DNA of 64,000 nucleotides from Thermoanaerobaculia bacterium. Its GTDB lineage: Bacteria; Acidobacteriota; Thermoanaerobaculia; Multivoradales; Multivoraceae. Both the position numbers and the translations under genes were made by a program. Under the pieces are notes generated by a model, which did not search any database, was not told the DNA's origin, and saw nothing but the letters and a program-made list of their open reading frames with translations. Each line of letters opens with the position of its first letter. Positions within the stretch are counted from its first letter, which is position 1. The stretch covers positions 1,280,001 through 1,344,000 of the forward strand of contig OY762911.1 of NCBI GenBank assembly GCA_963666565.1, read 5' to 3'. Shown one piece after another: positions 1-64,000 of this stretch.

Positions 1-801
1 CGCGGCCGGCCGGAGCTGCGTGTCCTGCACCAGGAGAACCGGGGGCCGGCGGTGGCCAGGAATCGCGGCGTCGCGGCGGCCCGAGGCCGCTGGGTGGCCT
101 TTCTTGGGGACGACACCGTCCCCGCGCCGGGATGGCTGGCCGCGCACGGCCGGGCCCAGGACGAGACGCTGGCGCGGTCGGTTCGCGCAGAGGGCGGTTG
201 CGTCGGCGTCATCGGCCGCACCGACTGGCACCAGCGGATGCGGCGCACGCCGTTTCTCGACTACATCAACGAGAACGGCCTGCAGTTCGGGTTCTCCCTG
301 ATCGAGGACGAGAACGACGTGCCCTTCAACTTCTTCTACACCTCGAACCTCTCCATCGACCGCGAGGCGATGGCGGCGGCGCCGTTCGATCCGGCGTTCC
401 CGTTCGCTGCCTGGGAGGACATCGAGGCCGCGTATCGCCTTGCTGGACGGGGTTTGCGCCTGCTCTACCGGCCCGAGGCCCGCGTCGCGCACGACCATCC
501 GACCGATCTGCGGCGCTTCGCGAAGCGCCAGTACCGGGCCGGATACTCGGCGGTCGTTTTCTTCCGGCGGCACGAGCGGCTCGGCCCCTTCCTGGGATTC
601 CAGGACGGCGAGCCGCCTCCGGTCGGCGGCGCGCGAGCCCGGGCGACGCACTGGCTGCGGGAGCGGTTGGCGCGCTCGTTGCAGGGAATGCCGGTCAGAC
701 TGCCCCGAACCTGGGAGAGGACGATGCGACATCACTACCTGGAAGGTCTCAGAAACGGCTGGTCCGACGGCGTGGGCCTGGACCGGGGAGGCGTCTCATG
801 A
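1..801 (+). CDS. Glycosyltransferase family 2 (5'-partial)
   Basis: Frame open from base 1: QENRGPAVARNRG, WVAFLGDD, FDPAF..WEDIE GT-A motifs; stop 799-801. Confidence 0.85.
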   Translation, partial: RGRPELRVLHQENRGPAVARNRGVAAARGRWVAFLGDDTVPAPGWLAAHGRAQDETLARSVRAEGGCVGVIGRTDWHQRMRRTPFLDYINENGLQFGFSLIEDENDVPFNFFYTSNLSIDREAMAAAPFDPAFPFAAWEDIEAAYRLAGRGLRLLYRPEARVAHDHPTDLRRFAKRQYRAGYSAVVFFRRHERLGPFLGFQDGEPPPVGGARARATHWLRERLARSLQGMPVRLPRTWERTMRHHYLEGLRNGWSDGVGLDRGGVS

Positions 802-1823
802 CGACGACGAACCCACTCGCGACAGCGGCCGGGCGGCGGCTGGCGTTGCCGCTTGCCGGTCTGCTCGGCTTCGGCTTCGGTCTCGGCGTGGCAGGCGGCG
901 CGGAAGCTGCCGCCGGCGGCAAGGGCCTGCCTGCCTCGGTCGCCGCCACTCTCGCCGTCCAGGCGCCGGTCGGGGTCGCCGCCGGCCGCGCGGCTCGGAC
1001 GCCAGTCGCGGTCGCCGCCGGCCTCGCCGTTCAGGCGCCGGTCGCGGTCGAAGCCCGCGAGCGCGGCGGACGCCGGGGCGGCGACGGCAAGGGGCGCCGT
1101 GCGCGCACCCGCGTCGTGCGTCCCTACTACGGTTCCTTCGGCTGGTACGGCGGCTTCGGCCCCTTCTGGCCGTACGCCTGGTCGCTCTACGACTACGGTT
1201 ACGGTTCCTACGGCTGGAGCGCCGGTCCCGCCGGCTACGGGGCCGTGGACGCGGGCGCGCTCGACCTGAACACCCGGCCGAAGAAGGCCTCCGTCTACAT
1301 CGACGGCGAACTGGTCGGCCGGGTGGATGCCTTCGACGGCTTCCCCCGCTACCTCTGGCTGCGCGGCGGGAGCTATCGCATCGCGATCTACAAGGAGGGG
1401 TACGAGACGCTGGAACGCCGGATCCGGGTTCGGCCGGGAGTGGTCGTCCGGATCGACGATGACCTCGTCCCGGGGACCGCGGCGTTGCCGCAGCCGCCGC
1501 CTCCGAAGCCGGCAGCGGCGCCGGCGGCGCCGGAAGGCGAGTCCTGGCGGCTGGAGAACCGCGGCCGCCCCATCCACCAGGATCAGCGGGCTGACCCGGC
1601 CCGCTTGGAACTCGATGTCGAGCCGGCAGACGCCGTCGTCTACCTGGACGGCCGCCTGCTGGGGAGCGGCGCCGAACTGGCGAGCCTCCACTCGGCCCTC
1701 ATCGTGGACCCCGGCGTCCACCGGCTGGAGGTGATGCGGCCCGGCTACGCGGCCGAGGTGCGGGCGTTCGAGGCCGGGCAGGGAGAGGACGTCTCCCTGC
1801 GGATCGTGCTCCGGGAGGAGTGA
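798..1823 (+). CDS. PEGA domain-containing secreted protein
   Basis: ATGA overlap with the GT2 stop; signal-like N-terminus, Tyr/Gly-rich tract, two PEGA-like repeats (A(S/V)VY(I/L)DG..G; PG.HRLEV.RPGY). Confidence 0.75.
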   Translation: MTTTNPLATAAGRRLALPLAGLLGFGFGLGVAGGAEAAAGGKGLPASVAATLAVQAPVGVAAGRAARTPVAVAAGLAVQAPVAVEARERGGRRGGDGKGRRARTRVVRPYYGSFGWYGGFGPFWPYAWSLYDYGYGSYGWSAGPAGYGAVDAGALDLNTRPKKASVYIDGELVGRVDAFDGFPRYLWLRGGSYRIAIYKEGYETLERRIRVRPGVVVRIDDDLVPGTAALPQPPPPKPAAAPAAPEGESWRLENRGRPIHQDQRADPARLELDVEPADAVVYLDGRLLGSGAELASLHSALIVDPGVHRLEVMRPGYAAEVRAFEAGQGEDVSLRIVLREE

Positions 1824-1862
1824 CCGCCGCCCGCTTAGACATAGAAAAGTAGCCATGCTACC

Positions 1863-2441
1863 ATGATTGGCGTGGTGCATGAATCCGCGACCCGCGCCGA
1901 CGGCCCGGCCGGTGCTCCGGCTTGGCCCGCGCCGCGCGGCGCCGAACCGATCCGGGTGCTGGTCGCCTCGCCTCTCGGTTCGCTGGGGCTCGAGTTCGCC
2001 GGCCGATCGATCACCCGGCTGGTGATCGAGCCGAAGGGCGGCGAAGAGGCGCTGTTCACCTCCCTCGGTTCGGTGGATACGACGGACTTCGTCGACGAGG
2101 CCCTCGGCAGGCTGTCGGAGTACTTCGCGGGCGCCCGGCGGAACCTCGATCTGCCCTACGACCTGGAGCGGACCGGGATCGACGCCCTCTCCTACCGCAT
2201 CTTCCAGGAGACAGCCCGGATTCCGTACGGCCGCACGCGCACCTACCGCAACGTGGCGACCTCGTCGGGCAAGGCGGGCGCCTACCGGCTGATTCGTTCC
2301 CGACTGATGACGAACCCGTTGCCGATTCTCGTTCCCTGCCATCGGGTCGTGCCGCGCCGGAGCGGTCCCGGCTCCTACATCGGCGGCGAGAAGCGCAAGG
2401 CCCAGTTGCTCGCCCTCGAACGCAAGCACGCCGAAGACTAG
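1863..2441 (+). CDS. ogt: Methylated-DNA-protein-cysteine methyltransferase (true start may be GTG 1872)
   Basis: IPYGRTRTY and NPLPILVPCHRVV with active-site PCHR. Confidence 0.9.
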   Translation: MIGVVHESATRADGPAGAPAWPAPRGAEPIRVLVASPLGSLGLEFAGRSITRLVIEPKGGEEALFTSLGSVDTTDFVDEALGRLSEYFAGARRNLDLPYDLERTGIDALSYRIFQETARIPYGRTRTYRNVATSSGKAGAYRLIRSRLMTNPLPILVPCHRVVPRRSGPGSYIGGEKRKAQLLALERKHAED

Positions 2442-2458
2442 CGCCGGCGCCGCACGCC

Positions 2459-2525
2459 GGGTGCGCGGGTCTTCCGACCCGCTGCCGCCGGAGGCGGCCA
2501 GGAACGCGCCGCGAAGCGGCGACCG
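2459..2525 (+). repeat. Three-hairpin REP-like element
   Basis: GGGTGCGCGGGTCTTCCGACCCG + GCCGCCGGAGGCGGC + GCCGCGAAGCGGC between convergent genes. Confidence 0.85.
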
Positions 2526-2533
2526 CTCGGGCC

Positions 2534-3478
2534 TCACCCAAGTCGCCGCCGGGCGTCCTCCCAGATCGCCTCCAGCGCCCGGTCGAAGCCGCGCCCGGGC
2601 CGCCAGCCCAGGGCGCGCAGCCGGCCGGCGTCGCCGCACAGGACGGGCACGTCCGCCGGTCTCATGCGGTCCGGATCCCGCCGGACCTCGACCTCCACGC
2701 CGCTGATCCGGATCAGCCGCCGAAGCGCCGCGTCGAGCTCCACCGCCTCGCCGCGGGCGACGTTGTAGACGCCGCCCGGCTCGCCGCGCTCGACGAGGAG
2801 CGCGTAGGCGTCCGCGCCGTCGTCGACATGGACGAAGTCCCGGCGCGAGGTCAGGTTGCCGACGCGCAGCACGGGTTCTTCGCGCCCGGCGGCGATCGCC
2901 GCAAGCTGGGCCGCGAACGAAGGCAGCGCGAACTTCGCGCTCTGCCCGGGTCCGATCAGGTTGAAGGAACGGACCGCGACGGCGCCGAGGGGAAGGCAGA
3001 TCCGTTCGATCGCGGCCTTGGCCAGGGCATACGGGGAGCCGGGCCGCAGCTCGCGGTCTTCGCGCGCCGGCAGCTCCGCTTCCGGGACCGCGCCGTACAC
3101 CTCCGCGCTCGAGGCGACGACGAGCCGGCAGCCATCGGACAGGGCGCGCGCCGCGGCGGCGACGTTCTCCGAGCCTTCGACGTTCACCCGGTAGTGGTCG
3201 TCGATCCGCCGCCAGGAGGCCGCCACGTCCGACAGGCCGGCCAGGTGGACGACCGCGTCCGGCGCCGCCTCCCGGAACACGCGCTCGACGGCGCCGCGGT
3301 CGCGGATGTCCAGGGCGACGCGCTCGATCGAGGATGGAGCGCCGCCCGCGGCGTCTTCCTCGACCGGGATCGTCCCCGGAGCATGGCAGGCGACGACGGC
3401 GGCCCCCCGCTCGACCAGCCGCGGCACGAGGCGCCCGCCGACGAACCCCTCGGCGCCGGTGACGAGGACGCGCCTCAC
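2534..3478 (-). CDS. GDP-mannose 4,6-dehydratase / GDP-4-keto-6-deoxymannose reductase-like SDR
   Basis: VLVTGAEGFVG, HLAG, SSAEVYG, YALAK, RDFVHV; GTG start overlaps the rfbD stop. Confidence 0.85.
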   Translation of the reverse strand: MRRVLVTGAEGFVGGRLVPRLVERGAAVVACHAPGTIPVEEDAAGGAPSSIERVALDIRDRGAVERVFREAAPDAVVHLAGLSDVAASWRRIDDHYRVNVEGSENVAAAARALSDGCRLVVASSAEVYGAVPEAELPAREDRELRPGSPYALAKAAIERICLPLGAVAVRSFNLIGPGQSAKFALPSFAAQLAAIAAGREEPVLRVGNLTSRRDFVHVDDGADAYALLVERGEPGGVYNVARGEAVELDAALRRLIRISGVEVEVRRDPDRMRPADVPVLCGDAGRLRALGWRPGRGFDRALEAIWEDARRRLG

Positions 3479-4392
3479 GTCTCCGCCTTGCCCTGTCCCA
3501 GCCGGCCGAAGTAATCGTCGAGACCTGGCCGCCATTCTTCGACCCGCCGGCCGGCGATGGACTCGAAACGCCCGGTGTCCAGCACCGACCAGGCCGGCCG
3601 GATCGCCGGACGCGGCAGGTCGGCGGTCGCGATCGGTTGCACCTCGGCGCGGAGGCCCAGAGCCTCGACGATGGCGACCGCGAAACCGTGCCAGGAGACG
3701 GCGGGCGCGTTGCAGTAGTGGACGATGCCGGCCGCACCGGCCGCCTGGAGGTCGACGAGGGCCCGGGCCAGGAAGGGCGCGTAGGTGGGGCAGCCGACTT
3801 GGTCGGCGACGACCCGCAGGGGTTCCCCGCGGCCTAGACGGGCCGCGATCGCGGAGACGAAGCTCCTACCTTCCGGCCCGAACACCCAGCTCGGGCGCAC
3901 CACCAGACCTCCGGCGTCGACGACGGCCTGCTCGGCGGCGAGCTTCGAGCGGCCGTAGGCGGTTCCGGGCGCCGTCGCGTCCTCCTCCCGGTACGGGCGC
4001 CGGCCCTTGCCGTCGAACACGTAGTCGGTCGAGACGTGGATCAGCCGGCAGTCCCGCGGCAGGGCGGCCGCCAGCCGCGCGGGCGCCCGGCCGTTGACTT
4101 CCATTGCCGTCTCGGGCTCGCTCTCGCAGCCGTCGACGTCGGTGCGGGCGGCGCAGTTGTAGACGGCCCCGGCGCCGAACCGGGCGGCCAGCGCCGCGGT
4201 CGCCTCCGTGTCGGTGAGGTCCGCGCGCCGGCGGTCGGCGGCGAGCACCTCGGCGCCGCGCCGGCGCAGTTCGTCAGCCACTTCCCGGCCGAGCTGGCCG
4301 GCCGCGCCGAGCACCACGGCCTTGGCGGTTCTGGCGTGGGTCCGGGCAACGCCGCCGGGCGGCCTCGAAACGCCGCCGGCCGTGCCGGTCAC
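3475..4392 (-). CDS. rfbD: dTDP-4-dehydrorhamnose reductase
   Basis: GAAGQLG, NCAA.TDVD..E, STDYVFDG, YGRSKLAAE, DQVGCPT; C-terminal part of track ORF 3475..6030. Confidence 0.9.
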   Translation of the reverse strand: MTGTAGGVSRPPGGVARTHARTAKAVVLGAAGQLGREVADELRRRGAEVLAADRRRADLTDTEATAALAARFGAGAVYNCAARTDVDGCESEPETAMEVNGRAPARLAAALPRDCRLIHVSTDYVFDGKGRRPYREEDATAPGTAYGRSKLAAEQAVVDAGGLVVRPSWVFGPEGRSFVSAIAARLGRGEPLRVVADQVGCPTYAPFLARALVDLQAAGAAGIVHYCNAPAVSWHGFAVAIVEALGLRAEVQPIATADLPRPAIRPAWSVLDTGRFESIAGRRVEEWRPGLDDYFGRLGQGKAET

Positions 4393-6794
4393 AGCGCCTC
4401 GCTCTGGCCGCCGGTGATGTCGAAGAAGGCGCCGACGCTCTTCAGCGTGACCAGCAGCCGGTACTGGGTGTCGCGCCGGAGCGCGGTCCGGAAGTCGGCG
4501 ATCTCGAACTGCAGGCCGTAGCAGCAGGCCCTGAAGTCGACGATGTGGCGCTGGATCTGGAGGATCTTCCGCTCGACGTCGTAGCTCACCATGCTGTTCA
4601 CCCGGAGCTTGCCGGGGATCAGGTCGAGCCCGGCCGAGACCTGGGCGTGGTGACGGCGGGTGCTGTCGAGTTCCGGGTTGCGCCGGACCGCCCACCGCAG
4701 GCCGATCGAACTCGTCCGGCCCAGGCCGAGGCTGCCCGAGACGGCGGTCGAGGAGAACTGGGAGAACAGGGTGTCGTAGAGCGCGTCGAAGCGGACGCCC
4801 GTGCGCCGCGACGGGTTGAACCGCAGCAGCGCGCCGACCGGACCGTTCTGGCTGGTCAGCGTCCGGTCGGCCGAGCGCAGCAGCGGCCGGTCGTCGTCGA
4901 GCGACAGGTCCCGGAAGAACTGGACGGAGAGGATCTCGAAGGCGCCGCCGGCGGCCGGGTCGGCGGGTTTGGCCAGGACCCGGTTGTACAGGCTGAAACG
5001 GGCGACGTTGCGGCCGCGGAGATTGTCGATCTCGTCGAACAGCGGGATCCGCAGGCGGTCGTCGAAGTCGCGGAAGTAGCCGTAGACGATGCGCGGCTCG
5101 ATGACGTGCTTGAGCCTGGAGAAGCGGCCCCCCTCGCCCAGGTCGAAGATGCGCGAGAAACCGGGGCCGACGATCTCGGCGCCGGCGGTGGGAACCACCC
5201 GCATCAGGTCCTCGCCCCGGAAGTCCGAGTCGCCGGGCGCCATGCGCCGTTCCTCGGCGGTCGTCAGGCTGTCGCCGTACCACGTCAGGTGACCGCCGGC
5301 CGTGAGCGAGAGCGACAGCCAGCTCGTGAGCGGCACCGGGATGCTGATCTCGGGCTGGAGATTGGCGCGCGCGTACTGGCCCTGGCGGCGCGCCGAGCGG
5401 TTGACGTCCAGGTAGTGCAGCGCGCTCCGCAGTTGCAGGTAGAGCGGTGACTTGCCGAGGCGGGTGGAGCGCAGCTTGTACTCGATCTCCGGCAGTTGGC
5501 GAAGCTGGATCTCGCGGTTGGCCGAGATGAAGGTCTTGCGCCGGTCGAGCTGGACGTTGAGTGACTGGTTGCCCCAGTTGCCGCTCACGAAGGCGGTCGA
5601 GTAGAGCTGGCGCAGGGTGTTGCGGTCGACCCGGCGCTCGAAGTCGCGGAAGAAGTCGAAGTCCGAGACGTCCTCGAAGCGGACGACGCCCCGGAAGCCC
5701 CCCGGCAGGTCCCGCGACTGGTGGTTCCAGCGCATGCGCCAGCGGCGCTCGCCGCGCTCCGTGTCGTCGATCAGGTAGCCGTCGAACTCTCCCGCCGTCC
5801 CTTCGCTGGGCCGGTAGCGGAACTCGGTCCCCAGGCCCCAGAAGGCCTCGTTCGAGAAGGCCTGCTGGGACGAGGACGGGGCGCCGGCGTACAGGTCCAC
5901 GTTGAAGGTCGCGTCGTAGCTCCTGTCGATCGCCCAGAAGTACGCGAGCCCGAGCGACGGTCCGCGCCGGGTGGAGAAGCCGGGCTTCGGCGTCAGGAAT
6001 CCGCTCACCCTGGAGCTCTGGGCCGGCCACAGCATGTAGGGGAGGTAGATGAGCGGTACCTTCCTGGCGCGGAACGAGACGCCGCGCGTCTTCGCGTAGC
6101 CGTTGGCGTTCACGTCGACCCGCTTCGCCCGGAAGCTCCAGTCCGGCGCCCGGTCGCCGTCATCGACCTCGCAGGCGGTGAACTGGGCGTCGAGAATCGT
6201 GTAGCGGTTCTCGCTCAGCCTGCGGATCTCGGCGCCGTTGAAGAAGAGGTCGCTGCCGATGTTGCCCTGGACGTCGAAGACCGAGGCGGTCTCGTCCGAC
6301 AGGTCGACCTCGAGGCGCGAACCCCGCAACACTTCGTTCCCGCGGATGAGAACGACCGAGCCTTCGGCCCGGAACACCTCGTTCTCGCGGTCGTAGACCG
6401 CTCGGTCGCCGGAGGCCCGGTAGTCGCGGAGACGGACCGAGAAGCCGTTCGACAGGACGTGCCGCTGCTGCTCCTCGTCGAAGATGCCCTGCATGGCGCC
6501 GGCCCAGCCCTCCACCTGTCCGCCGCCGGATTCGTCCTCGATCGCGAAGCTGAAGGTGGAGGCGCCGGGAGGAGGCGGGGGGCCGGTGTCGGCGGGTTCC
6601 TCCTCCGGGGCCTGCGCGGCGTCGGCGGCTGGTTCTTCCGCTGGAGCTTCCGAAGCGTCGGCGGCTGGTTCCTCGACCGCTGCCCGCGTTTCTTCCGTGG
6701 TCGCCGGCGCTGTCTCGGGCTCCTGGGCGGAAGTCGCGGCGGTGAGTGCGAGACCGAAGGCCAGTCCGACGATCAGGCGTTCAGCGACGGGCAC
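4389..6794 (-). CDS. lptD: LPS-assembly protein LptD
   Basis: Signal peptide, OstA-like region, FTAC...PDWSF, YLPY...SGFL.P, KHVIEP, beta-barrel C-terminus. Confidence 0.85.
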   Translation of the reverse strand: MPVAERLIVGLAFGLALTAATSAQEPETAPATTEETRAAVEEPAADASEAPAEEPAADAAQAPEEEPADTGPPPPPGASTFSFAIEDESGGGQVEGWAGAMQGIFDEEQQRHVLSNGFSVRLRDYRASGDRAVYDRENEVFRAEGSVVLIRGNEVLRGSRLEVDLSDETASVFDVQGNIGSDLFFNGAEIRRLSENRYTILDAQFTACEVDDGDRAPDWSFRAKRVDVNANGYAKTRGVSFRARKVPLIYLPYMLWPAQSSRVSGFLTPKPGFSTRRGPSLGLAYFWAIDRSYDATFNVDLYAGAPSSSQQAFSNEAFWGLGTEFRYRPSEGTAGEFDGYLIDDTERGERRWRMRWNHQSRDLPGGFRGVVRFEDVSDFDFFRDFERRVDRNTLRQLYSTAFVSGNWGNQSLNVQLDRRKTFISANREIQLRQLPEIEYKLRSTRLGKSPLYLQLRSALHYLDVNRSARRQGQYARANLQPEISIPVPLTSWLSLSLTAGGHLTWYGDSLTTAEERRMAPGDSDFRGEDLMRVVPTAGAEIVGPGFSRIFDLGEGGRFSRLKHVIEPRIVYGYFRDFDDRLRIPLFDEIDNLRGRNVARFSLYNRVLAKPADPAAGGAFEILSVQFFRDLSLDDDRPLLRSADRTLTSQNGPVGALLRFNPSRRTGVRFDALYDTLFSQFSSTAVSGSLGLGRTSSIGLRWAVRRNPELDSTRRHHAQVSAGLDLIPGKLRVNSMVSYDVERKILQIQRHIVDFRACCYGLQFEIADFRTALRRDTQYRLLVTLKSVGAFFDITGGQSEAL

Positions 6795-6903
6795 TGATCT
6801 GGATGGCCTCCATGCCGGTCATGCTAGCAATCGCCGGGCCAACTCCTGCCGCCGACCCCGGTCGGTTGACAGCCGGGTTGGCCCGTTTCAGAGTGACGGG
6901 GCT

Positions 6904-7317
6904 GTGCGGTATCTCGGCATCGACTTCGGCGAGAAGCGGGTCGGTGTGGCGACGGGAGATTCGCGGGTTGGAGTGGCGGCGCCGCACTCGACGATCCGGC
7001 GCACCGGGGACCGGCAGGTGATCGCCGAGATCAAGGCTTTGGCGGCCGAGTCCGAAGCGGGCGTGCTGATCGTCGGCGAGCCGCGGCGGCTGGACGGTTC
7101 CGTGGGACCGGCGGCCGAGCGCGCCCGGGCCTTCGCGCGGAAACTCGGCGAGGCCTGTGACCTGCCGGTACGGACGGTGAACGAGTCCCTGACGTCGGTG
7201 GAGGCGGAGCGCCGGCTGCGGGCGGCTGGGGTCGACCCGCGGCGGCACCCGGAACGGGTCGACGCCGTGGCGGCGCAGATCCTCGTGGAAGAAGCGCTGG
7301 CCCGGGAGACCGCATGA
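6904..7317 (+). CDS. ruvX: YqgF/RuvX family nuclease
   Basis: YLGIDFGEKRVGVA, NESLTS, DAVAAQIL. Confidence 0.9.
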   Translation: MRYLGIDFGEKRVGVATGDSRVGVAAPHSTIRRTGDRQVIAEIKALAAESEAGVLIVGEPRRLDGSVGPAAERARAFARKLGEACDLPVRTVNESLTSVEAERRLRAAGVDPRRHPERVDAVAAQILVEEALARETA

Positions 7318-8390
7318 AGCGAAAGGGGCCGCCGCGACGTCGCCGCAAGCGGCGGCTGCGGCCGTGGTTGGTTGCGGCGGCGGCGACGGTGTCTGTCGCG
7401 CTGGTCGCGGCCGGGTGGGGCCTGTTTGCATGGGCGGAACGGGAACTAGAACGGCCTCGCGGAACCGGTACCGTCGAACTCGCCATCGAGCGCGGCGCGC
7501 CGATGACCGCGATCCTCAACCAGTTGGCGGCGGCCGGCGTGATCGGCGATCCCCTGCTGGCCCGGCTTCACCTCGACTACCGGCGGCCCGGCGAGACGCT
7601 GCAGGCCGGCGAGTTCCGCTTCGAGCAGCCGATGAGCACGGTCGACGCGCTCGACCGCGTGATCCGCGGCGAGGTGGTGACCTACCCGGTGACCGTCGTC
7701 GAGGGCCTGACTTTGCGGGAGACCGCGGAGAGCCTGGCCGGCGACGGCTTCGGCAACCTGGAAGCGTTCCTCGAAGCGATGTCGTCGCCGCGCCTGATCG
7801 CCGACTTCGACCCGGCCGCCGAGTCCCTGGAGGGCTACCTCTTCCCGGACACGTACGCCTTCCCGCGCGGGACGGACGAAGCCGAGATCGTCGAGGCCAT
7901 GGTCCGCAACTTCCGCCGCCGCGTCGAGGGCCACCTGGACGCCACCGCCAGCCACGGTCTCGATCTGCGCGGCCTGGTCACCCTCGCGAGCATCGTCGAG
8001 AAGGAAGCCGGCGCCATCGAGGAACGCCCCGTCGTCTCGGCGGTCTTCCACAACCGGCTCGACCGCGGCATCGGCCTCTACGCCGACCCGACGATCATCT
8101 ACGCGCTGAAGCTGGCCGGGACGTGGGACGGCAACCTGCGCCGTCGCGATCTCGAACTCGACTCCCCGTACAACACCTACGTCCACCCCGGCCTGCCGCC
8201 CGGCCCGATCTGCTCGCCCGGCGAGCACAGCCTGCGCGCCGCGGCGGCGCCCGCCGACGCGCCCTACCTCTACTTCGTCAGCCGCAACGACGGCACCCAC
8301 GTCTTCGCCGAGACCCTGGCCGAGCACAACCGCAACGTCGCCCGCTGGCAAGTCCGCTACTGGCGGCAACGCCGCGCCGCCCAGCCCTGA
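7314..8390 (+). CDS. mltG: Endolytic transglycosylase MltG
   Basis: N-terminal TM, LEGYLFPDTY, LASIVEKE, SPYNTY..PGLPPGPI, YLYFV. Confidence 0.95.
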   Translation: MKRKGPPRRRRKRRLRPWLVAAAATVSVALVAAGWGLFAWAERELERPRGTGTVELAIERGAPMTAILNQLAAAGVIGDPLLARLHLDYRRPGETLQAGEFRFEQPMSTVDALDRVIRGEVVTYPVTVVEGLTLRETAESLAGDGFGNLEAFLEAMSSPRLIADFDPAAESLEGYLFPDTYAFPRGTDEAEIVEAMVRNFRRRVEGHLDATASHGLDLRGLVTLASIVEKEAGAIEERPVVSAVFHNRLDRGIGLYADPTIIYALKLAGTWDGNLRRRDLELDSPYNTYVHPGLPPGPICSPGEHSLRAAAAPADAPYLYFVSRNDGTHVFAETLAEHNRNVARWQVRYWRQRRAAQP

Positions 8391-8397
8391 GCCCGCT

Positions 8398-8561
8398 GGG
8401 TGCGCGGGTCTTCCGACCCGCTGCCGCCGCAGGCGGCCAGGAGCACGTGCCGGCCTCAAGACCGGCGCCGCCATCTCGCCGGCTTTCGGCCGGCGGCCTG
8501 TCTTTCGGGCTGCGCCGCTCCGCGGCTCCGCCCGTGAGCGGGTCGGAAGACCCGCGGACCC
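8398..8561. repeat. REPIN-like inverted pair of REP elements
   Basis: REP core on + at 8398-8420 with its two downstream hairpins; inverted core at 8539-8561. Confidence 0.8.
8468..8546 (+). repeat. ~80-bp imperfect direct repeat, left copy
   Basis: Aligns by eye with 10581-10658 (ccgccat..tcgccggc..ttcggc.ggcggcctgtc...tgcgccgctccgcggctccgcccg.ga.cgggtcgg). Confidence 0.8.
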
Positions 8562-8596
8562 AGCGAAACGCCGGCGGTGCCGATGGCCGGTTCCAA

Positions 8597-8805
8597 CTAC
8601 TCCTCGGCGCCGTCGGATTGCGTAGCCGCTTCTTGCCTCTCGGGCTCGATACGGGTGGGCGGGTAGCTCACGTACGTGCGCCCCGAGGTTCGCTGGACCT
8701 CCCGGAGGTGCTTGAAGAGCCTTCGACCGTGCCCCCGTGCTCCGCGAAGATCTTTGCCCGTATTGCCCGGACTTCCTCCACGATGGGGTCTTTGCGGGAA
8801 GTCAT
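8597..8805 (-). pseudogene. Frameshifted small protein of the DPIVEEVR family (PIN-toxin partner, putative antitoxin)
   Basis: MTSRKDPIVEEVRAIRAKIFAEHGGTVE then, after a 1-nt shift near 8720, LFKHLREVQRTSGRTYVSYPPTRIE...*; 209 nt. Confidence 0.6.
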
Positions 8806-8865
8806 TCTTCGATCTCCAGAAGTTCAGGTGTGCAGACTACCGTTTGGCGTAGCGCCGGCCTCCGG
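8802..8865 (-). pseudogene. C-terminal relic of a PIN-domain toxin
   Basis: ACRR...VVCTPELLEIEE* resembles the ICTPEEL ending of this PIN family; its TGA overlaps the ATG of the DPIVEEVR gene. Confidence 0.45.
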
Positions 8866-8888
8866 CAGGCGCACGGTCCCTTGCGCGC

Positions 8889-10454
8889 CTACGTCGGCCT
8901 CCACCTGGCGGCTCGCCAGCTTTCCAGTGCCTCATCGAGTTGTTCGACGAGCGGCTGAATCTCGCTCTCCGGTCGGCCCGATTCGACACGGGAGACCTCA
9001 CGGCAGATGTCGGGCGACGTCCGTCCGGTCGCCTCGGCGAGGCCGCGGAGCTTGGTCTTGGCGATCTGCGCCGGCGTGTCGGAGGCGGAGTCGTAGACGG
9101 AGTCGAGTTGGCGGGTCGTGCTCTCCAGATCGCTGCCGTGGACGCCGAGGCTTCCCGCGTAGCTGGCCCCGTCCTCCGAGAGTCGAGACCAGATCCAGAC
9201 CTCGGGGGCGAAGCGGCCCGGCAGGTAGACCACGGGGACGTCGGGACCGCCGGCTCGCTCGATCTTCCGCTCCACGTCGCTGCTCCGCTTGTCGCCGTCG
9301 AGGACGAAGACGAAGTTCCGGATCTGGCCGAACTTGCGGAATGCCGCCGCATGGGTCGGAAACTCGTCGGCGCCGGTGTCCCTGCCGACCCGGACCGACT
9401 CTCTCCGCACTCGCTTCGTGGGCAACAGGACGTCGAAGACGCCGGACAACAGACCCTCCGCTGCCTCGTCCTCGCACAGCAGGTTCAGCGTGTCCGAGGA
9501 ACGCCCATAGAGCGCATCCTGCACGACGTCGCGGTAGGGAGGGCGCACGGCGACCTGTCCCTGTTCGTTGCGCTCGAGAAAGATCCGTCCGTTGGAGGGC
9601 ACGGAGTCCAGCACGACGGGACTGTGAGACGTGACGACGACCTGTAGGTCGTTGCGCAAGGCGAGTTGCTGAAGCTGGAGCATGAGCAACTGCTGGACCC
9701 AAGGGTGCAGGCCCGCTTCGACCTCGTCGATGAGAACGAGCGCCCCCCGAAGCTGTGCGATCTCCTGAGACAGCCGGAGGATGGCTCGTTCCCCGGCAGC
9801 CATGTGGAGCTCGGAGTAGGCCGCGCCCCCTTCCTGAGCGGCGAAGAGGAGGTTCTTTCTGCCGCTCGAGAGATCGACGACTTCCTCGTAGCGGAAGGGG
9901 AGCATCTGGTGGGCGAACTCGATCTGCGAGGCCGTGAGCGGCGTCTCCTCCGGCACGGACTTCAGGCGCGACATGCTGAGGACGCCTCGCACCTCCGATG
10001 GGTTGCTCAGGTTGCTGAGGGTGCGCAGATAGACCGGCCGCTCGGGTTGGGAGGCGTTCTTCCGCCCGAGGAAGCTGCGATTCCAGCCGACCTTCCGCCG
10101 CCACTGCATCGGCTGCCGGCCGCTGGGTGTGGAGTAGTCGAACCGGAGAATGACCTCCTGCTTCTCGTCCTTCCGGGCCCCGGTTTTCGGTCGATAGTCC
10201 GGAAAGAGAGTCGACGGCACGAAGTCCTTCACCCCGGCGCCCGGAACCTTGTAGGCGCAAGCGGCGGCGAAGAGGACGGTCGACTTGCCGGTGGCGTTCC
10301 CTCCCGCCACGACGCTCACGGGATAGTCGAAGATCACCCTGAGGTCGCGGATGCCCCGCATTCCCTGAAGGCGCACTTCCGTCAGGAAGTGGGGCAGGTG
10401 AGGCTTCTTGCCCTGAAGTTGCTGCCAGACCTCTCTCAATCGCTCCTGCAGCAT
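8889..10454 (-). CDS. ABC/AAA ATPase fused to a TOPRIM-like domain (OLD/PARIS-like candidate defence nuclease)
   Basis: Walker A GGNATGKS, signature-like AAGE, Walker B LIDEVEAGLHP, TSHS; C-terminal LLCED, FVLDGD, LPG..APE. Confidence 0.8.
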   Translation of the reverse strand: MLQERLREVWQQLQGKKPHLPHFLTEVRLQGMRGIRDLRVIFDYPVSVVAGGNATGKSTVLFAAACAYKVPGAGVKDFVPSTLFPDYRPKTGARKDEKQEVILRFDYSTPSGRQPMQWRRKVGWNRSFLGRKNASQPERPVYLRTLSNLSNPSEVRGVLSMSRLKSVPEETPLTASQIEFAHQMLPFRYEEVVDLSSGRKNLLFAAQEGGAAYSELHMAAGERAILRLSQEIAQLRGALVLIDEVEAGLHPWVQQLLMLQLQQLALRNDLQVVVTSHSPVVLDSVPSNGRIFLERNEQGQVAVRPPYRDVVQDALYGRSSDTLNLLCEDEAAEGLLSGVFDVLLPTKRVRRESVRVGRDTGADEFPTHAAAFRKFGQIRNFVFVLDGDKRSSDVERKIERAGGPDVPVVYLPGRFAPEVWIWSRLSEDGASYAGSLGVHGSDLESTTRQLDSVYDSASDTPAQIAKTKLRGLAEATGRTSPDICREVSRVESGRPESEIQPLVEQLDEALESWRAARWRPT

Positions 10455-10580
10455 GGGGTTCTCCAGCAACTCGTTGGTCGACTGGTCGGATGGTGTCCGG
10501 CCCGTCCGCCTGACCGAGGGTCGCGCCGCGGGAGACAGCGTAACAAGGCATGGGGAAAGGGCGGGTCACGACGCGCGGCT

Positions 10581-10658
10581 CCGCCATTGTCGCCGGCTTC
10601 GGCAGGCGGCCTGTCGTCCGGGTGCGCCGCTCCGCGGCTCCGCCCGCGAACGGGTCGG
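10581..10658 (+). repeat. ~80-bp imperfect direct repeat, right copy
   Basis: Same orientation as, and similar to, 8468-8546. Confidence 0.8.
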
Positions 10659-10778
10659 GCACCCGGGTGGCGCGATCCGCGCCACCCGTGAACCAGTCCG
10701 GGCGCCCGATAGTGGGCGCACCGATGGCAGACCCTCGCGGCACGACCTGTGCATCCCACCGGGCTAAGCTCATGCTCG

Positions 10779-11189
10779 ATGCATCTGCCCACTCTCAACG
10801 CGATTCTGAACGCCACGGCGGCGACGCTGCTGGTGATCGGCTACGTCCTCATCCGCCGCGGCGACCGGGAGCGGCACAAGCGGGTCATGCTGTCGGCGCT
10901 GGGGTGCTCGGCGGCGTTCCTGATCTCCTATCTCTACTACCACTACCAGGTCGGCTCGGTTCACTTCGAGGGCGAAGGGGCCGTGCGGACCGTGTATCTC
11001 GGCATCCTGCTGACCCACACGGTGCTGGCGGCGGCGGTGCCGTTTCTGGCGATCGTCACCGTCGTCCTGGGTCTTCGGGGTCGGTACGAGCGGCACAGGA
11101 AGATCGCCCGCGTCACGTTGCCGATCTGGCTCTACGTGTCGGTGACGGGGGTCGTCGTCTACTGGATGCTGTACCGCATGTCGTGGTGA
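10779..11189 (+). CDS. DUF420 (YozB-like) membrane protein
   Basis: LPTLNAILN, HKRVM, FLISYLYYH, HRKIAR.TLPIWLYVSVTGV. Confidence 0.9.
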   Translation: MHLPTLNAILNATAATLLVIGYVLIRRGDRERHKRVMLSALGCSAAFLISYLYYHYQVGSVHFEGEGAVRTVYLGILLTHTVLAAAVPFLAIVTVVLGLRGRYERHRKIARVTLPIWLYVSVTGVVVYWMLYRMSW

Positions 11190-13735
11190 CGTTCGCGGCA
11201 GACCGTGTGCGCGCCGTCGGCGGGCTGCTGCTGGCGGCGTGCCTGCTGCCCGCGCTCGCGGCGGCGCGGCAGGCGGCGCCGGCGCCGGAACCGGACTGGC
11301 GGCTCGCCGAGTGGACCGCCAGTGAACGGGAGTTCTTCCTCGACGGACCGCAGTTTCTGCTCGCTCCGGCCGAACTCGAGCGGGTGCGCGAGCTCGACCC
11401 GGCGTCCCGCCTCGAGTACATCGACACCTTCCTCGACCGCGCCAAGGTGGCCGAGGCCGTCGACCGCCGCCGCCAGCGCGTGCGCCTTGCTGGCCTGCCG
11501 TTCTTCGACGTCCGCGCCCGGCTGCTCTTCCTGCACGGCGAGCCGGACGCGGTCGATCCGGTCGACTGCGACCAGACGTTCCGCCCGCTTCAGCTCTGGC
11601 GCTACGGACCGGAGGACGGCGAGCACACGATCCTCGTCCTCTACCAGCCGAAGCCGAACGAGGTCTTCCGGCTGTGGCTGCCGGAGGACACGAAGCGCGC
11701 CCTCTACATGCCGGAGATGGAGTACTTCCTCGAGCAGTACGAGGAACTCCGCGGCCTGCTGCGGGCCCGCCGCTTCGACCTGCAGGTCTGCGAGGAGGCC
11801 CGCCGGGTCGACGAGATCACCGGTATCCGCGGCCTCTTCGGCTTCCGCCGTGACCGTCGAACGGACGAGGACTTCCTGGCCTGGCTGGCGCCGCCGGCCG
11901 ATGTCGAAGCGTGGGCGGAACAGGCGGCCGTCGACGTGGTGTCCGGGCCGGCGCCGCTGGAGCTGGAGGAACCGATCCTCACCTTCCCGGAGCAGCGCGG
12001 GCAGCGGATCCTGGCGCGGATCCTCCTCTCGCTGCCTCCGGGCGCCGCGATCGAGCCCTTCGTCGACGATGCCGGCAGGCAGCAGACGCGAATCAACGTG
12101 GAGGGCATGGTCGAACTGCCGGGCCGGGTCTTCGAGACTTTCAAGATGCGCTTCGTCTCCGGCGCGCCGGAAGCGGATCGTTCCATGGCCCTGCCGATCG
12201 AAAGGCCGTTCCGGCCGGGTTCCGTCTTCCTGCTCCGGCTCTTCGTGCGCGACGAGGTCGGCGGCGCGGCGGCGTTCGCCTCGGTGCCCGTCGAGGTGCC
12301 CCTGCGCCCGCAGGCGGCGCCGGTGGAACCGGAGGACCAGCTCCGCCTGGTCATGGCTGCCGAGGACCTGCCCGAGACGGTGCTCGACGCGCGCAACGCG
12401 ATCATGCTGGTGCCGCCCGAGAGCGACGTGGTGATCGGCCTCTGGCGGGCGGAGACCCTGGTCACCGGCAACGACATCGTGGCCGTCCGGTTCCTGGTCG
12501 ACGACAGGGTCCAGGTGACCCGCCGCCGGCCGCCGTTCACCGCCGAGGTCCGGCTGGCGAAGTACCCGGAGGAGCAGGTCGTCCGGGTCGAGGGCCTGAA
12601 CGAGGAACGCGAGGTCGTGGACGCCGACGAGATCGTGCTGAACCAGCAGCGGGGCGAGCTCCGCGTGACGATCAACGAGCCGCGCCGGGGCGTCCGCGTT
12701 TCGGGCAAGGTCGAGGCCGCGGCCACGGTCATCGTGCCCGAGGAACGCCTCGTCGAGGAAGTGGAGTTCAGCGTCGGCGGGGAGGTCCAGGCCATGCTGC
12801 GCCGGCCGCCGTGGCGGGCGGAGGTCGAGGCGCCGGCCGGCATCGGCGAGCAGGACATCGTCTACCTGACCGTCGCGGCGACGCTCGACGACGGCAGCCG
12901 GGCCGAGGACGTCCGCTTCCTGAACGCGCCGGCCTTCACCGACACTCTGGAAGTCGATCTCGTGGAGCTCTACACCACGGTGGTGGACGGCCAGAACCGG
13001 CCGGTGACGAGCCTGGTGGAGAGCGACTTCACCGTCTTCGAGGACGGACGGCGCCAGGAACTCGCCAAGTTCGAACTGGTGGAGGACCTGCCGCTGACCC
13101 TGGGGGTCGTCATCGACACCTCGGGCTCGATGGAGACCTCGCTGGGCGAGGCGCGCCGGACCGCCTCGCAGTTCCTGACGAACATGATCACGCCGCGCGA
13201 CCGGTCCTTCGCGGTGGCCTTCGCCTCGCGGCCGGAACTGCTGATCGGGCGGACCTCGGACGTCAGCGCGGTGGCCTCGGTGATCGAACGGCTGCGGGCG
13301 GTGGGCAACACGGCTCTGCACGACGCGTTGATCACCAGCCTCTACTACTTCCGGGGCGTGCGCGGGCGGCGCGCGTTGGTGCTGCTCTCGGACGGCGAGG
13401 ACACGTCCAGCACCGTCGAGTTCCGGGACGCCGAGGAGTACGCGCGCCGCTCGGGCGTGTCCATCTACACGATCGGACTCGGCGTCGGCCGTACCCAGAT
13501 GATCCTCCGCAACAAGCTGAGCGACCTGGCGAAGGTCACCGGCGGCCGGTCGTTCTTCATCTCGAAGGCCGAGGACCTGGCGCCCGTCTACGGCGACATC
13601 GAGCGCGAACTGCGCTCGCAGTACCTGCTGGCCTATACCTCCGACCGCGGCGGCGAGGGCGACGAGTACCGCGAGGTGGAGGTCCGGGTGAAGGGACGCT
13701 TCAAGGCGCGCACGATCAGCGGCTACTACCCGTGA
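11186..13735 (+). CDS. VWA domain protein with GWxTD-like N-terminus and Ig-like domains (Acidobacterial type)
   Basis: DVRARLLFLHGEPD; MIDAS DTSGS, TALHDA, LSDGED; TGGRSF, ELRSQYLLAY. Confidence 0.85.
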   Translation: MTFAADRVRAVGGLLLAACLLPALAAARQAAPAPEPDWRLAEWTASEREFFLDGPQFLLAPAELERVRELDPASRLEYIDTFLDRAKVAEAVDRRRQRVRLAGLPFFDVRARLLFLHGEPDAVDPVDCDQTFRPLQLWRYGPEDGEHTILVLYQPKPNEVFRLWLPEDTKRALYMPEMEYFLEQYEELRGLLRARRFDLQVCEEARRVDEITGIRGLFGFRRDRRTDEDFLAWLAPPADVEAWAEQAAVDVVSGPAPLELEEPILTFPEQRGQRILARILLSLPPGAAIEPFVDDAGRQQTRINVEGMVELPGRVFETFKMRFVSGAPEADRSMALPIERPFRPGSVFLLRLFVRDEVGGAAAFASVPVEVPLRPQAAPVEPEDQLRLVMAAEDLPETVLDARNAIMLVPPESDVVIGLWRAETLVTGNDIVAVRFLVDDRVQVTRRRPPFTAEVRLAKYPEEQVVRVEGLNEEREVVDADEIVLNQQRGELRVTINEPRRGVRVSGKVEAAATVIVPEERLVEEVEFSVGGEVQAMLRRPPWRAEVEAPAGIGEQDIVYLTVAATLDDGSRAEDVRFLNAPAFTDTLEVDLVELYTTVVDGQNRPVTSLVESDFTVFEDGRRQELAKFELVEDLPLTLGVVIDTSGSMETSLGEARRTASQFLTNMITPRDRSFAVAFASRPELLIGRTSDVSAVASVIERLRAVGNTALHDALITSLYYFRGVRGRRALVLLSDGEDTSSTVEFRDAEEYARRSGVSIYTIGLGVGRTQMILRNKLSDLAKVTGGRSFFISKAEDLAPVYGDIERELRSQYLLAYTSDRGGEGDEYREVEVRVKGRFKARTISGYYP

Positions 13736-14409
13736 CGGCTCGCGCGAGCCGCTTGCGGGCGGGCCTCCTGTCGCTCGTGCTCGCGCTGGCGGCCGCCGCG
13801 TCGGCCCCGGCCCAGGAGAACGGCGCCCGGACGTTCTCGTTCGAGCGGCTGAACCGGGTCTACGAGCAGTTGATCGACGACCTCTCCGTCATCCGGATCG
13901 GCCCGGCCGAGGTGGCCCTGCGCTCGCCCGAGCACGCCCTGACCGTCGTTCGCCACGAGGCGACGCTCGTCCCGGGCGACGACGGCGCGTTCGAGACCGA
14001 ACTCGAACTGGAGATCGAGGGCGACGGACGGATCTCGGCCGACGTCGTCATCGGCAGCCTGGAGAGCCAGTTGACCCAGGAACTCGTCGTGCCGCGCCAG
14101 ACCCTGCGCCTGGAGGGTGAGATCGCCATCCGGCGCGACGAGGAGGGCTACCGGATCCGGACGGAACGCATGCCGGCGACGACCCAGGTGCGGATCGAGA
14201 GCGAGCTCGCCACCCAGCTCTTCACCGTCTGCCGGCAGATGGCCCTGGTGCTCGTCAGCCTGGACTGCGAGGCGATCGAGCGCGCCGTCACCCTGATCGC
14301 GGTCCCGCTGCCGGAGGCGGGCGCCGAGTACCTCATCGCGCTCGCGGACACGACGCCGGAAGAAAGAAGGGAGCTCGACCGGTTCCTGCGCGCGAACCGG
14401 AGGCCCTGA
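13732..14409 (+). CDS. Hypothetical secreted protein
   Basis: GTGA overlap, signal-peptide-like N-terminus, GC3-biased codons. Confidence 0.7.
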   Translation: MTARASRLRAGLLSLVLALAAAASAPAQENGARTFSFERLNRVYEQLIDDLSVIRIGPAEVALRSPEHALTVVRHEATLVPGDDGAFETELELEIEGDGRISADVVIGSLESQLTQELVVPRQTLRLEGEIAIRRDEEGYRIRTERMPATTQVRIESELATQLFTVCRQMALVLVSLDCEAIERAVTLIAVPLPEAGAEYLIALADTTPEERRELDRFLRANRRP

Positions 14410-14471
14410 CGCCGGGCATCCGGTAGGATTCGCGCCGCTCGGCCGCCACGGCCGACCCAGGAGTTGCACCC

Positions 14472-15020
14472 ATGGCTACCCGTCGGATGATCTCGCGCCT
14501 CTTCTACTTCACGATCGAAGACGAGGGCATCCTCGCCGAGTCCTTCGCCGGACTCGACTCGGAGACCTTCGCGATCGCGTACAAGGTCGAGGACACGGAC
14601 GACGTCTTCGTCATGACCAGCGAGACGCGGGACGCGCTGGACCGGGCGGACGTGCCGTACAACCTGCTCGCCGAGGAGGACGGTTCGAAGATCGCCCTCT
14701 TCCACTCCCCGCTCTCGCGCGAGGAACTCTCCGACTTCGAGGACCCGCTGAAGGCGCTCGCGCTCGCCTACCGGGCGATCGCCATGGCCTGCGTCGGCGT
14801 GAACGGCGAATCGGACCTCGGCTTCGACCTGAGCGAGGGGATGCGCAACTACACCTACTTCACCGCGCCGGCCGGCCACACCTTCATCTGGCGGCTGTTC
14901 ACCCACCGCGACGAGGCGCGCCGGTTCCTGGACAAGCTGACGATCGGCGACAAGAACGCCCTGGAGTGGGCCGAGGCGATTCCGATGGAGTCGATGATCG
15001 AACTCACCGGCTTCCACTGA
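14472..15020 (+). CDS. Hypothetical acidic protein
   Basis: AGGAG RBS, protein-like composition, strong codon bias. Confidence 0.75.
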   Translation: MATRRMISRLFYFTIEDEGILAESFAGLDSETFAIAYKVEDTDDVFVMTSETRDALDRADVPYNLLAEEDGSKIALFHSPLSREELSDFEDPLKALALAYRAIAMACVGVNGESDLGFDLSEGMRNYTYFTAPAGHTFIWRLFTHRDEARRFLDKLTIGDKNALEWAEAIPMESMIELTGFH

Positions 15021-15042
15021 GCCGACCCTCGGGCCGCGCGCG

Positions 15043-16611
15043 TTGAACCGCCTCGATTCCGACCTGCCGGCCGGCACCTACACCGTCTCCGAGTTCGCCT
15101 GGGAGATGAAGGGACTGCTCGCCGACGCGTACCCGGCGGTCTGGGTCGCGGGCGAGGTCCAGCGACTGCGGCCGGCGGCCAGGGGCCAGCTCTACTTCGA
15201 GATGATCGAGAAGGGCCGCGGCGACCGCATCCAGGCGAAGCTCGACTGCGTGCTCTGGTCCGACGAGCGCGCCGTCATCGAGGCGGAACTGCGCGAGGCC
15301 GGCGTCGAACTGGCCGAGGGCGCCGTGCTGCGTTGCTGCGGCCGTCCCGAGTTCTGGCCCGGCGGCGGCCGGCTCCAGTTCACGGTCCGCGAGGTCGATC
15401 CGCTCTTCTCGCTCGGCGCGCTCGAGAAGCGGCGCCGCGAGACGCTGCGGGCGCTGGAGGCCGAGGGCCTGCTGGAGCGCAACAAGAAGCTGCCGCTGCC
15501 GCCGGCGCCGCTCGAGATCGGGCTCGTCACGTCCGAGGGCAGCGCCGCCTACCACGACTTTCTCGACACCCTGCTCAACTCCGGCCTGGGCTTTCGCGTG
15601 CGTCTCGTCCATTCGGCGGTCCAGGGAGCGGCGGCCGAGGCCGAGATCGCCCGCGCCTTCGACCTGCTCGGCGCCTTCGCGGGCGGCGGCCGCCGGCTCG
15701 ATGCGATCGCGCTGATCCGGGGCGGCGGCTCGCGCTCCGACCTGGCTACCTTCGACAGTCGACGGGTGGCGCGCGCGGTGGCCCGGTCTCGCGTGCCGGT
15801 CGTCTGCGGCATCGGCCACCAGATCGACGTGTCGATCGCCGACGTCGTCGCCCACACCTCCTGCAAGACGCCCACGGAGGCGGCCGAGTTCCTGGTCGGC
15901 CGCGTCGAGGAGGCCGCCTGGCGCGTCGAGGAGGCGCAACGGGAACTCCTGGCCCGGGCGACGCGCGTCCTGGAGGGAGCGGCCCGGCGCGTGGAGATCG
16001 TGGCGCCGCGCTTCTCCTCTCCGGTGCGCGCGCTGCTGCTGCGAGGCGCCGACGCCTGCTCCGCGCTGGAGCGGGGCCTCGCCCGGGCGGGACGAGTCGC
16101 CCTGGCCGGGGCCGAGCGTTCGCTGCGGGACGTTCGGCGGTCGCTCGGCAGGCAGGCCGTCGTTCCCGCCGTCCGCGCGAGCGACCGTCTGCTGGGGGTG
16201 GCGACCCGGTTGCCCGCCGCAAGCCGGCGCCACCTGACGGATGCGAGCCGGAGGGAACGCGCCCTCCGGCCCCGGTTGCGGCCTGCCGCCGACCGGGTGC
16301 TGCGCCGGTCGGCGGAGCACGTCGCCGCGGCGGCGCGCCTCTGCGATCAACTGGCGCCGGAGCGGACGCTCGCCCGCGGCTTCAGCGTGACCCGGCGGGC
16401 CGACGGCGCCCTGGTGCGCAGCATCGGCGAGGTCGCTCCGGGCGCGGAACTGCGGACCCGCCTTGCCGACGGCCTGATCGCGAGCCGGGTCGACCGGGTG
16501 GACGGACGCGGCGGTCCCGGCGACGGGGCCGACGGCCTGGACGCCGGATCGGGGAAGATGGGCGCGCCGGGCGCGGTCGAGGACGGGGCGGCGGCGAAGG
16601 AGACGAGATGA
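15043..16611 (+). CDS. xseA: Exodeoxyribonuclease VII large subunit
   Basis: VWVAGEV OB fold, RGGGS..DL, GIGHQID, TPTEAAE, TLARGFSV. Confidence 0.9.
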   Translation: MNRLDSDLPAGTYTVSEFAWEMKGLLADAYPAVWVAGEVQRLRPAARGQLYFEMIEKGRGDRIQAKLDCVLWSDERAVIEAELREAGVELAEGAVLRCCGRPEFWPGGGRLQFTVREVDPLFSLGALEKRRRETLRALEAEGLLERNKKLPLPPAPLEIGLVTSEGSAAYHDFLDTLLNSGLGFRVRLVHSAVQGAAAEAEIARAFDLLGAFAGGGRRLDAIALIRGGGSRSDLATFDSRRVARAVARSRVPVVCGIGHQIDVSIADVVAHTSCKTPTEAAEFLVGRVEEAAWRVEEAQRELLARATRVLEGAARRVEIVAPRFSSPVRALLLRGADACSALERGLARAGRVALAGAERSLRDVRRSLGRQAVVPAVRASDRLLGVATRLPAASRRHLTDASRRERALRPRLRPAADRVLRRSAEHVAAAARLCDQLAPERTLARGFSVTRRADGALVRSIGEVAPGAELRTRLADGLIASRVDRVDGRGGPGDGADGLDAGSGKMGAPGAVEDGAAAKETR

Positions 16612-16997
16612 GTTCGACGGAACGGGGCGCGGCCCCCGAGATGAGCTTCAGCGAGGCCATGCAAGAACTGGAGGCGGTGCTTCGCCGCATCGAGGGCGAG
16701 GAGATCGACATCGACCGGCTTGGCGCGGAGCTGGGGCGGGCCGCGAAGCTGCTGGAGATCTGCCGCGGGAAGATTCGCCGAGCCGAAGTCGAGGTCCGGC
16801 AGATCGTGGAGCAGATCGAGGAGGACGCGCCCGGCTCGACGGACGCGGCCGCTGGCGCCGGCGGGGCCGTCGGCGCTGCCGGGCCCGAGTCTTCCGCCGC
16901 GCCCGGCTCGACCGGTGCTTCCGCCGACGCCGCCGGGGCCGAGGCTCCCGCGGCGCGGCTCGCGTCCGCGGACGAGCAGGACGACATCCCCTTCTGA
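16608..16997 (+). CDS. xseB: Exodeoxyribonuclease VII small subunit with low-complexity tail
   Basis: SFSEAMQELEAVLRRIE...LLEICRGKIRRAE; follows xseA. Confidence 0.85.
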   Translation: MSSTERGAAPEMSFSEAMQELEAVLRRIEGEEIDIDRLGAELGRAAKLLEICRGKIRRAEVEVRQIVEQIEEDAPGSTDAAAGAGGAVGAAGPESSAAPGSTGASADAAGAEAPAARLASADEQDDIPF

Positions 16998-17842
16998 TGT
17001 TCGAGCGCCAGAAAACGGGCTCCGTCGTCTGCCCCGGCTGCGGCCGGCTGGTCGGCGTGCAGGACGAGCGCTGCTGGAACTGCGGCCAGGCGCGGCCCAG
17101 CATGTTCGGGTTCGCGCGGGCCCTGCAGCGCCTGGGCAACGAGGCGGCGTTTCCGACCGTGGTGATCGGCATCTGCGTCGTGATCTACGTGCTGGAACTC
17201 CTGATGGCGCCGGGCCAGGTCAACACGCAGGTCGGATTCGGCTTCCTGGCGCCGGACCTGGAGATCGGCGTCCGCTTCGGCGCCAGCGGCGCCCTGCTCG
17301 TCTTCGACTACGGCCGCTGGTGGACGATCCTGAGCGCCGGCTGGCTGCACGGCGGCCTGCTGCACATCGCCTTCAACATGTACTGGGTGTACCAGCTCGG
17401 CCCGATCGTCGCCCGGCTCTACGGCGTGCCCCGCGCGGCGATCCTCTACCTCCTGTCCTCGGCGACGGGCTTCCTGGTGACCAGCGCGATGCCGGTGATG
17501 GCGCCGTGGATGCCGTTCGCCAACCGCAACAGCATCACCCTCGGCGCTTCGGCGGCGGTGTTCGGCTGGCTTGGGGCGCTGCTCTGCTACTCCCGGCAGA
17601 GCGGCGGGCGCATGTTCATGAGGCAGGTGCTGGGGATGGCCATCCCGCTGGTGCTGTTCGGGCTGCTGATTCCCGGCATCGACAACTGGGCGCATCTCGG
17701 CGGGCTGGCCGGGGGCTACCTGCTGGCGAGCCGGTACGGCCCCAACACGGAGGAGCGGCCCGGGCAGGTACTCGCCGCCCTCGCGCTGCTCGCCGTGTCG
17801 CTGCTGGCGGTGCCGCTGTCGATCGTCTCCTGGGCGTTCTGA
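16997..17842 (+). CDS. Rhomboid intramembrane serine protease with N-terminal Zn ribbon
   Basis: CPGC..CWNC, H...HIAFN, GASAA, AHLGG. Confidence 0.9.
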   Translation: MFERQKTGSVVCPGCGRLVGVQDERCWNCGQARPSMFGFARALQRLGNEAAFPTVVIGICVVIYVLELLMAPGQVNTQVGFGFLAPDLEIGVRFGASGALLVFDYGRWWTILSAGWLHGGLLHIAFNMYWVYQLGPIVARLYGVPRAAILYLLSSATGFLVTSAMPVMAPWMPFANRNSITLGASAAVFGWLGALLCYSRQSGGRMFMRQVLGMAIPLVLFGLLIPGIDNWAHLGGLAGGYLLASRYGPNTEERPGQVLAALALLAVSLLAVPLSIVSWAF

Positions 17843-17906
17843 CCGGCCGGGAGTACGAGCATCCTCAAGGCCGTCTGCCGGGTGCGCGGGGGGCTGGCCG
17901 CCTGCT

Positions 17907-17978
17907 GGGTGCGCGGGTCCTCTGACCCGCTCCCGCCGAGGGCGGCCGGAAGAACGCGCCGGCCACAGGCCGGCGACG
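17907..17978 (+). repeat. Three-hairpin REP-like element
   Basis: GGGTGCGCGGGTCCTCTGACCCG, CCGCCGAGGGCGG, GCCGGCCACAGGCCGGC. Confidence 0.75.
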
Positions 17979-18001
17979 ATCTTGGCGTCGCCGCCGCGGC
18001 C

Positions 18002-18039
18002 GACGAATAACTTTTCGCCAAAGTGGTGTACTATTCGCC
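18002..18039 (+). promoter_or_regulatory. Putative tandem ARG boxes overlapping a -10 element (TACTAT)
   Basis: AT-rich patch: gaCGAATAacTTTTCGcc and agTGGTGTacTATTCGcc, 2 nt apart, just upstream of argC; argR is in the operon. Confidence 0.45.
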
Positions 18040-18044
18040 ACCTT

Positions 18045-19088
18045 GTGATTCGAACTGCGATCGCCGGGGCGTCCGGCTACAGTGGAGCGGAACTCGTCCG
18101 GTGGCTGCACGGCCACCCGGAGGTGGAGCTTGGCGCGCTCGCGGCGGGCCGCCAGGCCGGCCGCCCCGCCAGCGACGTCTTCCCGCACCTCGGCGCCGCC
18201 GTCGCCGCCGACCTGGTGGCGGCGGACTGGGATCGCCTGGGCGACGCCGCCGACGTCGTCTTCCTGGCCCTGCCGCACGGCGAGGCGCTCGGCGCGGCGG
18301 GCCGGCTGCTGGAGGCGGGCGCGCGCGTCATCGACATCGGCGCCGACTTCCGGCTCCGCAGCCCGGCGGCCTACCGGCGCTGGTACGGCGGCGAACACAC
18401 GGCGACGGATCTCCTCGTCGAAGCGGTGTACGGCCTGACGGAGTGGCGCCGCTCCGCCGTCGCCGGCGCGCGCCTGGTCGCGAATCCGGGCTGCTATCCG
18501 ACCGCCTCGGCCCTGGCGCTCAAGCCGCTGTTCGAGCGGTTCGGCGACCGGGTTGCCGGCGCGGTGGTGATCGACGCGAAGTCCGGCGTCTCCGGCGCGG
18601 GCAGGAACCCGCGCGACGGCTACCAGTACTCGGAGCTGAACGAGAACCTGAAGCCCTACGGCTCGGGCGTCCATCGCCACCAGCCCGAGATCGAGCAGGA
18701 GCTGGCTGCCGGCGGCGGAGAAACACCGCGGGTCTTCTTCTCGCCCCACCTCGTGCCGATGACCCGCGGCATCCTCGCCGCCTGCTACGTGCCGATGACC
18801 GGGCCGCCGAGCCGCGACGAGCTCGAAGCGGCCTACCTCGATCGCTATGCCAGCGAACCCTTCGTGCGGGTGCTGACCGGTTCGGCGCTGCCCCAGACGA
18901 AGGCCACCCTGGGCGCCAACTACTGCGACCTCGCCGTCCGCGTCGATGCCGAACGCGGGCTCGCGATCGTGTTCGCGGCGCTCGACAACCTCGTCAAGGG
19001 AGCCGCCGGCCAGGCGGTGCAGAACATGAACGTGATGTTCAATCTCGAAGAAACGACAGGCCTCTCGGCCGTGCCGGTGTTCCCGTGA
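18045..19088 (+). CDS. argC: N-acetyl-gamma-glutamyl-phosphate reductase
   Basis: GASGYSG, ANPGCYPT, SGVSGAG, DNLVKGAAGQA. Confidence 0.95.
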   Translation: MIRTAIAGASGYSGAELVRWLHGHPEVELGALAAGRQAGRPASDVFPHLGAAVAADLVAADWDRLGDAADVVFLALPHGEALGAAGRLLEAGARVIDIGADFRLRSPAAYRRWYGGEHTATDLLVEAVYGLTEWRRSAVAGARLVANPGCYPTASALALKPLFERFGDRVAGAVVIDAKSGVSGAGRNPRDGYQYSELNENLKPYGSGVHRHQPEIEQELAAGGGETPRVFFSPHLVPMTRGILAACYVPMTGPPSRDELEAAYLDRYASEPFVRVLTGSALPQTKATLGANYCDLAVRVDAERGLAIVFAALDNLVKGAAGQAVQNMNVMFNLEETTGLSAVPVFP

Positions 19089-20287
19089 GCTGCGGCGTCA
19101 CCGCCCCGCGGGGGTTCGTCGCCGCGGGCGTCCATTGCGGCCTGAAGAAGAGGCGGCTCGACCTCTCGATCGTGGCCTCGACCGCCAGCGAACCGTCGGC
19201 CATGGCGGCCGTGTTCACGCGCAACCAGGTCCAGGCGGCGCCCCTGCTGTACTGCCGCGAGGTGGCGGCCGGCGGCCGGGCGCGTGCGATCGTGGCGAAC
19301 AGCGGCAACGCGAACGCCTGCACCGGCGAGCCGGGCCTGGCCGACGCGCGCGCGATGGCGGAGCGCGCCGGCGCGGCCCTCGGCATGGACCCGGCACACG
19401 TCCTCGTGGCCTCGACCGGCGTGATCGGCGTCCCCCTGCCGATGCCGACCGTCCTCGCCGGCATCGACCGGGCGGCGGCCGAACTCGGGACCGGCGGCGG
19501 CGTGGCGGCGGCCGAGGGAATCCTGACGACGGACACCCGGCCGAAGATCAAGGTCGAGAAGGTCGTCCTCGCCGGCGGCGAGGTGACGATCGGCGGCATC
19601 GCCAAGGGCGCCGGGATGATGGCGCCGGACCTGGCGACCACGCTCGCCTTCGTCACCACGGACGCGAAGGCCTCGCCGGAGGCGCTCGACCGGGCGCTGC
19701 GGACGGCGGTGGAGCCGACCTTCAACAGCGTCACCGTCGACGGCGACACGAGCACGAACGACTGCGTCCTGATGCTCGCCAACGGCGCCGCCGGCGTCGA
19801 GGCGGAGTCCGCGGACGACCTGGACCGCTTCACCGCCGGGCTGCAGCGCGTCCTCGGCCGGCTCGCGGTCGCTCTGGTCGCCGACGCGGAGGGCGCGAAC
19901 CGCGTGATCGAGGTTCGGGTGAAGGGCGCCCGCACCGACGCGGCGGCCCGGCAGGTCGCGAACACGATCGCCAACTCGCCCCTGGTCAAGACGGCCTACC
20001 GCTCCGGCCAGCCGAACTGGGGCCGGTTCATGGGGGCGATCGGCCGCGCGGGAGTCGACATCGTCGAACAGCGGATCGGCATCTCCGTGCTGGCCGAGGG
20101 TGAGCGGGTCGAGGTGGTGCGCGGCGGCCTGGGCGCGTCCGACAACCTCGAGGGTCTGGCGCGGACGATGCTCGCGGACCACACGGTGCTCGAGGTCGAT
20201 CTCGGCCTCGGCGCCGGCCGCTGGACGGTCTGGACCTGCGACCTGTCCGAGGGCTACATCGAGATCAACGCCAGCTACATCAGTTGA
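19085..20287 (+). CDS. argJ: Ornithine acetyltransferase ArgJ
   Basis: NSGNANACTG, STGVIG, KGAGM..PDLATTL, DGDTSTND, WTCDLS. Confidence 0.95.
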   Translation: MSCGVTAPRGFVAAGVHCGLKKRRLDLSIVASTASEPSAMAAVFTRNQVQAAPLLYCREVAAGGRARAIVANSGNANACTGEPGLADARAMAERAGAALGMDPAHVLVASTGVIGVPLPMPTVLAGIDRAAAELGTGGGVAAAEGILTTDTRPKIKVEKVVLAGGEVTIGGIAKGAGMMAPDLATTLAFVTTDAKASPEALDRALRTAVEPTFNSVTVDGDTSTNDCVLMLANGAAGVEAESADDLDRFTAGLQRVLGRLAVALVADAEGANRVIEVRVKGARTDAAARQVANTIANSPLVKTAYRSGQPNWGRFMGAIGRAGVDIVEQRIGISVLAEGERVEVVRGGLGASDNLEGLARTMLADHTVLEVDLGLGAGRWTVWTCDLSEGYIEINASYIS

Positions 20288-20303
20288 GAGGACGAAGCGG
20301 ACG

Positions 20304-21173
20304 ATGAAGACGGACCGGGACCTCGGCCAGGAGATGGCGGCGGCGCTGCGCTACGCCTCGGCGTGGCGCGGCAAGCGCGTCGTCGTCAAGTACGGCGGCC
20401 GGGCGATGGCGGGCGACGAGTTCGGCACCCTGATCGAGGACCTGGTGCTGCTGCGGAACGCCGGCTTGCGGCCGATGCTGGTCCACGGCGGCGGCGCCGA
20501 GATCTCGACGACTCTCCAGACGATGGGGATTACGCCGCGCTTCGTCGACGGCCTGCGGGTGACCGACAGGGACACGATGCGGGTGGTCGAGATGGTCCTC
20601 GGCGGTTCCGTGAACAAGCGGCTGGTGGGAATGATCCAGCGCGCCGGCGGCCGCGCCGTCGGCCTGACCGGCAAGGACGGCGACCTGCTCCGGGTGCGGC
20701 CCCACCCGAAGGCGGACGAGCTCGGCTTCGTCGGCGAGATCGAGAAGGTCGACACGTCGCTGCTGGACCAGCTCGCGAACGCCGGCTACGTGCCGGTGAT
20801 CGGCTCGCTCGGCGTCGGCCCGGGCGGCGACACCTACAACGTCAACGCCGACACGGCCGCGGCGGCGCTGGCCGCGGAGGTGGCGGCCGAGAAGCTGCTG
20901 TTGCTGACCGACGTGCGCGGGATCAGCGACAACGGCAGGTTCCGGTCGCGGCTGACCCCGGCCGAGGCGCTGCAACTGATCGACTCCGGCGTCGTCTCCG
21001 CCGGAATGGTGCCGAAGGTGCGGGCGTGCCTCAGCGCGCTCGAAGCCGGAGTCGGCAGCGCGCACATCGTCGCCGCGGGCGAGCCGCACGGTCTGCTGGT
21101 CGAGCTCTTCACCGAGGGCGGCATCGGCACGATGATCAAGCAACCTCCAACCCAGGGAGCAACCCGGCCATGA
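20304..21173 (+). CDS. argB: Acetylglutamate kinase
   Basis: VVKYGG, VHGGG, GLRVTD, NVNAD, GMVPK. Confidence 0.95.
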   Translation: MKTDRDLGQEMAAALRYASAWRGKRVVVKYGGRAMAGDEFGTLIEDLVLLRNAGLRPMLVHGGGAEISTTLQTMGITPRFVDGLRVTDRDTMRVVEMVLGGSVNKRLVGMIQRAGGRAVGLTGKDGDLLRVRPHPKADELGFVGEIEKVDTSLLDQLANAGYVPVIGSLGVGPGGDTYNVNADTAAAALAAEVAAEKLLLLTDVRGISDNGRFRSRLTPAEALQLIDSGVVSAGMVPKVRACLSALEAGVGSAHIVAAGEPHGLLVELFTEGGIGTMIKQPPTQGATRP

Positions 21174-22348
21174 CCGAAGAGAGCCTGTTCGCGAACTACA
21201 TGCGGGCGCCGGTGGCGTTCAGCCACGGCGACGGCGCGCGCCTCTGGGACACGAAGGGCCGCGAAGTCCTGGACTTCATGGGCGGCATCGCGGTGTCGTC
21301 CCTGGGTCACAACCACCCGGCGCTGACCGACGCGATCAAGCGTCAGGCGGGCCGTTACCTGCACGTCTCGAACCTCTACCGGATTCCGGAGCAGGAACGG
21401 GCGGGCCGGCGCCTGGTGGAGGCGACGGGCGGCCTGCTCGACCGCGCCTTCTTCTGCAACAGTGGCGCGGAGGCCGTCGAGGCGGCGATCAAGTTGGCGC
21501 GCCGCCACGCGTACGACCGCGACGGCTCGGGCGAACGGCACAAGATCGTGACCGCCGAGGGCGGCTTTCACGGCCGCACGCTCGGGGCGCTCGCGGCGAC
21601 CGGCACGCCCGCCTACCAGGTCGGCTTCGAGCCGTTGCCCGGGGGTTTCGCCGCCGTTCCGTTCGGCGACCTGGAGGCTGCCGTGGCCGAGATCGACGAC
21701 GCGACCTGCGCCGTGCTCGTCGAGCCGATCCAGGGCGAGGCCGGCGTGATCGAACCGCCGGACGGCTACCTCGAGGGACTACAGGCGCTCTGCCGCGAGC
21801 GCGGCGCCCTGTTCGTGCTGGACGAAGTGCAGACCGGCATCGGCCGCCTCGGCAGCGCTTTCGGCTTCCAGCACTACGGCCTCGAACCGGACGCGATCAC
21901 CCTCGCCAAGGGCCTGGGCGGCGGCGTGCCGGTGGGCGCGGTGCTGGCGCGGGAAGAGGTCGCGGCGGCGTTCGTGCCCGGCACTCACGGCACCACCTTC
22001 GGCGGCAATCCGCTGGCCTGCGCGGCGGCGAGCGCCGTGCTCGACACGGTGCTCGACACGGGCTTCCTGGAGCGCGTGACGCGGGCGGGCGAGTACCTGC
22101 GCGCGTTGCTCGGACAGCTCGGCGCCGGCGGGCTGGTCACGGAGGTGCGCGGCCAGGGCCTGATGGTCGCGATCGAGTGTACGCCGCCGGCGGCCGATGT
22201 CGCCTCCCGCTGCCTGGAGAACGGCCTGATCGTCCAGGCGCCGCGGCCGCACAGCATCCGCATGCTGCCGCCGCTGGTGGTCCACGACCCGGAGATCGAG
22301 CGGGCGGTCGGGATCCTCGGCCACGCGCTGGAGGAGGCCGCGGCCTGA
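21170..22348 (+). CDS. argD: Acetylornithine aminotransferase
   Basis: NSGAEA, FHGRT, EPIQGE, DEVQTG, AKGLGGG, HGTTFGGNPL. Confidence 0.95.
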   Translation: MTEESLFANYMRAPVAFSHGDGARLWDTKGREVLDFMGGIAVSSLGHNHPALTDAIKRQAGRYLHVSNLYRIPEQERAGRRLVEATGGLLDRAFFCNSGAEAVEAAIKLARRHAYDRDGSGERHKIVTAEGGFHGRTLGALAATGTPAYQVGFEPLPGGFAAVPFGDLEAAVAEIDDATCAVLVEPIQGEAGVIEPPDGYLEGLQALCRERGALFVLDEVQTGIGRLGSAFGFQHYGLEPDAITLAKGLGGGVPVGAVLAREEVAAAFVPGTHGTTFGGNPLACAAASAVLDTVLDTGFLERVTRAGEYLRALLGQLGAGGLVTEVRGQGLMVAIECTPPAADVASRCLENGLIVQAPRPHSIRMLPPLVVHDPEIERAVGILGHALEEAAA

Positions 22349-22448
22349 GCCCGGCGAGGGTGCGACGGAGAACGGCGAAGGACGGCGAACGACAGCGGAG
22401 GAAGGCGGCCGGGAAGGCGACGGGCCGGACTCGCGACCAGGAGCACGG

Positions 22449-23963
22449 ATGTCGGACACGAAACACGATCGGCCGGAAGCAGGCGGGGGTTCCGCGTCGG
22501 CGGGCCGGCTCTGGGGCGGGGCGTTCGCGTCGGAGGTCGACCCGGTCGTCGACGCCTACACGCGGTCGCTGCCGTTCGACCGCCGGCTCGCGGCCGCGGA
22601 CCTCGTCGGCTCGCTGGCGCATGCCCGGATGCTGTTCGAGACCGGGGTGGTCGACCGGGAGTCGTCCGCGGCCATCCTCGCCGGCCTGAGTTCCATTCTC
22701 CGACGGGTCGAGGCGGGCGAGCTTGCGGTTGGCGGCGCGGACGAGGACGTCCACACCTGGATCGAGCGTCAACTCACCGAGGAGATCGGCGACGCCGGGC
22801 GGCGCCTGCACACCGCCCGCAGCCGCAACGACCAGACGGCGGCGGCCTTCCGGCTGTGGCAGCGGGCGGAGGCGGAGCGCGCGGTCGGCGCCGCCCTGGG
22901 GCTGGTCGAGGCCCTGCTCGCCCAGGCGCGGGAGCACGTGGAGACCGCGCTTCCGGGCTACACCCACATGCAGCGGGCGCAGCCGACGACGCTGGCGCAG
23001 CACCTGCTGGCCCATGCCTGGTCCGTCCTGGCCGACGCGGGAAGGCTGCGGCGGGCGCACCGGTCGGCGGGCCTGAGTCCGCTCGGCGCCGGGGCGATGG
23101 CCGGATCGCCGCACCGGATCGACCCGGTCCGCAGCGCCGAACTGCTCGGCATGGACGCCGCCTACCCGAACAGCATGTGGGCGGTGGCCGACCGCGACTA
23201 CGTCGCCGAGGCGCTCTTCGCCTGCGCGCTCGCGATGGTCCACCTGTCGCGCTGGGCCGAGGAGGTGGTGCTCTGGACCTCGAGCGAGTTCGGCTTCGCG
23301 CGGCTGCAGGACCGGGCCGCCAAGGGCTCGAGCATCATGCCGCAGAAGAAGAACCCGGAGCCGGCGGAGATCCTGCGCGGCAAGTCGGGCCGCGCGGTCG
23401 GCGACCTGGTGTCGCTGCTGGTGACGGTCAAGGGCCTGCCGCTGACCTACAACAGCGACCTGCAGGAGGACAAGGAGGCGCTGTTCGACGCCTTCGACAC
23501 GGCGACCGCTTCGTTCGAGGTGGCGCGGGTGCTGGGCGAGAGCCTGGAGTTCGACCGCGAGGCGATGGCGGCGGCGCTGGAGGGCGCCTACATCACCGCC
23601 ACCGACCTGGCCGATCTGCTGGCGGCCGCCGGGGTGCCGTTCCGCAGCGCCCACGAGCGGACCGGCGCGGTGGTCCGGGCGGCCGGCGAACGGGGCGTCG
23701 AGCTGTGGCAGCTTGCGGCGTCGGATCTGGAGGAACTCGTGCCGGAGATCGAGGACCGGGAGAGTCTGCTGGCCGCGCTGCGCCCGGAAGCGTCGCTGGC
23801 GGCTCACCGGAGCTACGGCGGCCCGGCGCCGGAGCGGGTCCGCGAGCAGATCGAGGAGATCGGCGAGCGGCTCGCGGCCGAACGGCGATGGCTGGAGGCG
23901 CAGGAACCGCCGCCCATCTACCGGGTCCACCTGAAGGGCGAACTGCTGCGGGACGTTCCGTGA
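22449..23963 (+). CDS. argH: Argininosuccinate lyase
   Basis: LWGG, HTARSRNDQ, GYTHMQRAQP, GSSIMPQKKNP, YNSDLQEDK. Confidence 0.97.
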   Translation: MSDTKHDRPEAGGGSASAGRLWGGAFASEVDPVVDAYTRSLPFDRRLAAADLVGSLAHARMLFETGVVDRESSAAILAGLSSILRRVEAGELAVGGADEDVHTWIERQLTEEIGDAGRRLHTARSRNDQTAAAFRLWQRAEAERAVGAALGLVEALLAQAREHVETALPGYTHMQRAQPTTLAQHLLAHAWSVLADAGRLRRAHRSAGLSPLGAGAMAGSPHRIDPVRSAELLGMDAAYPNSMWAVADRDYVAEALFACALAMVHLSRWAEEVVLWTSSEFGFARLQDRAAKGSSIMPQKKNPEPAEILRGKSGRAVGDLVSLLVTVKGLPLTYNSDLQEDKEALFDAFDTATASFEVARVLGESLEFDREAMAAALEGAYITATDLADLLAAAGVPFRSAHERTGAVVRAAGERGVELWQLAASDLEELVPEIEDRESLLAALRPEASLAAHRSYGGPAPERVREQIEEIGERLAAERRWLEAQEPPPIYRVHLKGELLRDVP

Positions 23964-24409
23964 GCACGGCGACCCGGCAGGGCGCCATCCTCGACATCAT
24001 CGGCCGGCGGCCGGTGTCGAGCCAGCAGGAGTTGGTGCGCGCCCTCGACCGGCGCGGCTTCCAGGTGTCCCAGGCCACCGTGTCGCGCGACGTGCGCCGG
24101 CTCGGCCTGTTGAAGGTGCCCCTGGCGGGCGGCGGCGCCCGTTACGCGCCGGCGGACCAGGCCTCCGGCCCGGTCCGCCACGACGTCGAGCGCGCCATGC
24201 GGCAGTTCGTCACCGGCGTCGGCGAAGGCGAGGCGCTCCTCGTCCTGAAGACCCGCAGCGGCAACGCGAACGCCCTCGCCGTCGTGATCGACCGGGCCGA
24301 CTGGCCCGAAGTCGCCGGCACCATCGCCGGCGACGACACGGTCCTCCTGGTGCTGCGGAGCGTCACCGCACGAGACCGCATCCGCGAGTCCCTCGCGGCA
24401 CTGCTCTGA
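23960..24409 (+). CDS. argR: Arginine repressor
   Basis: SQQEL, SQATVSRD, GTIAGDDT. Confidence 0.95.
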   Translation: MSTATRQGAILDIIGRRPVSSQQELVRALDRRGFQVSQATVSRDVRRLGLLKVPLAGGGARYAPADQASGPVRHDVERAMRQFVTGVGEGEALLVLKTRSGNANALAVVIDRADWPEVAGTIAGDDTVLLVLRSVTARDRIRESLAALL

Positions 24410-24412
24410 CCG

Positions 24413-24655
24413 GGCGCATGCGATCCTCCGACCCGCCGCTGGGTGCGCGGGTCTTCCGACCCGCCGCTGGATGCGCGGGTCTTCCGACCCGCCGCTGGGT
24501 GCGCGGGTCTTCCGACCCGCCGCTGGGTGCGCGGGTCTTCTGACCCGCCGCTGGGTGCGCGGGTCTTCCGACCCGCCGCTGGGTGCGCGGGTCTTCTGAC
24601 CCGCCGCCGCCGAAGGCGGCTACCAGCAACACGCGCCGGCCGTCAGGCCGGCCCC
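24413..24655 (+). repeat. Tandem array of a 28-bp REP hairpin unit (6 near-perfect + 1 degenerate) followed by hairpins 2 and 3
   Basis: Unit GGGTGCGCGGGTCTTCCGACCCGCCGCT at 24441, 24469, 24497, 24525, 24553, 24581; no spacers. Confidence 0.95.
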
Positions 24656-25278
24656 GCTCCCACGCCGCGCCGCACCTGCCAAGCCTGCCGCGTCTCCTGC
24701 GACGAGAACCGCTGCTCCGCCCACGGATCGCCATACGTGTGGTACCCGTTCCGCTCCCAGAACCCCCGCTCGTCCGCTTTCAGGAACTCGATCCCCGAAA
24801 CCCACTTCGCGCTCTTCCAAGCGTAGAGATGGGGCACCACCAGCCGAAGCGGCCCGCCATGGTCCGGCGCCAACGGCTCGCCCCCGTGACGGTCGGCGAA
24901 GAGCGCGTGCTCAGAGAGCAGATCGGCCATCGGCAGGTTCGTCGTGTAGCCGCCGTAGCAGTGGATCATCGCGTGCGTGGCGCCGGCTTGCGGCGCGACC
25001 GCGCCCAGCACGTCCCGCGTCGCGAACCCCGACCACGCATTGTCCAACGTCGAGAAGCGGGTGACGCAGTGGAAGTCGGCCGTCACCTCGCGCCGCGGCA
25101 GGGCCTGAAGCGCCCGCCAGTCGAACGCGTGCTCGGCCTCGACGCGGCCGAAGAGCCGGAGCTCGAACCCGGCCAGGTCGACCTTCGGCGTGTCGCCGAC
25201 GGACAACACGGGCCACTTCTTCGTGACGTACTGGCCCGGCGGCACCCGGTCGTCGCCACGGTGCGGCGCGTCGTTCAT
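24643..25278 (-). CDS. Sulfite oxidase-like molybdopterin oxidoreductase (YuiH-like)
   Basis: RVPPGQ, DFHCVT, YTTNLP, HGGPLRL, YAWKSAKW, GFWERNGYH. Confidence 0.9.
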   Translation of the reverse strand: MNDAPHRGDDRVPPGQYVTKKWPVLSVGDTPKVDLAGFELRLFGRVEAEHAFDWRALQALPRREVTADFHCVTRFSTLDNAWSGFATRDVLGAVAPQAGATHAMIHCYGGYTTNLPMADLLSEHALFADRHGGEPLAPDHGGPLRLVVPHLYAWKSAKWVSGIEFLKADERGFWERNGYHTYGDPWAEQRFSSQETRQAWQVRRGVGAGPA

Positions 25279-25554
25279 CGCGGGGGAGGATACATGCCAG
25301 GAAGTGCGGGGGCGCCGAGTCCGTCCTGCAACGCATGTGGCGCGAGTTCGCGCCGCACGCGAACCGCTCCGTGCGCCCGTTCTTTGGCGTGTGGGCGGAG
25401 CGCGGGCGTTCGGCCCGCCAGCGGCGCGCAACGCCGGCCCGGCGATGCTGGGACGCGGCCCTGCAGCGGCGCGGTTGTCAAATGTGAGCGTTCTGGTCAA
25501 CAATTCCCGGTCGCCGCGCCGCGGCTCGCCCGAGCCGCCTGCCGGAGTCCCCCG

Positions 25555-26562
25555 ATGATCGCCGAATCCGCTTCCACCGAGCACGCCGCGGCCGCCGTCG
25601 AGTTGGCCGGCCCGCCGATCCCGGACGGGCTCGGCGATGGCGCCCGCCGGCTGCTGTCGCGGATCGGCAACACGCCCCTGCTCGACCTCAGCCACGTCCT
25701 TGGACCGGCCGCGCGGGAACTCGGATCGGAGCTCCTCGCCAAGGCGGAGATGGCGAACCCGGGCGGCTCGGTCAAGGACCGACCGGCGCGCCACATGATG
25801 CTGGCTGCGCGAGACGCCGGCCGGCTCGACGGCGGCCGCCGCGTCCTGGACGCGACCTCGGGCAACACCGGCATCGCGCTCGCGATGATCGGCGCGGCGA
25901 TGGACGTCGGCGTGACGCTCTGCCTGCCGGAGAACGCCTCGATCGAACGGCGCCGCATCCTCGGCGCGTTCGGCGCCGAACTCGTGCTTACCGATCCGAT
26001 GGAAGGCTCCGACGGTGCCATCCGCGAGGCGCGCCGGATGATCGCGGCGGATCCGGACGCGTTCTGCTACGTCGACCAGTACGGCAACGTCGCCAACTGG
26101 CGGGCCCACTTCGAGACGACCGGCCCCGAGATCCGGATGCAGACGGAGGGCCGGCTCACTCACTTCGTCGCGGGTCTCGGCACCAGCGGCACCTTCTGCG
26201 GCACGGCGCGGTACCTGGCCGAGGGCGCGCCGGGGGTCCGGCTGGTCTCCATGCAGCCGGACGGTCCCTTCCACGGGCTGGAGGGCATGAAGCACATGCC
26301 GAGCGCCCTGGTGCCGGCCATCTACGACCCCTCGATCGCCCACGAGGAGACGGCGGTAAGCACCGAGGACGCCTACGCCGAGGTCAAGGCGCTGGCACGC
26401 CGGAGCGGCCTTCTGGTCGGCATCTCGGCGGCCGCCAACGTGGTCGCCGCGCGGCGGATCGCCGAGCGCGCCGCCGAGGCCGGTGAGCGCGCCGTGGCGG
26501 TCACCATCCTCTGCGACGGCGCCGACAAGTACCTGTCCGAACCGTTCTGGGACGAGGACTGA
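25555..26562 (+). CDS. cysM: PLP-dependent cysteine synthase (CysM type)
   Basis: IGNTPL, NPGGSVKDR, ATSGNTG, GLGTSGT, KYLS; next to a Mec gene. Confidence 0.85.
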   Translation: MIAESASTEHAAAAVELAGPPIPDGLGDGARRLLSRIGNTPLLDLSHVLGPAARELGSELLAKAEMANPGGSVKDRPARHMMLAARDAGRLDGGRRVLDATSGNTGIALAMIGAAMDVGVTLCLPENASIERRRILGAFGAELVLTDPMEGSDGAIREARRMIAADPDAFCYVDQYGNVANWRAHFETTGPEIRMQTEGRLTHFVAGLGTSGTFCGTARYLAEGAPGVRLVSMQPDGPFHGLEGMKHMPSALVPAIYDPSIAHEETAVSTEDAYAEVKALARRSGLLVGISAAANVVAARRIAERAAEAGERAVAVTILCDGADKYLSEPFWDED

Positions 26563-26568
26563 CCGGCC

Positions 26569-27027
26569 ATGATCGAACTGTCCCCAGCCGATCTGGCCCG
26601 CATCCGCGCGCATGGAGAGTCGACGTACCCGGAGGAGTGCTGCGGCATCCTGGTCGGCAGCGTCGAGCGGACTGCCGGCGAGAACGGCGCGGCACTGGCC
26701 CGGGTCGTGCGCCTGGTCGGCGCCGAGAACGAACGGGAGGACGAGAGCCGCCACAACCGCTACCTGATCCCGCCCGAGGTCATCCTGCGGACCGAGCGGG
26801 AGGCGCGCGCGGACGGCCTCGACGTGGTCGGCTACTACCACTCGCACCCGGATCACCCGTCGCGCCCCAGCGACTTCGACCGGGACCACGCCTGGCCGGG
26901 CTACAGTTACCTGATCGTCTCGGTGCGCGAGGGCCGCGCCAGGGACGAGCGGAGTTGGCGGCTCAGCAACGACCGTTCCCGCTTCGACGAGGAACCGATC
27001 CGTTGCCTGGAGAGGGTCGCCGACTGA
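26569..27027 (+). CDS. mec: JAB/MPN+ (M67) metalloprotease, Mec-like
   Basis: YPEECCG and YHSHP....PS..D JAMM motif. Confidence 0.9.
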   Translation: MIELSPADLARIRAHGESTYPEECCGILVGSVERTAGENGAALARVVRLVGAENEREDESRHNRYLIPPEVILRTEREARADGLDVVGYYHSHPDHPSRPSDFDRDHAWPGYSYLIVSVREGRARDERSWRLSNDRSRFDEEPIRCLERVAD

Positions 27028-27142
27028 CCGGGATGCGGCTGCCCGTCGCGCCCGCGCTTGGGCCTCTCGGCCGGAAGCCCCCGGAACCTGCCAGAATCGC
27101 GCACGACAACGACCGAACCCAAGCGCCCCACGGAGAATCCCG

Positions 27143-28624
27143 ATGACCGTACTCATACAGATCCCCACGCCCCTGCGCGGCTTCGCCGACGAACAGGCCG
27201 AGGTGGCCGTCGCCGCCGCCACCGTCGGCGAGGCGATGGAGCAGCTCGTCACCCGCTACGAGGGCCTGCGCCCGCACCTGTTCGGCGACGACGGCAAGCT
27301 GCGCACCTTCGTCAACCTGTTCCTGAACGACGAGGACGTGCGCTACCTGGAGCGCGAGGCGACGCCGATCGACGGCGACGCCACGCTCGCGATCATCCCG
27401 TCGATCGCCGGCGGCGCCGTGGCCGAGCCGCCGGCCCGGGCCGACGCGCAGGCGCAGCCCCAGGGCCAGGCAGGCGCGACCGAACTGAGCCCGCAGGAGA
27501 TCCTCCGCTACAGCCGGCACCTGATCATGCCCGAGGTCGGCTCCGAGGGGCAGTTGAAGCTCAAGGCCGCCAAGGTGCTGATGATCGGCACCGGCGGGCT
27601 CGGCTCGCCGCTCGGCATGTACCTCGCCGCGGCCGGCGTGGGCCGCCTCGGCCTGGTCGACTTCGACATCGTCGACGAGTCCAACCTGCACCGGCAGTTG
27701 CTCTACAGCAACGCGGACGTAGGCCGTCCCAAGATCGACGCCGCGGTCGAGCGGCTGCGCGAGGTGAACCCGCACATCGAGTTGACGCCACACCCGGTGC
27801 TGCTGAACTCCAGCAACGCGCTCGAGATCTTCGAGGACTACGACCTGATCGTCGACGGCACGGACAACTTCCCGACCCGCTACCTCGTCAACGACGCCTG
27901 CGTCCTGCTCGGCAAGCCGAACGTCTACGGCTCCATCTTCCGCTTCGAAGGCCAGGTCTCCGTGTTCTGGGGCGCCGAGGGACCGTGCTACCGCTGCCTT
28001 TTCGCCGAACCGCCGCCGCCGGGACTCGTCCCCTCATGCGCCGAAGGCGGTGTCCTCGGGGTGCTTCCCGGCATCATCGGCAGCCTGCAGGCGAACGAGG
28101 TGATCAAACTCATCATCGGCCAAGGCGACCCGCTGATCGGCCGCCTGGTCCTCTTCGATGCCCTGCGCATGAGCTTCCGCGAACTGAAGCTGCGCAAGAA
28201 CCCGGACTGCCCCGTCTGCTCCGAGAACCCGACCCAGACCGAACTGATCGACTACGAGCAGTTCTGCGGCGTCCCCGCCGTCGCCGAGGAGCCGGCCCTG
28301 AACGACATGATCGACGTGACCCCGACCCAGGTCCAGTCCTGGATGAACGACGGCCGCGACTTCAGCATCCTCGACGTCCGGGGCCCCCAGGAGTACGCGA
28401 TCTGCCGGATCGACGGCTCGACCCTGATCCCCGTTGCCGAGCTGGAGGGCCGTTTGGCCGAGCTCGATCCCTCGAAGCTCTGGGTCGTCCACTGCCACCA
28501 CGGCCCGCGGTCGACGCGAGCGACGAACATCCTCCGCGACAACGGCTTCCCGCAGGCGTACAACCTGGCCGGCGGGATCGATGCGTGGGCGGAGCAGGTC
28601 GATCCGTCGTTGCCACGGTACTGA
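27143..28624 (+). CDS. moeB: Fusion of MoaD/ThiS-like Ubl, MoeB (E1-like) adenylyltransferase and rhodanese
   Basis: IPTPLR...IIPSIAGG (G90-G91); RYSRH, GTGGLG, SNLHRQ, CYRC, CPVC; rhodanese CHHGPRS. Confidence 0.9.
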   Translation: MTVLIQIPTPLRGFADEQAEVAVAAATVGEAMEQLVTRYEGLRPHLFGDDGKLRTFVNLFLNDEDVRYLEREATPIDGDATLAIIPSIAGGAVAEPPARADAQAQPQGQAGATELSPQEILRYSRHLIMPEVGSEGQLKLKAAKVLMIGTGGLGSPLGMYLAAAGVGRLGLVDFDIVDESNLHRQLLYSNADVGRPKIDAAVERLREVNPHIELTPHPVLLNSSNALEIFEDYDLIVDGTDNFPTRYLVNDACVLLGKPNVYGSIFRFEGQVSVFWGAEGPCYRCLFAEPPPPGLVPSCAEGGVLGVLPGIIGSLQANEVIKLIIGQGDPLIGRLVLFDALRMSFRELKLRKNPDCPVCSENPTQTELIDYEQFCGVPAVAEEPALNDMIDVTPTQVQSWMNDGRDFSILDVRGPQEYAICRIDGSTLIPVAELEGRLAELDPSKLWVVHCHHGPRSTRATNILRDNGFPQAYNLAGGIDAWAEQVDPSLPRY

Positions 28625-28699
28625 GGGAGCGGGCGACCGGACGCTCGGGAGCTTCGAGGCCGAACCGGCGCTGGCCGGCGTCCGGTGGCGCCGAGCTAG

Positions 28700-30447
28700 C
28701 CCGCATGTTTCACCGATGCGGCGTTCGCGTCGGGTTTTGAGCTGAGGAAGGCGTTTTGGCGTTGGCCGGAGGCTCTCGCTGGGCTTGGGCGTCGCAGGCG
28801 GGTTCGAGTCGGCGTACGGAAGCGTCGCAGGCGGCTGCGGCGGCGCGGCTGGGCGATCTTCGGACGCACTTCGGCCGGGTGTCGATGCAAGGCGTGTTGT
28901 TGTGGGGTCCGATTCCGAGTCGGGTTTCAGGCCGGCGGGTGGTAGAGGGGTTTTCGTTGGAGGTTTGCCAAGGCCTGGGCGAAGTCGTTCTGCCAGGGGA
29001 AGGCGTCGGACAGGTGGATCCAGATGCGGCGGTGGGTGATGCGCACTCTGGCGGCGACCTTGAGCAGGTGGAGGCGCAGAGTGCCGCACTGGAGGCGGGC
29101 CTTGCCGGTATCCGCGAGAGCGAGCCGTCGCACGGCGGCGAGCAGGACGTAGGCGAAGGAGGAGAAGTAGAGGCGCAGTTGATTGGCGGCCATGGTGGCG
29201 CTCGAGGTGCGGTCGGCGAAGAGGTCGAGTTGCTGCTCCTTGATGCGGTTTTCCATGTCTCCGCGGGCGCAGTAGAGCTGCTCGTAGAGCGGCTGCTTGC
29301 CGGCGCGGCTCCTCCGCAGACTGGACACGACGAAGCGGGGATTCGCGCCCTTCGCGAGCCACTCCGCCTTGCCCACCACTCGCCTCTTGCGAGACCACGA
29401 AGTGTCGGTCCGGTAGCGGAACTCACGGAACCGGCGCGACGCCTTGCCGGTCGCATGGAAGCGCCGCCGCGACTTCTGAAGCGGTCGCCCAATCCGCCTC
29501 ACAAGACGGCGATTCCTTGCCACGCCGAACACGAAGCCGATCCCCTGCCTCTCGCACCAGGCCATGATCCGCTCCCGGCAGAAGCCCGAGTCGCCGCGCA
29601 GGACGATTCGCACCTCCGGCCAAGCCTCCCGAATCCGGGCGACGATCGGCGTCAACTCCCGGATCGTGCCCGCGCTGCCATCCTGATTCGACCGCCGCAG
29701 CCGCGCCAGCAGCAGGTGCTCGCCACAGAACGCGTACAGAGGCATGTAGCAGTACGTACCGTAGTAGCCGTGGAAGAACCGGCCCTCCTGAGCCCCGTGC
29801 AAAGGATCGTCGGTCGCATCGAGGTCCAGCACGATCTCCGCGGGCGCCTCCTCGTGAGCCTCCAGAAACAGGTCCACCAACAGACGATCCAACGCCTTCG
29901 TGTCTGCCGGGATCCGCTTGTAGCGGTCGCCCGCCGCCTTGCCCGGACGAGACAACTCCAGCCGATTCAACGCCGATGCGCTCGCCAGCGGACGACCCTT
30001 GTCCCGCGTCCGACGACGATCCGCGCCCGTGATGTCCGACTTGCCCACCAGCAACGCCATGAACGCGTCCCGGCGAAGCTGGTTGTGGTCATTCAGGTCC
30101 TCGTAGCCCAGAGCCAGACCGTAGACCCGCTGAGCCACCAGATCACGCACCGTGTGCTCGACCGCCGAGGGATTCCGGTAGTCCCGAAAACACGACGCCA
30201 TCCGCTCCAGAAGACCGAGGCGAGCCTCCGTCTCCCGAAGCAGCACGCCGCCGCCCTCAGACGTCAACTGGCCGCCGTCGAAACGAACCGTCACCCGACG
30301 GCGACCGTGGCGACCAAACTCAAGCTGCGACGGAGTACACTCTGTGATCACGGGCCTCGCTCCTGCGGATCCTCCAAATGTCTGATACCACTTGGATTAT
30401 CTGCCGGAAGAGGCCCGATCTCAAATCACCCCCGTGAGATATGCGGG
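28700..30447 (-). mobile_element. IS1380-family insertion sequence, apparently complete (1748 bp)
   Basis: Terminal IRs CCCGCATGTTTCAC (28700-28713) and CCCGCATATCTCAC (reverse complement of 30434-30447); flanking CTAG at 28696-28699 and 30448-30451. Confidence 0.9.
28927..30351 (-). CDS. IS1380-family DDE transposase
   Basis: GYEDLNDH, LDLDATDD..HG.QEG, RGDSGF, YCARGDMENRIKE. Confidence 0.95.
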   Translation of the reverse strand: MITECTPSQLEFGRHGRRRVTVRFDGGQLTSEGGGVLLRETEARLGLLERMASCFRDYRNPSAVEHTVRDLVAQRVYGLALGYEDLNDHNQLRRDAFMALLVGKSDITGADRRRTRDKGRPLASASALNRLELSRPGKAAGDRYKRIPADTKALDRLLVDLFLEAHEEAPAEIVLDLDATDDPLHGAQEGRFFHGYYGTYCYMPLYAFCGEHLLLARLRRSNQDGSAGTIRELTPIVARIREAWPEVRIVLRGDSGFCRERIMAWCERQGIGFVFGVARNRRLVRRIGRPLQKSRRRFHATGKASRRFREFRYRTDTSWSRKRRVVGKAEWLAKGANPRFVVSSLRRSRAGKQPLYEQLYCARGDMENRIKEQQLDLFADRTSSATMAANQLRLYFSSFAYVLLAAVRRLALADTGKARLQCGTLRLHLLKVAARVRITHRRIWIHLSDAFPWQNDFAQALANLQRKPLYHPPA

Positions 30448-30553
30448 CTAGCGCCGCCAAACCTGTCGCAGGCTCCATGTTTGGCCCCAGCCCCCACCTC
30501 ACCAAGAGGCCGCGTCGCAGAAACCGCTTCGCTGCGTTCTGCGGCGCAGCCTC

Positions 30554-31360
30554 CTAGTCGGATGTGCGGGAGTAGGCCCCAAGGTCTTGCGAAGTCACCT
30601 CGTCGGACGGCACGAGCCGATAGTGCTTCTCGTCGACGATCTTGACCGCTTCGTCCTCCAGCCGGAGTTCGAACATTGCGATGACCTCGTCGGCCATGAA
30701 CTGGGTAGAGACAGCGCGGCAGATCAAGTCCGGGAACTTCTCCCGACAGCAGAGAATGTCCTGCTTGGTCTGCACGACACCCAGCTGGTCGGAGCCGGAT
30801 TTGGCCTGAACAGGGACCACGTACTGTCGGCCGTGGCGATCCAGGCCCGCGTAGATCTCGTCGATCTCGATCTGGCCGACGTTGGCCACGGTGGTGCGCA
30901 GGTGGCTCTGCAGGGAGTAGGCGACGATCCCCAGGAAGACGTCGATCAGGCGGTTGTAGCGCACCTTGGCGAGTAGCGCCTGCTCGTCGGAGAGCGCGTA
31001 GGCACCGACGATCTCGGGTGTGGCGTCCGGGATCTTGGTTGTGATCAGGGCCGGGTTGGGAACGACGCGGCTGATGGGTACGAGCCGGAATGCGTAGTTG
31101 GAGATTCCGGTACCCTCGATAACCCATTCTTGGCCTTCGGGCTGAGTGGCGACTATCGCGTCGGGGAGCGCCCGCCGATGACGGAAGGCGTAGACGACGT
31201 CGCCCAGGTTGCGAGGCGTGTCGACGCCGAGTCGCTCGGCAGCGGTTGCGAGGTCGTCGCGATGGAAGCTCAGCGACTTCGCGCCGGGCCGATAGCGATC
31301 TTCGAATACGCGTTCGATGATGGCGCTGTAGATCGACGCCTGAGGATCGGGGGCGCTCAC
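30554..31360 (-). CDS. Putative restriction endonuclease (PD-(D/E)xK-like) coupled to dcm
   Basis: GTGA overlap with the MTase stop; NLGDVVY, DEQALLAKVRYNRL, QIEIDE...VPVQAK. Confidence 0.65.
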   Translation of the reverse strand: MSAPDPQASIYSAIIERVFEDRYRPGAKSLSFHRDDLATAAERLGVDTPRNLGDVVYAFRHRRALPDAIVATQPEGQEWVIEGTGISNYAFRLVPISRVVPNPALITTKIPDATPEIVGAYALSDEQALLAKVRYNRLIDVFLGIVAYSLQSHLRTTVANVGQIEIDEIYAGLDRHGRQYVVPVQAKSGSDQLGVVQTKQDILCCREKFPDLICRAVSTQFMADEVIAMFELRLEDEAVKIVDEKHYRLVPSDEVTSQDLGAYSRTSD

Positions 31361-32679
31361 GCGAAGAGCCTGCGCGGCGAGGGTGCAAGCGACGCCTCGA
31401 TGTCCTCTTGCTTTCGCTTCCTGGTGCCGCTCTTGCGGTCGCGTCGGCCGATGGGAACCGGCACTCCCCAATACTCGGAGGCTTTGGACATGTTCATGCG
31501 AAGGAGCTCGACATCGCCAAGGCGTATCGTAGAGCTTGGCTGCGTCGGCCGTATCTCGGCTGCCTGGAGGATGCTGGTGGCCACGGCTCGCGCAAGCGGC
31601 GGAGGGACCGAGTTGCCGATTTGGCGCGCGCCGTGCCACTTCGTTCGATGGAAGCGGAACCAGTCAGGAAACCCGTGTAGCCGAGCCATCTCGCGCACTG
31701 TCACGCACCGCGGCTTGGCGTAGTGAATGGGGCGTGGACTGGTGAAAGCGCCCCGCGCAGAGTCGGTTCCCGCACGCAGAGTGTTCGAGAGCCCACGACG
31801 CGAGAGCTTGAACAGGCGCGAGACCGGTTCCACCGTGCCGGGCGGAGTTTCGGCGAAGCGCCGGCGGGATATGGGCGTGTGGGCCGTACGAGCGCTCGCG
31901 CTGAGGAGGTTGGGATCCCACTCGCGACGGTAACCGTACTGCCAAGCGCCATCGTCGACACAGCGCATCTTCTCGGCGTAGGGACTGGGCACGCCCCAGG
32001 CGTCGCTCGACACTTCGTCACTGCGCAGCAACTCGGAGTAGGCCTCCGCCTCGGGAAGATCGTCCAGCGCATCTTCGCAGCGTGGCCCCGTGAATGAGCC
32101 CGTCGCAGCGCAGAGCACTTGGGGTCTGGGGTAGTCGGGCAGGGGCATGTCGCTCCGGGCGCCGATCAGGAACAGCCGCTCCCGGTTCTGCGGGACATCG
32201 AAGTGGGCCGCATTGAGAACCTGCCAAGGCGTCCGAACGCGATAGCCCCGGCCGTTCAGAGCATCGACGAGCTCCTCGAGGAACTGGCGGTGCCTGCCGA
32301 TGGTCAGTCCCTTGACGTTCTCGAAGACGAAGAACCTGGTGTCGAGCTCGGCCACCAGCCGAACGAACTCGCTTACCAAGGCGTTACGCGGGTCGTCGAG
32401 CGCCCGCTGCCCGATGAGGGAAAAGCCCTGGCACGGCGCACCGCCGAACACGACGTCGACCGGACGCGAATCTGCGTTCGCCAGCCGGCGCAGTTCGTCC
32501 CCGGTCAAGCCAACAACCGAGCGTGGAAGGGTCGTGGAATAGGGAAAGTTGAATTTGTGCGCAGCGGCATGAACAGGGTCGACCTCGACCGTCGCGGCAA
32601 TGTCGAAACCGGCTTGTTCGAAACCCAAGCTAAGGCCGCCTACACCGCCGAACAGGTCGATGCCGACGGGTCTGGTCAC
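31357..32679 (-). CDS. dcm: DNA (cytosine-5)-methyltransferase
   Basis: DLFGGVGG, GGAPCQGFS, FENVKG, PQNRER, RLHGFPD, QIGNSVPP. Confidence 0.95.
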   Translation of the reverse strand: MTRPVGIDLFGGVGGLSLGFEQAGFDIAATVEVDPVHAAAHKFNFPYSTTLPRSVVGLTGDELRRLANADSRPVDVVFGGAPCQGFSLIGQRALDDPRNALVSEFVRLVAELDTRFFVFENVKGLTIGRHRQFLEELVDALNGRGYRVRTPWQVLNAAHFDVPQNRERLFLIGARSDMPLPDYPRPQVLCAATGSFTGPRCEDALDDLPEAEAYSELLRSDEVSSDAWGVPSPYAEKMRCVDDGAWQYGYRREWDPNLLSASARTAHTPISRRRFAETPPGTVEPVSRLFKLSRRGLSNTLRAGTDSARGAFTSPRPIHYAKPRCVTVREMARLHGFPDWFRFHRTKWHGARQIGNSVPPPLARAVATSILQAAEIRPTQPSSTIRLGDVELLRMNMSKASEYWGVPVPIGRRDRKSGTRKRKQEDIEASLAPSPRRLFA

Positions 32680-32754
32680 GCCTCGGATCCCGTCCTACTG
32701 CGCATGGGCAGGAGAGCCCTGCCGGCGCCCGTGCGGCACGAGCGGAGCGCGGCC

Positions 32755-33165
32755 TCAGTCGGCCTCGGGGAATCGCACGATCTTGTCGATTGCCGTTGGC
32801 TTGTCGCGCAATTCACATTGCCAAACGACGAGGACGGCCCAGCCGTCGGCCTGGAGATCCCTGACGTTCCTCTCATCGCGCTTCCGATTGGCCTCGATCT
32901 TGGGTTGCCAGTACTCGATCCGCGACTTGGGAAGATTGCCCCAACGGCAGGAGTGACCATGCCAGAAACAGCCGTGAACGAAGAGGATCTTCCGCCGACT
33001 CGGGAAGACGATGTCCGGCGATCCCGGAAGGTCGCGCCGGTGCAGGCTGTACCTGAAGCCGCGACGGTGCAACGCGCGCCGCACGGCCATTTCGGGACCC
33101 GTGTTGGCGGTGCTGACGCTCCGCATGATCCGGCTCCGACGCTGCGCCGTGACGTGGTCCACCAT
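32755..33165 (-). CDS. vsr: Very short patch repair endonuclease
   Basis: RSRIM...NTGPE, LPGSPDIV, FVHGCFWHGH, VVWQCE. Confidence 0.95.
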   Translation of the reverse strand: MVDHVTAQRRSRIMRSVSTANTGPEMAVRRALHRRGFRYSLHRRDLPGSPDIVFPSRRKILFVHGCFWHGHSCRWGNLPKSRIEYWQPKIEANRKRDERNVRDLQADGWAVLVVWQCELRDKPTAIDKIVRFPEAD

Positions 33166-33600
33166 GGTCAGGGCGCGGGTACCCGCAAGGCGAGGATGCC
33201 GGGCGGTTGTGCCAGCCCCGACGTGCACGCTGCGGCACAGTCGGCGGCAAGGGCCGGAGGACATCTCGGAGCGGCGAACGGAGGTCGAGCATCGGATGGA
33301 GTGTAACCCGCCATCGGGGCCGTCTGCGACCGGTTGAGCCCTGGTTTCCGCAGCTTGCCGGTAGCGTCCGAGCGGGACGGTCCGCCGGTCGAGTGGGCTC
33401 GCGGCTCCGACTGCCGCTCCCGGCTGAACAGGCAGGCGAACAGAGCGAGAAGGTCGGCTCGTTCCCGACCGACGTCTACGACAACTGGCATGAGTGAGTG
33501 AAGGCAGTCTATCGTCGCGTCTCCGAGGGCCGACTGCGGCTTCAGGAGAGCGTCCTGAGGACGCGCTGCCCTCGGAGGAGCTGGTATTGGAGAATCGCCC

Positions 33601-34824
33601 ATGATCGACCGAATCGCCGTCACAGGCTTCAAGAACCTACGGGACGTAACCGTCGACCTCGGCCGACTGAACCTGTTCGTCGGCGCGAATGCCAGCGGCA
33701 AGTCGAACTTCTTCGAGGCGCTCCGCGTGCTGCAGGGGATCGGCAGCGGTCTGGCGGTGGGCGAGATCCTGGACGGCCAACCGGATACCGCGGCCGGGGA
33801 AAGGTGGCAGGGTGTCCGAGGCGGGAGTGCGAAGGCGTGTTTCGAGGGGCCTGAGCGATCGGAGACGTTCTCCATAGCGGCCGCCGGCAAGCTGAGTGCA
33901 GGAGAGGCGACGAGGCGATGGGAGTATTCGGTGAGTCTCTCGCCTCGGCTCGGGCGCGTGACCGGGGAGAGTCTGCGGTTCGGAGGCCATGACGTCTTTG
34001 CCGCTGTGCGCGGTGCCGACGCCGGAGTCGGGAATGGCACTGTCGAGGTCGAGTACCGGCGAGGAGGACGGCTTCCGCCCCTGCCCCTGTCGTTCGACCG
34101 TTCCCGGCCGGTTCTGTCGCAGTTCAAGGCCTCGGATCGCGTCGAGTCGCGGCATCGCAGGTACGCCGCGGGCGTGGCGGACGCGTTGGCCGACGTGCAG
34201 CGTGTCGCTCCGGCGCCGGCAGTGCTGAGGGGTTACTCGCAGACGCGCCAGGCGGACCGCTTGGGCGAACAGGGCGAGAACTTTGCCGCCCTGGTCAGGG
34301 CGATCTGCGCCGACCCCGAAGGGGAAGCCGCGTACCTCGACTGGCTTCGCCAGTTGCTGCCGGCGAAGGTGGACGGAGTGGGGACCTTGTCGGGTGCCAT
34401 GGGCGAGCCGCTCTTCATGCTGCGTGAGCGGGGCAGGGGGTTCCCTGCACCGGTGTTGAGCGACGGGACGCTCCGGTTCGCCGCGATCGCCGCGGCCTTC
34501 TTTCAGCCCGACATGCCTCGGATCATGACGATCGAGGAGATCGAACGCGGCGTACACCCGAGTCGGACCCGTCTGATCCTGGAGCTTCTCCAGACCAATG
34601 CCGCGACTGGCTCGACGCAGATTCTGGCGACGACTCACTCGCCGGCAGTTCTGGCGTGGCTGGAACTGTCGGAGTACGCGTCGACGTACGTCTGCCGGCG
34701 CGATGCGGCTACGGGTGAAGCGACGATCAGGCGGCTCGGCGACCTTCCTGGCTTCGGGAGGGCTGCCGAGACCGGCTCGCTTCCCGAGATGTTCGCGGAA
34801 GGCTGGCTGGAGGCGGCCCCGTGA
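33601..34824 (+). CDS. AAA_21/COG4637-type ATPase
   Basis: GFKNL, GANASGKSN, LSDGTLRF, IEEIERGVHP, TTHSP. Confidence 0.85.
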   Translation: MIDRIAVTGFKNLRDVTVDLGRLNLFVGANASGKSNFFEALRVLQGIGSGLAVGEILDGQPDTAAGERWQGVRGGSAKACFEGPERSETFSIAAAGKLSAGEATRRWEYSVSLSPRLGRVTGESLRFGGHDVFAAVRGADAGVGNGTVEVEYRRGGRLPPLPLSFDRSRPVLSQFKASDRVESRHRRYAAGVADALADVQRVAPAPAVLRGYSQTRQADRLGEQGENFAALVRAICADPEGEAAYLDWLRQLLPAKVDGVGTLSGAMGEPLFMLRERGRGFPAPVLSDGTLRFAAIAAAFFQPDMPRIMTIEEIERGVHPSRTRLILELLQTNAATGSTQILATTHSPAVLAWLELSEYASTYVCRRDAATGEATIRRLGDLPGFGRAAETGSLPEMFAEGWLEAAP

Positions 34825-34924
34825 GTGGGCCGAATCCGGTCGTTCCTAAGGAACCCTCGGTCGCCGGTCCGCCGTAGTGGCGGCTACCAGGATGAGCTAC
34901 GGGCTGCTCGACGACTGACGGCGC

Positions 34925-35893
34925 TTACCCGTCGACCGGCTCGAACCGTGCTCTTTGGCCTTCGATCTCTACTCTCGCCTCCGGCAGTGCCTCGACGGCG
35001 CGCCGTGCCAGCAGGGCGAGACCGATGGCGGTGTCGTCGCGGGAAGACCGAGACACGCTGGTGACCGTCCCGGCGGTTCGGCCGTCGTACTGGATCTCGG
35101 TGCCGGCGTCCGGCGTGTGCCCGGGCTCGAAGACGATCCGGCACATCCGCCGGGCCGGCTGGCCGCGGTAGTGGAGCCGGGCGACGATCTCCTGGCCCAG
35201 GTAGCAGCCCTTCTCGTAGTCGACGGCGTCCGGGATGCCGGTCTCCTGGGGCAGGTTCGAGTCGTCGTAGTCGACGCCCCAGAGCGGGTGGCCGTGCTCG
35301 ATGCGGAGCGCTTCGGTGGCTTCGGCGCCGACACTCGGGATGCTGGCGTCAGCAAGGTCTTCGGCCAGCAGCGGAGCGATGGCGGAGGACTGCCAGAGGG
35401 AGAAGGCAGGCACGGCGCTGTGGCCTTCGCGGACCAGGCGGGCCTGGTAGTCGAGGAGCTCGACCTGGGCGTGGGACCAGGGTTCGGCCAGCTCGCCGGC
35501 CGCGCCGGCGCCCAGGTCGGCGAGAACACCGACGGCCCTGGGGCCGGCGACGCGTACAGCGGCCATGTCGCCGAGCGGCAGGACCTCAACCCGGTCGGTG
35601 ACGACGTACTTCTCCAGGTGCTCGATGATCGTCCGGCCGCGGCCCTTCGGAATCTCCAGCCACAGGCGGTCTTCGAGCGCCAGCACGGCGGCACTGGCGA
35701 GGATCCGGCCGCGGACGTCGGTGATGAAGCCGAAGCGGCCGTTTCCGGCGGCCAGGCCTTCGACCGCCGCAGTCACCATGCCGCCGAAGAACCGTTCGCG
35801 GTCGGGACCCATGAGTTCCAGCCGGGAGGCCGGAGTTGGCTCGCAGAGGGCCGCTTCGGCGGTAAGCAGCCGGATGTCGCGTTCGAAGCTCAT
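34925..35893 (-). CDS. ygfZ: Folate-binding YgfZ/GcvT-family protein
   Basis: KGCYLGQEIVAR motif. Confidence 0.85.
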   Translation of the reverse strand: MSFERDIRLLTAEAALCEPTPASRLELMGPDRERFFGGMVTAAVEGLAAGNGRFGFITDVRGRILASAAVLALEDRLWLEIPKGRGRTIIEHLEKYVVTDRVEVLPLGDMAAVRVAGPRAVGVLADLGAGAAGELAEPWSHAQVELLDYQARLVREGHSAVPAFSLWQSSAIAPLLAEDLADASIPSVGAEATEALRIEHGHPLWGVDYDDSNLPQETGIPDAVDYEKGCYLGQEIVARLHYRGQPARRMCRIVFEPGHTPDAGTEIQYDGRTAGTVTSVSRSSRDDTAIGLALLARRAVEALPEARVEIEGQRARFEPVDG

Positions 35894-35989
35894 GGCTGCC
35901 CGCCGGCCGCCACGTTCATGGCGTGCGGCCGGTTGGACCGCGGCTCGGGGCGGCACTCGAAGCTCATGGGCGCCCGGCGGTCGGCACGT

Positions 35990-36742
35990 TCACGGTGCGC
36001 GGTCGGTTGGAACACGGCTCGCGGCGGCGTTCGAAGTTCGTGGCGTCCGCCGCGGGCGGCCGTGGCCGTCGAGGAGGATCTCCCGCACCGAGGCGTGGCG
36101 GAGGTCGGGCACGACCCAGCGAGCGCCGGCTTCCTCCAGTCGGTGGCCGGGGGTGAAGCCGGTGGCCACGGCCAGCACCGGCACGTCGTGAGCGTCGCCG
36201 CAAGCGACGTCGCGGACCGTGTCGCCGATGATGACGGCGTCCGCCGGCGCCGGTGAAGCGCCGAGACGCCGAGCGGCTCGTTCGACAGCCACCGGCACCA
36301 GTTCGTTGCGCCGGACTCCGTCCTCGCCGAACGCGCCGAAGTCGAAGAAGCGGTTGAGGCCGAACGGTTCGAGCTTGGCCCGGGCCCCGATCTCCCAGTT
36401 TCCGGTGAGCAGGGCCACGCAGGTGTCTTCCGCGCCGGCCAGCTCCTCGAGCAGCTCGACGACGCCGGGCAGAAGCCGCATCCGGTCCGGGTCGAGCCGC
36501 TCGAGCAGGTCGCCATAGTGCGAGCGCACCTCGCCGAGGCGGCCTTCGACCTCGGCGCGCGGGAGTCCGGCCTCGGTCATCAGGTCGATTACCGCCTCCG
36601 TATCGGTCCTGCCGCCGAAGTCGTAGGCGCGGACGTTGCCCGTCTGGCCGAAGGTGCGCTTGAGGGCGCCCATGAAGATGGGACCGATCTGGGGGCCGCA
36701 CCGAACGAGGGTGCCGTCGATGTCGAAGAGCAGGAGTCGCAT
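35990..36742 (-). CDS. HAD-family hydrolase
   Basis: LFDIDGTL, LLTGN, IIGDT..D. Confidence 0.9.
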   Translation of the reverse strand: MRLLLFDIDGTLVRCGPQIGPIFMGALKRTFGQTGNVRAYDFGGRTDTEAVIDLMTEAGLPRAEVEGRLGEVRSHYGDLLERLDPDRMRLLPGVVELLEELAGAEDTCVALLTGNWEIGARAKLEPFGLNRFFDFGAFGEDGVRRNELVPVAVERAARRLGASPAPADAVIIGDTVRDVACGDAHDVPVLAVATGFTPGHRLEEAGARWVVPDLRHASVREILLDGHGRPRRTPRTSNAAASRVPTDRAP

Positions 36743-36802
36743 CGCTTGATCGGTGTCGCAGAGTGAGCGGTGAGACTATCCGCCCTGCTAGCCTTCCGCG
36801 TC

Positions 36803-37492
36803 TTGATCGTACGGGTGCTGAGCTTCGCCACCGCGCTGGACGCTGTAGGCAGCGCCGAGACGGAACACGACCTCCCGGACGGCAGTACGGTCGCCGATCT
36901 GGTGGAGCGCCTGACGGCGGCGTACCCCGGTCTGGAAGCCCTCTGGCCCCGTCTGGCCGTGGCCGTCGACGGGGAAGTCGCCGGCGATCGGACGGCGCCC
37001 CTTCACGACGGCGCCGAAGTGGCTCTCCTGCCCCCGGTTTCCGGCGGCTCATGCGGCGCCGGCGCCGGCCGGCTGCGGGACGGTCCCGTCGACGCGGACA
37101 CGGTGTCCTCCGTACGCGCCGGCGTGGAGGACGCCGGCAAGGGAGCGGTCGTCGTCTTCGTCGGCAACGTCCGCAACTCCTTCGGCGGCCGCCCCGTGGA
37201 GCGGATTACTTACTCGGCGTATCCGGCGATGGCGGAGAAGCGCCTCGAACGGATCGTGAATGAGCTTGAGGCCGCGCAGCCGGGTACCCGCGTCGAGATC
37301 GCGCACGGTCTTGGCACCTTGGAGGTGGGCGACGCCAGCGTCGCGATCGCCACCGCGTCGGCGCATCGTCAGCAGGCCTACGAGGTGAGTCGTCTCGCTC
37401 TCGAACGCCTCAAGGCCGAGGTGCCGATCTGGAAGCGCGAGCACTACGCCGACGGCAAGTCGGCATGGCGGGAAGAGGAACCGCTGGAGTAG
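36803..37492 (+). CDS. moaE: MoaD-MoaE fusion (molybdopterin synthase)
   Basis: MoaD part ends LPPVSGG; MoaE GAVVVFVGNVR, AYPAMA, LKAEVPIWKRE; start uncertain (36770 or 36803). Confidence 0.9.
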   Translation: MIVRVLSFATALDAVGSAETEHDLPDGSTVADLVERLTAAYPGLEALWPRLAVAVDGEVAGDRTAPLHDGAEVALLPPVSGGSCGAGAGRLRDGPVDADTVSSVRAGVEDAGKGAVVVFVGNVRNSFGGRPVERITYSAYPAMAEKRLERIVNELEAAQPGTRVEIAHGLGTLEVGDASVAIATASAHRQQAYEVSRLALERLKAEVPIWKREHYADGKSAWREEEPLE

Positions 37493-37695
37493 AAGCCTCT
37501 CCGGCGTACTCCGAAGTGCCGCCTCCCTGACGGCCGGCGCGTCTCGAAGCGAGGAGGCCGGAGCACGCAGCCTGGACCGTCGAAGTCCTGAAGTGTTCTT
37601 CTGGAGCGCCGCAGTCGGTGCGGCCCGTCGCCGGTGCCTTCCCTTGAAGAATGTCAGAAAGATGGCTAGAGTTCCGACAGTCGAGAGGTGTCGCC

Positions 37696-38289
37696 ATGGA
37701 ACGACTGAGCCAAACGGTACTGCAGTACGCGGAAGAACAGCCGGAAGGCGCCCCGGTGCTGGCGAAGGGGCTGTTGCATCTTGGCACTCGGGCGGCGGTC
37801 GACCAGGTCCTGTCGCGTCTTGTGCGGCGCGGCGCGCTGCTGCGGGTGGGGCGGGGCGTGTACGTCCTGCCGGTAGAGAGCCGTTTCGGCCGCCGCGCAC
37901 CGTCGGTCGAGAAGACAGTCATGGCGCTCGCGGCCGCGCGCGGTGAGCGGATTGCGAACAGCGGCGCGATGGCGGCCAACGTGCTCGGCCTGACTGAACA
38001 GGTGCCCGTCAGGCGCGTCTTTCTGACGTCTGGACCGAGCCGGACCTTGACGCTCGGCCGCGAGCGGATCGAGTTGCGCCATGCGCCTCCGTGGCAACTG
38101 GCGCTGGCCGGCCGGCGCGCCGGCGAGGCGATCAGGGCGCTCGCCTGGCTCGGGCGTGACCGGGCGGTTGAAGCGACGGGGCTGGTGCGGGAACGGTTGA
38201 GCGAGGATGAGCGCCGGGAACTCGGCAGCGTGAGCGCACGGATGCCGGGATGGCTGGCCGGTCCGGTGAACGCGGTGGCCTATGGCTGA
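37696..38289 (+). CDS. DUF6088 / AbiEi-like type IV TA antitoxin (wHTH)
   Basis: LHLGTRAAVDQVLSRL...RVGRGVY, AANVLGLTEQVP, LTSGPSR. Confidence 0.8.
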   Translation: MERLSQTVLQYAEEQPEGAPVLAKGLLHLGTRAAVDQVLSRLVRRGALLRVGRGVYVLPVESRFGRRAPSVEKTVMALAAARGERIANSGAMAANVLGLTEQVPVRRVFLTSGPSRTLTLGRERIELRHAPPWQLALAGRRAGEAIRALAWLGRDRAVEATGLVRERLSEDERRELGSVSARMPGWLAGPVNAVAYG

Positions 38290-38399
38290 GCGGCTCGGTC
38301 TCGCTGGAGGCGCGCTGTCGGCCCTGGCCGACGACTGCGCGGGATAGTGGAGGGTCGGTGGCTACTCGACGAAGCCGTGTGCCGAACGAAGTATGAACC

Positions 38400-41054
38400 T
38401 CAGTTCGTGAAACGTTCAACGAACCGTGCACAGTGTAGGTTCCCTGGCTCTCTCTCCAGCCCGATGCGGGCGACGTCAATACCTCGCTCGGGATGACCCG
38501 CGTTGACGTAGAGCCAAGCCAACCGAGAACAATCAGTGCCGCTCATCTCGTTCCGTCTCGCCTCTAGCGCTTCGATCACCTCAGACAGGATCGTCTCTCG
38601 ATCCAGACGCCATGCGTGATCGGTCCGGACGGTGGGGGACTGGTAGATCAGGTGGTTGATTCGATTCGCGAGTCTGCTGACGTCGACCAACTTCCTACCA
38701 GGAGAAACAGCCGCCTCACTGAGGGCCTGCACTTCGCCAACTCCGTCCCCGTCCTGACCTCGCAGGTCCGCCATCCTCTCCCAGGCCGGGCCTACGTTCT
38801 GTCCGTCCGCCTCCTGAATGTACCGCCGCAGATAGAACCGGGCACGCTTACGGGTCTCGGCGGTGTCCCTGCCGTCGGTGACCAGCTCGGCAAGCCGGAG
38901 ATAGACAAACGGGAACCTGTCAGCCAGATACTCAAGTACGGCCAGGTCCTCGGCCTCTACGAAGTCGTTTCCGTCGGAGGCCCGTCTCGCAACGCGGCGA
39001 ACCAAGTTGTCGATTCGCCGCCCGACGCCGTGTGACGGGCGGCCACTATCGGCCCCAAAGTCCATCAGCAGTTTCCGGTCTTCACGTACAGCGGCCTTCA
39101 GGGGGCTGGTCTTGAGTTCTCTCTTGCCGAAGAGGGAAGCGGCCAACGGGACGCTGACGAAGGCCGCGTGCGCCTCCCCGTCCTCGGAACGTTCCGCCAA
39201 CGAGTAGCCCACCACCTCCTGCAGGACCCCGTCTACATCCACGTCATCCTCGGGTCTACGGCGCATGACCGCCTCGACTGCAACCTCGGGTACCTCCACT
39301 CGCCAGCTGCTCAGGAGTAGAAACACGCGCTGGGAGGCAGCGCTCAGAGCGTCGAAGGTCCGTCGGAACAGAGCCTCAAGAACATCCTCGGAGGCTGGTA
39401 GCAGGGTGCGAGGGGTGACCTTTCGTCCGGCTGCCCTCGCTTCCCCCAATGCAAGTCTGATGATGTACGGATGTCCTTCGGACTGTTCGATGAGGGCCGC
39501 CCGGTAGTTGGGCGACACTTCCTCGAGACCCAGGTACTTGGCCCTGCGGTCAATGAGCTGCCTTGCCTCCTCTCGCGCCATTCCCGTCACTTTGAGCGGA
39601 AAGTCGCCCCGGAAGTCCCTGGATCTCGTCGTGATGAGGACCTTGTTTGGAGCACGGACGTGGGCATCGATCCACTCGAACACTTCTGTGGGGTCTTGGA
39701 GAGTCTCGAAGTTGTCGATCACGAACAGCGTAGGAACACCATCTGCTCCCTCACGGAGGTTTTGCTCGAACCATTCCCTCGCCCCGAGGGACGACGCCTG
39801 ACGGTCCGGAGCGTCCAGGATCTCGGCGGCGGCCCTAGCCACATCCAGCAGCCCGAAGACCCCCGGCGAAACGGGCTTCGGTCCTGAGTCGAGAAGATCG
39901 ACGTCCCTCGCACTCAGCCAAAGGACGACATCGTAGGGCGGCGAGTCCAGATCGCTGAGCCCGCGGATCACTGTAAGGGCCAAGGCCGTCTTTCCGATCC
40001 CCCCGCGACCGTTTAGTGTGACTATCCGGTGGCGAAAGGGCTCGAGCAGCTCACGCTGCAGGTCGGCTTCGAGCCGATGACGCTTCACGTAGCCTGACGG
40101 TGGCGGAGGAGAGTTGGTCAGGAGCGATCCGACAACCTCGAGTCCCTTCTGCCCCTGGGTCTCGCTTGCTGGAAGCTCGTTGGGCGGGGCCACCCAACGG
40201 CTTCCGTCCATCTCCCGACTGTCGTTGGAGCTGTAGGACAGCACCTGGAAGCTGGCCGAGTTCTTCCACCTCCCGTTGGGGACGTAGACATCGCGGAGAT
40301 CGATATCGCTAAAGACGAGTGGCACTGGCAGGTGAAGCGGCGCAGCAGCTCTCGACTCAAGGTGAAGATAGACGCCGTCAGCGAGGCGGGAGTTCTCCAC
40401 TTTCCTCTTGAGATACTCGAAAGACCCTGTCTCGCCGAGTAGGGGCGTTACCCTGTACTTGCCCGACAGGTTCTGCCGGAGGAAAGCCCACGGCAACCGC
40501 AACACGCCTGTAGTCTCCTCCACAAGATCCAGAGCCTTCGCCATGGATGGGCAGGCATCCCCCGCTTGGTCTGATCGCGTTGCTCCGTGTCCTCGTGTAC
40601 TACGGTTCCGTACTTGAACAGCAATCTGAAAGAACCTCCGCAACGGCTCCTTGGCGCCAACCGTCACGTCGATGTCCAGGGCTGAGGCAGCTTCGGCCAA
40701 CAGCCCGACCGCCTCTCGCCTCCAATCGTCGCCGCTCACCCGCTTCGTAAGGTCGTTTCTCAAGTTCCGGGCACCAGTTCGGAAGCACTGAGCTGCCGGC
40801 CCAACCAGTGCCTCCTGCAGCACTGCCGACCACTCCCCCAGCGAATCCGCACGAACCAGTCTCCGTTCGAGGGAGTAGCGGCTGCGATCCCTATCGTCGT
40901 CCAGGCAAGCGACCACAGCCGCCGTTACGACCTTCGTGACGAACTCCATCTTCAGCAGCAACGCTTGAAGGTACGCGATATCGCCTTCTTCCCTGTCGCG
41001 CTCGATTCGAGCGTTGATCTCGCTGAAGAGCGACTTGCTGTGCTGAACCTTCAT
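38400..41054 (-). CDS. NB-ARC/STAND NTPase with unassigned N-terminal domain and helical/TPR-like C-terminus
   Basis: GRGGIGKT, WLSAR, LFVIDNFE, LITTR, EGHP; visibly lower GC than neighbours. Confidence 0.8.
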   Translation of the reverse strand: MKVQHSKSLFSEINARIERDREEGDIAYLQALLLKMEFVTKVVTAAVVACLDDDRDRSRYSLERRLVRADSLGEWSAVLQEALVGPAAQCFRTGARNLRNDLTKRVSGDDWRREAVGLLAEAASALDIDVTVGAKEPLRRFFQIAVQVRNRSTRGHGATRSDQAGDACPSMAKALDLVEETTGVLRLPWAFLRQNLSGKYRVTPLLGETGSFEYLKRKVENSRLADGVYLHLESRAAAPLHLPVPLVFSDIDLRDVYVPNGRWKNSASFQVLSYSSNDSREMDGSRWVAPPNELPASETQGQKGLEVVGSLLTNSPPPPSGYVKRHRLEADLQRELLEPFRHRIVTLNGRGGIGKTALALTVIRGLSDLDSPPYDVVLWLSARDVDLLDSGPKPVSPGVFGLLDVARAAAEILDAPDRQASSLGAREWFEQNLREGADGVPTLFVIDNFETLQDPTEVFEWIDAHVRAPNKVLITTRSRDFRGDFPLKVTGMAREEARQLIDRRAKYLGLEEVSPNYRAALIEQSEGHPYIIRLALGEARAAGRKVTPRTLLPASEDVLEALFRRTFDALSAASQRVFLLLSSWRVEVPEVAVEAVMRRRPEDDVDVDGVLQEVVGYSLAERSEDGEAHAAFVSVPLAASLFGKRELKTSPLKAAVREDRKLLMDFGADSGRPSHGVGRRIDNLVRRVARRASDGNDFVEAEDLAVLEYLADRFPFVYLRLAELVTDGRDTAETRKRARFYLRRYIQEADGQNVGPAWERMADLRGQDGDGVGEVQALSEAAVSPGRKLVDVSRLANRINHLIYQSPTVRTDHAWRLDRETILSEVIEALEARRNEMSGTDCSRLAWLYVNAGHPERGIDVARIGLEREPGNLHCARFVERFTN

Positions 41055-41324
41055 CCGGGATCTCGGGTGCCGCCGGGGGCGGGCAATGAATCGGGCGCGG
41101 GCTTCCACGTCCCTACAGCCGAGCGGCGTCCCTCTTTCGGGGGACAGCCGCTGGCTGTCGCTCGCCGGGAGCGCCCACATTCTTCGGCACTTCGCCGGAT
41201 TCGGAGCGAGAAGGACTTGGCGGCGACACCCCATCCTCCAATCGAGTGCGAACGGCCGCACGGGGCCCTTCTGCAGGGTCTCTGGGCGGACGGGTAGGAC
41301 CTCCGTTGCGGCACCACTACGCAG

Positions 41325-41714
41325 CTAAACCGCGAACGACGACCCGCAGCCGCAGGTGCCGACGGCCTTCGGGTTCGAGAACTTGAACCCGGTGCCGGCG
41401 ACGCCGAGCTGGTAGTCGATCGTCGTGCCCTTGAGGTAGCGGGCGCTGATCGGGTCGACGTAGACGCGCAGGCCCTCGTAGTCGAAGACCTCGTCCGTCT
41501 CGCGGCGGTCCGTCTCGAAGTCCAGCGCGTACTCGAAGCCGCTGCAGCCGCCGCCGCGGACGGCGACGCGCAGGCCGTGGTCGGGCGAGAGGCCCTCGTC
41601 CTCGCGGGTGAGCTTGATCATCCGCACCGCCTTCCGGGTCAGGTGCAGCGTATCGGTCGCCTGCTGGGGCGCGGGCGTCGGCGTCGGCGGGGTCGGGAAG
41701 TCGATCTCGGGCAT
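41325..41714 (-). CDS. iscA: A-type Fe-S carrier (IscA/HesB)
   Basis: GGGCSGFEY, CGCGSSF. Confidence 0.9.
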   Translation of the reverse strand: MPEIDFPTPPTPTPAPQQATDTLHLTRKAVRMIKLTREDEGLSPDHGLRVAVRGGGCSGFEYALDFETDRRETDEVFDYEGLRVYVDPISARYLKGTTIDYQLGVAGTGFKFSNPKAVGTCGCGSSFAV

Positions 41715-41942
41715 CTTTCCGGGGCGCGCCGTCGGCGCGGCTCGAACTCCTGCGGCCGGCCGTCTCGAACCTGGGACGGCGGCCTCGGCGTCCGAGAGTA
41801 TCATCGAGCCGTGCCGACCGGGACCTTGGAGGGTTCGATGCGGGCACGCGCGCGCAGCCATGCTCCCGGTCGATGACGACGACTTCATGGACGGTTCGAT
41901 GCGGGCACGCGCGGGCAGCCGCAGTTCAGGGAGCGAACGGCC

Positions 41943-42536
41943 GTGATCCGGGAGCAAGGCCGGGGCGACGGCGGCTGCATCGAGGTCATCACCGGCGGCA
42001 TGTTCTCCGGCAAGAGTGAGGAGTTGCTGCGCCGGCTCCGCCGCGCGCTGATCGCCCGCCAGCGCGTCCAGGTGTTCCGGATCGCCACCGACACCCGGGG
42101 CGGCGACGGCGACGTGCTGCGCACCCGCGACAACCGCAGCCTGTCCGCGGTGACCGTGGCGTCCAGCGACGAGATGCGAGAGAAGCTGACGCTCGGCGTG
42201 GAGGTCGTCGGCATCGACGAGGCCCAGTTCTTCGACGAGGGCCTGGTCGAGCTGGTGACCGAGCTCGCCGACCTGGGCGTGCGGGTGATCGTGGCCGGGC
42301 TGGACCTCGACTTCCGGCGGCGTCCCTTCGGGCCGATCCCGGAACTCATGGCGATCGCGGAGTACGTCGACAAGATGCACGCGGTCTGCGTGCGGTGCGG
42401 GGCCGCGGCCCAGTACTCGCTCCGGATCGCGAGCGGCGAGCAGCAGGTCCTGGTCGGCGACACGGAGGCCTACGAGGCGCGCTGCCGGCGTTGCTACAAC
42501 TCGTCGGGCGAGGCCGAGGGGGCTCGCGCCAGCTAG
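41943..42536 (+). CDS. tdk: Thymidine kinase
   Basis: GGMFSGKSEEL, IDEAQFF, AGLDLDF, CVRC, YEARCRRC. Confidence 0.95.
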   Translation: MIREQGRGDGGCIEVITGGMFSGKSEELLRRLRRALIARQRVQVFRIATDTRGGDGDVLRTRDNRSLSAVTVASSDEMREKLTLGVEVVGIDEAQFFDEGLVELVTELADLGVRVIVAGLDLDFRRRPFGPIPELMAIAEYVDKMHAVCVRCGAAAQYSLRIASGEQQVLVGDTEAYEARCRRCYNSSGEAEGARAS

Positions 42537-42690
42537 AGGAAGGCCAATGAACGAGAACCACGACTCTACGCTTCAAGACTCTGAACCCGACACCGCGCCA
42601 GACCTCTCTACAGGCGATTGGCCGGAGAAGTTCGCCAAGGTGCCCGTACGGCGCGGCCAGCCGCGAGCTAGCGCCGCCAAGGCTTCTGGA
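42531..42690 (+). pseudogene. BrnT-BrnA toxin-antitoxin relic
   Basis: S*RKANEREPRLYA (BrnT-like C-terminus) overlapping MNENHDST..PDTAPDLSTGDWPEKFAKVPVRRGQP (BrnA-like N-terminus, RHH part missing). Confidence 0.55.
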
Positions 42691-43332
42691 CTAGCTCCGG
42701 ATAAGGCCCTGAAGGGCTCGCCGGATGGTCGAGCCGAGCTCCGGCGAGGACAGGTCGTGGCCGGCGCCTGAGACCTCCAGGCTGGCGCCAAGCGAGGGCC
42801 AGCGTTTGGGCAGGCGGCGGATCATCGCGGGCGGCGTGAAGCCGTCGAGTTGGCCGTAGACGACGGCGACTGGCACGGCGGCGGTGGCGGCGGCCTCGAA
42901 GTCGTAGTGGGTCAATGGCGGCGCGATGAGCAGCAGGCCGACGGGCGGATCGCCGGCCGCTTCCGCCTGCGGCAGGCGCGCCATGGTGACGACGGCACCG
43001 AAGGAGTAGCCGATGCCGAGGCGCGGGAGCCGAGGGTACCGGCGCCGGAGTTCCTCCTCGCAGGCGGCGAGATCGTCCACTTCGCCGCGGCCCTCGTCGT
43101 GGCGGCCCTCGCTTCCGCCCGTGCCGCGGAAGTTGAAGCGAAGCGCCGCGCCGCCCAGGTCGACCGCGGCGTTCGCGGCGGTGGTGACGACGTGGTTGTC
43201 CATGTCGCCGCCGTAGAGAGGATGGGGATGCGCGACGGTCGCCGTGAACGACGGTAGCGCTTCCGGCTGGAGCAGTTCGGCTTCCAGCAGGCCGGCCGGG
43301 CCCTGCAGTTCGAGAGGCGTGATTCGAGGCAT
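42691..43332 (-). CDS. Alpha/beta hydrolase
   Basis: HPHPLYGGDMDN, RFNFRG, GYSFG nucleophile elbow. Confidence 0.9.
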   Translation of the reverse strand: MPRITPLELQGPAGLLEAELLQPEALPSFTATVAHPHPLYGGDMDNHVVTTAANAAVDLGGAALRFNFRGTGGSEGRHDEGRGEVDDLAACEEELRRRYPRLPRLGIGYSFGAVVTMARLPQAEAAGDPPVGLLLIAPPLTHYDFEAAATAAVPVAVVYGQLDGFTPPAMIRRLPKRWPSLGASLEVSGAGHDLSSPELGSTIRRALQGLIRS

Positions 43333-43537
43333 GTCCTGAACGGCGCTTTCCGCGAGGTGAGCGAAGCGGTGAGGCGCAAGTGCCCAGAGGGGCGGAAGCG
43401 CGGAATATACTCCGCGTCGTGCCGGATTGAGCTTCGCGCAGCCCATCGCGGCTTCGGCGTCGCTTCGGGCCTCTTGCGAACACACCGCCCTTCGCGCCCC
43501 GTAACTCAGTCCGGACGCTCATCAAGGAGTCCGTTCG

Positions 43538-44227
43538 ATGATCTTCGATCCCCTGTACTTCGCCTTCCTTGCGCCGGGCCTGCTGCTGTCCCTGTGGGCC
43601 AGCTTCCGGGTCAAGCGAGCGTTCAACAAGTACTCCAAGGTGCGCTCCGTCACCGGCATGACCGGCGCTCAGGCGGCGCAGCGGCTGCTCGCCTACGCCG
43701 GCATCACGGACGTCCAAGTCGTCGCCACGCGGGGCCGGCTGTCCGACCACTACAACCCGGTGACGAAGAAGCTCGCCCTCTCCGAGCAGGTCTACGGCTC
43801 GAACTCGGTGGCCGCGATCGGCATCGCCTGCCACGAGGCCGGGCATGCCATCCAGCACGCGAAGAAGTACGCGCCGCTGTGGCTCCGGTCGACCCTGGTG
43901 CCCATGGCCGGCATCGGCAGCAACCTGGGCTACTTCGTTATGTTCTTCGGCCTGATCCTCGGCTCGATGCAGATGTTCCTGGTCGGGGTCGTCCTCTTCT
44001 CGGCGGTCGTTCTGTTCCAGCTCGTCACGCTGCCGGTCGAGTTCGACGCCACGGCTCGCGCCAAGCGTCTCGCGGTGGACCAGGGACTCATCCTCCAGAC
44101 GGAACGAGTCGGGATGGACCGGGTGCTGAACGCGGCCGCGATGACCTACGTTGCCGCCGCGGTGTCGTCGCTGCTGACTCTGGTGTACTTCCTGCTGCGG
44201 GCGGGGCTTCTTGGGGGTCGGGATTAG
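43538..44227 (+). CDS. Membrane zinc metallopeptidase (YugP/Zn_peptidase_2)
   Basis: LSDHYNP, HEAGHAIQH, TLPVEFDA, AAAMTYVAA. Confidence 0.9.
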   Translation: MIFDPLYFAFLAPGLLLSLWASFRVKRAFNKYSKVRSVTGMTGAQAAQRLLAYAGITDVQVVATRGRLSDHYNPVTKKLALSEQVYGSNSVAAIGIACHEAGHAIQHAKKYAPLWLRSTLVPMAGIGSNLGYFVMFFGLILGSMQMFLVGVVLFSAVVLFQLVTLPVEFDATARAKRLAVDQGLILQTERVGMDRVLNAAAMTYVAAAVSSLLTLVYFLLRAGLLGGRD

Positions 44228-44267
44228 GCAGAAGCAGGCTCGCCGCTTCGCGGCATCGCGCTTGGTG

Positions 44268-44290
44268 CGGGTCGGAAGACCCGCGCACCC
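44268..44290 (-). repeat. Solo REP hairpin
   Basis: Exact reverse complement of GGGTGCGCGGGTCTTCCGACCCG between convergent genes. Confidence 0.85.
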
Positions 44291-44317
44291 AGTGGCAAGA
44301 CCCGGGCACCCGGTGGT

Positions 44318-45712
44318 TCAGAGCGGATCGCCGAGCTGCGCTGTCAGTTCGGCCTGGCGGGCCGCGAGTTCTTCGGGCGTCGTCGCTTCCAGGACGAGGC
44401 GCAGCAAGGGTTCGGTGTTCGAGGGACGGACGTTGAACCACCAGTCGTCGAAGTCGATGCGGATGCCGTCGAGGCGGTCGAGTGCGCCGCCCCCTCGCGT
44501 GGCGTAGCGCTCGACCAGGGCTTCCATCGTTCCGTCCTTGTCCTCGACCTCGAAGTTGATCTCGCTGCTCTTGGCGTAGCGCCGGAGCGGCGCGGCGACT
44601 TCGGAGAACGGCTTGCCGGAGCGGCGGAGCAGGTTGAGGACGGCGACCACGGCGAGGATCGAGCTGTCGGCGCAGTAGTTCTGCCGGAAGTAGTAGTGGC
44701 CGGCGAGTTCGCCGCCGAAGATCGCGCCGGTGCGACGCATCGTCGCCTTGACGAAGGAGTGGCCGACCCGTTCCGGCAGCGGCTCGCCGCCACGTTCGCG
44801 GATGTACTCCGGCACCGCGCGCGAGGAGCGGATGTCGTGGATCACGATTCCGCCCGGTGCGTCGCCCAGCATTTGGCCGCCGATCAGGGCGGTGATCAGG
44901 TCGGAGCCGATCGGCTCGCCGCGTTCGTCGACGAAGGCGGCGCGGTCGCCGTCGCCGTCGAAGCTGACGCCGAGATCGGCCCGCTCCTCGACGACCAGGT
45001 CGCTCAGGTCGCGCAGGTTCTCCGGCAGCAGCGGGTTCGCCTCGTGGTTCGGGAACGTCCCGTCGAGCTCGAAGTAGAGCGGCAGCAACTCCACGCCGCA
45101 CGCCGTAAGCAGAGGCCGGTAGATCGTGCCCATGCCGTTCGCGGCGTCGGCGGCGAGGCGGAGCTTCGGGGCGCCGCCGCCGGCGTCGCTTGCCTCGAAC
45201 GACCGGTCGAGGAAGGAGAGGACGTGCTCGGCGTACTCCGTCTCGATGCTTCTCGCCTCGACCCGGCCGGGCGTTGCGGCCGGCGCCGGCTCTTCGCCCA
45301 GGGCGTGCCGCTCGACGATCGGGATGCCGTGGTCGCCGGACACCGGCACGGCGCCGGCCAAGCTGAACTTGAGACCGTTGTACTCGGCGGCGTTGTGGCT
45401 GGCGGTGACCTGGATGCCGCCGGCCGCGCCCAGCCGGCCGGTGGCGAAGTAGTTCATCGGCGTCGTGGCGAGGCCGATGTCGAGTACGTCCAGCCCGGCT
45501 GAGGTCAGTCCCGCGCAAAGCGCCGCTGACAGGGGCTCGCTGTGGGAGCGCATGTCCCGGCCGACCACGACGGTGCGAGGCAGAGCCGCGCCCTGGTCGC
45601 CTTCGAGCGTGACCAGGCGCTCGAACGCCATGCCGATCCTGTGCGCCAGTTCCTCGTTCAACTGGCCCGGATAGAGGCCGCGGACGTCGTATGCCTTGAA
45701 GATTCCTGCCAT
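44318..45712 (-). CDS. manB: Phosphomannomutase/phosphoglucomutase
   Basis: FKAYDVRG, TASHN, FDGDGDR, GELAGH, RPSNTEP. Confidence 0.9.
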   Translation of the reverse strand: MAGIFKAYDVRGLYPGQLNEELAHRIGMAFERLVTLEGDQGAALPRTVVVGRDMRSHSEPLSAALCAGLTSAGLDVLDIGLATTPMNYFATGRLGAAGGIQVTASHNAAEYNGLKFSLAGAVPVSGDHGIPIVERHALGEEPAPAATPGRVEARSIETEYAEHVLSFLDRSFEASDAGGGAPKLRLAADAANGMGTIYRPLLTACGVELLPLYFELDGTFPNHEANPLLPENLRDLSDLVVEERADLGVSFDGDGDRAAFVDERGEPIGSDLITALIGGQMLGDAPGGIVIHDIRSSRAVPEYIRERGGEPLPERVGHSFVKATMRRTGAIFGGELAGHYYFRQNYCADSSILAVVAVLNLLRRSGKPFSEVAAPLRRYAKSSEINFEVEDKDGTMEALVERYATRGGGALDRLDGIRIDFDDWWFNVRPSNTEPLLRLVLEATTPEELAARQAELTAQLGDPL

Positions 45713-45899
45713 GCCGAGTCTCTTCGCTTCGTAGTCGGTCAGTGGCGGATGAGCCGGCCCACCGCGCTCGATGCAGGCAGGATGCCCGCCTTCCGGATGC
45801 GGGCCAGAAGGCCCGCGCACCGACAGTTGCGAGCTTCCCCGGCATGGTGAACCGCCGACTGCGGACGCCGACGGTCGTTCCCGCGATGCGAGCTAACGG

Positions 45900-48800
45900 T
45901 CATTCCACGGCACGCCTTTCCTCGTGGGGCTGGACTTCGATCGCCAGGGCGAAGGCCTGCCCTTCGATCGGGGCGTCCTCCAAGCCGCCGGCGTCGCTCT
46001 GCGCGCCCTCGTCGCTCACGGCTTGCAGCGTCACGGCGAGCGTTTCGCCGCGGATCCAGTCGCGGTGCGCGTCGATGGCCGCCTCGACGTCTTCGGCGGC
46101 GCGGTAGCGGACCGCGATGCGGTCGGCGTAGTCGAGGTCCGCGGCGCGCCGCCGGTTCTGGACCCGGTGGACGACCTCGCGGGCGAGCCCCTCGGCGATC
46201 AGGCCGTCGTCCAGTTCGACGTCGAGGGCGACCAGGAGCTCGCTGTCGCCGTGAACGGCAATCCCGGGTCGCTCCTCGAGCCGTACCTCGACCTCGTCCG
46301 GTCCGAGATACTCCGTGTCGCCGTCGAGCTCCACGGCGATGCGACCGGAATCGTCGAGTTCCCGCTTCAGATCGGCGCCGCTCCGGGCGGCGAGCGCGGC
46401 CTTCACCGCCGGCATGGCGCGGCCGAAGCGGGGCCCGCACTTCGGGTAGTGCGGCACGACGTCGAAGGACACGTACTCCGAACTGTCCGCCGCCCAGCCG
46501 ACTTCGTGCACGTTCAGTTCGTCCCGGAGCAGGTCGACGTAGGGCGCGACGAGTTCTTCCACGCCCGGATCGGCCGTGACCAGGGTGACGGACCGCAGCG
46601 GCTGCCGGATCCGGATGCCGTTCGCGTTGCGCGCGGAGCGGCCGTTGCGGGCGACCTGGAGTACGGTGGCCATCGCCGTCTCCAGCCGGTCGTCGGACCG
46701 GTCCGCGGGCGGCTCGGGCCAGGACTCCAGGTGGCAACTGACCGCGCCCCCGCCCTGGCCCGACAGGAGGCGTCGGTGCAGTTCCTCGGCGACGAAGGGC
46801 ACGAAGGGCGCGATCAGGAGGCGCAGCGAGGTGAGCACTTCGTAGAGCGTCTGGTAGGCGCTCTCCTTGTCCGCGCCCGGTCCGTCGGTCGCGGCGTCTT
46901 CGCTGGGCGCCCAGAACCGGTCGCGGCTGCGCCGGATGTACCAGTTCGTCAGTTCGTCCAGGAAAGTCTCGATGCCGCGCGCTGCGGGCGCGGTGCGGTA
47001 GCCGCTCAGGTGCTCCGTCGTCGCGCGTGCCAGCCGGTACAGGCGAAGCAGGATCCACCGGTCGAGCGAAGCCCGCTCGGCGAAGGGGATCTCCGCGCCG
47101 CCGGGCCGCCAGCCGTCCAGGTTCGCGTAGATCGTGAAGAACGAGAGAGCGTTCCACAGCGGCAGCAGGAAGGTCTGGGCCGCCTCGCGGACCAGCCGGG
47201 CCGAGAAGCGCGACGACTGCTCCGGGTTGTTGACGCAGAAGTACCACCGCAGCGCGTCGGCACCGGTCTCGGCCACCACCTCCATCGGCTCCACGACGTT
47301 GCCGAGCCGCTTCGACATCTTGCGGCCGTTCTCGTCGTTCACGTGGCCGAGGACGATGCAGTTGAGGTAGGCCGGACTGTCGAACAGCAGGCAGCCCAGG
47401 ACGTGCAGCAGGTAGAACCAGCCCCGCGTCTGGTCGACCGCCTCGGAGATGAAGTCCGCCGGGAAGCGCGAGCGGAAGGTCTCCTCGTTCTCGAACGGGT
47501 AGTGGTACTGCGCGAAGGGCATCGCGCCCGAGTCGAACCAGGCGTCGATGACGTACTCGACGCGCTGCATCGTGCCGCCGCACCCGGAAGCCGCGCATGG
47601 CCACCGGAAGTCGTCGATGAAGGGCCGGTGCGGGTCGAAGCGCTCGCGGTCGTACGGGTCGTCCGGGAGCGACCGGCCCGCCTTGCGAAAGAGCTCATCG
47701 AACGAACCGACGACGTCCACGGCGTCGCAGTCGCCGCACTTCCAGACCGGCAGTGGCGTGCCCCAGTAACGGCTCCGGGACACCGCCCAGTCCACGACGT
47801 TCGCGAGCCAGTCGCCGAACCGGCCCTCGCCGACATGCTCCGGATGCCAGCGGATCTGGCGGTTCTTCTCGATCATCAGGTCGCGGGCGGCGGTGGTGCG
47901 CACGAACCAGCTCCCTGTCGCGTAGTAGAGCAGCGGCTGATCGCAGCGCCAGCAGAAGGGGTAGCTGTGGCTGTAGCGCTCGCCGTGGAGCAGGCGGCCG
48001 CGCTGCCGCAGCGAGCGGACGATCTTCGGGTCGGCGTCCTTGAACCAGGCGCCGTCGATCTCTTCGATCAGGGTCCGGATGGAGGGATCGGCGGAACTTC
48101 TCTCCGCGTCGAGCGCGACGCGGCCCTCCCCGTCGACCGCCTGGAGCTCCGGCAGGCCGTACTCGCGGCCGGTGCGCTGGTCGTCTTCGCCGAACAGCGG
48201 CGCCGTGTGAACCGCGCCGGTGCCCTCGGCCAGGGTGACGTAGTCGGCGAGCAGAATGCGGAAGCCAGCCTCGTCCGACACCTCGGCGGGGCGGTACGGG
48301 CGGCTCGGCTCGACGGCGAACGGCCGGTCGTAGAGCGCGCCCTCCAGGGCCCTGCCGGATAAGCGGGCCACGGTCTCGGCTTCGCGGAGGTCGAGGCGGG
48401 CCGGCTTGCCGTCGCCGGGAACGAGCACCGGCACGGGCCGCTCAAGATCCTCGGCGATCAGCAGTAGCCGCTCCGGGTCGCCGGGGTCGGCCACCGCGCG
48501 GTAGATCAGTTCGGGATGCACGGCGATGCCGGCGTGCGAGAGCAGCGTCCAGGGCGTCGTCGTCCAGGCCACGATGTCGACCGGCCGGTCGGTGCTGAAC
48601 GCCGTGCCGGCGCCGTCGCTGGCATCGAGCGCGCGAAGCGTCTGCCCCGGCCGCAGCGGAAACCGCACCCAGATCGACGGATCCTCCGTGTCGCGGTAGT
48701 TCTGCGCCACTTCGTGGCTCGACAGCGTCGTTCCGCAGCGGGCGCAGTAAGGCAGGATCTTCCGGCCCTCGTACAGCAGGTCCTTCTTCCAGAGCTCGGC

Positions 48801-49313
48801 CAGCGCCCACCACACGGACTCGATGTAGGTGTTCCTGTAGGTCCGGTAGGCGCTGTCCATGTCGAGCCAGTAGCCGACCCGCTCGGTCATCCGCCGCCAA
48901 CGGCGCTCGTAGGTGCCGACGCTCTCCAGGCAGGCGTTGTTGAACTTCTCGATCCCGTAGTCCTCGATCTGCTGCTTGCCGGAGAAGCCAAGCTGCTTCT
49001 CCACCTCGATCTCGACGGGCAGTCCGTGCGTGTCCCAGCCGCCCTTGCGGGGCACCCGCCGGCCGGTCATCGTGCGGAACCGCGGGTAGAGGTCCTTCAC
49101 CACCCGCGTGACGACATGGCCGACATGGGGCACGTTGTTCGCGGTCGGCGGACCTTCGTAGAACGAGAACTCGCGCTCGTCGTCGTCGCCGGCGGCCAGC
49201 GAGGCTTCGAACACTTTCTCGCGCCGCCAGAACTCCAGCGTCTCGCGCTCCAGCTCGGGAAAGGGATAGCCGCCGGGTACGGGCGGGAACCCGGATGGTG
49301 CGTCCTGCTTCAT
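45900..49313 (-). CDS. ileS: Isoleucyl-tRNA synthetase, type 2 (start 49313 or 49340)
   Basis: YEGPP, HVGH, GWDTHGLP, WTTTPWTL, DQTRGWF, KMSKR; long C-terminus without the type 1 Zn finger. Confidence 0.95.
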   Translation of the reverse strand: MKQDAPSGFPPVPGGYPFPELERETLEFWRREKVFEASLAAGDDDEREFSFYEGPPTANNVPHVGHVVTRVVKDLYPRFRTMTGRRVPRKGGWDTHGLPVEIEVEKQLGFSGKQQIEDYGIEKFNNACLESVGTYERRWRRMTERVGYWLDMDSAYRTYRNTYIESVWWALAELWKKDLLYEGRKILPYCARCGTTLSSHEVAQNYRDTEDPSIWVRFPLRPGQTLRALDASDGAGTAFSTDRPVDIVAWTTTPWTLLSHAGIAVHPELIYRAVADPGDPERLLLIAEDLERPVPVLVPGDGKPARLDLREAETVARLSGRALEGALYDRPFAVEPSRPYRPAEVSDEAGFRILLADYVTLAEGTGAVHTAPLFGEDDQRTGREYGLPELQAVDGEGRVALDAERSSADPSIRTLIEEIDGAWFKDADPKIVRSLRQRGRLLHGERYSHSYPFCWRCDQPLLYYATGSWFVRTTAARDLMIEKNRQIRWHPEHVGEGRFGDWLANVVDWAVSRSRYWGTPLPVWKCGDCDAVDVVGSFDELFRKAGRSLPDDPYDRERFDPHRPFIDDFRWPCAASGCGGTMQRVEYVIDAWFDSGAMPFAQYHYPFENEETFRSRFPADFISEAVDQTRGWFYLLHVLGCLLFDSPAYLNCIVLGHVNDENGRKMSKRLGNVVEPMEVVAETGADALRWYFCVNNPEQSSRFSARLVREAAQTFLLPLWNALSFFTIYANLDGWRPGGAEIPFAERASLDRWILLRLYRLARATTEHLSGYRTAPAARGIETFLDELTNWYIRRSRDRFWAPSEDAATDGPGADKESAYQTLYEVLTSLRLLIAPFVPFVAEELHRRLLSGQGGGAVSCHLESWPEPPADRSDDRLETAMATVLQVARNGRSARNANGIRIRQPLRSVTLVTADPGVEELVAPYVDLLRDELNVHEVGWAADSSEYVSFDVVPHYPKCGPRFGRAMPAVKAALAARSGADLKRELDDSGRIAVELDGDTEYLGPDEVEVRLEERPGIAVHGDSELLVALDVELDDGLIAEGLAREVVHRVQNRRRAADLDYADRIAVRYRAAEDVEAAIDAHRDWIRGETLAVTLQAVSDEGAQSDAGGLEDAPIEGQAFALAIEVQPHEERRAVE

Positions 49314-49443
49314 CCCTGAACCGGTCCTCGCGTCCGTCATCGGGCGCATGGATGGCACGCGAGTGTGCCGTCGCGGTACGCGGAGGCGCGGCCGCAACGG
49401 GACATCGGTAGAGCGTGCGGGCTCGACACGGCGGCGCTCCGCT

Positions 49444-50457
49444 TCAGGCGGCAAAACGCTGGCGCTCGACGAACGCCGTCAGCGCTGCCGCGAACTTCGC
49501 CGGCCGTTCGACGTGGGGCAGGTTGCGGCAGCCGTCGAAGACGTCGAGGTCGGCGTTCGGCAGTTCCTGCAGCCAGAGGTCGGCCGTCTCGAGGGGAGGG
49601 TTGGTCGCCTGCCGGCCCCAGGCCAGCCACACCGGCTGGCCGATTCCGGCGCCGACGCCGGCCGGCAGCCGGTGGCCGAGGCGGCCGCAGAGGGACTCGA
49701 TCAGGGCGTGCCCGGCGCCGGGCAGATGGCTCGCGCGGTAGAGCTGCTCCACCACGGACTCGCCCAGGCCCTCGGCGCCGAACAGGGTCTCGCGGCGGAG
49801 GTGGTTCTCCAGCGCCCGCTCGCCGGTGACCAGGTTGAGCGCCGACTTGCCGAGCACGGGCGCCCGGAGCAGCGCGTGCATCACCGGGTCGCTGCGCTCG
49901 TCCGTGACCTCCGTGCCGATTCCCTGGGGACCGACGAGCGCCAGGGCCGCGACCAGGTCCGGCGCGTCCACCGCGACCTCGACCGCGTAGGCCGCGCTGC
50001 GGTGGGGGGCGACGAGCACCGCGCTCTCGCCCACGGCCTCTTCCAGGAACCGCCCGAGCAGGTCGATGTAGAGCCGGGCCGTGTAGCGCCGGTTCGAGCG
50101 TTCCGAGTCGCCCCAGCCGAGCCAGTCGGGCACGAAGCAGTCGTGGCTCCTCGCAAGGCGCTCGGCCGCCTCGCGCCACAGCAGGCCGGTGTGGCCGGGT
50201 CCGAACGTGTGGAGCAGGACCATCGGCGGTCTGCCGGCGCGGCCCGGGGACTCCAGGTGGACGAAGGCGATCCGGTGGCCGTCGACCTCGACGTGCCGGG
50301 TGTCGCCCCAGCGCGGCCGCGGCAGCCGCTTCGCCCTGCGCGCCACGATCGCGTTGAACAGGGCCGGGGCGCCCAGCGCGACGCCGCCGAGGAGCAGGCC
50401 GTTCGCCAGGCGCCGCCTGACCAGCCGCCGGCTTTCCTGGTTCGCGGAGCGGGCCAT
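49444..50457 (-). CDS. Alpha/beta-fold hydrolase-like protein
   Basis: N-terminal hydrophobic segment, PDWLGWGDS, LPHVERP; GxSxG not evident. Confidence 0.75.
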   Translation of the reverse strand: MARSANQESRRLVRRRLANGLLLGGVALGAPALFNAIVARRAKRLPRPRWGDTRHVEVDGHRIAFVHLESPGRAGRPPMVLLHTFGPGHTGLLWREAAERLARSHDCFVPDWLGWGDSERSNRRYTARLYIDLLGRFLEEAVGESAVLVAPHRSAAYAVEVAVDAPDLVAALALVGPQGIGTEVTDERSDPVMHALLRAPVLGKSALNLVTGERALENHLRRETLFGAEGLGESVVEQLYRASHLPGAGHALIESLCGRLGHRLPAGVGAGIGQPVWLAWGRQATNPPLETADLWLQELPNADLDVFDGCRNLPHVERPAKFAAALTAFVERQRFAA

Positions 50458-50532
50458 GCGGCGGAGGATAGCAGCGGCGCCAGCGGGTTTCGGCCCGTTC
50501 GGAGCGCGGCGCCGGGGGTGCATAATCGACCC

Positions 50533-51006
50533 GTGGCGTTCGAGATCGCGGTGGCCTGGGTGGGCCGTCGCCGGGAGCCCTGGGAGACGCTCTGCGGCGA
50601 CTATCGACGGAGAATCGAGCGGTTCGCGCCGGTACGCGAACTCGTCGTGCGCCCGGGTCGCGGCGACGACCGGACCCGGCTGCGAGTCGAAGGAAAGGCG
50701 ATCCGGTCCGCCCTGCCTGCCGGCGCCTGGACCGTCTGCCTCGACCGGCGGGGCCGCCGCCTCGGTTCGACCGAACTCGCGGCGGAGGTGGGCCGGCTGC
50801 GGTCCGAGTGGCCCCGGCCCGTCGCGTGGGTCGTCGGCTCGGACCTGGGGCTCGACCGGAACCTCCTGGAATCGTGCCGTTTGCGGCTCTCTCTGGGGCC
50901 GCTCACGCTCGCTCACGAGCTGGCCCGGCTGACCCTCTACGAGCAGATCTACAGAGCGTTCACCATCCTCGAGGGAATCAACTATCATCGGCGCCCGTTT
51001 CACTGA
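50533..51006 (+). CDS. rlmH: 23S rRNA pseudouridine-1915 N3-methyltransferase
   Basis: LDRRG, LSLGPLTLAHELAR..LYEQIYRA..I.....YH. Confidence 0.9.
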   Translation: MAFEIAVAWVGRRREPWETLCGDYRRRIERFAPVRELVVRPGRGDDRTRLRVEGKAIRSALPAGAWTVCLDRRGRRLGSTELAAEVGRLRSEWPRPVAWVVGSDLGLDRNLLESCRLRLSLGPLTLAHELARLTLYEQIYRAFTILEGINYHRRPFH

Positions 51007-51026
51007 GCCGCGTGCGGAGGGATCAG

Positions 51027-52508
51027 GTGGCAAAGGCGGAAGAGACCTCTCGAACCGACGGATCGAACGACGTCAAGGAAGCGGCAGCCGCCGCGGCGCG
51101 GGAACTCGCGTCGGCGAGGGCCGTAGCCAAGAAGGCCCGGGCGGCTCGAGTCCGGAAGGTCGCCACCGCCGAGCGGACCGCGAAGGAAGTCGCCGGGAAG
51201 AAGACGGCGGCGCAGCAGGCGGTTCGCGAAGAGAAGGCCGCGGCCGCGGCGGCCGCCAGGGCGGCGAAGACCGCCGAGGCCAGGAAGGACGCGGCAGCCG
51301 CCGCGGCGAAGGATGCGTCGGCGAAGAGCGTTTCGGCGCGAACGGCCGAACGGAAGGCCACCGCCGACCGGAACGCGGCGTCGAAGGCTGCCGCGCTCGC
51401 CGAGGAGCGGACCGCCGCGGCGAAGCAGGCGGCAGCCGCCGGGAAGAGTGCCCGCGCGCTCGCCCTGAGGACGTCGAAGGCGGCCGAAGCGGCGAAGGCG
51501 GCCCACGAACTGGCGGCGAAGCAGGCGGCGGAGGCGAAGGAGAAGGCGCAGGCGGCCGCGCGCGAGGCCTCGGCCGGCAAGCGCGAGGCCGACAGGGCGG
51601 ACCGCGAGGCGGCAAAGGCCGGCGACGCCGCCGCGAAGGCGCGGGACGGGGCCGCCGCCACGAAGAAGGCCGCCGCCGAGTCCGCCCGGCTTGCCGCCTC
51701 GACCGGCAAGGCCGCGGCGAGCGCCGCCAGGCTGATGGCCACCCGCAAGGAGGCCGCGCAGGCGGCGGGCAGGGAGGCCGCGGCGAAGGAAGCCGCCGCC
51801 AGGAAGTCGGCGCGGACGTCCGCCTCGAGAGCGGCAGCCGCCGAGAAGGCCGTGCAGGCGGCGGCGGATGCGAAAGCCGCGATCGGGGGTGCAGAGCTCG
51901 CCGTGGCGGAGGTGGAGAAGCTGGTGGCCCAGGCGGTGGCCGGGAAGGAGGCCGCGGACAAGGCGGCCGAGGAGAAGGCGGCCGAGGCGCGGGCCGAAAG
52001 GGCTCGGGCGGAAGCCGCGGCGAAGGCGCGGGCGGCCCGGAAGGAGGCCGCGCGGAAGAAGCGTGAGCGCAAGCCGCCGACATTGCTGCTCCGGCCGGAG
52101 CGCGCCGGCGGCAACGGAGGCCCGGGCGCCCGGCGAAGAGACGCCGACGTCGACTTCGAGTGGGTGCGGGAGAAGCTGGAAGAGAAGCGCCGGGAGCTGT
52201 TCGGCCGCTACAACCGCGATCTCACCGCCGGCCTCAAGGCGTCGACCGGCGAGGGCGCCGAGGACCTGGTGGACCGGGCGAACCACGCCTACAGCCGGGA
52301 GTTGAACTTCTCGCTCTCGGACAGCGACGGCATCCTGCTGAACCGGATCGTCGAAGCGACGGCCCGCCTGGACGACGGCACCTTCGGCATCTGCGTCCAC
52401 TGCAGCAACGAGCTGGGCCGCGCCCGCCTGGAGGCGGTACCGTGGGCGCCCTACTGCATCGACTGCCAGGAACTCGAAGAGAAGGGCCGGCTCCCCGCGG
52501 ACGAGTGA
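51027..52508 (+). CDS. DksA/TraR C4 zinc-finger protein with ~350-aa Ala/Lys-rich N-terminal extension
   Basis: GGAGG RBS; DLVDRA (DxxDxA), FGICVHC, RLEAVPWA..CIDCQ. Confidence 0.8.
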   Translation: MAKAEETSRTDGSNDVKEAAAAAARELASARAVAKKARAARVRKVATAERTAKEVAGKKTAAQQAVREEKAAAAAAARAAKTAEARKDAAAAAAKDASAKSVSARTAERKATADRNAASKAAALAEERTAAAKQAAAAGKSARALALRTSKAAEAAKAAHELAAKQAAEAKEKAQAAAREASAGKREADRADREAAKAGDAAAKARDGAAATKKAAAESARLAASTGKAAASAARLMATRKEAAQAAGREAAAKEAAARKSARTSASRAAAAEKAVQAAADAKAAIGGAELAVAEVEKLVAQAVAGKEAADKAAEEKAAEARAERARAEAAAKARAARKEAARKKRERKPPTLLLRPERAGGNGGPGARRRDADVDFEWVREKLEEKRRELFGRYNRDLTAGLKASTGEGAEDLVDRANHAYSRELNFSLSDSDGILLNRIVEATARLDDGTFGICVHCSNELGRARLEAVPWAPYCIDCQELEEKGRLPADE

Positions 52509-54130
52509 CCGCGCCCGAAATCGACGCCGCCATCGAGCGAATCGAAGGCGGCGACCGCCTGCCGCTCTACCTCGTGATCGGTGAGCAGGTGCTGGCCACG
52601 CGGGAGGCGACGCGCATCGCCGAAGCGCTGGCTGCCGCGGCCGGCTGCGAGGTCGCGGTTCACAGGGGGACGGCCGGCGCGGAACTGCGGTCGATTCTGG
52701 CCGATCTGTTCACCTTCTCCCTGTTCGATTCGGCCAAGGTCGCCGTGGTCGCCGGCAGCGCGGCGTTCGCCGACAAGGATGCCGCGGCCGAGCTGATCGA
52801 CGAGACGGCCGCCGCACTGGACGAGGACCGCGGCCTGGCCGGCGGGGCCGGCGAGACGCTCTCCCCGGCGGAGCGGACCGCGGCGGGACGGCTTCTCCAG
52901 ACGCTGCGGCTGTTCGGGATCGACCCGTTCGCCGGCGAGGCGGAAGAGACGATCTCCTCCTTGCCCGACTCCGCGCTGGCGGGCGGCAGGAGCCAGCGAA
53001 GGGGCGGCCGCCGCGGCCGGCCGAAGAAGGAGAGGGTCGCGCTCGCCAAGGGACTGGCCGCTCTGCTGGAGGCGGCCCGGGCGGAAGGCCTGACCGGGTG
53101 GTCGGCCGACGATCTCGCGGAACTCGACCGGGCGGCGGGCGGCGGACTGCCGGAGGGCCACGCCATGGTTCTCGCCGAGAGGAACGCCGATCCCAAGCAC
53201 CCCCTCGTCAAGCGCCTGGTCGAGCGGAAGGCGGCGTTCGAGGTCGGTCAACTCGGGTTCGACCACAAGGGCAACTTCACCGGCCTCGGTCCGGTGGTCG
53301 CCGAACTGGAGCGCGAGACGGGCGTGCGAATCGATCCGGCGGCGGCCGGCGAACTGGCCCGGCGGACCCTGCGCAAGGAGGGCTGGGGGCCTTCCCAGGC
53401 GGATGCCGCCTCGGCCGCGCGCTTCGCGGCCGAGTACCGGAAGATCGCCGCCGGACTGCCCGATGGTTCCGGCCGGATCGACCGCGCCGCGGTGGAGGAG
53501 ATCGTCACCGACCGCGGCGAGCAGGACGTCTGGAAGATCGTCGGCGCGATCGAGCAACGCAGACCCGGTGACGTGCTGGCGCTGATGCGCCGCTACTTCG
53601 ACGGCGCGAAGGACCGGCAGGGCGAACGGTTCCGGTTCCTGAGCCTCCTGGCGGGACGGCTCCAGCAGTTGGCCGCGGTCCACGGGATCGCCATGGCCCA
53701 CGACCTGCGGGGAGAGCGGAACTTCAACGGCTTCAAGGCTCGCGTGCTGCCGACGCTGATGGCGGAGTGGCCCGCAGCGCTCAAGAAGCCCGCGCCCTAC
53801 GCGGTCTTTCGCGTCTACCAGGCCGCCATGGCCCGCCGCGGCTCGGAAGCGTCCGAGGAGCTCGCCCGGCTTCCGTGGCTGCTCCTGGAGACGGAGATGC
53901 GCCTGAAGGGAGGCAGCGACGACGGCGCCGCCGCGCTCGAGGCTCTCGTCCTCGCCGTCGCGGGGGCGGGCGGCGCCGGCCGGCGGCCGCGGCGCGGCGC
54001 CGGCGGCCCGGCAAGGCGCGGCGAAGGCGGCCCGCAACGGCGCGGCGCCGGCGGCGCCGGTCGGCCGATGCGGCCAGGACGGCGCCGTGGTCCGGCCCGC
54101 GGCCGCTCGCGTGCTGCCGGCCGGCGCTGA
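52505..54130 (+). CDS. DNA polymerase III delta (HolA)-like protein
   Basis: PLYLVIGE, FSLF..KV, DVWKIV.AI, ETEMRLKGG; longer than a typical HolA. Confidence 0.55.
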   Translation: MTAPEIDAAIERIEGGDRLPLYLVIGEQVLATREATRIAEALAAAAGCEVAVHRGTAGAELRSILADLFTFSLFDSAKVAVVAGSAAFADKDAAAELIDETAAALDEDRGLAGGAGETLSPAERTAAGRLLQTLRLFGIDPFAGEAEETISSLPDSALAGGRSQRRGGRRGRPKKERVALAKGLAALLEAARAEGLTGWSADDLAELDRAAGGGLPEGHAMVLAERNADPKHPLVKRLVERKAAFEVGQLGFDHKGNFTGLGPVVAELERETGVRIDPAAAGELARRTLRKEGWGPSQADAASAARFAAEYRKIAAGLPDGSGRIDRAAVEEIVTDRGEQDVWKIVGAIEQRRPGDVLALMRRYFDGAKDRQGERFRFLSLLAGRLQQLAAVHGIAMAHDLRGERNFNGFKARVLPTLMAEWPAALKKPAPYAVFRVYQAAMARRGSEASEELARLPWLLLETEMRLKGGSDDGAAALEALVLAVAGAGGAGRRPRRGAGGPARRGEGGPQRRGAGGAGRPMRPGRRRGPARGRSRAAGRR

Positions 54131-54132
54131 GC

Positions 54133-54957
54133 GTGCCCGAGCTTCCCGAAGTCGAGGTGCTGCGCCGGAGCCTGGAGCGGCCGCTCGCCGGCGACCGCTT
54201 CGAGACGGTTCGGGTCCACTTCCCGACCCTGCGCGAGCCGCTCAGCGAGAAGCGACTGTGCCGCCTGGAGGGCCGCACGATTGCCGGCCTGCGGCGGCGC
54301 GCGAAGTATCTGCTGATCGACGCCTCGGGCGGAACAACCCTGGTGCTGCATCTCGGGATGAGCGGCCGGTTGACCCTGGTCGACCGGGCGGCGCCGCTCG
54401 GGGACCACGAGCACCTCGGCTTCGAACTCGCGTCGGGCCGCCGCCTGCGGTTCCGCGATCCGCGTCGCTTCGGCCTCGCCTTCGTCGCGCCGACGGACGG
54501 TCTGGACCGGGACCGGCACTTTCGCCATCTCGGCGTCGAACCCTTGGCGCCCGGCTTCGACGGCGCGATGCTGGCCGAGTGCGCCCGCGGTCGGACGGCG
54601 CCGGTCAAGAGCTTCCTGATGGACGCCTCGGTCGTCGTCGGCGTGGGCAACATCTATGCCTCCGAGGCTCTGTTCCGCGCGCGCATCCATCCCCGCCGGT
54701 CCGTGGCGCGGATCGCGCGCCGACGCTTCGACCGGCTGGCCGGGTCCGTGCGGGAGGTGCTCGCCGAAGCGATCGAGCAGGGCGGCACGACCCTCAACGA
54801 CTTCGCCGACGGCGAGGGCAACTCGGGCTACTTCCAGGTCTCGCTCGACGTCTACGACCGCGAGGGTGCGCCCTGCCCGACCGGCTGCGGCGCCCGCATC
54901 CGCCGGGTCAATCTGTCGAATCGCAGCACGTACTACTGCCCGCGCTGCCAGAGGTAG
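54133..54957 (+). CDS. mutM: Formamidopyrimidine-DNA glycosylase
   Basis: PELPEVE, RRAKYL, HLGMSG, GVGNIYASE, CPRCQ. Confidence 0.97.
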   Translation: MPELPEVEVLRRSLERPLAGDRFETVRVHFPTLREPLSEKRLCRLEGRTIAGLRRRAKYLLIDASGGTTLVLHLGMSGRLTLVDRAAPLGDHEHLGFELASGRRLRFRDPRRFGLAFVAPTDGLDRDRHFRHLGVEPLAPGFDGAMLAECARGRTAPVKSFLMDASVVVGVGNIYASEALFRARIHPRRSVARIARRRFDRLAGSVREVLAEAIEQGGTTLNDFADGEGNSGYFQVSLDVYDREGAPCPTGCGARIRRVNLSNRSTYYCPRCQR

Positions 54958-55136
54958 CGGCGCCGGCCTGCGGCCGGCCGGTCTTCTGGCCGCCTTCGGC
55001 GGGAGCGGGTCGGAAGACCCGCGCACCCAGGGCGGGTCGGAAGACTCGCGCACCCAGGGCGGGTCGGAAGACCCGCGCACCCAGGGCGGGTCGGAAGACC
55101 CGCGCACCCGGGGCGGGTCGGAGGACCCGCGCACTC
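54958..55136 (-). repeat. Tandem array of a 27-bp REP hairpin unit (5 copies) plus hairpins 2 and 3
   Basis: GCGGGTCGGAAGACCCGCGCACCCAGG at 55005, 55032, 55059, 55086, 55113; between convergent mutM and permease. Confidence 0.95.
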
Positions 55137-55140
55137 GGCT

Positions 55141-56919
55141 CTACGTGAGCGGCCAGAACACCGGGATCAGCCACACCGACAGAGCGCAGCAGAGGATCTT
55201 GACCGGCGTACCGAACTTCACGTAATCCATGAAGCGGTAGCCGCCGGGGCCGAAGACCATGGCGTTGGTCTTGTAGCCCATCGGGGTCAGGAAGCTGGCG
55301 GAGGCGGCGAAGGCGACGGTCATCATGAACGGCTTCGGTTCGAGCCCCATCGACGCCGCGGCGGTGCCGGCGATCGGCACCATGAGCACGGCGGTCGAGT
55401 TGTTCGAGATGATCTCCGAGAGCAGGGCTGTCGCCACGTAGATCAGCGCAATGACCACCCAGGGCCCGTAGTCGGCGCCGGCATTCGCGATCGTCTCTCC
55501 GATCGTCGCCGCGAGGCCGGTCTTCTCCATCGCGATCCCCATCGGCAGGGTGCCGACGAGCAGGAAGATGACGGTCCAGTTGATCGCCTCGTATGCTTGC
55601 TGCACCGAGATGCCGCCGAAGGCGATCAGCGCCACGGCGCCCAGGATCGAGGCCTTCAGGATCGAGGTGGCGCCGGTGGCCGCGACGATGACGACGATCG
55701 GGACGATCAGCACGGCTAGCCACCAGCGCCGCGGCGTGACGAGGCGCAGCTTGACGTCCTGCTGCAGCGGGATGAAGTCCTCCGTCTCGTAGAGGGCCTC
55801 GATCCGGGAACGGGGGCCGAAGACGAGCAGCGTGTCCCAGTTGTGGAGGACGATGTGGGCCAGCTTCTCGCGGATCGGTTCGCCCGTGCGGTTGAGCGCC
55901 AGCACGAAGCAGCCGAAGCGGCGGCGGAAGTCCAGGTCGCGAATCGTCGAACCGGTGACCCGGGAGACCGGCGAGAGCTGGATCTCGGCCATGATGTTGT
56001 TCTTGTCGGAGAGGTCGCGGTCGCCGATCTTCGTTTCCGTGCGAAGGCGCAGGCCGTAGTGGTCGCGGAAGCTGACGATGTCGTCCATCCGGCCTTCGAC
56101 GATCAGCAGGTCGCCACCCTGCATCGGCGTGGAGCGGAGCTCGACGGCGATCCGCTCCTCGCCGCGCAGGATCTCGAGCACCGTCAGGCGGAACCGTTCG
56201 TTGATGTGCGCGTCGACCACGTTGCGGCCGACGAGCGAGCTACCCTCCGGTACCTGGACCTCGGTCAGGAACGAGGACAGTCGGTACTTGGTGGTCAGGT
56301 CGGCGGCGCCGACGCGATCCGGGAGGCGGCGCATCGGCACGAAGACGATGTAGGCGAAGCCGCCGACCAGGAGGATCAGTCCGAGCGCCACGAACTCGAA
56401 CATGCTGAAGACCCCATAGCCGTACTCCGCCGACATGGAGGCGACCAGCAGGTTCGTCGACGTGCCGATCAGGGTGCATGTGCCGCCCAGGATCGAGAGG
56501 TAGGAGAGAGGGAGCAGGATCCGCGACGGCGACACGCCGTAGTGCTTCCCGATCTGGATGGCGACCGGCATCAGGATCGCCAGGGCGGCGGTGTTGTTGA
56601 TGAAGGCCGAGAGCACGCCGCAGACCAGGATCAGGGTGATCGCGGCGGCCCAGTGCGTGTGGCCGGAGAGTTGCGCGAGCTTCTGGCCGAAGCGGTCGAT
56701 CAGGCCGGTATGGGTCAGCCCGTAGCTCAGGATGAACATCATCATCACCGTGATGACGGCGTCGTTGCTGAAGCCGCGGATCGCTTCCTGGGGCGTTACC
56801 AGCCCGAACAGGAGCAGCAGCCCCATGCTCGAGAGCGCGACCGCGTCGATCCGCAGCCACTCGAAGCTGAAGGCCAGGAACGTGAAGACGATGATGGCTG
56901 AGAGAATCCAGATGTCCAT
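55141..56919 (-). CDS. SLC13/DASS permease with TrkA-C domains
   Basis: SAFINNT, LGGTCTLIGTSTN, ISNNST, ASASFLTPMGY.TN. Confidence 0.9.
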   Translation of the reverse strand: MDIWILSAIIVFTFLAFSFEWLRIDAVALSSMGLLLLFGLVTPQEAIRGFSNDAVITVMMMFILSYGLTHTGLIDRFGQKLAQLSGHTHWAAAITLILVCGVLSAFINNTAALAILMPVAIQIGKHYGVSPSRILLPLSYLSILGGTCTLIGTSTNLLVASMSAEYGYGVFSMFEFVALGLILLVGGFAYIVFVPMRRLPDRVGAADLTTKYRLSSFLTEVQVPEGSSLVGRNVVDAHINERFRLTVLEILRGEERIAVELRSTPMQGGDLLIVEGRMDDIVSFRDHYGLRLRTETKIGDRDLSDKNNIMAEIQLSPVSRVTGSTIRDLDFRRRFGCFVLALNRTGEPIREKLAHIVLHNWDTLLVFGPRSRIEALYETEDFIPLQQDVKLRLVTPRRWWLAVLIVPIVVIVAATGATSILKASILGAVALIAFGGISVQQAYEAINWTVIFLLVGTLPMGIAMEKTGLAATIGETIANAGADYGPWVVIALIYVATALLSEIISNNSTAVLMVPIAGTAAASMGLEPKPFMMTVAFAASASFLTPMGYKTNAMVFGPGGYRFMDYVKFGTPVKILCCALSVWLIPVFWPLT

Positions 56920-57007
56920 GCCGGCTCCGCCGTTGGAAGTCCGCCGATCGTAGCGCGCCCGCGGGCGGCGCCCCCCCGCCCGTCGCGCGTGGAACGGTCC
57001 TGGCGGA

Positions 57008-57841
57008 TCAGCCGACCGGCAGTCGGCGGTGCGAGGCGACCGGCATCGAGCGCCTGACCTCCGCGACGCGACGCCGGTCGATCTCGGCGATCGCGATGCC
57101 GGGCCCGTCGCCGGCGTCGGCCAGGACGTGGCCCCACGGGTCGATGATGACCGAGTGCCCGTAGCTGTGCCGGAGGCCGCGGTCGTCGTGGCGGCCGGTC
57201 TGGGCGGCGGCCAGCACGTAACACTGGGTCTCGATCGCGCGGGCGCGCAGCAGGGGGAACCAGTGGTCCTTGCCGGTCATCAGGGTGAAGGCGGAGGGGA
57301 CGGTCAGGACCTCGGCGCCGTCGCGGGCGAGCTTCAGGTAGAGCTCGGGGAAGCGCATGTCGTAGCAGATGGTGAGGCCGAGCCGGGCGAGCGGCGTATC
57401 GACCGTGACGACGTCTTCGCCGGGCACTGCCGTCTTCGACTCGAGGAAGCGCACTTCGGCCGAGACGTCGACGTCGAAGAGGTGGATCTTGCGGTAGGTG
57501 GCGACGATCTCCCCCTGCGGGTCGAACAGGACGCTGGTGTTGTAGCAGCGCTCGCTGTCGTCCGGCGCCTTCTCGTTGTAGGACCCGAGCAGGAGGTGGA
57601 TGCCCCGGTCGCGGGCCAGCGCCGCGAACCGGGCGCAGGTGGCGCCGGACGTCGGCTCGGCGAGCTGGACCTTCTCCTTGTGCGGCCCGAGGTAGTTCGT
57701 GTTCTCCGGCGTGGACACGAAGGTCGCCCCGCGATCCGCCGCGGTCTCGATCCAGTGCCGGGCGGTTTCCCAGTTCGCCTGCTCGTCCGAGGTGGAACCC
57801 ATCTGGACCACCGCGGCGAGGAATGTCGATGTGTCCTGCAT
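57008..57841 (-). CDS. Carbon-nitrogen hydrolase (Nit1-like)
   Basis: TPEN, YRKIHLFDV, ICYDMRFPE, ARAIETQ, GHSVIIDPWG. Confidence 0.92.
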   Translation of the reverse strand: MQDTSTFLAAVVQMGSTSDEQANWETARHWIETAADRGATFVSTPENTNYLGPHKEKVQLAEPTSGATCARFAALARDRGIHLLLGSYNEKAPDDSERCYNTSVLFDPQGEIVATYRKIHLFDVDVSAEVRFLESKTAVPGEDVVTVDTPLARLGLTICYDMRFPELYLKLARDGAEVLTVPSAFTLMTGKDHWFPLLRARAIETQCYVLAAAQTGRHDDRGLRHSYGHSVIIDPWGHVLADAGDGPGIAIAEIDRRRVAEVRRSMPVASHRRLPVG

Positions 57842-57896
57842 TCGTCGAGGCCCCCGGAGCGCGAGCTTACCGCTGCGGGATACACCCGCCCGTCTT

Positions 57897-58056
57897 GGGT
57901 CAGGAGGGGTCGGCGCCCAGGTGACGCTCGCGCTCCAGAGGAAGCACGGACGATTGCGCTCGCTCCGCTTCACTCGCTCCGGTTGGGCGTCGGTGAGTGC
58001 GAGGTCGTCGGCCGTCGCTCGTTCAGAGGCACCTGGGCGCCGACCCCTCCCGACCC
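57897..58056. mobile_element. MITE-like element with 27-bp terminal inverted repeats
   Basis: GGGTCAGGAGGGGTCGGCGCCCAGGTG (57897-57923) matches the reverse complement of 58030-58056 at 26/27. Confidence 0.55.
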
Positions 58057-58108
58057 GACTGGGCTGGACGTCGTTGCCGGGCCGGTCGATCGGCGGGCCC
58101 ATGCAACT

Positions 58109-58177
58109 GGGTGCGCGGGTCTTCCGACCCGCCTGCCGCCGGAGGCGGCCAGGAAGCGCGCCGCGAAGCGGCGACCG
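58109..58177 (+). repeat. Three-hairpin REP-like element
   Basis: Nearly identical to 2459-2525. Confidence 0.85.
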
Positions 58178-58207
58178 TTTTCGGTTCGGGCTAAGCTCTG
58201 AGCACCC

Positions 58208-61200
58208 ATGTGCGGGATCGTCGGCATCCTGATGCGCCCCCACCCCGGACCGGCGATCGGCTCGCGCGAACTGCTGGACGGTCTCGCAGCGGCTGGCCGC
58301 GCGGTCGAGGCGGCGGTGGGCGAGTGCGACCGCGCCGAGGCGGAGGCGCTGGCAGCGGCCCTGTCGGCTGCCGCCTCCGAGTTGGCCGACTGGGACCGGC
58401 GGTTGCGAGCCCGACCGGCGGTCCGGTCGCTGGTGCGGGACGAATCGCTGCGGGCGGCGACGGCCGATGCCCTGCGGCCCTGCTCGGCGGCCGTGCGGCG
58501 GCTGGAAGCGAGCCTCGACGCCGGCGCCGCGCGCTTCGGCAATGCCGGACTGGAGGCGGTGAACCGGGCCGCCGCCGCGCTGGCCGACGCGGAGTGGGCG
58601 ATCCGCCGCGACCGGCTGCGGACCGCCGCCGAGGTCGCGGCGCTTGTGCCGGCCGGCGGGAACGACGGGTTCGCCGGCAACGGCCGCGCCGGCGCCAGCG
58701 ACGCCGGGCTGGACGTCCTGATCGCTGTCCAGCAGACCTTCTCCTCCCTCGACCGGCTGGAGATCCGCGGCCGCGATTCGGCCGGCCTGTTCCTGCTGCT
58801 CTCGGGGCACGGCGTGGACCCGGACGCTAGGGCGATCCGTGCCGAGCTCGACGCGCGAACCGGGGACCCGCTGTTCGGTCATCGCGCCGTCCGGCTGCGC
58901 GGAGGGCGTCTCGGCCTCGTCTACAAGTGCGCGGAGGAGATCGGAGAACTGGGCGACAACGTCCGCTTCCTGCGGGCTGCGGTCGCCGCCGACCCGTTGC
59001 TGGCGGCGGCGCTCCGGAGCCCGGACGTGGAGGCGGCCGTCCTCGGCCACACCCGGTGGGCCAGCGTCGGCCGGATCAACGAGGCGAACGCGCATCCGCT
59101 GAACGACGCGGAGCGGCCGCCCCGGGTGATCGCGGCGATCAACGGCGACATCGACAATCACGCCGACCTGGCGGTGCTGGAGAAGCTGGACATCGACCCC
59201 CGCATCACGACGGACGCGAAGGTGATGCCGGTGCTCATGTCGCGCCGGCTGGCCGACGGCGACGCGCCCTTCGACGCCTTCCGCGACACGGTGGCCGCGT
59301 TCGAGGGTTCGCTCGCTCTCGGCGCGCTCGCCTGGGACGACCCGTCGCGGCTCTACCTGGCGACCCAGGGCAGCGGCCAGGGTCTCTACGTCGGGCTGGC
59401 CGATCGTGCTTTCGTGGTCGCCAGCGAGCCCTACGGTCTGGTCGAGGAGACCTCGACCTGGCTGCGGCTGGACGGCGAGGCGGAACCGGACCGCGCCGGC
59501 GCCGGTTGGGGCCAGATCGTCGTGCTCGATGCCGGTCGCGCCGGCGAACTGGAGGGCATCGAGCGGTACTCGGCCGGAGGCTCGCCGCTGCCGGTGACGC
59601 CGGAAGAGCTCGACCATGCCGAGATCACGACTCGCGACATCGACCGGGGCGAGTTCCCGCACTTCCTGCTCAAGGAGATCGGCGAGGCGCCGCGTTCCGT
59701 GCGCAACACGCTGCGCGGCAAGGTGCGGGAGGACGCGACCGGGCGCCTGCGGGTTTCGGTCGGCGAGCGGACGTTGCCGGAGGCGGTTGCGCGCGGCCTG
59801 CGGGAGGGGACGGTCGCGCGCATCGTCGTCACCGGTCAGGGCACGGCGGCCGTCGCCGGCCAGGGCATCGCCGCGGCGATCGAGGGACGGCTGCGCGAGC
59901 GTGGCCTCGGCCGCCCGCGGGTCGACGCGATGCCGGCCACGGAGCTCTCGGGCTTCCACCTGGTGGCTGACATGCACGACACGCTGGTCGTCGCGGTCAG
60001 CCAGTCCGGCACGACGACGGACACGCTGCGCACGGTCAACCTGGCGCAACGTCGGGGCGCCCACGCGATCGCGATCGTGAATCGCCGCAACTCCGATCTG
60101 GCGGACCGGGCGGACGGCGTGCTCTACACCTCGGACGGGCGGGACGTCGAGATGAGCGTCGCGTCGACCAAGGCCTTCTACTCCCAGATCGCGGCGGGGA
60201 TGCTGCTCGCCGTGGCGATCGCCGACCGGGTTGCGGGCGGGCCGGACGAGCGCCCCGCCGCCGACCGCCTCCTGCGGGAACTGCGGAACCTGCCCGGCGC
60301 GATGGAGCGCACCCTGGCATTGCGGCCCGCGATCGCTGCCGCCGCCAGGGAGTACGCGCCGCGATTGCGCGACTGGTCGGTGGTCGGCAACGGCCTCGAC
60401 CGCATCGCCGCGGAGGAAATCCGGATCAAGCTCTCGGAGCTCTGCTACAAGGCGATCGCCTGCGACGCGACGGAGGACAAGAAGCACATCGACCTGTCGT
60501 CCGAGCCGCTGATCCTGGTCTGCGCGACCGGAGTGCAGGGCTCGACGGCGGCCGACACCCGGAAGGAGATCGACGTCTACCGCGCCCACCGCGCGACGCC
60601 CATCGTCATCGCCTCCGAGGGCGCGGCGTTCCCGTCCGCGGCGGCTGTGATCGAAGTGCCCGAGGCGCCGCCCGAGCTGTCCTTCGTGCTGGCGACCGTG
60701 GTCGGTCACCTGTTCGGCTACCACGCGGCCCTGGCCATCGACGATCTCGCCGGGCCGCTGCGGGCGATCCGGAACGCGCTCGATCCGGTCGCGGACGCCG
60801 GGACGCCGAACGGACCGGCTCGCTGCGGGCCCGCTTCGCCGGACGCGCTGCAGGGCGGAGAGCAGTCGGCGGGCACGGCCGCGGGTACGGTCGCGCGACT
60901 CCGCGACGACGCTGGTCGTTTCGATCGAACCCATGGGGCGGGAACGGCCGCCGCGGCGGTCGCCCGGCTGCGCGAGGAGGCCGCCGCCGAGATCGCGGCC
61001 GTGCGCGAGGGCCTCGCGGCCGGCGGCTACGACGGCAACCTGCACGCCGGCAAGGCGGTGCGGCTGGCGGTGGCGCTCGACCGCCTCGAACGCGTTTCCG
61101 TTGCGGCCGGCGCGGACAGCGAGGCTGGCGTGGACGGCGAGGCCGGCGCGGGCGGCGAGGCCGGCGCGGGCGGCGAGGCAGGCGCGGGCGGCGAGGCCGG

Positions 61201-62041
61201 CGCGGAGGCGGCGCTTCAGGCCTTGCGGGATGCCCTGACCCCGGCCATCGACGACCTCACCCGGCACATCGACACGATCAAGCACCAGGCGAAGACGGTC
61301 ACCGTGGGCATCTCGCGCCACGACCAGACCCTCGGCCGGATGTCCTTGGACGCGGCGCTCAGCCAGGCCGGCGCGCCGGAGGAGTCCATCTCGACGGAAG
61401 ATCGGCGGACGATGAGCGCCCTCGATCCCTTCGTCGACCAGGTTCTCGGCTACGTCCGCTACCGGCTGTGGTCGGGCGGCCACGGCCCGCCACCCGGCGA
61501 CGGCGCCACGATCCGGGTCCTGCGCGCCGGCGGCCTGTGCCGCGACCTGCAGTCGCGCACGGTGCGGCAGCCGCTGCTACAGGGCACCAAGTACGCGGTC
61601 GCGGTCGAAGGCCGGTTGCTCGCGGCGCGTGGCCGGACGGACGGCCGGGTGTTCGTCGGTGTGCCGGAGTGGAGCGGCGGCGAGGTCTCGGCTCTCAACC
61701 TGGTCCACGTGCGTTTCCGCGAGCGGGCGCCGGCGGCCGAACTGCGCCGGCTGCTCTCCGGCTACCGCGAACGTTACGCCGGCCTTCGCCACCAGGTGCT
61801 CCGGCAGGCCGCGGAGTTCGACGACGGGCTGCTGGGCGAGCTCCCGGTCGAAAACCTCCTGATCGACCCCGTGCCCCAACTCGCGCAGCGCTGGCGGAGC
61901 GCCGGGAACGGCGGCATCCCGCCCACCTCCGCGGCCGCGAGCGGGGGCGGCGTCGCCGAAGCCGTGCGCGGGTGCCCGGGACAGGCGGCCGACGCCAGCG
62001 GCGAGAGCCCCGAGACGCTGCTCAAGGCGGGACGGCCTTGA
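58208..62041 (+). CDS. glmS: Enlarged GlmS-like glutamine amidotransferase / SIS protein (1277 aa)
   Basis: MCGI, LEIRGRDSAG, GHTRWA, NAHP, NGDIDN, SQSGTT.DT, VASTKAF, AKTVTVG. Confidence 0.75.
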   Translation: MCGIVGILMRPHPGPAIGSRELLDGLAAAGRAVEAAVGECDRAEAEALAAALSAAASELADWDRRLRARPAVRSLVRDESLRAATADALRPCSAAVRRLEASLDAGAARFGNAGLEAVNRAAAALADAEWAIRRDRLRTAAEVAALVPAGGNDGFAGNGRAGASDAGLDVLIAVQQTFSSLDRLEIRGRDSAGLFLLLSGHGVDPDARAIRAELDARTGDPLFGHRAVRLRGGRLGLVYKCAEEIGELGDNVRFLRAAVAADPLLAAALRSPDVEAAVLGHTRWASVGRINEANAHPLNDAERPPRVIAAINGDIDNHADLAVLEKLDIDPRITTDAKVMPVLMSRRLADGDAPFDAFRDTVAAFEGSLALGALAWDDPSRLYLATQGSGQGLYVGLADRAFVVASEPYGLVEETSTWLRLDGEAEPDRAGAGWGQIVVLDAGRAGELEGIERYSAGGSPLPVTPEELDHAEITTRDIDRGEFPHFLLKEIGEAPRSVRNTLRGKVREDATGRLRVSVGERTLPEAVARGLREGTVARIVVTGQGTAAVAGQGIAAAIEGRLRERGLGRPRVDAMPATELSGFHLVADMHDTLVVAVSQSGTTTDTLRTVNLAQRRGAHAIAIVNRRNSDLADRADGVLYTSDGRDVEMSVASTKAFYSQIAAGMLLAVAIADRVAGGPDERPAADRLLRELRNLPGAMERTLALRPAIAAAAREYAPRLRDWSVVGNGLDRIAAEEIRIKLSELCYKAIACDATEDKKHIDLSSEPLILVCATGVQGSTAADTRKEIDVYRAHRATPIVIASEGAAFPSAAAVIEVPEAPPELSFVLATVVGHLFGYHAALAIDDLAGPLRAIRNALDPVADAGTPNGPARCGPASPDALQGGEQSAGTAAGTVARLRDDAGRFDRTHGAGTAAAAVARLREEAAAEIAAVREGLAAGGYDGNLHAGKAVRLAVALDRLERVSVAAGADSEAGVDGEAGAGGEAGAGGEAGAGGEAGAEAALQALRDALTPAIDDLTRHIDTIKHQAKTVTVGISRHDQTLGRMSLDAALSQAGAPEESISTEDRRTMSALDPFVDQVLGYVRYRLWSGGHGPPPGDGATIRVLRAGGLCRDLQSRTVRQPLLQGTKYAVAVEGRLLAARGRTDGRVFVGVPEWSGGEVSALNLVHVRFRERAPAAELRRLLSGYRERYAGLRHQVLRQAAEFDDGLLGELPVENLLIDPVPQLAQRWRSAGNGGIPPTSAAASGGGVAEAVRGCPGQAADASGESPETLLKAGRP
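61136..61207 (+). repeat. Intragenic 18-bp tandem repeat x4 (GEAGAG)
   Basis: ggcgaggccggcgcgggc repeated in frame. Confidence 0.85.
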
Positions 62042-63009
62042 GAGTCCTGCTCACCGGCAGCGCCGGCTTCATCGGCTTCCACGTCGCTAGGGCGTTGCTC
62101 GCGCGCGGCGACGAGGTGATCGGCTACGACAACTTCAACCCGTACTACGACCCGGAACTCAAGGAGCGGCGCAACGCGATCCTCGAGGAACAGCCCGGCT
62201 TCCGACTGGTGCGGGCCGACATCGGCGACCGCCACGCCCTGCAGGAGGCCTTCGACGACCTCGTCCGCGGCGCCTCCGGCACGGAGACGAGGGTCTGCCA
62301 CCTCGCGGCCCAGGCCGGAGTGCGGCACTCGATCGACCATCCGAACCAGTTCGTGCGCGACAACGTGCAGGCCTTCACCTACGTCCTCGAACTGTGCCGC
62401 GACCACGAGGTCGGCGGCCTGATCTACGCCTCGAGCAGCTCGGTCTACGGCAACAGCACGCGCGAGCGGCTGAGCGAGACGGACGGCACGTCTTCCCAGT
62501 GTTCGCTCTACGGCGCGACGAAGAAGATGAACGAGCTGATGGCGTCCGTGTACCACCACCTCTACGGAATGCGCGTGACCGGGCTCCGCTTCTTCACGGT
62601 CTACGGCCCGTGGGGCCGGCCCGACATGGCCCTGTTCCTGTTCACCGGCGCGGTACTGCGCGGCGAGCGGATGAACGTCTTCGGGCACGGCCGGATGCAC
62701 CGGGACTTCACCTACATCGACGACATCGTCGCCGGCGTCGTCTCGGCGATCGACCGCAACCACGAGGAGCTCGTCTGCAACCTCGCCGCCGGCCGCACCG
62801 AGGAACTGATGGAGTTCATCCGCCAGATCGAAACGAGTTGCGGCCGCGAGGGCGAGAAGGAGTTCCTGCCCATGCAGCCCGGCGACGTCGTGCGGACCTC
62901 GGCCGACCTCACCCGCGCCCGCGAATGTCTCGGCTACGAGCCGACGACCGCGATCTCCACCGGCATCCCCCGCTTCGTCGACTGGTACCGCGACTACTAC
63001 CGCCTGTAG
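62038..63009 (+). CDS. UDP-glucuronate 4-epimerase-like NAD-dependent epimerase
   Basis: TGSAGFIG, HLAAQAGVR, YASSSSVYG, YGATKK, RFFTVYGPWGRPDMA. Confidence 0.9.
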   Translation: MRVLLTGSAGFIGFHVARALLARGDEVIGYDNFNPYYDPELKERRNAILEEQPGFRLVRADIGDRHALQEAFDDLVRGASGTETRVCHLAAQAGVRHSIDHPNQFVRDNVQAFTYVLELCRDHEVGGLIYASSSSVYGNSTRERLSETDGTSSQCSLYGATKKMNELMASVYHHLYGMRVTGLRFFTVYGPWGRPDMALFLFTGAVLRGERMNVFGHGRMHRDFTYIDDIVAGVVSAIDRNHEELVCNLAAGRTEELMEFIRQIETSCGREGEKEFLPMQPGDVVRTSADLTRARECLGYEPTTAISTGIPRFVDWYRDYYRL

Positions 63010-63012
63010 CCG

Positions 63013-63125
63013 CGTGCGAACCGGGTGCGAACCCGGTGCGAACCGGGTGCGCGCTGGGTGCGCGGGTCTTCCGACCCGCATGCCGCCGCAAGCGGCCAGG
63101 AAAACGCGCCGCGAAGCGGCGACCG
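63013..63125 (+). repeat. Three-hairpin REP-like element preceded by 11-bp tandem GTGCGAACC(G/C)G x3
   Basis: Core at 63056-63078; between convergent genes. Confidence 0.85.
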
Positions 63126-63141
63126 CCTCCCCGCCGCCGCG

Positions 63142-64000
63142 TCAGCCGCTCGAGGGAACCGAGATCGCCTCGCGCAGGACGGACATCGTCCCGCTTGGCT
63201 CGTCCACCACGCCCAGGACGACCGTGTAGTCCCCTTCCCAGAGCTTCACGCCCAGGTCGACGAAGTGATAGCCCGCGTGGGAGCTGAGGCCCCCGGGACC
63301 TCCGAGCTCGACAAGCATCCGCCGCGCCGGGGTCCGGTAGCCCTTGCTTCTCTCCACGGCCATCAGCCAGAGGCCCAGCGACCCCCTGTCGCCATCGGGT
63401 CCTGGCAGCAGCGTTGCCGCCAACTCGGGAATCGCCACCCGGACCACGAGTTCGTGAACGTCTTCGCGGTTCCTGCGTCTCCGCCGCCGATCCTCTTCCA
63501 CCTCGAGAAGCGTTGTCGGCTCGAAGCGCATCGCCACGCTCAAGGGGTTCGCCCCGTCGGCGAACCAATCCCCTTCCAGCCAGGCCGTACTGAGGAGCCT
63601 CTCGGCGATCGTCTGGTCGCGCGACTTGTCCTGCCAGGACCGGCGGTAGGCCAGGCGGTATCCCTGTTTGCGAAGGGATCGAGCCAGCTCCACCTCGATC
63701 TGCCTCAGCTCGCCGGGCTTGTGGTCCGCGGCCGTGACGGCCAGCTCGTAGGAAGCGTCCAGGTGCTCTTCCGCGTCGTCCAGCAAGGGGCCCAGGGCGT
63801 TCGAGTTGAAGAGCGTGCGACCGCCCGTCTCCCGGGACAGGTACGCCATCCCGCCTTGCCGGTTCAGTCTCCAGGAGCGCACCGATTCAAAGGGGGAGGG
63901 CACGCCGCCAGCGTCCAGCATGTAGAGCGTCATGTTGTTCGCGTTCGCGTGCGCGGCGACCCGGTCGAAGAGCCTGCTCAACTCCCCTCCCGGTCCCAGC
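63142..64000 (-). CDS. VWA-associated Acidobacterial-type protein (5'-partial)
   Basis: ANANNMTLY.LD, LSRETGGR, YELA, YRRS; frame open to the window end. Confidence 0.65.
   Translation of the reverse strand, partial: LGPGGELSRLFDRVAAHANANNMTLYMLDAGGVPSPFESVRSWRLNRQGGMAYLSRETGGRTLFNSNALGPLLDDAEEHLDASYELAVTAADHKPGELRQIEVELARSLRKQGYRLAYRRSWQDKSRDQTIAERLLSTAWLEGDWFADGANPLSVAMRFEPTTLLEVEEDRRRRRRNREDVHELVVRVAIPELAATLLPGPDGDRGSLGLWLMAVERSKGYRTPARRMLVELGGPGGLSSHAGYHFVDLGVKLWEGDYTVVLGVVDEPSGTMSVLREAISVPSSG

Follow-up and report, generated by a model that had tools for sequence, protein, structure and literature searches.

A single-gene NLR-like cassette with a HEPN-like N-terminal domain as a candidate RNase-armed defence protein

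Introduction

Can a single bacterial gene, travelling without partners, encode the sensor, the switch and the toxic domain of an antiviral system? The question is raised by an NLR-like gene in the window (the whole 64,000-nucleotide stretch of contig OY762911.1, from a Thermoanaerobaculia bacterium, that was analysed). A first-pass annotation, made from the sequence alone, read it as a sensor-activated RNase defence protein with a HEPN-like motif in an otherwise unassigned N-terminal region, a central NB-ARC module and a helical C-terminus. Antiviral STAND proteins include Avs1–5 and Avs7–24 (the latter from Lee et al. 2026, PMC13581612), and proteins joining an N-terminal HEPN domain to STAND and TPR regions were noted in 2013, the examples being Npun_F6454, MED222_16016 and Desac_1927, with or without an S1/cold-shock domain (Anantharaman et al., PMC3710099). 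It is against these systems, and against the stand-alone HEPN RNases, that the gene has to be placed.

Results

The gene lies on the minus strand in a frame listed as open from 38400 to 41261, and an ATG at 41054 gives a protein of 884 aa. This start is common to the homologues in the alignment. An upstream GTG at 41261 (953-aa reading) was rejected, as homologues begin at the position of the ATG; it is further disfavoured by identity with a copy in another genome, L001, which stops 69 bp upstream of the ATG. The lower-GC, 884-aa reading frame originally described was confirmed, the gene having 61.8% GC compared with 70.4% in the left flank, 70.3% in the right flank and 70.5% across the window, and every motif quoted for it (RNRSTRGH, GRGGIGKT, VIDNFE, LITTR and GHP) was recovered by re-translation at its own coordinates (Table 1). 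Sampled words of the stretch occur in six sequencing runs from three studies, complete in four, and none is listed as RNA.

Table 1. Features of the NLR-like gene, its cassette and the adjoining genes (positions in the window).
Feature	Position	Strand	Remarks
Cassette	38393..41123	-	Only DNA in common with the 92%-identical L001 copy; 89% nt identity over 2744 bp
Whole NLR-like gene	38400..41054	-	884 aa plus stop at 38400-38402; HEPN-like head, beta domain, NB-ARC NTPase, helical tail
HEPN-like helical domain, residues 11-186	40497..41024	-	
E37-x3-K41 (EFVTK), second HEPN hallmark, on helix 25-49	40932..40946	-	Conservation and model
R149-N150...H156 (RNRSTRGH), predicted catalytic motif	40587..40610	-	Conservation and model
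Beta-rich domain, residues 189-313	40116..40490	-	Confident model
NB-ARC NTPase domain, residues 332-534	39453..40061	-	Pfam PF00931, E 3.6e-7
Walker A GRGGIGKT, residues 349-356	39987..40010	-	Re-translated
Walker B region VIDNFE, residues 445-450	39705..39722	-	Re-translated
LITTR, sensor-1 arginine region, residues 473-477	39624..39638	-	Re-translated
GHP, GxP-type motif of NB-ARC, residues 527-529	39468..39476	-	Re-translated
C-terminal region, residues 545-884, presumed winged-helix plus helical/TPR-like sensor	38403..39422	-	Sub-threshold TPR hits
AbiEi-like antitoxin gene (DUF6088/AbiEi_4), neighbour outside the system	37651..38289	+	Convergent with the NLR gene
AbiEii toxin gene 3' remnant, 88 bp	38290..38377	+	Cassette occupies the place of that gene's end

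Comparison with the L001 copy delimits a compact cassette, made up of the gene, 69 bp upstream of it and 7 bp past the stop, beyond which the flanks of the two copies are unrelated; no terminal inverted or direct repeats or target duplications were found at its boundaries. The gene is single-copy in its source genome. A match was present in 3/24 other genomes of the genus (two full-length copies, with 46% and 43% identity, located at other loci, and one fragment covering 7–289), the same-genus copies being 43–49% identical to the query, and in 0/16 genomes from other genera of the order. The site lies between moaDE and iscA and is variable: in 8/25 same-genus genomes it is unoccupied (gap ≤225 bp), and what sister genomes have there is cargo unrelated to defence, namely a MacB-type ABC exporter with AraC, a VWA protein and an aminotransferase. 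Among 80 loci carrying the gene no mobility gene travels with the cassette, and there is no conserved partner, any one neighbour family occurring within 5 kb in at most 6/80, in line with a single-gene system. The adjacent DUF6088/AbiEi gene was considered as a partner and rejected, being absent beside the L001 copy and part of an AbiEi–AbiEii pair in sister genomes. No copy was found among 50,697 phage records, and the only plasmid records with one were those of seven Ralstonia megaplasmids; the megaplasmid hit that was inspected has 0 annotated features. On comparative genomics, then, this is an accessory cassette, evidently acquired horizontally and apparently working without partner genes.

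These features bear on the decidedly unlikely alternative that the protein is a non-immune signalling STAND of the MalT or AfsR type, its head binding a ligand or RNA in order to regulate and not to kill. Such a role would be in keeping with the interspersion of defence and non-defence clades in the STAND superfamily tree (PMC13581612), with conservation across phyla that is unusually even and high, and with the many housekeeping genes that neighbour homologues. However, sporadic occurrence in the genus in divergent copies, atypical GC, precise cassette boundaries with unrelated flanks in another genome, and the absence of a conserved partner together indicate an accessory, horizontally moving gene rather than a core regulator, and Pfam revealed no output domain, DNA-binding or otherwise, in the query or in five homologues.

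The cassette adjoins an AbiEi antitoxin gene and the remnant of AbiEii, that is, a degraded toxin–antitoxin locus, and a C5 methylase, an AAA_21 ATPase and a transposase lie 4–10 kb from it. The suggestion that homologues might sit in defence islands was borne out only in part. The families met most often among 147 immediate neighbours of homologues included phage integrases, with three members, and, with two members apiece, the DDE, Mu and rve transposases, C5 methylases, type I S subunits, Fic proteins and Schlafen AlbA_2 proteins. Restriction-modification models were among the PADLOC matches nearby, but most of the 147 were unrelated genes, either housekeeping or unknown, and at most three fell in any one family. 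The defence context, as read from neighbouring genes, is best described as moderate, not strong.

The same surroundings could be taken to mean that the cassette is a selfish or addiction element, or a conflict system directed against plasmids, mobile elements or kin rather than phages, given its position inside a degraded toxin–antitoxin locus and the presence of integrases and transposases among the commonest neighbours. This is very unlikely: the cassette ends lack terminal repeats and target duplications, no mobility gene accompanies the cassette, and wherever STAND proteins with a sensor tail have been put to the test so far, the response has been to phage proteins (PMC13581612).

The centre of the protein matched PF00931 at 30.1 bits (cut-off 23.5), and NB-ARC was matched in 5/5 homologues scanned with Pfam. 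The Walker A pattern G.GG.GK[TS] was present in 231/233 full-length homologues (820–960 aa), and in a 30-sequence alignment (A1) D447, N448, F449, E450 and T451 of the Walker B region, I474, T475, T476 and R477 of the sensor-1 region, and H528, P529 and Y530 were all invariant. The above-cut-off profile match and the intact Walker A, Walker B, TTR and GxP motifs bear out the central NB-ARC module and identify the protein, as judged from sequence, as a STAND NTPase of the NB-ARC (AP-ATPase) type. A full-length profile run against PDB sequences gave P-loop hits to ArsA only. The C-terminus had been described as helical and TPR-like; weak TPR matches were indeed detected at its extreme end, in the query (TPR_14, residues 845–872, E 0.025) and in the last 30–40 residues of 4/5 homologues scanned (TPR_14/TPR_19), but none was above the Pfam threshold.

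The family to which the protein belongs is large and of constant form. Of 8000 candidates scored against the full-length query, 1309 proteins reached E≤0.001, and the 120 of these that were listed were 867–950 aa long and covered at least 99% of the query; the family, of ~870 aa, thus has more than 1300 clusters at 90% identity, from many phyla, Acidobacteriota to Actinomycetota. With the head as the sole query, an exhaustive search returned 534 clusters, the 150 listed representing the same ~870-aa form, shorter proteins and a few longer ones; the three longer proteins that were scanned belong to this family too and have extra sequence at their ends. Short or stand-alone forms of the head numbered 44 (219–575 aa), most of them on short contigs or including the start of the NB-ARC, for which reason they are most simply regarded as fragments. 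A search with the tail alone found 357 proteins, the best 120 of which all had the NLR architecture or were fragments of it. Effector swapping was therefore not seen among the matches listed in the head- and tail-only searches: head, core and tail travel together, a fixed three-part architecture that suggests tight co-adaptation of putative sensor, switch and warhead. Mean pairwise identity was 34% for the head, 38% for the beta domain, and 45% and 33% for the other two regions. The four regions thus appear to evolve at similar rates, with no hypervariable sensor, a pattern that is neutral, not negative, for a role in defence.

No name could be attached to this family in PADLOC or NCBIfam, and Pfam covers its NB-ARC core only. 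NCBIfam gave no hit; PADLOC gave only mad8 (E 0.03) for the query and, for seven homologues, hits in the P-loop range alone, the best Avs match being to the Avs4 model (E 0.029, residues 329–373 of one of them). The first-pass annotation had been unable to assign the protein to a named Avs type, and these matches, P-loop noise with the Avs models included, agree with it.

The head is the part on which a role as an RNase depends. A lone R..H pair, such as first drew attention to it, is a chance-level feature, but here the motif is invariant across the family and so goes beyond chance: R149, N150 and H156 were identical in 96/96 aligned sequences, down to 29% identity, and RN-x(2-5)-H was present in 233/233 full-length homologues. 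Spacing was R-x5-H in 230 of these, x4 in two and x6 in one; the query has R-x6-H, in contrast to the family norm, owing to a one-residue insertion. E37 was conserved in 95/96 sequences and K41 in 94/96. Published hallmarks of HEPN domains are Rx4-6H with a polar residue (N/D/H) directly after the R, and Ex3[KR] on helix 2, the former placed from the end of core helix 3 into the loop before helix 4, helices 2 and 3 being separated by an insert (PMC3710099). The head carries these sequence hallmarks of HEPN RNases, and may be predicted to act as one. Profile methods were silent: Pfam found no match in the query head and neither HEPN nor any other consistent family in 23 head-only fragments (E up to 10), and a profile of 23 head-only sequences gave two chance-level hits against PDB sequences (E 0.17 and 0.57), the best being an unrelated protein.

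An AlphaFold2 (AF2) model of the head (pLDDT 94.2) places the motifs in a corresponding arrangement. R149 and N150 stand at the end of helix 139–153, H156 falls in the loop that follows, and helix 161–181 comes next. The insert that separates helices 2 and 3 consists of five helices, all within residues 58–125, and E37-x3-K41 is on the second helix, 25–49. Motif placement and insert in the model thus match the HEPN arrangement. A Foldseek search of the PDB with the two-domain head model gave 0 matches at E≤0.001, with a Csm6 chain at rank 34 (E 0.73); fold scores were modest, but HEPN proteins, including Csm6 and RnlA, were prominent among the best fold matches. With the published hallmarks also present, the proposal of a HEPN-like head is sustained.

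Next to it, the beta-rich domain had no structural match in the PDB, where no solved relative was found. In this domain G227 and G261 are invariant, and N260, S273, Y274, S297 and T299 nearly so. A structure look-up in the Atlas with the homologue P0069 returned mainly NB-ARC clusters, and also a 223-aa cluster with a TM of 0.94 over residues 38–274; the HEPN and beta module may also exist as a stand-alone protein family of ~220 aa.

HEPN domains typically dimerise, giving bipartite catalytic centres (preprint 10.64898/2026.02.22.705581). Two copies of residues 1–320 were predicted to form a symmetric homodimer with a score of 0.44, compared with 0.00 for the best of three controls. That mark was reached by 20/30 proteins solved as same-chain pairs and by 1/23 solved as single chains, counts that apply only roughly here, as the prediction used its own, uncalibrated alignment. 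Dimer runs agreed in at least 95% of contacts, with partner pLDDT of at least 83. The predicted symmetric interface comprises residues 16, 19–27, 30, 34, 153–161, 260–261 and 272–279, and so takes in the loop with H156 together with N260 and G261 of the beta domain. Such a dimer could also be constitutive.

The protein could still be a defence or conflict NLR whose head is not an RNase. Its site might act on DNA, a nucleotide or a cofactor, or the head might do no more than offer a surface for nucleotide binding or oligomerisation, the toxic activity being located elsewhere, for example in the beta domain. The lack of a HEPN HMM match and the modest fold scores lean this way, as does the fact that some HEPN domains have no catalytic role and bind substrates for nucleotidyltransferases (PMC3710099), and the beta domain, whose fold has no known match, has invariant residues and is as conserved as the head (38% vs 34%). 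However, Rx4-6H is lost precisely in non-catalytic HEPN domains (PMC3710099), whereas here R, N and H are kept in 96/96 sequences along with E-x3-K, and the invariant residues of the beta domain are predicted to lie against the H156 loop of the partner, not a site of their own. We consider a non-RNase head unlikely.

Discussion

The most probable reading, and one we hold with some confidence, is that this single gene encodes a sensor, an ATPase switch and a HEPN RNase that would act together by abortive infection. The computational checks suggested with the first-pass annotation favoured its interpretation, and of the refuting outcomes it named that sequence analysis can address, none was encountered. 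The C-terminal helical region (545–884) would keep the protein in its off state and would also recognise the trigger, which is probably either a phage protein that is conserved or a state induced by infection. Trigger binding would lead the NB-ARC to exchange or bind ATP and the protein to oligomerise, as is established for STAND and Avs proteins. Oligomerisation would gather the heads, with two HEPN-like domains pairing such that their R149-N150...H156 loops are predicted to face one another, while the invariant beta-domain residues of each may close the cleft of its partner, giving a composite RNase site that would need no metal. By cutting RNA of the host, the phage or both, the protein would then stop growth and abort the infection.

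Whether this amounts to an undescribed system, as had been suggested, has a divided answer: the family is unnamed in PADLOC and NCBIfam, but the HEPN–STAND–TPR design was on record in 2013 (PMC3710099). Those proteins, compared here by description, are of the same kind of architecture and share the predicted logic, in which a STAND NTPase controls a HEPN RNase. The query differs from them in a head without a match to HEPN or any other Pfam family, in having neither an S1 nor a cold-shock domain, and in an extra beta domain between head and NTPase. Most likely, then, the design is already known in outline, and the query is a putatively RNase-armed variant of it with an extra beta domain.

Likeness to the Avs proteins is one of plan and lifestyle. 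In both, a single chain runs from an effector at the N-terminus through a STAND NTPase to an alpha-helical sensor at the C-terminus, effector and sensor being presumptive in the query; both stand alone, are patchily distributed and transferred horizontally; and the expected logic, in which trigger binding leads by way of oligomerisation to effector activation and cell death, is the same. The query differs from Avs in its NB-ARC type of NTPase, in its HEPN-like plus beta-domain effector, and in its tail, which at ~340 aa is shorter than the 400-aa sensor minimum applied before clustering in the 2026 census (PMC13581612). In many Avs families effector shuffling is typical, whereas head, core and tail are fixed here. 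The main text and legends of that census contain no description of the query architecture, and the HEPN mentioned there is that of a STAND-less Streptomyces protein only, although the clade may be among its 589 STAND clades (PMC13581612).

Stand-alone HEPN Abi RNases (DARNA/PD-T7-3, ApeA, PrrC/RloC, RnlA and Csm6) offer a third comparison. They have their Rx4-6H site at a HEPN dimer interface, as predicted here, and are latent until infection, when they cleave cellular RNA such as tRNA (DARNA preprint 10.64898/2026.02.22.705581; PMC3710099). Their activators are ssDNA/SSB, deoxydinucleotides, restriction-modification partners or cyclic oligoadenylates, in place of which the query has a fused STAND switch. 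No sequence similarity between these proteins and the head was detected by Pfam or by the PDB sequence profile.

A bolder reading, put forward tentatively and in our view somewhat doubtful, is that of a compact, phylum-spanning NLR family with a new HEPN warhead whose active site is completed in trans by the partner's beta domain, itself of a kind unseen before, and with an evenly conserved tail of ~340 aa that would respond to a trigger unlike those of Avs1–24. If this were true, prokaryotic immunity would gain a new effector cassette in the HEPN and beta module.

In practical terms the value of the gene is modest, that of a well-defined candidate for phage-defence assays without conceptual surprise. 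Active sites that depend on dimers are naturally suited to activation by induced proximity, and the head would make a clean test case for the switching on of a HEPN nuclease by STAND oligomerisation. Should the favoured reading of a sensor-switched HEPN RNase hold, a family now annotated as ‘NB-ARC domain-containing protein’ would add a widespread, RNase-armed member to the repertoire of bacterial NLR-like receptors.

Gene and central domain

The open frame at 38400–41261 (-) holds an ATG at 41054, giving an 884-aa protein; this ATG is the start position of homologues (alignment A1, 30 sequences), and nucleotide identity with the closest relative ends 69 bp upstream of it. The gene has 61.8% GC, against 70.4% and 70.3% in its flanks, and the codon-position GC profile of a real gene. 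The first-pass annotation had described a lower-GC ORF of this length, and all the motifs it quoted were recovered by re-translation at their coordinates (see table), as was its central NB-ARC module (Pfam NB-ARC, residues 332–534, E 3.6e-7, exceeding the cut-off). Its helical, TPR-like C-terminus fared less well, Pfam giving only a sub-threshold TPR match at residues 845–872. Residues 1–330 had no Pfam match and the protein no NCBIfam match; PADLOC returned only a chance-level match (mad8, E 0.03), in keeping with the first-pass failure to assign a named Avs type.

Coordinates of the NLR-like gene, its motifs and surrounding features (window positions unless a genome is named).
Feature	Position	Strand	Remark
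DDE transposase	28927-30351	-
361-aa ORF	30554-31639	-	adjoins C5 cytosine methylase
C5 cytosine methylase	31357-32679	-
AAA_21/AAA_15 ATPase	33601-34824	+
moaD-moaE	36770-37492	+	MoaD (ThiS family) and MoaE fused, one 240-aa frame
AbiEi-like antitoxin gene (DUF6088/AbiEi_4)	37651-38289	+	downstream of NLR-like gene, convergent
AbiEii remnant	38290-38377	+	88 bp, from 3' part of toxin gene
NLR-like gene	38400-41054	-
GHP	39468-39476	-
LITTR	39624-39638	-
VIDNFE	39705-39722	-
GRGGIGKT	39987-40010	-
RNRSTRGH	40587-40610	-
iscA frame	41325-42380	-	351 aa; Fe-S_biosyn match only at 245-346; IscA/HesB C-terminus
Same-genus fragment	L094 2760-3758	+	332-aa ORF; residues 7-288 only, 49% identity; no NB-ARC or tail after

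A HEPN-like head and its predicted dimer

Across 96 aligned sequences, down to 29% identity, the sole invariant residues in the first 330 positions were R149, N150, H156, G227 and G261, and the family motif reads h-R-N-[KR]-T-[RK]-[GA]-H-G-A. All 233 full-length homologues fetched carried RN-x(2-5)-H, so the HEPN-like R/H motif noticed at first is a conserved one. Spacing was R-x5-H in 230/233, x4 in two and x6 in one; the x6 spacer of the window's protein is due to a one-residue insertion. The head was modelled very confidently (AlphaFold2, family alignment; pLDDT 94.2, pTM 0.89) as a helical domain (11–186) followed by a beta-rich domain (189–313), with R149 and N150 predicted at the end of a helix and H156 in the loop after it. 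By title or paper, at least 9 of the 50 fold matches shown were HEPN proteins, and eight of these ranked 17th or better. We also take Roquin, at ranks 1 and 6, and HI0074, at rank 5, to be HEPN-containing.

Four features define the HEPN superfamily (Anantharaman et al., PMC3710099), and the head, as modelled, matches each. The Rx4-6H motif with a polar residue after R, mostly N, D or H (PMC3710099), corresponds to R149, N150 and H156; the second acidic residue on helix 2, typically Ex3[KR] (PMC3710099), to E37 (95/96 sequences) and K41 (94/96) on the second helix (25–49); and the inserts often present between helices 2 and 3 (PMC3710099) to five predicted helices between residues 58 and 125. 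Set beside these likenesses, a defence NLR whose head is something other than an RNase appears unlikely.

Two copies of residues 1–320 were predicted to pair (score 0.44; best of three controls, 0.00), with contact agreement of at least 95% between runs and partner pLDDT of at least 83. The pairing mark was reached by 20/30 proteins solved as same-chain pairs and 1/23 solved as single chains, counts that are only rough here because our own alignment was used. The predicted interface is symmetric, comprising helix 1 residues 16, 19–27, 30 and 34, the loop 153–161 that bears H156, and beta-domain residues 260–261 and 272–279 (invariant N260 and G261, near-invariant S273 and Y274). Since the catalytic centre of HEPN RNases is typically formed at the dimer interface (preprint 10.64898/2026.02.22.705581), the predicted dimer would fit a composite site in which one subunit's beta domain closes the other's cleft.

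A stand-alone cassette at a variable site

The gene is single-copy in its genome and sporadically distributed. Matches occurred in 3/24 other genomes of the genus (two full-length copies at other loci, with 46% and 43% identity, and a fragment matching residues 7–289) and in 0/16 genomes belonging to the order's other genera. The fragment, in genome L094, could be a relic left by truncation, or else a HEPN plus beta module that stands by itself. An Atlas cluster of 223-aa proteins (147 members) has a model that aligns to residues 38–274 of P0069, a homologue, with TM 0.94. A Candidatus Multivorans MAG (Acidobacteriota) encodes a 92%-identical protein; its DNA is common with the window only over 38393–41123 (89% identity), between unrelated flanks.

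The moaDE–iscA gap (window 37493–41319; L085–L093 in other genomes) is a variable site in the genus. The site is empty, with at most 225 bp between the two, in 8/25 same-genus genomes, versus 3.8 kb in the window, and other genomes carry 1.4–8.1 kb of different cargo: an AbiEi–AbiEii pair, a MacB-type ABC exporter with an AraC regulator, a VWA protein, an aminotransferase, or several ORFs with no Pfam match. The true iscA start is probably internal to its 351-aa frame, the upstream part otherwise being something else. In sister genomes L085, L086 and L087 the antitoxin gene is followed by an overlapping ORF of ~337–339 aa, which in L085, the one scanned, is an AbiEii toxin. In the window ~850 bp of this toxin gene are absent, and the cassette, starting 16 bp beyond the remnant, replaces the toxin-gene end and the spacer before iscA. 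With the toxin gene so reduced, the antitoxin gene is a bystander; as a partner of the NLR-like protein it is ruled out, its pairing in sister genomes being with AbiEii.

Further out on one side lie moaD-moaE, a HAD hydrolase, a GcvT-like gene, the ATPase, the methylase and the transposase; on the opposite side are iscA, thymidine kinase, a hydrolase, a Zn peptidase, a phosphomutase and IleRS. GC is lower (63–66%) over 28927–34824, which may be a small defence islet 4–10 kb from the NLR-like gene; the 361-aa ORF there could be the endonuclease partner of the methylase.

No copy was found in the phage collection searched, and plasmid records held copies only on seven Ralstonia megaplasmids. In two of these (R. 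solanacearum records H6 and H7) a 38%-identical homologue lies in two pieces, 3.4 kb versus 2.6 kb, which suggests interruption by a ~0.9 kb insertion. That the gene is a selfish or anti-plasmid conflict element seems very unlikely.

Relatives were present at 319 loci (one genome per species), of which 80 were kept. No gene family within 5 kb recurred in more than six of the 80, and the proposal of a single-gene system holds. Immediate neighbours were scanned for 147 of 153, the six longest being left out (three of these are an Eco57I-type R-M enzyme, a beta-helix surface protein and an outer-membrane barrel). The commonest Pfam family was phage integrase (3), followed with two each by aldehyde dehydrogenase, ankyrin, GFO/IDH oxidoreductase, C5 methylase, DDE transposase, Mu transposase, rve, Toprim, Fic, Helicase_C, Schlafen AlbA_2 and type I S subunit; PADLOC found mostly R-M methylases and specificity subunits (2–3 members each). 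The context is mobile and partly defence-flavoured, but the defence-island signal, which the first-pass annotation had suggested looking for, is not strong. A signalling STAND protein with no immune role is quite unlikely.

A fixed architecture

A word-indexed search gave 1309 proteins at E≤0.001 among 8000 scored candidates; the 120 listed were of 867–950 aa, with query coverage of at least 99% and 46–92% identity, and the only informative source names were 'hypothetical protein' and 'NB-ARC domain-containing protein'. The head alone (residues 1–320; exhaustive profile-free search) matched 534 clusters at E≤0.001, 179 of them at E≤1e-30. The 150 listed comprised the ~870-aa form, shorter sequences that are probably fragments, and a few longer proteins, three of which, when scanned, proved to be the same family with extra ends. 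The tail alone (545–884) matched 357 proteins, and all 120 listed had this architecture or were fragments of it. Head, core and tail therefore form a fixed combination among the matches listed, where no effector swapping was seen. Pairwise identity across 89 full-length members averaged 34% in the head, 38% in the beta domain, 45% in NB-ARC and 33% in the tail.

Mechanism and relation to known systems

The effector-STAND-sensor design is that of Avs proteins. If the protein behaves as STAND/Avs proteins and HEPN RNases are established to do, its tail would sense a trigger, NB-ARC would then bind ATP and oligomerise, and the heads would pair, whereupon RNA would be cleaved and growth would stop. 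This whole chain is reasonably likely, and the first-pass reading, a sensor-activated RNase defence protein, is supported in silico.

A 2026 census distinguishes 589 STAND clades and names Avs7–24 (PMC13581612); in the portion of its text available, HEPN is named only for a STAND-less protein (PMC13581612). Census clustering, as described there, needed sensors of at least 400 aa (PMC13581612), whereas the tail here is ~340 aa. The suggestion of an undescribed system stands in part: proteins with N-terminal HEPN, STAND and TPR have been on record since 2013 (PMC3710099), but the HEPN-like family, which had gone unrecognised, its additional beta domain and its compact, fixed layout appear, from sequence, to be new. 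Within the library searched, no characterisation of a comparable HEPN-armed NB-ARC protein was found. The 80 loci span Acidobacteriota, Pseudomonadota, Chloroflexota, Planctomycetota, Verrucomicrobiota, Gemmatimonadota, Bacteroidota, Actinomycetota, Myxococcota and several candidate phyla; this is a widespread NLR-like family, across many phyla, with a predicted activity.
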